12,165 nucleotides of DNA, from contig DAIENX010000023.1 in the NCBI GenBank assembly GCA_027340875.1, forward strand, positions 1-12,165, in the 5' to 3' direction. How positions within the stretch are numbered: position 1 is the first letter of the stretch; each line of letters opens with the position of its first letter. The notes under the pieces were generated by a model. It did not search any database. It was not told the DNA's origin and saw nothing but the letters and a program-made list of their open reading frames with translations. Shown here piece by piece: positions 1 to 12,165 of the stretch. The stretch is from Elusimicrobiota bacterium. GTDB lineage: Bacteria; Elusimicrobiota; Elusimicrobia; Elusimicrobiales; UBA9959. The position numbers and the translations under genes are program-made.

Positions 1-279
1 GTGAGCGCCCTGCACCAGGCTCATGATGATGGACGCGTTGATGTACGGCATCACGCCCATCGAGAAGATGGAGAACCTGCCCAGCGCGCCGCCCGAGAAG
101 ATATCCAGGAACCCGAGCAGCGAGCCCTTCTGCGACTCGAACAGAGCGTGCAGAGCGGCCGTGTTTATGCCGGGTATCGGGATGGAGGCGCCGAGCCGGT
201 AGACGGCCAGCGCCCCGAGCACGAAGAATATCCGCTTTTTAAGGTCCTGTATCTTAAAAATGTCGGTTATCTGCTGCAT
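1..279 (-). CDS. secY: Preprotein translocase subunit SecY, N-terminal 93 codons (runs off the window)
   Basis: Translated by hand from the ATG at 279 (TAATG overlap with the rplO stop): MQQITDIFKIQDLKKRIFFVLGALAVYRLGASIPIPGIN...LLGFLDIFSGGALGRFSIFSMGVMPYINASIIMSLVQ. The IPxPG, FSGG and GxxPYIxASII motifs are SecY signatures, and the position after rplO is canonical. Not in the ORF track. Confidence 0.98.
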   Translation of the reverse strand, partial: MQQITDIFKIQDLKKRIFFVLGALAVYRLGASIPIPGINTAALHALFESQKGSLLGFLDIFSGGALGRFSIFSMGVMPYINASIIMSLVQGAH

Positions 280-749
280 TATTTCTTATCCGTTTTGGGG
301 GCCGTTATCAGGGCGGCCTTGCCGCCGGCCTTCTCGATCTTCTCCTTGGCGGAAGCGGAGAAAGCGTGAGCCTTAACGTTCAGGGCCTTCTTCAGCTCGC
401 CGTCGCCGAGCACCTTTATCAGCTCGGGCTTCTTGACGAGGCGGGCCTTGACCATGGCTTCCGGGGTTACCTCGGAGCCGGAGGCGAAGTTCTTCTCCAG
501 CGAGGAGACGTTGACCCACTGGTACTCGGTGCGGAAGTTGACGTTGTTGAAGCCGCTCTTCGGAACGCGCCTCAGCAGCGGGGTCTGGCCGCCCTCGAAA
601 CCGGACGGCTTGGGGCCGCCGGAAGTGGAGTTCTGGCCTTTCTGACCGCGGGTGGAGGTCTGCCCGTGACCGGAGCCCTGGCCTGTGCCGAGGCGCTTCT
701 TCCTGTGCACGGAACCGGGTTTGGGTTTGAGATTGTTGAGTCCGACCAT
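279..749 (-). CDS. rplO: 50S ribosomal protein L15
   Basis: LNNLKPKPGS...RLGTGQGSGHGQTSTRGQKGQ...GFEGGQTPLLRRVPKSGF...IKVLGDGEL...SASAKEKIEKAGG; AGGAG RBS near 757-761. Confidence 0.98.
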   Translation of the reverse strand: MVGLNNLKPKPGSVHRKKRLGTGQGSGHGQTSTRGQKGQNSTSGGPKPSGFEGGQTPLLRRVPKSGFNNVNFRTEYQWVNVSSLEKNFASGSEVTPEAMVKARLVKKPELIKVLGDGELKKALNVKAHAFSASAKEKIEKAGGKAALITAPKTDKK

Positions 750-786
750 AGTTTTTCTCCTGTGTGCTTTGGTATCCGGGGCGGCC

Positions 787-1338
787 TTATTCCTTGCCGC
801 GGAGCTTCATGACCTCGTCCCTGGTGCGCAGCTTCTTCAGCGCGTCGATGGTGGCATAGACGGAGTTGAACGCGTTGCGGGTGCCGAGGTTCTTCGTCAG
901 GATGTTCTTGACACCGGCCGCTTCCAGCACGGCGCGCACGCCGCCTCCGGCTATCAGGCCGGTGCCGCCCACGGCGGGCTTCATCCACACCTTGCCGGAG
1001 CCGAACTTGCCCTCCACCTCGTGCGGGATCGTGAAGTTCTCGATCGGGAACTGGAACATGTCCTTGCGGGCGCCGGCGGTGCCCTTCTGGATCGCGCCCT
1101 GCACCTCGTTGGACTTGCCGAGGCCGGCGCCGACCTTGCCGTTGCTGTCTCCGACCACTACAAGGGCGTTGAAGGAGAAGCGCTTGCCGCCCTTGACGAC
1201 CTTGGTAACGCGGTTGATGACGACGGTGACGACCTTCTCTTCTTTCGCGTCGGTCAGGTCGAGTTCCATCGCCTCTCCGGGTTTGCCCTGGGCGCTGAGT
1301 TCCTTGCTGGTCTTGAGCTGTTTCTGGTTTCTGAGCAT
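787..1338 (-). CDS. rpsE: 30S ribosomal protein S5 with an N-terminal extension. Preferred start 1338; alternatives are 1371 and 1269.
   Basis: [24 protein letters not shown]...[29 protein letters not shown] 8 nt before the ATG at 1338. Confidence 0.96.
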
Positions 1339-1354
1339 TTTGGCTTCTCCCTTA

Positions 1355-1395
1355 GGCCGCTTGATGAGCATAGCTCTTGTGCGGCACAGACATAG
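1355..1395 (-). repeat. Copy 1 of a 41-bp duplicated module (rplR-rpsE spacer); contains mini-ORF 1393..1352, [13 protein letters not shown]
   Basis: Minus strand CTATGTCTGTGCCGCACAAGAGCTATGCTCATCAAGCGGCC; 32/41 ungapped identity to 7979-8019. Confidence 0.75.
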
Positions 1396-1396
1396 T

Positions 1397-1759
1397 CTAG
1401 AATTTCAGGCCGGCTTCGCGGGCCGCGTCGGCCAGCGCCTTGATGCGGCCGTGGTAGATCCTGCCGCCGCGGTCGAAACATACCTCGGTCACGCCCTTGG
1501 CTACGGCGCGCTTGGCGAGCAGCGCACCCACGACCTTCGCGGAGGCGATGCTCTTACCGGACTTCAGCTTGCCCTTCAGTTCCTTGTCCACGCTGGAGGC
1601 GGCGACGAGGGTGGTGCCCTTCACGTCGTCGACGACCTGCGCGTACAGATGCTTCGCGCCGCGGTAAACGCTGAGGCGCGGCCTCTTGATGCCGTTCTCC
1701 AGCAGCTTGCTGCGGGAGCGGGTCTTGCGGAACTCGTATCTTTCCTGTTTGCTTATCAT
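1397..1759 (-). CDS. rplR: 50S ribosomal protein L18
   Basis: RPRLSVYR...HLYAQVVDD...[26 protein letters not shown]; synteny. Confidence 0.98.
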
Positions 1760-1794
1760 AATCGGTTCGTTCTCCTGTCGTGCTTGCGCGCCCG

Positions 1795-2355
1795 TTACTT
1801 CTTGGCGGCGCCGGCGCCGGCCGCGGTCTTGCCGGCCTTGCGGATGATGTGCTCGCCCTGGTACCTGATGCCGGTGCCCTTGTAAGGCTCGGGCTTCTTG
1901 ATCCTCTTGATCTGGGCGGCCAGGTTGCCGACGACCTCGCGGTCGATGCCCTTGATCGTCAGCACGGTCTGCTTGGGGTCGAAGGACATCTTGATGCCCT
2001 TCGGTATGTCCATCAGCACCGGGTGGGAGAAGCCGAGCGTCAGCGACACGCGGTTCCCTTCCACGGAACCCTTGAAGCCTACGCCGCTGATCTCGAGCAC
2101 CTTCTCGAACTCCTTGGTCACGCCGGCGACCATGTTGTTGATGCGCGCGCGGGTGGTGCCGAACAGGGCGGCCTTGTCGGCGGCGCCCTGGGCGACGCTG
2201 ACGTTTATCACGCTGCCGGCGACGGCGGCGTTGATGCCCTCGGGCAGGTTGTAGTCCAGTTTGCCCAGCGGGCCTTCCACGTGGACGGTGCGGCCGTCGA
2301 CGCGGGCCTTGACCTTGTCGGGCATCGTTATGGGTTTCTTTCCGATTCTGCTCAT
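1795..2355 (-). CDS. rplF: 50S ribosomal protein L6
   Basis: MSRIGKKPI...GVGFK...LGFSHPV...[11 protein letters not shown]. Confidence 0.98.
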
Positions 2356-2380
2356 GGTTATACCTCTTATAGCTTGTCCG

Positions 2381-2788
2381 TTACCACACCTGGCACAGCA
2401 CTTCGCCGCCGACCTTCTGCTTCTTGGCCTCGGCGTCCGTCAGCAGGCCCCTGGAAGTGGAGACTATCGTCACGCCGAAGGCGGCGCGTACGCGGGGCAG
2501 TTCCTCGTGGCCGCGGTAGACGCGCAGGCCCGGGCGGGACACGCGGCGCAGGCCGTTGATGACGGGCTGCTTGTCGGTGGTGTACTTCAGCGTGATGCGG
2601 ATCACGCCGCGCCTGTCGATGGTCTTGTCCATCTTGGGGTCGAGCACCTTGAAGTTGGAGACGAAGCCCTCGTCCTTGAGCAGCTTCACCAGCCCGGCCT
2701 TGATGCCGGAGAAGGGCACGTCGACGCGCTCTTTCTTCTTGGCCGTGGCGTTCTTTATGGCCGCGAGCATGTTAGATATAGGGTCCAT
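2381..2788 (-). CDS. rpsH: 30S ribosomal protein S8
   Basis: DPISNML...IKNA...LKDEGFV...RVSRPGLRVY...IVSTSRGLLTD...VGGEVLCQVW. Confidence 0.98.
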   Translation of the reverse strand: MDPISNMLAAIKNATAKKKERVDVPFSGIKAGLVKLLKDEGFVSNFKVLDPKMDKTIDRRGVIRITLKYTTDKQPVINGLRRVSRPGLRVYRGHEELPRVRAAFGVTIVSTSRGLLTDAEAKKQKVGGEVLCQVW

Positions 2789-2816
2789 TGTTTCTCTCCT
2801 TCCTTGAATTCGTGCG

Positions 2817-3002
2817 TTACCAGCTGGACTTCTTCAGGCCGGGTATCAGGCCCTCGTGCGCCATCTTGCGCAGGCAGATCCTGCAGAGACCGAAGTCCCT
2901 GTAGTAGCCGCGCGGCCTGCCGCAGATCTGGCAGCGGTTGCGGAAGCGCGTAGAGAACTTCTGGGGTTTGCGCATCTTCGCCATCCAAGCGTATGTAGCC
3001 AT
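2817..3002 (-). CDS. rpsN: 30S ribosomal protein S14, short zinc-binding (C+/type Z) form
   Basis: 61 aa; [10 protein letters not shown]...LCRICLR...IPGLKKSSW, two CxxC pairs. Confidence 0.98.
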
Positions 3003-3026
3003 TTCTTTCTCCTGTTCCCTTTAAAA

Positions 3027-3710
3027 TTACTTCTTCGCCTCGGGCTTCTTGAACGGCATGCCCAGATACTCGAGCAGCGCCTTGCCCTTCGCGTTGTCGC
3101 CGGCCGTAGTCACGAACGTAATGTTCATGCCGCGCGCCTTCGGGGACTTCTCCATGTTGACCTCGGGGAAGATGTGGTGTTCCTTGAGGCCGATGTTCAG
3201 GTTGCCGCGCCCGTCGAAGAACCGCGTGTCGAAGCCCTGGAAGTCGCGGATGCGGGGCACCGACAGCGAGACGAAGCGGTCGAAGAACTCGTACATCCTC
3301 GCGCCGCGCAGCGTGACGCGCACGCCTATAGGCATGCCCTCGCGCAGCTTGAAGTTGGAGATGGACTTCTTGGCCTTGCGGACCTGGGGAGCCTGGCCGG
3401 AGATCAGCATCAGGTCCTCCTTGGCCAGGTCGAGGGCCTGGATGTTCTCCTTGGCCTCGCTGACGCCTATGTTGATGACGATCTTGGTCATCTTCGGGCA
3501 GGCCATCGGGGAGGTCAGGCTGAAATCCTTCATCAGGGCGGGCTGCACCTTCTCGCGGTACGCGTCCGCCAGGCGGATCTTGTAGCCCTTGGGTATCGGG
3601 GCCACGGCGCCCTTGGGCACCGCGGTGAGCTCCAGCTTTTGCTGCTGGTGCTCCTTCTTGCGGGGCTTCTGCTGTTCCTTCGTCGCTTCCTTGGGGGTTT
3701 CCTTCGCCAT
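3027..3710 (-). CDS. rplE: 50S ribosomal protein L5 with a ~45-aa N-terminal extension
   Basis: PKMTKIVINIGV...ISGQAP...AKKSISNFKLREG...VTLRG...PRIRDFQG...FDGRGN...IFPE; GAGG RBS at 3717-3720 supports the long start. Confidence 0.98.
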   Translation of the reverse strand: MAKETPKEATKEQQKPRKKEHQQQKLELTAVPKGAVAPIPKGYKIRLADAYREKVQPALMKDFSLTSPMACPKMTKIVINIGVSEAKENIQALDLAKEDLMLISGQAPQVRKAKKSISNFKLREGMPIGVRVTLRGARMYEFFDRFVSLSVPRIRDFQGFDTRFFDGRGNLNIGLKEHHIFPEVNMEKSPKARGMNITFVTTAGDNAKGKALLEYLGMPFKKPEAKK

Positions 3711-3721
3711 ATGTTACCTCG

Positions 3722-4030
3722 TCAGATTATCGCTTCGCCGCACTTCTTGCAGGCGCGCAGCTTCTCGCCGCCCTGTACGGTCACCTTCACGCGGGCCGGC
3801 TTGCCGCAGTGCGGGCAGACCAGCTGAACGTTGGAGATGGACAGCGGGGCCTCGACCTTGTGGATGCCGCCGGGCTGGTCCTTCGTGGTCTTCTTGTGCT
3901 TGGAGACCACGTTGACTCCCATCACGACCACCTTGCGGTCGGAGGGGATGATCTCCTTGATCTCGCCCTTCTTGCCTTTGTCCCTGCCGGCTATGATTAT
4001 GACCGTGTCTTTCTTCTTGAGTTTAAGCAT
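3722..4030 (-). CDS. rplX: 50S ribosomal protein L24 (CxxC-containing)
   Basis: KOW motif KKDTVIIIAGRDKGKKG; GGIHKVEAPLSISNVQL; CPHC and CKKC. Confidence 0.98.
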   Translation of the reverse strand: MLKLKKKDTVIIIAGRDKGKKGEIKEIIPSDRKVVVMGVNVVSKHKKTTKDQPGGIHKVEAPLSISNVQLVCPHCGKPARVKVTVQGGEKLRACKKCGEAII

Positions 4031-4043
4031 AATATTCCGCCTT

Positions 4044-4412
4044 TCAGATAACTTCGGGAGCGAGCGAGACTATCTTCAGGAAGTTCTTCGCGCGCAGCTC
4101 GCGGGCCACCGGGCCGAACACGCGCGTGCCCTTGGGTTCGCCGTTGTCGTCTATCACGCAAACCGCGTTGTCGTCGAAACGGATGTAGGAGCCGTCGGGG
4201 CGGCGGGTTTCCTTGGAAACGCGCACGACCACGGCTTTCACCACGTCGCCTTTCTTTATGGCGGCGTGAGGGATCGCGTCGCGGACGGAAGCCACTATCG
4301 TGTCGCCGAGGAAGGCGTACTTGCGGTAGCTGCCGCCGTTCACGTGGAAGCACTGCAGCTTACGGGCGCCGGAATTATCGGCGACGTTGAGTATGGTTCT
4401 AAGCTGTATCAT
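4044..4412 (-). CDS. rplN: 50S ribosomal protein L14
   Basis: [16 protein letters not shown]...[11 protein letters not shown]...[13 protein letters not shown]...[10 protein letters not shown]. Confidence 0.99.
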
Positions 4413-4434
4413 GGTATTCTCCCTTAGAACCGCC

Positions 4435-4707
4435 TTACCGGGCGGCCTTCTCCACTATGCGGACGACGCGCCAGCGCTTGAGCGTGGACAGCGGGCGGGT
4501 GCTGGCTATCTCCACCAGGTCTCCTGCCTTGGACTCGTTGGCCTCGTCGTGGGCGTAGAACTTGCGGTGGCGCCTGAGGGTCTTGTCGTAGACCGGATGG
4601 CTGATCGTGTGGTCCACGCTGATAACGCGGGTCTTGGCCATCTTGTCGGAGACGACCACTCCGCGCAGGACCTTCCTCTGGGCTCTCTTCTCGGTATTCT
4701 CGGTCAT
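4435..4707 (-). CDS. rpsQ: 30S ribosomal protein S17
   Basis: [11 protein letters not shown]...HPVYDK...AHDE...[22 protein letters not shown] overlap with rpmC. Confidence 0.98.
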
Positions 4708-4928
4708 TTCTTCACCTCGGCCTTGGATTTGGCGATCGCGCGCTCGCGGAGATAGGTGTTTATCATCGCTATCTTGCGGCGGGCGTTGCGCAGCTGCACC
4801 GGGTTCTCTACCGGGGCGGTGGTGCGCTTGAACTTGATCTGGAAGATCTGCTTCTTGAGGTCGGCGGCCTGGGCGGAAAGCTCGGCGTCGCCCATGTTCC
4901 TCAGGTTTTCCTTGTCTTTTCTTTTCAT
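4704..4928 (-). CDS. rpmC: 50S ribosomal protein L29
   Basis: LRNMGDAEL...LKKQIFQIKF...ENPVQLRNARRKIAMINT; lies between rplP and rpsQ. Confidence 0.95.
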   Translation of the reverse strand: MKRKDKENLRNMGDAELSAQAADLKKQIFQIKFKRTTAPVENPVQLRNARRKIAMINTYLRERAIAKSKAEVKK

Positions 4929-4944
4929 AGGTCCGGGGGCTCCT

Positions 4945-5358
4945 TTAGTTCTCGCGGCTGACGAAGCGCGTCTTGATCGGCAGCTTGTGGCCGGCGCGGG
5001 TGAAAGCTTCCTTCGCGGTGACCAGGTCGAGACCTTCGACCTCGAACAGCATGCGGCCCGGCTTCACTACGGCCACCCAGTGGTCCGGCGCGCCCTTGCC
5101 CTTACCCATGCGGGTCTCGGCGGGGTGCTTCGTTATGGCCTTGTCCGGGAAGATGCGGACCCAGATCTTGCCCTTCTTGCGGAGGTAGCGCACGATGCAG
5201 ACGCGGCAGGCCTCTATCTGGCGGGCGGTGATCCAGCGGGGCTCCAGCGCCTTCAGACCGTACTCGCCGAAGGCGAGGGAGAATCCGCGTTTCGCGGGGC
5301 CCTTTATGCGGGGCGCCGAGTGCGGCTTGCGGTACTTGACTCTCTTAGGCATCAACAT
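4945..5358 (-). CDS. rplP: 50S ribosomal protein L16
   Basis: [11 protein letters not shown]...FGEYGLKA...ITARQIEA...RIFPDK...ETRMGKGKG. Confidence 0.99.
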
Positions 5359-5382
5359 AGTTATGCTCCTTGGCTAAAGCTA

Positions 5383-6120
5383 TCAGGTGGACGGCTGCTC
5401 TCTGCGGGCGGCGGCAGCCTCGTCGAGAACGGGCGTCTCGGTCGGGTGCTCGGCCTCCAGCTTCATCAGCTGCTCGCGCAACTCGCGGGGCGTCTTCGCG
5501 AAGAACAGTTTCTTGAATATCCAGACCTTGATGCCGATCTTGCCCATCGAGGTGTGCGCCTCGGTTAGGCCGTAATCGATGTCGGCGGAGATGGTCTGCA
5601 GCGGCACGCGGCCCTTGCGGTACCACTCGCGGCGGGCGATCTCGGCGCCGCCGAGGCGGCCGGAGGCCATGACCTTGATGCCGAGGGCGCCGGAGGTCAT
5701 CGTGCGCTCCATCGCGCGCTTGATAGCGCGCTTGAAGCTGATGCGCTTCTCCAGCTGCTGCGCTACGCTCTGGCCCACCAGGTGGGCGTCGAGCTCGGGG
5801 ATCTTGATCTCGGAAACGTTGATGAAGACCTTGCGGCGGGTCAGGGCCTCGACGGACTTCTTCAGCGCCTCGATGTCGGCGCCCTTGCGGCCGATCACGA
5901 CGCCCGGGCGGGCGGTGTGGATCGTCACCTTCAGGTACGCGCCGGCGCGCTCGATGTCGACAGTGCTGACGGAAGCCGTAGCGAAACGCTCGGACACCAT
6001 GTGCCGGATCTCGAAATCCTCGCGGATCAGCTCGGGCATCTTCTTCGGGGAGAACCAGCGGGAACGCCAGTCCTGGATGTAGCCGAGCCTTAAGCCCCTG
6101 GGATGTATTTTCTGACCCAT
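5383..6120 (-). CDS. rpsC: 30S ribosomal protein S3
   Basis: MGQKIHPRGLRLG...TARPGVVIGRKG...SGRLGGAEIAR...GRVPLQT...GIKVWI. Confidence 0.99.
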   Translation of the reverse strand: MGQKIHPRGLRLGYIQDWRSRWFSPKKMPELIREDFEIRHMVSERFATASVSTVDIERAGAYLKVTIHTARPGVVIGRKGADIEALKKSVEALTRRKVFINVSEIKIPELDAHLVGQSVAQQLEKRISFKRAIKRAMERTMTSGALGIKVMASGRLGGAEIARREWYRKGRVPLQTISADIDYGLTEAHTSMGKIGIKVWIFKKLFFAKTPRELREQLMKLEAEHPTETPVLDEAAAARREQPST

Positions 6121-6121
6121 A

Positions 6122-6484
6122 TTATTTGCGCTCCTTCGACTTCGTGTCCGAAACCACCACGCTGATGTGGCACATCTTGCGCTTGAACGGCATCGCGCGG
6201 CCCTGCGGGCCGGGCTGCACGCGGCGCAGGAACTTCATCGGTCCCTGGTCTGCGAAGCACTCGGTGACCCAGATCTGCCTGAGGTCGAGCTTTTTACCGA
6301 GCTTGACGGACAGGTTCGCGCCGGCGGACTTGATGGCCTTGCCCACGACGTCGGTGGCCCGCCTCGGGAGGGTGGCCAGGATATACTGCGCCTCGTAAAG
6401 GGACTTACCCCTTACCTGGTCGAGCAGCTGGGCTACCTTGCGGCGGCCGTAGCGCTGGTATTTAAGATGGCATTTGGCGTCCAT
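6122..6484 (-). CDS. rplV: 50S ribosomal protein L22 (divergent tunnel hairpin)
   Basis: RKVAQLLDQVRGK...KAIKSAGAN...ADQGP...QGRA...CHISVVV; lies between rpsS and rpsC. Confidence 0.96.
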   Translation of the reverse strand: MDAKCHLKYQRYGRRKVAQLLDQVRGKSLYEAQYILATLPRRATDVVGKAIKSAGANLSVKLGKKLDLRQIWVTECFADQGPMKFLRRVQPGPQGRAMPFKRKMCHISVVVSDTKSKERK

Positions 6485-6514
6485 AATATCTCTCCGTTAG
6501 TTGTCTTCAGGCCC

Positions 6515-6802
6515 TTAGGTGAGGGCGGTGGCTTCCTTGGTATGCGAGGCGCCGTGGCCCTTGAAGAGCCGCGGGAACGAGAACTCGCCCAACTTGTGGC
6601 CGACCATGCGCTCTGTGACATACACCGGCAGGAACTTGCGGCCGTTGTGCACCAGCAGCGTCTGCCCGACGAAGTCGGGGGTTATCGTGCAGGCGCGGGA
6701 CCAGGTCTTGATCTGGGTCTTGGCGCCGCTCTGCGCGGCGGCCTGGACCTTCGCCAGGAGCTTCTGGTCTACGTAGGGACCCTTTTTAGAAGATCTGCTC
6801 AT
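6515..6802 (-). CDS. rpsS: 30S ribosomal protein S19
   Basis: [12 protein letters not shown]...IKTWSR...VHNGRKF...[10 protein letters not shown]. Confidence 0.99.
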
Positions 6803-6814
6803 TATATTCCTCCG

Positions 6815-7654
6815 TTACGCGGACTTGGCCTTGCGCCTGTCCTGCACTATCATCCAGCTCCAGATCTTGGACTTGGTCCTCGTCTTGAAGCCCTTGGAAG
6901 GCTGGTTCCAGGGGGAGCGGGGCACGTTGTTGCCCTTCGAGTGGCCGCGGCCGCCGCCGAGCGGGTGGTCGGTGGCGTTCATCGCGGCGCCGCGCACCGT
7001 CGGGCGGATGCCCAGGTGGCGCTTGCGGCCGGCCTTGCCGAGGGTGATCGTGTTGTGCTCGACGTTGCCCACCTGGCCGATCGTGGCCATGCAGTTCTTC
7101 AGCACCTTGCGGAGTTCGCCGGACGGCATCTTGACGAGGGCGTAGTCGCCCTCCTTGGCCATCAGCTGGGCCTGCGTGCCGGCCGCGCGCACGAACTGCG
7201 CGCCCTTGCCGGGGATCATCTCGATAGCGTGGATGAAGGTACCGTAGGGGATGTTGGCCATCGGCAGCGCGTTGCCCATCTTGATCTCGGCCTTGGGGCC
7301 GCTCATCACAACGGAGCCCACGCCCAGGCCCAGCGGGGCCGGGATGTAGCGCTTGTCGCCGTCCGCGTAGACCAGCAGCGCGATGCGGGCGTTCCTGTTA
7401 GGATCGTACTCTATCGACGCGACCTTCGCGGGCACGCCGAACTTCTCGCGCTTGAAGTCGATCGCGCGGAAGCGGCGGCGGTGGCCGCCGCCGTGGTGGC
7501 GGACCATGACCATGCCGGTGTTGTTGCGGCCGCCGTGCTTGCGCAGGCCGGTCGCCAGCCTCTTCTCGGGCTCGGTCTTCGTGATGTCCGAGTAATCGGC
7601 CATCTGAATCGTGCGCCTCGAGGGGGTATAGGGTCTGTATGATTTAATAGGCAT
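6815..7654 (-). CDS. rplB: 50S ribosomal protein L2
   Basis: GGRNNTG...GGGH...[13 protein letters not shown]...GKAGR...[19 protein letters not shown]. Confidence 0.99.
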
Positions 7655-7676
7655 ATTTTCCTCTGTCCTCCCGCCC

Positions 7677-7967
7677 TTACTTCGGCAGGTCCGTCATGTC
7701 TATTTTCTGTCCGGCCTTGACCGTGACTATCGCCTTCTTCCAGTCGGAGCGGTAGCCTTCGTAGCGGCCCACTTTATGGAGTTTGCCGGGGAGGTTCGCG
7801 GTGCGGACCGCCGAGACCTTCACCTTGAACAGGGTCTCCACGGCCTTCTTTATCTCGCTCTTGTTGGCTTTCGGGTTGACGCGGAAGGTGTAGCGGTTCT
7901 GCTCGTCCTTCGTGATCACGCTCTTCTCGCTGAGTATGGGGGCTATCAGCACTTCGGTAAAGTTCAT
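7677..7967 (-). CDS. rplW: 50S ribosomal protein L23 (start at 7967, not 8117)
   Basis: [16 protein letters not shown]...YTFRV...[18 protein letters not shown]...[18 protein letters not shown] at 7972-7978; ATGA overlap with the rplD stop. Confidence 0.97.
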
Positions 7968-8635
7968 TTTGCCTCCTTGGTCGCCTGACGTGCATTGCTC
8001 CTGTGCGGCATCGGCATAGCCGTAACGCTGTCGGCCAGGGCTTTCAGGCCGGCGGCGGTGAAGACTAGCTTGGAGTTGCGCATAGCCTCGTAGGCGTTCA
8101 GGTTCTGCGCCAGGCACCAGCCGAAATCGGCGATGTTCTTGGCGGCCACGCGGAAGTTCTTGTCCATCTTGTCGGTGACGAACAGCACGTTCTTCGCGCC
8201 GAGACCCTTGCGCAGCGCGTTGAGGGATTTGGTCTTCGCGGCCTCGAGGGCCAGGTTCTCTATGACCACCACGGCTCCGTCGGAGGCGCGGGTGGAGAGG
8301 GCCTCCAGCAGGGCCTGGCGCAGTTTCTGCTGCGGCAGATACTGGCGGAACGAGCGCGGCTTCGGGCCGAACACCACGCCGCCCTTGCGCCAGAGCGGGG
8401 AGCGGGTGGAGCCGGCGCGGGCGCGGCCGGTGCCCTTCTGCTTCCAGGGCTTCTTGCCGCCGCCGGAGACCTCGGAGCGGGTCTTCGTGCAGGCGGTGCC
8501 GCGGTGCTTGTTGGCGAGGTAGTGCTTCACAACCTCGTGGATGAAATGGGCGTCGGGCTTGGCCGAGAAGAGAACTTCCGGCAGGCTGAACTTACCCACT
8601 TCCTGTCCTTTCAGGTCGAAGAGTTTGGTTTCCAT
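7964..8635 (-). CDS. rplD: 50S ribosomal protein L4 with a ~20-aa C-terminal tail
   Basis: GTACTKTRSEVSGGGKKPWKQKGTGRARAGSTRSPLWRKGGVVFGPKPR. Confidence 0.99.
   Translation of the reverse strand: METKLFDLKGQEVGKFSLPEVLFSAKPDAHFIHEVVKHYLANKHRGTACTKTRSEVSGGGKKPWKQKGTGRARAGSTRSPLWRKGGVVFGPKPRSFRQYLPQQKLRQALLEALSTRASDGAVVVIENLALEAAKTKSLNALRKGLGAKNVLFVTDKMDKNFRVAAKNIADFGWCLAQNLNAYEAMRNSKLVFTAAGLKALADSVTAMPMPHRSNARQATKEAK
7979..8019 (-). repeat. Copy 2 of the 41-bp duplicated module; encodes the L4 tail segment MPMPHRSNARQAT
   Basis: Minus strand CTATGCCGATGCCGCACAGGAGCAATGCACGTCAGGCGACC; 32/41 identity to 1355-1395. Confidence 0.75.
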
Positions 8636-8653
8636 TTTCGTTCCTCCCTGGCC

Positions 8654-9442
8654 TTATTTCTTGGCCGGAGCTGCCGGCTTCTTGGCGGCCGGCTTGGCCG
8701 CGTCCTTCTTGCCCTTGGCCTTGGCGGCCGCGGGCGGCTTGGGGGTGCGCTTGTTGGTCAGAGTGATATGCACGATGCTGCCGGTGGCGCCGGGGATACC
8801 GCTGTTAACGAGTATCAGGTTCTCCTCGGGGACCACCTTCAGGATCTTCACCTTCTGCACGGAGACGGTCTCGACGCCCCAGTGGCCGGCCATGCGCTGG
8901 CCGGGGAGCACGCGGCCCAGAGAGCGGCGGGAGCCCAGGGAGCCCGGTGCGCGCTCGCGGTCGCTGGCGCCGTGGCTGGCGGGCTGGCCCTTGAAGTTGT
9001 GGCGCTTCATCGCGCCGGCCCAGCCGTGGCCCTTGGAAACGCCCTGCAGGTCGACCCACTCGCCCTCGGCGAAGCGCTCGACACCGGCCGTCTGGCCCTG
9101 GGCGGCGCCGGCAAGATCGGCAACGCGGAATTCCTTGAGGTATCTCAGGGCCGGCGTGCCGAGCTTTTTGGCAAGGCCGAGTTCGGCCTTGAGAGAGTTC
9201 TTCTCCTTCTTGTGGCCGAAACCGAGACAGACGGCCTGATAGCCGTCCTTTTCCTTAGTGCGGGTATAGGCCACGCGGCAGGGGCCGGCCTTCACGACGG
9301 TGACGGCGTGCAGGTTACCGGCGGCGTCGAAGATCTGGGTCATGCCCATCTTCTCGCCGATCAGAAATTTGTGCGCCGGGGGAAGCTGCTGGACCTCGGG
9401 CTTCGCCTCGGGGGCCGTGTTCTCTTTGTTCTCTTCTGTCAT
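8654..9442 (-). CDS. rplC: 50S ribosomal protein L3 with N-terminal and Lys/Ala-rich C-terminal extensions
   Basis: GEKMGMTQIFD...DGYQAV...SKGHGWAGAMKRHNF...HG...RAPGSLG...GRVLPGQRMAGHWG...IPGATG; AAGGAG RBS at 9452-9457. Confidence 0.99.
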   Translation of the reverse strand: MTEENKENTAPEAKPEVQQLPPAHKFLIGEKMGMTQIFDAAGNLHAVTVVKAGPCRVAYTRTKEKDGYQAVCLGFGHKKEKNSLKAELGLAKKLGTPALRYLKEFRVADLAGAAQGQTAGVERFAEGEWVDLQGVSKGHGWAGAMKRHNFKGQPASHGASDRERAPGSLGSRRSLGRVLPGQRMAGHWGVETVSVQKVKILKVVPEENLILVNSGIPGATGSIVHITLTNKRTPKPPAAAKAKGKKDAAKPAAKKPAAPAKK

Positions 9443-9713
9443 AGTTCTGCGCTCCTTGCTTTGCCTTCACGTCGGAAGACCCGGCGACGAAGCCGGGGCT
9501 TCCGGGTTCCGGAAGACGACGAACGAACCGCGCCGGGACCTTTCGGCTCCGGTTATGGCACTGCTTTATGTCTAGTTTCTATGATTAGCCCGCAGACGAA
9601 GGGAATCAAGGCCGCTGCGTCTATAGGGCCGCCGCCCGTATTCCGAAGAACGCGGCGGCGTAATAATAAAAACTTCTTTTCAAAGAAACCGCGGCGCAGC
9701 CGCGATTAACTAC
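9443..9713 (-). promoter_or_regulatory. Long structured 5' leader of the rplC operon (candidate cis-regulatory RNA)
   Basis: No plausible coding ORF. Hairpins on the minus strand: CGCGGC-UGC-GCCGCG (9690-9704), a C(UUCG)G-capped stem (9630-9660), GCCC..AGACG/CGUCU..GGGC (9588-9629), a GAAA-capped stem (9533-9552), and alternative stems (9471-9520). Confidence 0.7.
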
Positions 9714-9719
9714 AGGATT

Positions 9720-9748
9720 ATTATAACAAAACGGCCCTGCCGTGTAAA
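9720..9748 (-). promoter_or_regulatory. sigma70-type promoter of the r-protein cluster; predicted TSS about 9713
   Basis: TTTACA (9748-9743), 17-bp spacer, TATAAT (9725-9720), with an extended -10 (TGtTATAAT). Confidence 0.88.
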
Positions 9749-9755
9749 GCGCTTT

Positions 9756-10133
9756 CTAAAGCCGGGCCGCGAAGGCCAGCACATGGCCGTCCGGGTCCAG
9801 GCTGTAGGCGGCAGCGTCCCCCCAGTCCCTGGGCGCCAGCGGGCTCAGCTCCCTGGCCCCGGCCGCCAGGGCCCTGGCATGATACGCGGCCGGATCCTTG
9901 ACCGTAAGGTAGACCTCCGCCCGCGGCGTCCCACTGGCCGCTTCCGGATCCGGCAGGCCGGGCAGGAGGCGTTTTATGCCTTTTTCCGGCATAAGGCCCA
10001 GGACGCAGCCGGCCGAGATCTGGAATTCGGTCATTCCCGGCACGTCCAGCCGCGGGGACATCCCGAGCGTAATGGCGTAAAATTCCCGGCTTTTCGCCTG
10101 GTTCCGAACATAAAGGATAAAATTTAAAACCAT
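9756..10133 (-). CDS. VOC family (glyoxalase/bleomycin-resistance-like) protein; likely start at ATG 10133
   Basis: FILYVRNQAKSREFY...LG...GMTEF...EVYLTVKD...ALAAGA..LSP...RDWGD..AYSLDPDGHVLAF, a typical VOC pattern. Confidence 0.9.
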   Translation of the reverse strand: MVLNFILYVRNQAKSREFYAITLGMSPRLDVPGMTEFQISAGCVLGLMPEKGIKRLLPGLPDPEAASGTPRAEVYLTVKDPAAYHARALAAGARELSPLAPRDWGDAAAYSLDPDGHVLAFAARL

Positions 10134-10138
10134 ATAGA

Positions 10139-10169
10139 TAATGATATCATTAGGGGAGGCCGACCGCAA
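10139..10169 (-). promoter_or_regulatory. Putative promoter for the VOC gene (TTGCGG-N17-TATCAT, extended -10), overlapped by the perfect 14-bp palindrome TAATGATATCATTA
   Basis: -35 at 10169-10164; TGaTATCAT with the -10 hexamer at 10146-10141; palindrome at 10139-10152; 7 nt separate the -10 from the ATG and there is no SD. Confidence 0.6.
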
Positions 10170-10180
10170 CATGGTCCGGG

Positions 10181-10212
10181 AAAAAAACGGCCGCCGGCAG
10201 CACCGGCGGCCG
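10181..10212 (-). terminator. Intrinsic terminator after the 171-aa gene
   Basis: 10-bp perfect GC stem CGGCCGCCGG/CCGGCGGCCG, 5-nt loop, then T7 on the minus strand. Confidence 0.9.
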
Positions 10213-10254
10213 ATGAGCCGCTCACTTCCCAGCTTGCCGGCGAAACTCAGGAAC

Positions 10255-10770
10255 TCAATTGGCGCGGTAGAAAGGCGCAGGCACGAAGGAGATGTCGTCG
10301 GCCTCCAGCCTGCCTGGATACAGGCCCAGCAGGGCCGCTTTCAGCGCGTCCAGGGCAGGCTTCCCTACCGTGCCGCTGTCGTACAGCACCTTCAGCTTCA
10401 TCTTTTTCAGCTCCAGGGTGACGTGCTTCTTCTTCTCGGAGCTGTTCTTCTCCTGCCGCGCGGACTGCTCCTGCAGGCTCCCCTCCTCGCCCTTGTCGGC
10501 CTTCTCGGCCTCGCCGCCCTTTAGCGACTTGCGGGTCTTGCCCACTCCGGATTTGACGCTCTCGTCGTTGGTGACCTTCACTATGGCCTCAGCCTCCAGG
10601 AAGGTGTAGCCCCTGCCGGGGCCCAGGATCGGGACTATCACCTCGGCCTGTATCTTGGCCTCGGCCTCTTTTACAGCGGCGCGGGCGGCATCGTAGGCCT
10701 CGTCCGCGAAAAGCTGGCCGAGACCGGCGAAGAAGATCGCGGCCGTCAAAAGATACCTGACTGGTTTCAT
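10255..10770 (-). CDS. Secreted hypothetical protein, possibly FliF-C (RBM3)/SpoIIIAG-like ring-building fold
   Basis: GGAGG RBS at 10775-10779; signal peptide MKPVRYLLTAAIFFAGLGQLFA|DE; host-like G/C-ending codons; followed by a terminator. The fold assignment is by eye only. Confidence 0.8.
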   Translation of the reverse strand: MKPVRYLLTAAIFFAGLGQLFADEAYDAARAAVKEAEAKIQAEVIVPILGPGRGYTFLEAEAIVKVTNDESVKSGVGKTRKSLKGGEAEKADKGEEGSLQEQSARQEKNSSEKKKHVTLELKKMKLKVLYDSGTVGKPALDALKAALLGLYPGRLEADDISFVPAPFYRAN

Positions 10771-10814
10771 ATATCCTCCCCGATAATATAGATAGAGTTT
10801 AATACAAAAACCCG

Positions 10815-10849
10815 AAAAAAGAAAGGCCCGGCTGACGGCCGGGCCTTTC
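10815..10849 (-). terminator. Intrinsic terminator after the protease gene
   Basis: 12-bp inverted repeat GAAAGGCCCGGC/GCCGGGCCTTTC with a 5-nt loop, then T6 on the minus strand; 17 nt after the stop codon. Confidence 0.9.
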
Positions 10850-10866
10850 CGCCTGGAGCGCCTTGC

Positions 10867-11721
10867 TTACTTCGCGACGCTGTTTATCCAGCTGTAGGCG
10901 CCGCTCACCTTGGAATAGACGCCGTACTTGTTGGGGCGCGCGCAGCCCTCGCCCCAGCTCACCACGCCGGCGAGCACGCGGGAGGAGCCGGAGCCCATCA
11001 GCAGCGGGCCGCCGCTGTCGCCCTGGCAGGAATCCTTGCCGCCCTCTTTGTAGCCGGCGCAGATCATGCTGTCGGCCAGGCTGCCCGGATAGGCGGCCTC
11101 GCACTCGGTGCTGTTCACGAACGGAACGGCGACCTTCAGCAGCTTCTTGGAGACGCTGCCGCTCTCGCTGGTGGTGCCCCAGCCGGCGGTGGTGAAGACG
11201 GTGCCCTCGGCTATCTCGGCCGAGTTGAGCGTCACCGGCTGGTACTTGGACTCGCCGTTAAGGCGGATCAGCGCGAAATCATTGACCATCGTGTTGGAGT
11301 CCCAGCCCGGGTTCTTGACCACCTCGGCCACGGAGAACGTCTCCACGCCGGCGGTGTCGCCCTGGTTGAAGAGGCCTATCTTGACGGTCTTCAGATAGCC
11401 GCCCTCGACGCAGTGCGCCGCGGTGAGCACCCAGTTCTTCCTTATCAGCGAGCCGCCGCAGAAGTGGCCGTAATAGCCGGCCTGCAGGGAGACTATGAAG
11501 GGGAATTCGCCCTTGGTGGCCTCCACGCCGCCTACGATCTTCTCGGAGCCGAAGCGCTCGGAGGCGCTGGCCTCCACGAGCACCGGGGCAGGGCGGGAAG
11601 GAATTTCCATCCCGCGCACGGCGGGCAGGACGTTCCTGCCCGCATTGTCAAAAGTAATGTTCGCCGCGTTGGCGGGCGTCATGGACAGGGCCAGGACCGC
11701 CGCCGCTATCGTCTTCATCAT
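10867..11721 (-). CDS. Secreted trypsin-like serine protease (MEROPS S1A), pre-pro-enzyme
   Basis: Signal peptide; K|IVGG activation site; catalytic triad motifs TAAHC (His57), DFALIRL (Asp102) and GDSGGP (Ser195); Asp189 in GKDSC; VSWG; six Cys; AAGGAG RBS at 11729-11734. Confidence 0.97.
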   Translation of the reverse strand: MMKTIAAAVLALSMTPANAANITFDNAGRNVLPAVRGMEIPSRPAPVLVEASASERFGSEKIVGGVEATKGEFPFIVSLQAGYYGHFCGGSLIRKNWVLTAAHCVEGGYLKTVKIGLFNQGDTAGVETFSVAEVVKNPGWDSNTMVNDFALIRLNGESKYQPVTLNSAEIAEGTVFTTAGWGTTSESGSVSKKLLKVAVPFVNSTECEAAYPGSLADSMICAGYKEGGKDSCQGDSGGPLLMGSGSSRVLAGVVSWGEGCARPNKYGVYSKVSGAYSWINSVAK

Positions 11722-11765
11722 CTGGTCGCTCCTTCTGCATCCGAAAGGTTTTACAGCTAACAGGA

Positions 11766-11794
11766 ATTGTGCAAAATCAATTGAGCAAAGTCAA
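11766..11794 (-). promoter_or_regulatory. Putative sigma70 promoter for the protease gene
   Basis: TTGACT (11794-11789), 17-bp spacer, CACAAT (11771-11766); AT-rich tract upstream. Confidence 0.5.
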
Positions 11795-11848
11795 TAAAAT
11801 TTTTCCCCTTTGGTCCCGGCCGGCCGTAGGCCTTATTTCCCAGGCAGG

Positions 11849-11878
11849 AAAAAGGCCGCCGGGCTGACCCGGCGGCCT
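11849..11878 (-). terminator. Terminator-like hairpin in minus orientation with no adjacent upstream minus-strand gene
   Basis: 11-bp perfect inverted repeat AGGCCGCCGGG/CCCGGCGGCCT, 4-nt loop, T-run on the minus side. Confidence 0.65.
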
Positions 11879-11966
11879 CTGTCCCGCGGCTTGCCGTTTT
11901 AAGGTTATGTATTTGTTCATGTGAATAGTTATACAATTGTTCCCGATAGTTTATATAGGAGGGGAA

Positions 11967-12165
11967 ATGCATATTATAAAACTTTTGTCTTTCTTGTTGC
12001 TCCGGCCGGCATGTGCAGAAGTTTCCGTGTCAACTTCCGTAGTTGTTCCAATGGAAGTTGATTCTCGGGATGCAAAATTTGAATCTGATATAGCGGAAGC
12101 AGAAAAGCGGATTAATGAACTAGCTCGCCAAAACAGGTTGTCGAATGAGCAAAAAGCCTCTCTCT
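11967..12165 (+). CDS. Hypothetical, possibly exported protein, 5' part (runs off the window)
   Basis: AGGAGG RBS just upstream; open frame MHIIKLLSFLLLRPACAEVSVSTSVVVPMEVDSRDAKFESDIAEAEKRINELARQNRLSNEQKASL to the window end; signal-peptide-like N-terminus (ACA|E). Not in the ORF track. Confidence 0.65.
   Translation, partial: MHIIKLLSFLLLRPACAEVSVSTSVVVPMEVDSRDAKFESDIAEAEKRINELARQNRLSNEQKASL

Follow-up and report, generated by a model that had tools for sequence, protein, structure and literature searches.

Two similar stretches beside translation signals in a ribosomal protein operon of an Elusimicrobiota genome are very probably insertions of a non-autonomous, structured mobile element, which is confined to one Elusimicrobiota family and tolerated at these junctions. 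Both lie in the window (the whole stretch of 12,165 nucleotides that was analysed), whose content is the S10-spc operon on the minus strand, with rplC, rplD, rplW, rplR and rpsE confirmed by family models (Table 1). Both copies are covered by independent contigs, which agree fully in run X1, possibly the source sample; in run X4 contigs span copy 1 and differ from it at six positions.

In a preliminary description, positions 1355-1395 and 7979-8019 were aligned without gaps at 32 of 41 nucleotides in the same orientation, each followed by a Shine–Dalgarno sequence (SD) and the start of rpsE or rplW. Realignment reproduced this, with the two stretches 6,624 bp apart. The score alone is not significant, as a score of at least 32 was reached in 24 of 60 other 12-kb windows (some of which contain true repeats), and the same window also has one match of 31/41 and five of 30/41. 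The match is nevertheless real, because both stretches belong to one repeat family; an ungapped scan found better partners elsewhere (35/41). The supposed two-site duplication turned out to be two among 58-66 copies in the genome. The unit is not 41 bp long: the two window copies (1356-1400 and 7980-8024) measure 45 nt, and 221 of 243 copies measure 46 nt. Copy 2 had been placed ahead of the rplW ribosome-binding site; it is in fact part of the rplD reading frame. Empty orthologous sites also have the SD and the bases that precede the ATG, which therefore do not belong to the element.

Table 1. Positions in the window of the two element copies, their target sites and the genes around them
Feature	Position	Strand	Remarks
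Element copy 1	1356..1400	-	45-nt variant without position 21; covariance model 63.6 bits (copy in training set); orthologous sites empty
Copy 1 hairpin 1	1387..1400	-	First base paired with position 13, one bulged base, 4-bp stem, TAT loop
Copy 1 hairpin 2	1356..1385	-	5-bp stem, internal loop, 4-bp stem, TAT loop; its end is the 3' end of the element
Target C (1355), ancestral rplR TAA stop (1352-1354) and rpsE SD	1347..1355	-	Kept from the empty site; same bases in empty loci, e.g. C85, L001
Incidental 13-codon ORF within copy 1	1352..1393	-	In rplR frame, ends at the ancestral TAA
rplR (L18)	1397..1759	-	TIGR00060 above cut-off
rpsE (S5)	787..1338	-	TIGR01021 above cut-off
Element copy 2	7980..8024	-	45-nt variant in frame within rplD; 49.6 bits (copy in training set); empty loci; contigs skipping exactly these 45 nt
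Target C (7979), rplW SD and start (ATG 7967-7965, overlaps the rplD stop)	7965..7979	-	Ancestral
rplD (L4), host gene of copy 2	7964..8635	-	TIGR03953 above cut-off
rplW (L23)	7677..7967	-	NF004363 above cut-off

Copies, fold and ends of the element

An iterated nhmmer profile gave 66 matches in the genome and none in the reversed genome, and a covariance model trained on 67 rows, both window copies included, found 58 copies. Such scattered copies support the last option of the preliminary description, a small mobile repeat at gene ends. A relaxed pattern (0-2 control matches per genome) placed the element in 68 of the 80 genomes of the family and in 9 of its 13 genera. The strict pattern was absent from 278 genomes of other families, and the covariance model gave a single match among 137 such genomes (in G060), a chance match in coding DNA. 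A pattern scan of GTDB gave at least 80 matches; of the 80 listed, 75 are titled Elusimicrobia or just bacterium. Among the matches listed, four of Roseococcus type are chance hits in coding DNA, none is cyanobacterial, and one (L107:1487-1532) is a full, real copy on a 5.7-kb contig of an Omnitrophota-labelled bin, reflecting either misbinning or transfer. IMG/VR gave no match to the element pattern. Rfam gave 11 weak matches in the window, with none at either copy, and only tRNAs in 20 element loci. No published work pairing Elusimicrobia or Elusimicrobiota with such a repeat was found in the full-text literature, whose coverage leaves out most subscription journals, and the element has apparently not been described before.

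The positions of the element are numbered from 0 (first base) to 45 (last); 12 of the 243 copies are 45 nt long. Hairpin 1 has a 4-bp stem and a TAT loop and is closed, beyond one bulged base, by the pair 0:13. One unpaired base separates it from hairpin 2, which has a 5-bp stem, a symmetric 5x5 internal loop, a 4-bp stem and a TAT loop, and which ends at position 45. The two hairpins abut, so that both ends of the element meet and the whole has the shape of a nicked dumbbell; when circular, it is predicted to fold as a rod. Across 67 diverse copies, 96% of the cells are paired and 8 of the 14 pairs vary on both sides; covariation scores 0.395, compared with 0.124 for shuffled and at most 0.132 for slid alignments. 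Template switching is reported to mirror hairpin arms, and so to produce covariation without selection (PMC8794818). Because the copies are kin and their arms can be mirrored in this way, the covariation shows that the fold is maintained and is not evidence of a host function. G.T exceeds A.C in the pairs (66 vs 32), so the strand that is mRNA-sense in the window is the likelier folding strand.

The fold of copy 1 drawn in the preliminary description was recovered (z = -1.77; 11 of 200 shuffles are equally stable), although its 5' hairpin, hairpin 1, had been overlooked. The stem mismatches of copy 2 had been called uncompensated, which is correct for the long hairpin 2, with its two mismatches, but not for hairpin 1, where three of the five pairs differ on both sides between the copies. 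Taken whole, the fold of copy 2 is no better than that of shuffles (z ~0). The family has a 45-nt form, a 47-nt form and genome-specific types of hairpin 1. The 47-nt subfamily, whose hairpin 1 has a loop of 4 nt, is seen in genome G130 (loci L410, L412, L414 and L418), and a 30-nt form without the inner hairpin occurs in G000 (C71:85420-85449).

For the analysis of ends, tandem-internal junctions and look-alike flanks were excluded, which reduced 206 canonical copies to 111 independent sites, and 114 held-out metagenome copies to 63. Position 0 covaries with position 13 (C:G in 90, T:A in 10 and G:C in 5 of the 111 sites; mutual information 0.58, null maximum 0.11). Empty look-alikes are known for 10 cases that have T or G at position 0 and C as the base following the element; in all 10, the empty site mostly has C. 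Contigs from three of four runs skip exactly 7980-8024 and retain 7979; with 88% likeness they probably come from relatives, and so fix the boundary without implying excision in the strain. Together, these three observations assign position 0 to the element and the following C to the target. The empty sites and the skipping contigs rule out a boundary model in which the element runs from position 1 to the final C. The boundary of copy 1 can be slid by up to 3 nt owing to a CTA direct repeat.

The base after the element is C in 100 of the 111 sites and in 59 of the 63 held-out ones. Position 1 equals the base after the target C in 64 of 111 sites (44.5 expected), in 52 of 99 when stop-codon targets are left out (39.9 expected), and in 50 of 63 in the held-out set. 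Among 26 pooled sites with an A at position 13, a T precedes the cut in 23 (background 70/174). These data show that the element inserts ahead of C, in the context (A/T)^C(A/T), and does not duplicate its target. At three sites the T of the empty site is replaced by G, a change that this scheme does not explain. A preference for hairpin loops is weak, with 73 of 111 rebuilt targets predicted by folding to be enclosed, compared with 58% of shuffled ones.

Filled and empty sites in the ribosomal operon

Conservation at the orthologous junctions, which the preliminary description had proposed to check, was not found: the rplR-rpsE junction is filled in only 5 of 38 genus-level loci and the rplD site in only 3 of 29. 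On a FastTree tree the filled loci are as dispersed as shuffled labels (5 and 3 changes), and a single gain would require 15 (rplR-rpsE) and 12 (rplD) precise losses. A rare hairpin 1 is common to four of the five rplR-rpsE copies, a pattern more in keeping with a single old insertion, or with the transfer of a filled allele between species, than with five separate jumps. Loss after an old insertion, or such transfer among species that occur together, may therefore contribute at this junction. The second rpsE locus of the same assembly is empty. This locus (G000 contig C85, rpsE 658-1209) is part of a second, partial spc operon whose proteins are identical to those of G023, and which likely stems from a co-binned sister strain.

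Some relatives carry the element at seven further operon sites, with both orientations represented. Genome-wide, 14 sense and 17 antisense copies lie between co-directional genes. With one pattern, the density was 0.056 copies per kb in the operon (17 copies in 301 kb) and 0.0049 per kb genome-wide (503 in 103 Mb), an approximately 11-fold excess of which junction density accounts for part. The element is also nested in larger repeats of the same genome, of which exact empty twins are present, and within itself. It forms tandem arrays in which neighbours are identical in 7 of 11 loci, compared with 0.2% of random pairs (two spurious rows excluded). The larger repeats are modular hairpin repeats of 100-250 nt, with 10-22 copies per motif, found both with and without the element in intergenic regions of G000 (e.g. 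C65:173640-173850 and C13:35430-35630). Unrelated insertions, some of them heptamer arrays, occur at the same operon junctions in L007 and L038 (rplR-rpsE), L027 (rplX-rplE), L005 (rplF-rplR), and L009 and L036 (rpsQ-rplN). At the rpsE-rplO junction of L013, L019 and L024, an antisense copy separates the rplO SD from the start codon and its hairpin 1 appears to provide a new SD-like motif; the sister locus L016 is exactly empty.

Each of the two insertions in the window has features that explain its tolerance. Copy 1 was inserted just ahead of the rplR stop and begins with C-TAG, so that rplR now ends at a stop supplied by the element, while the old TAA and the rpsE SD are unaltered. Copy 2 was inserted four codons ahead of the rplD stop with the frame kept, and L4 gains 15 residues (205-219). 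All five coding insertions (three in rplD, two in rpmC; at most four events) are of the 45-nt form, compared with 12 of 243 copies overall. A spliced intron could enter coding sequence regardless of frame; the frame-keeping length of all five copies argues against splicing. The pattern as observed, in which only 45-nt copies lie in coding sequence, a stop triplet is supplied at stop codons and the SD is left free, fits filtering by the host. Essential ribosomal operons can thus absorb mobile DNA, including in-frame peptides in L4 and L29.

The other proposals of the preliminary description, a translational operator shared by rpsE and rplW, an RNase signal or a coupling cassette, are very improbable. 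The copies adjoin two SDs, but predicted SD accessibility is not reduced (0.68 vs 0.66 and 0.55 vs 0.41). The mini-ORF of copy 1 terminates at the ancestral stop, yet it is not retained in the other four filled rplR-rpsE junctions. Both sites are filled in L028 as well, and hairpin 1 of copy 2 is unique and fully paired, which could mean selection in place; however, relatives are empty in 33 of 38 and 26 of 29 loci, and 56 further copies lie elsewhere in the genome in both orientations. Neither the conservation at the orthologous junction nor the Rfam match of a ribosomal protein leader is seen at these sites. The RNA runs covered small shares of the stretch only. For these genomes, hairpins beside ribosomal protein SDs should not be taken for regulatory leaders.

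Relation to known repeats and possible routes of movement

Cyanobacterial small dispersed repeats (SDR) were reportedly described by Elhai et al. 2008 (Genome Res 18:1484). Their length is about 20 bp (PMC2884548), and SDR5 is reported to insert precisely into HIP1 (PMC4390886). As far as these accounts go, the element resembles them in being very small, gene-less and dispersed, in its precise insertion, with empty sites, into other repeats, in its tandem copies, and in that the mobilising enzyme is unidentified in both. Compared by description, it differs in its length of 46 nt, its two hairpins with a covarying end pair, its (A/T)^C(A/T) target and its host range outside the cyanobacteria.

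REP/REPIN-RAYT systems, in the cited accounts, likewise consist of short, structured intergenic repeats without target duplication, with C-T/C-A junctions and nested clusters (PMC8266576, PMC3116915, PMC3733652, 10.1101/279083). The junctions of the element are C-(A/T), with the boundary 5' of the C. The preliminary description would have recast a scattered repeat as a generic REP, but this does not hold: the element has no GTAG/GTGG or CGTC hairpin foot and no flanked RAYT gene, and is a single unit at filled sites, or a direct tandem, whereas a REPIN is an inverted doublet. No element-flanked Y1 gene was seen in 30 loci, and copy number does not correlate with Y1 count. IS200/IS605 derivatives share the absence of target duplication and the filled/empty pairs expected of precise excision; in this genome, however, no left end of the element is attached to a longer element, and the element is absent from the 30 Y1 loci examined.

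Mycobacterial MIRUs are also short mobile repeats at operon gene junctions, tolerated with translation signals preserved (PMC12548453). In that account they lie at start codons with a coupled ORF, whereas the ORF in our element is incidental and not the same from one to another of the five filled rplR-rpsE sites, antisense copies are numerous, and other repeats hold the majority of copies. The Rickettsia RPE, like other repeats fused in frame to genes, adds a peptide to housekeeping proteins, as seen here for L4 and L29, but is described as ~105-146 bp long (PMC3184786), while the coding insertions of the element are rare and of the 45-nt variant. Bacterial MITEs, as described, are non-autonomous mobile units below 200 bp (PMC2229807), from which the G+C-rich element differs in its lack of terminal inverted repeats, TA ends and target duplication, partial identity being limited to 1-3 nt. 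Resemblances to group II intron domain 5, hammerhead and attC were set aside, because register and size appear not to fit. The features that define REP/REPIN, terminal-inverted-repeat MITEs, MIRU, introns and ribosomal protein leaders are thus lacking in the element; as far as described, it behaves like the cyanobacterial SDRs and, at gene junctions, like MIRUs and RPEs.

A length of 46 nt excludes a double-stranded circle. Since the fold also brings the two junctions together, nicking and joining of a single strand is the simplest fit. An enzyme acting in trans would release the folded strand by a cut at each end and join it to accessible single-stranded DNA, such as that of hairpin loops or heavily transcribed operons. 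We infer tentatively, and with no great confidence, that this enzyme resembles the HUH/Y1 peel-and-paste transposases. IS200/IS605 elements favour the lagging-strand template; for our element, the replication-strand counts are 12:18 and 10:12 (from codon skew on draft contigs, and noisy). REP transposases have a conserved C 5' of the cut, whereas the folding strand here has it 3' of the cut. They are reported to cut at CT and CA, selected by a guide base (PMC8266576), and IS608 to insert into highly transcribed rrn genes (PMC5027513).

No gene for a mobilising enzyme was identified, and clustering of 784 neighbouring ORFs gave no recurrent partner. No copy lies in 30 Y1 loci (88 kb; 30 of more than 200 Y1 matches), copy number and Y1 count show no correlation (rho 0.13, p 0.27), and the nine genomes without Y1 carry 12 copies at the median. 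The genome's single Y1 gene (L041:1474-2115, G000 C111) is RAYT-like but below the NF047646 cut-off, and lies between 21-nt inverted repeats unrelated to the element. Two small GIY-YIG genes, considered as mobilisers, have a larger repeat on one side and no copy of the element.

A conservative short-core recombinase acting on the folded strand (IS110-, serine- or tyrosine-type), or host repair or template switching without a dedicated enzyme, is a doubtful alternative. Both junctions are often C-(A/T), like a 2-nt core, but the core is mismatched at position 1 in about one third of the sites. IS110 is present in 23 of 80 genomes and only as a broken piece here, and the two tyrosine recombinases of the genome have a length that suggests XerC/D-like integrases. 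Hairpin slippage between such repeats easily explains precise loss, as in L016, empty between the filled L013 and L019, but leaves gain at new sites unexplained.

An RNA route is the main rival to the Y1-like enzyme but appears rather unlikely. Among the candidates, only the group II intron reverse transcriptase (RT) follows copy number. A processed 46-nt transcript would be copied into DNA nicks or breaks by this RT, with template jumps at 1-3 nt of microhomology and repeated jumps giving tandem copies. RT-bearing genomes have a median of 15 copies (n = 26), compared with 6 in the others (n = 44; p 0.012, uncorrected for kinship), a trend that overall mobile-DNA load could also explain; IS110 lacks a comparable one (median 7, n = 23). 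RT is found in none of the 10 genomes of element-free genera, and group II introns flank all 12 RT loci scanned, yet those 12 loci hold no copy of the element. Neither RT nor DUF559 genes were found in this genome, which is 92% complete and has one of the two highest copy counts. The identical tandem neighbours, the short identity of the 5' end with the target and the excess in a highly expressed operon would fit this route; the presence of both orientations in the operon argues against an mRNA target, and no source of defined RNA ends is known.

This family makes the movement of repeats below 50 bp testable: it offers exact ends, a fold backed by covariation, hundreds of target sites with empty twins, and element-target base correlations confirmed in a held-out set, and a folded 46-nt oligonucleotide can be offered directly to candidate enzymes. 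The element could, although we consider this combination improbable, be a minimal transposon: a 46-nt single-stranded dumbbell whose variable bases help to pick the target. In this reading, the enzyme moving it would be one with no established link to repeats of this kind, heavily transcribed operons would attract it, and ribosomal proteins would time and again have gained a 15-residue tail segment from it. If its own bases do choose the target, it would be a very small programmable insertion system.

Other features of the window

Upstream of the operon, at 10867-11721 on the minus strand, a gene resembles a secreted trypsin-type serine protease, with weak NCBIfam matches only. The operon begins with rplC, with no rpsJ ahead of it (9442-9750). 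Nested GC-rich hairpins immediately upstream of rplC (9470-9555), where Rfam gave no match, may represent a leader or a further repeat. L3 and L5 have terminal extensions of low complexity, in which Lys, Ala, Glu and Gln abound (8654-8740, 9370-9442 and 3590-3710). rpmD is absent between rpsE and rplO (750-786), and this short rpsE-rplO junction is common to the relatives compared.
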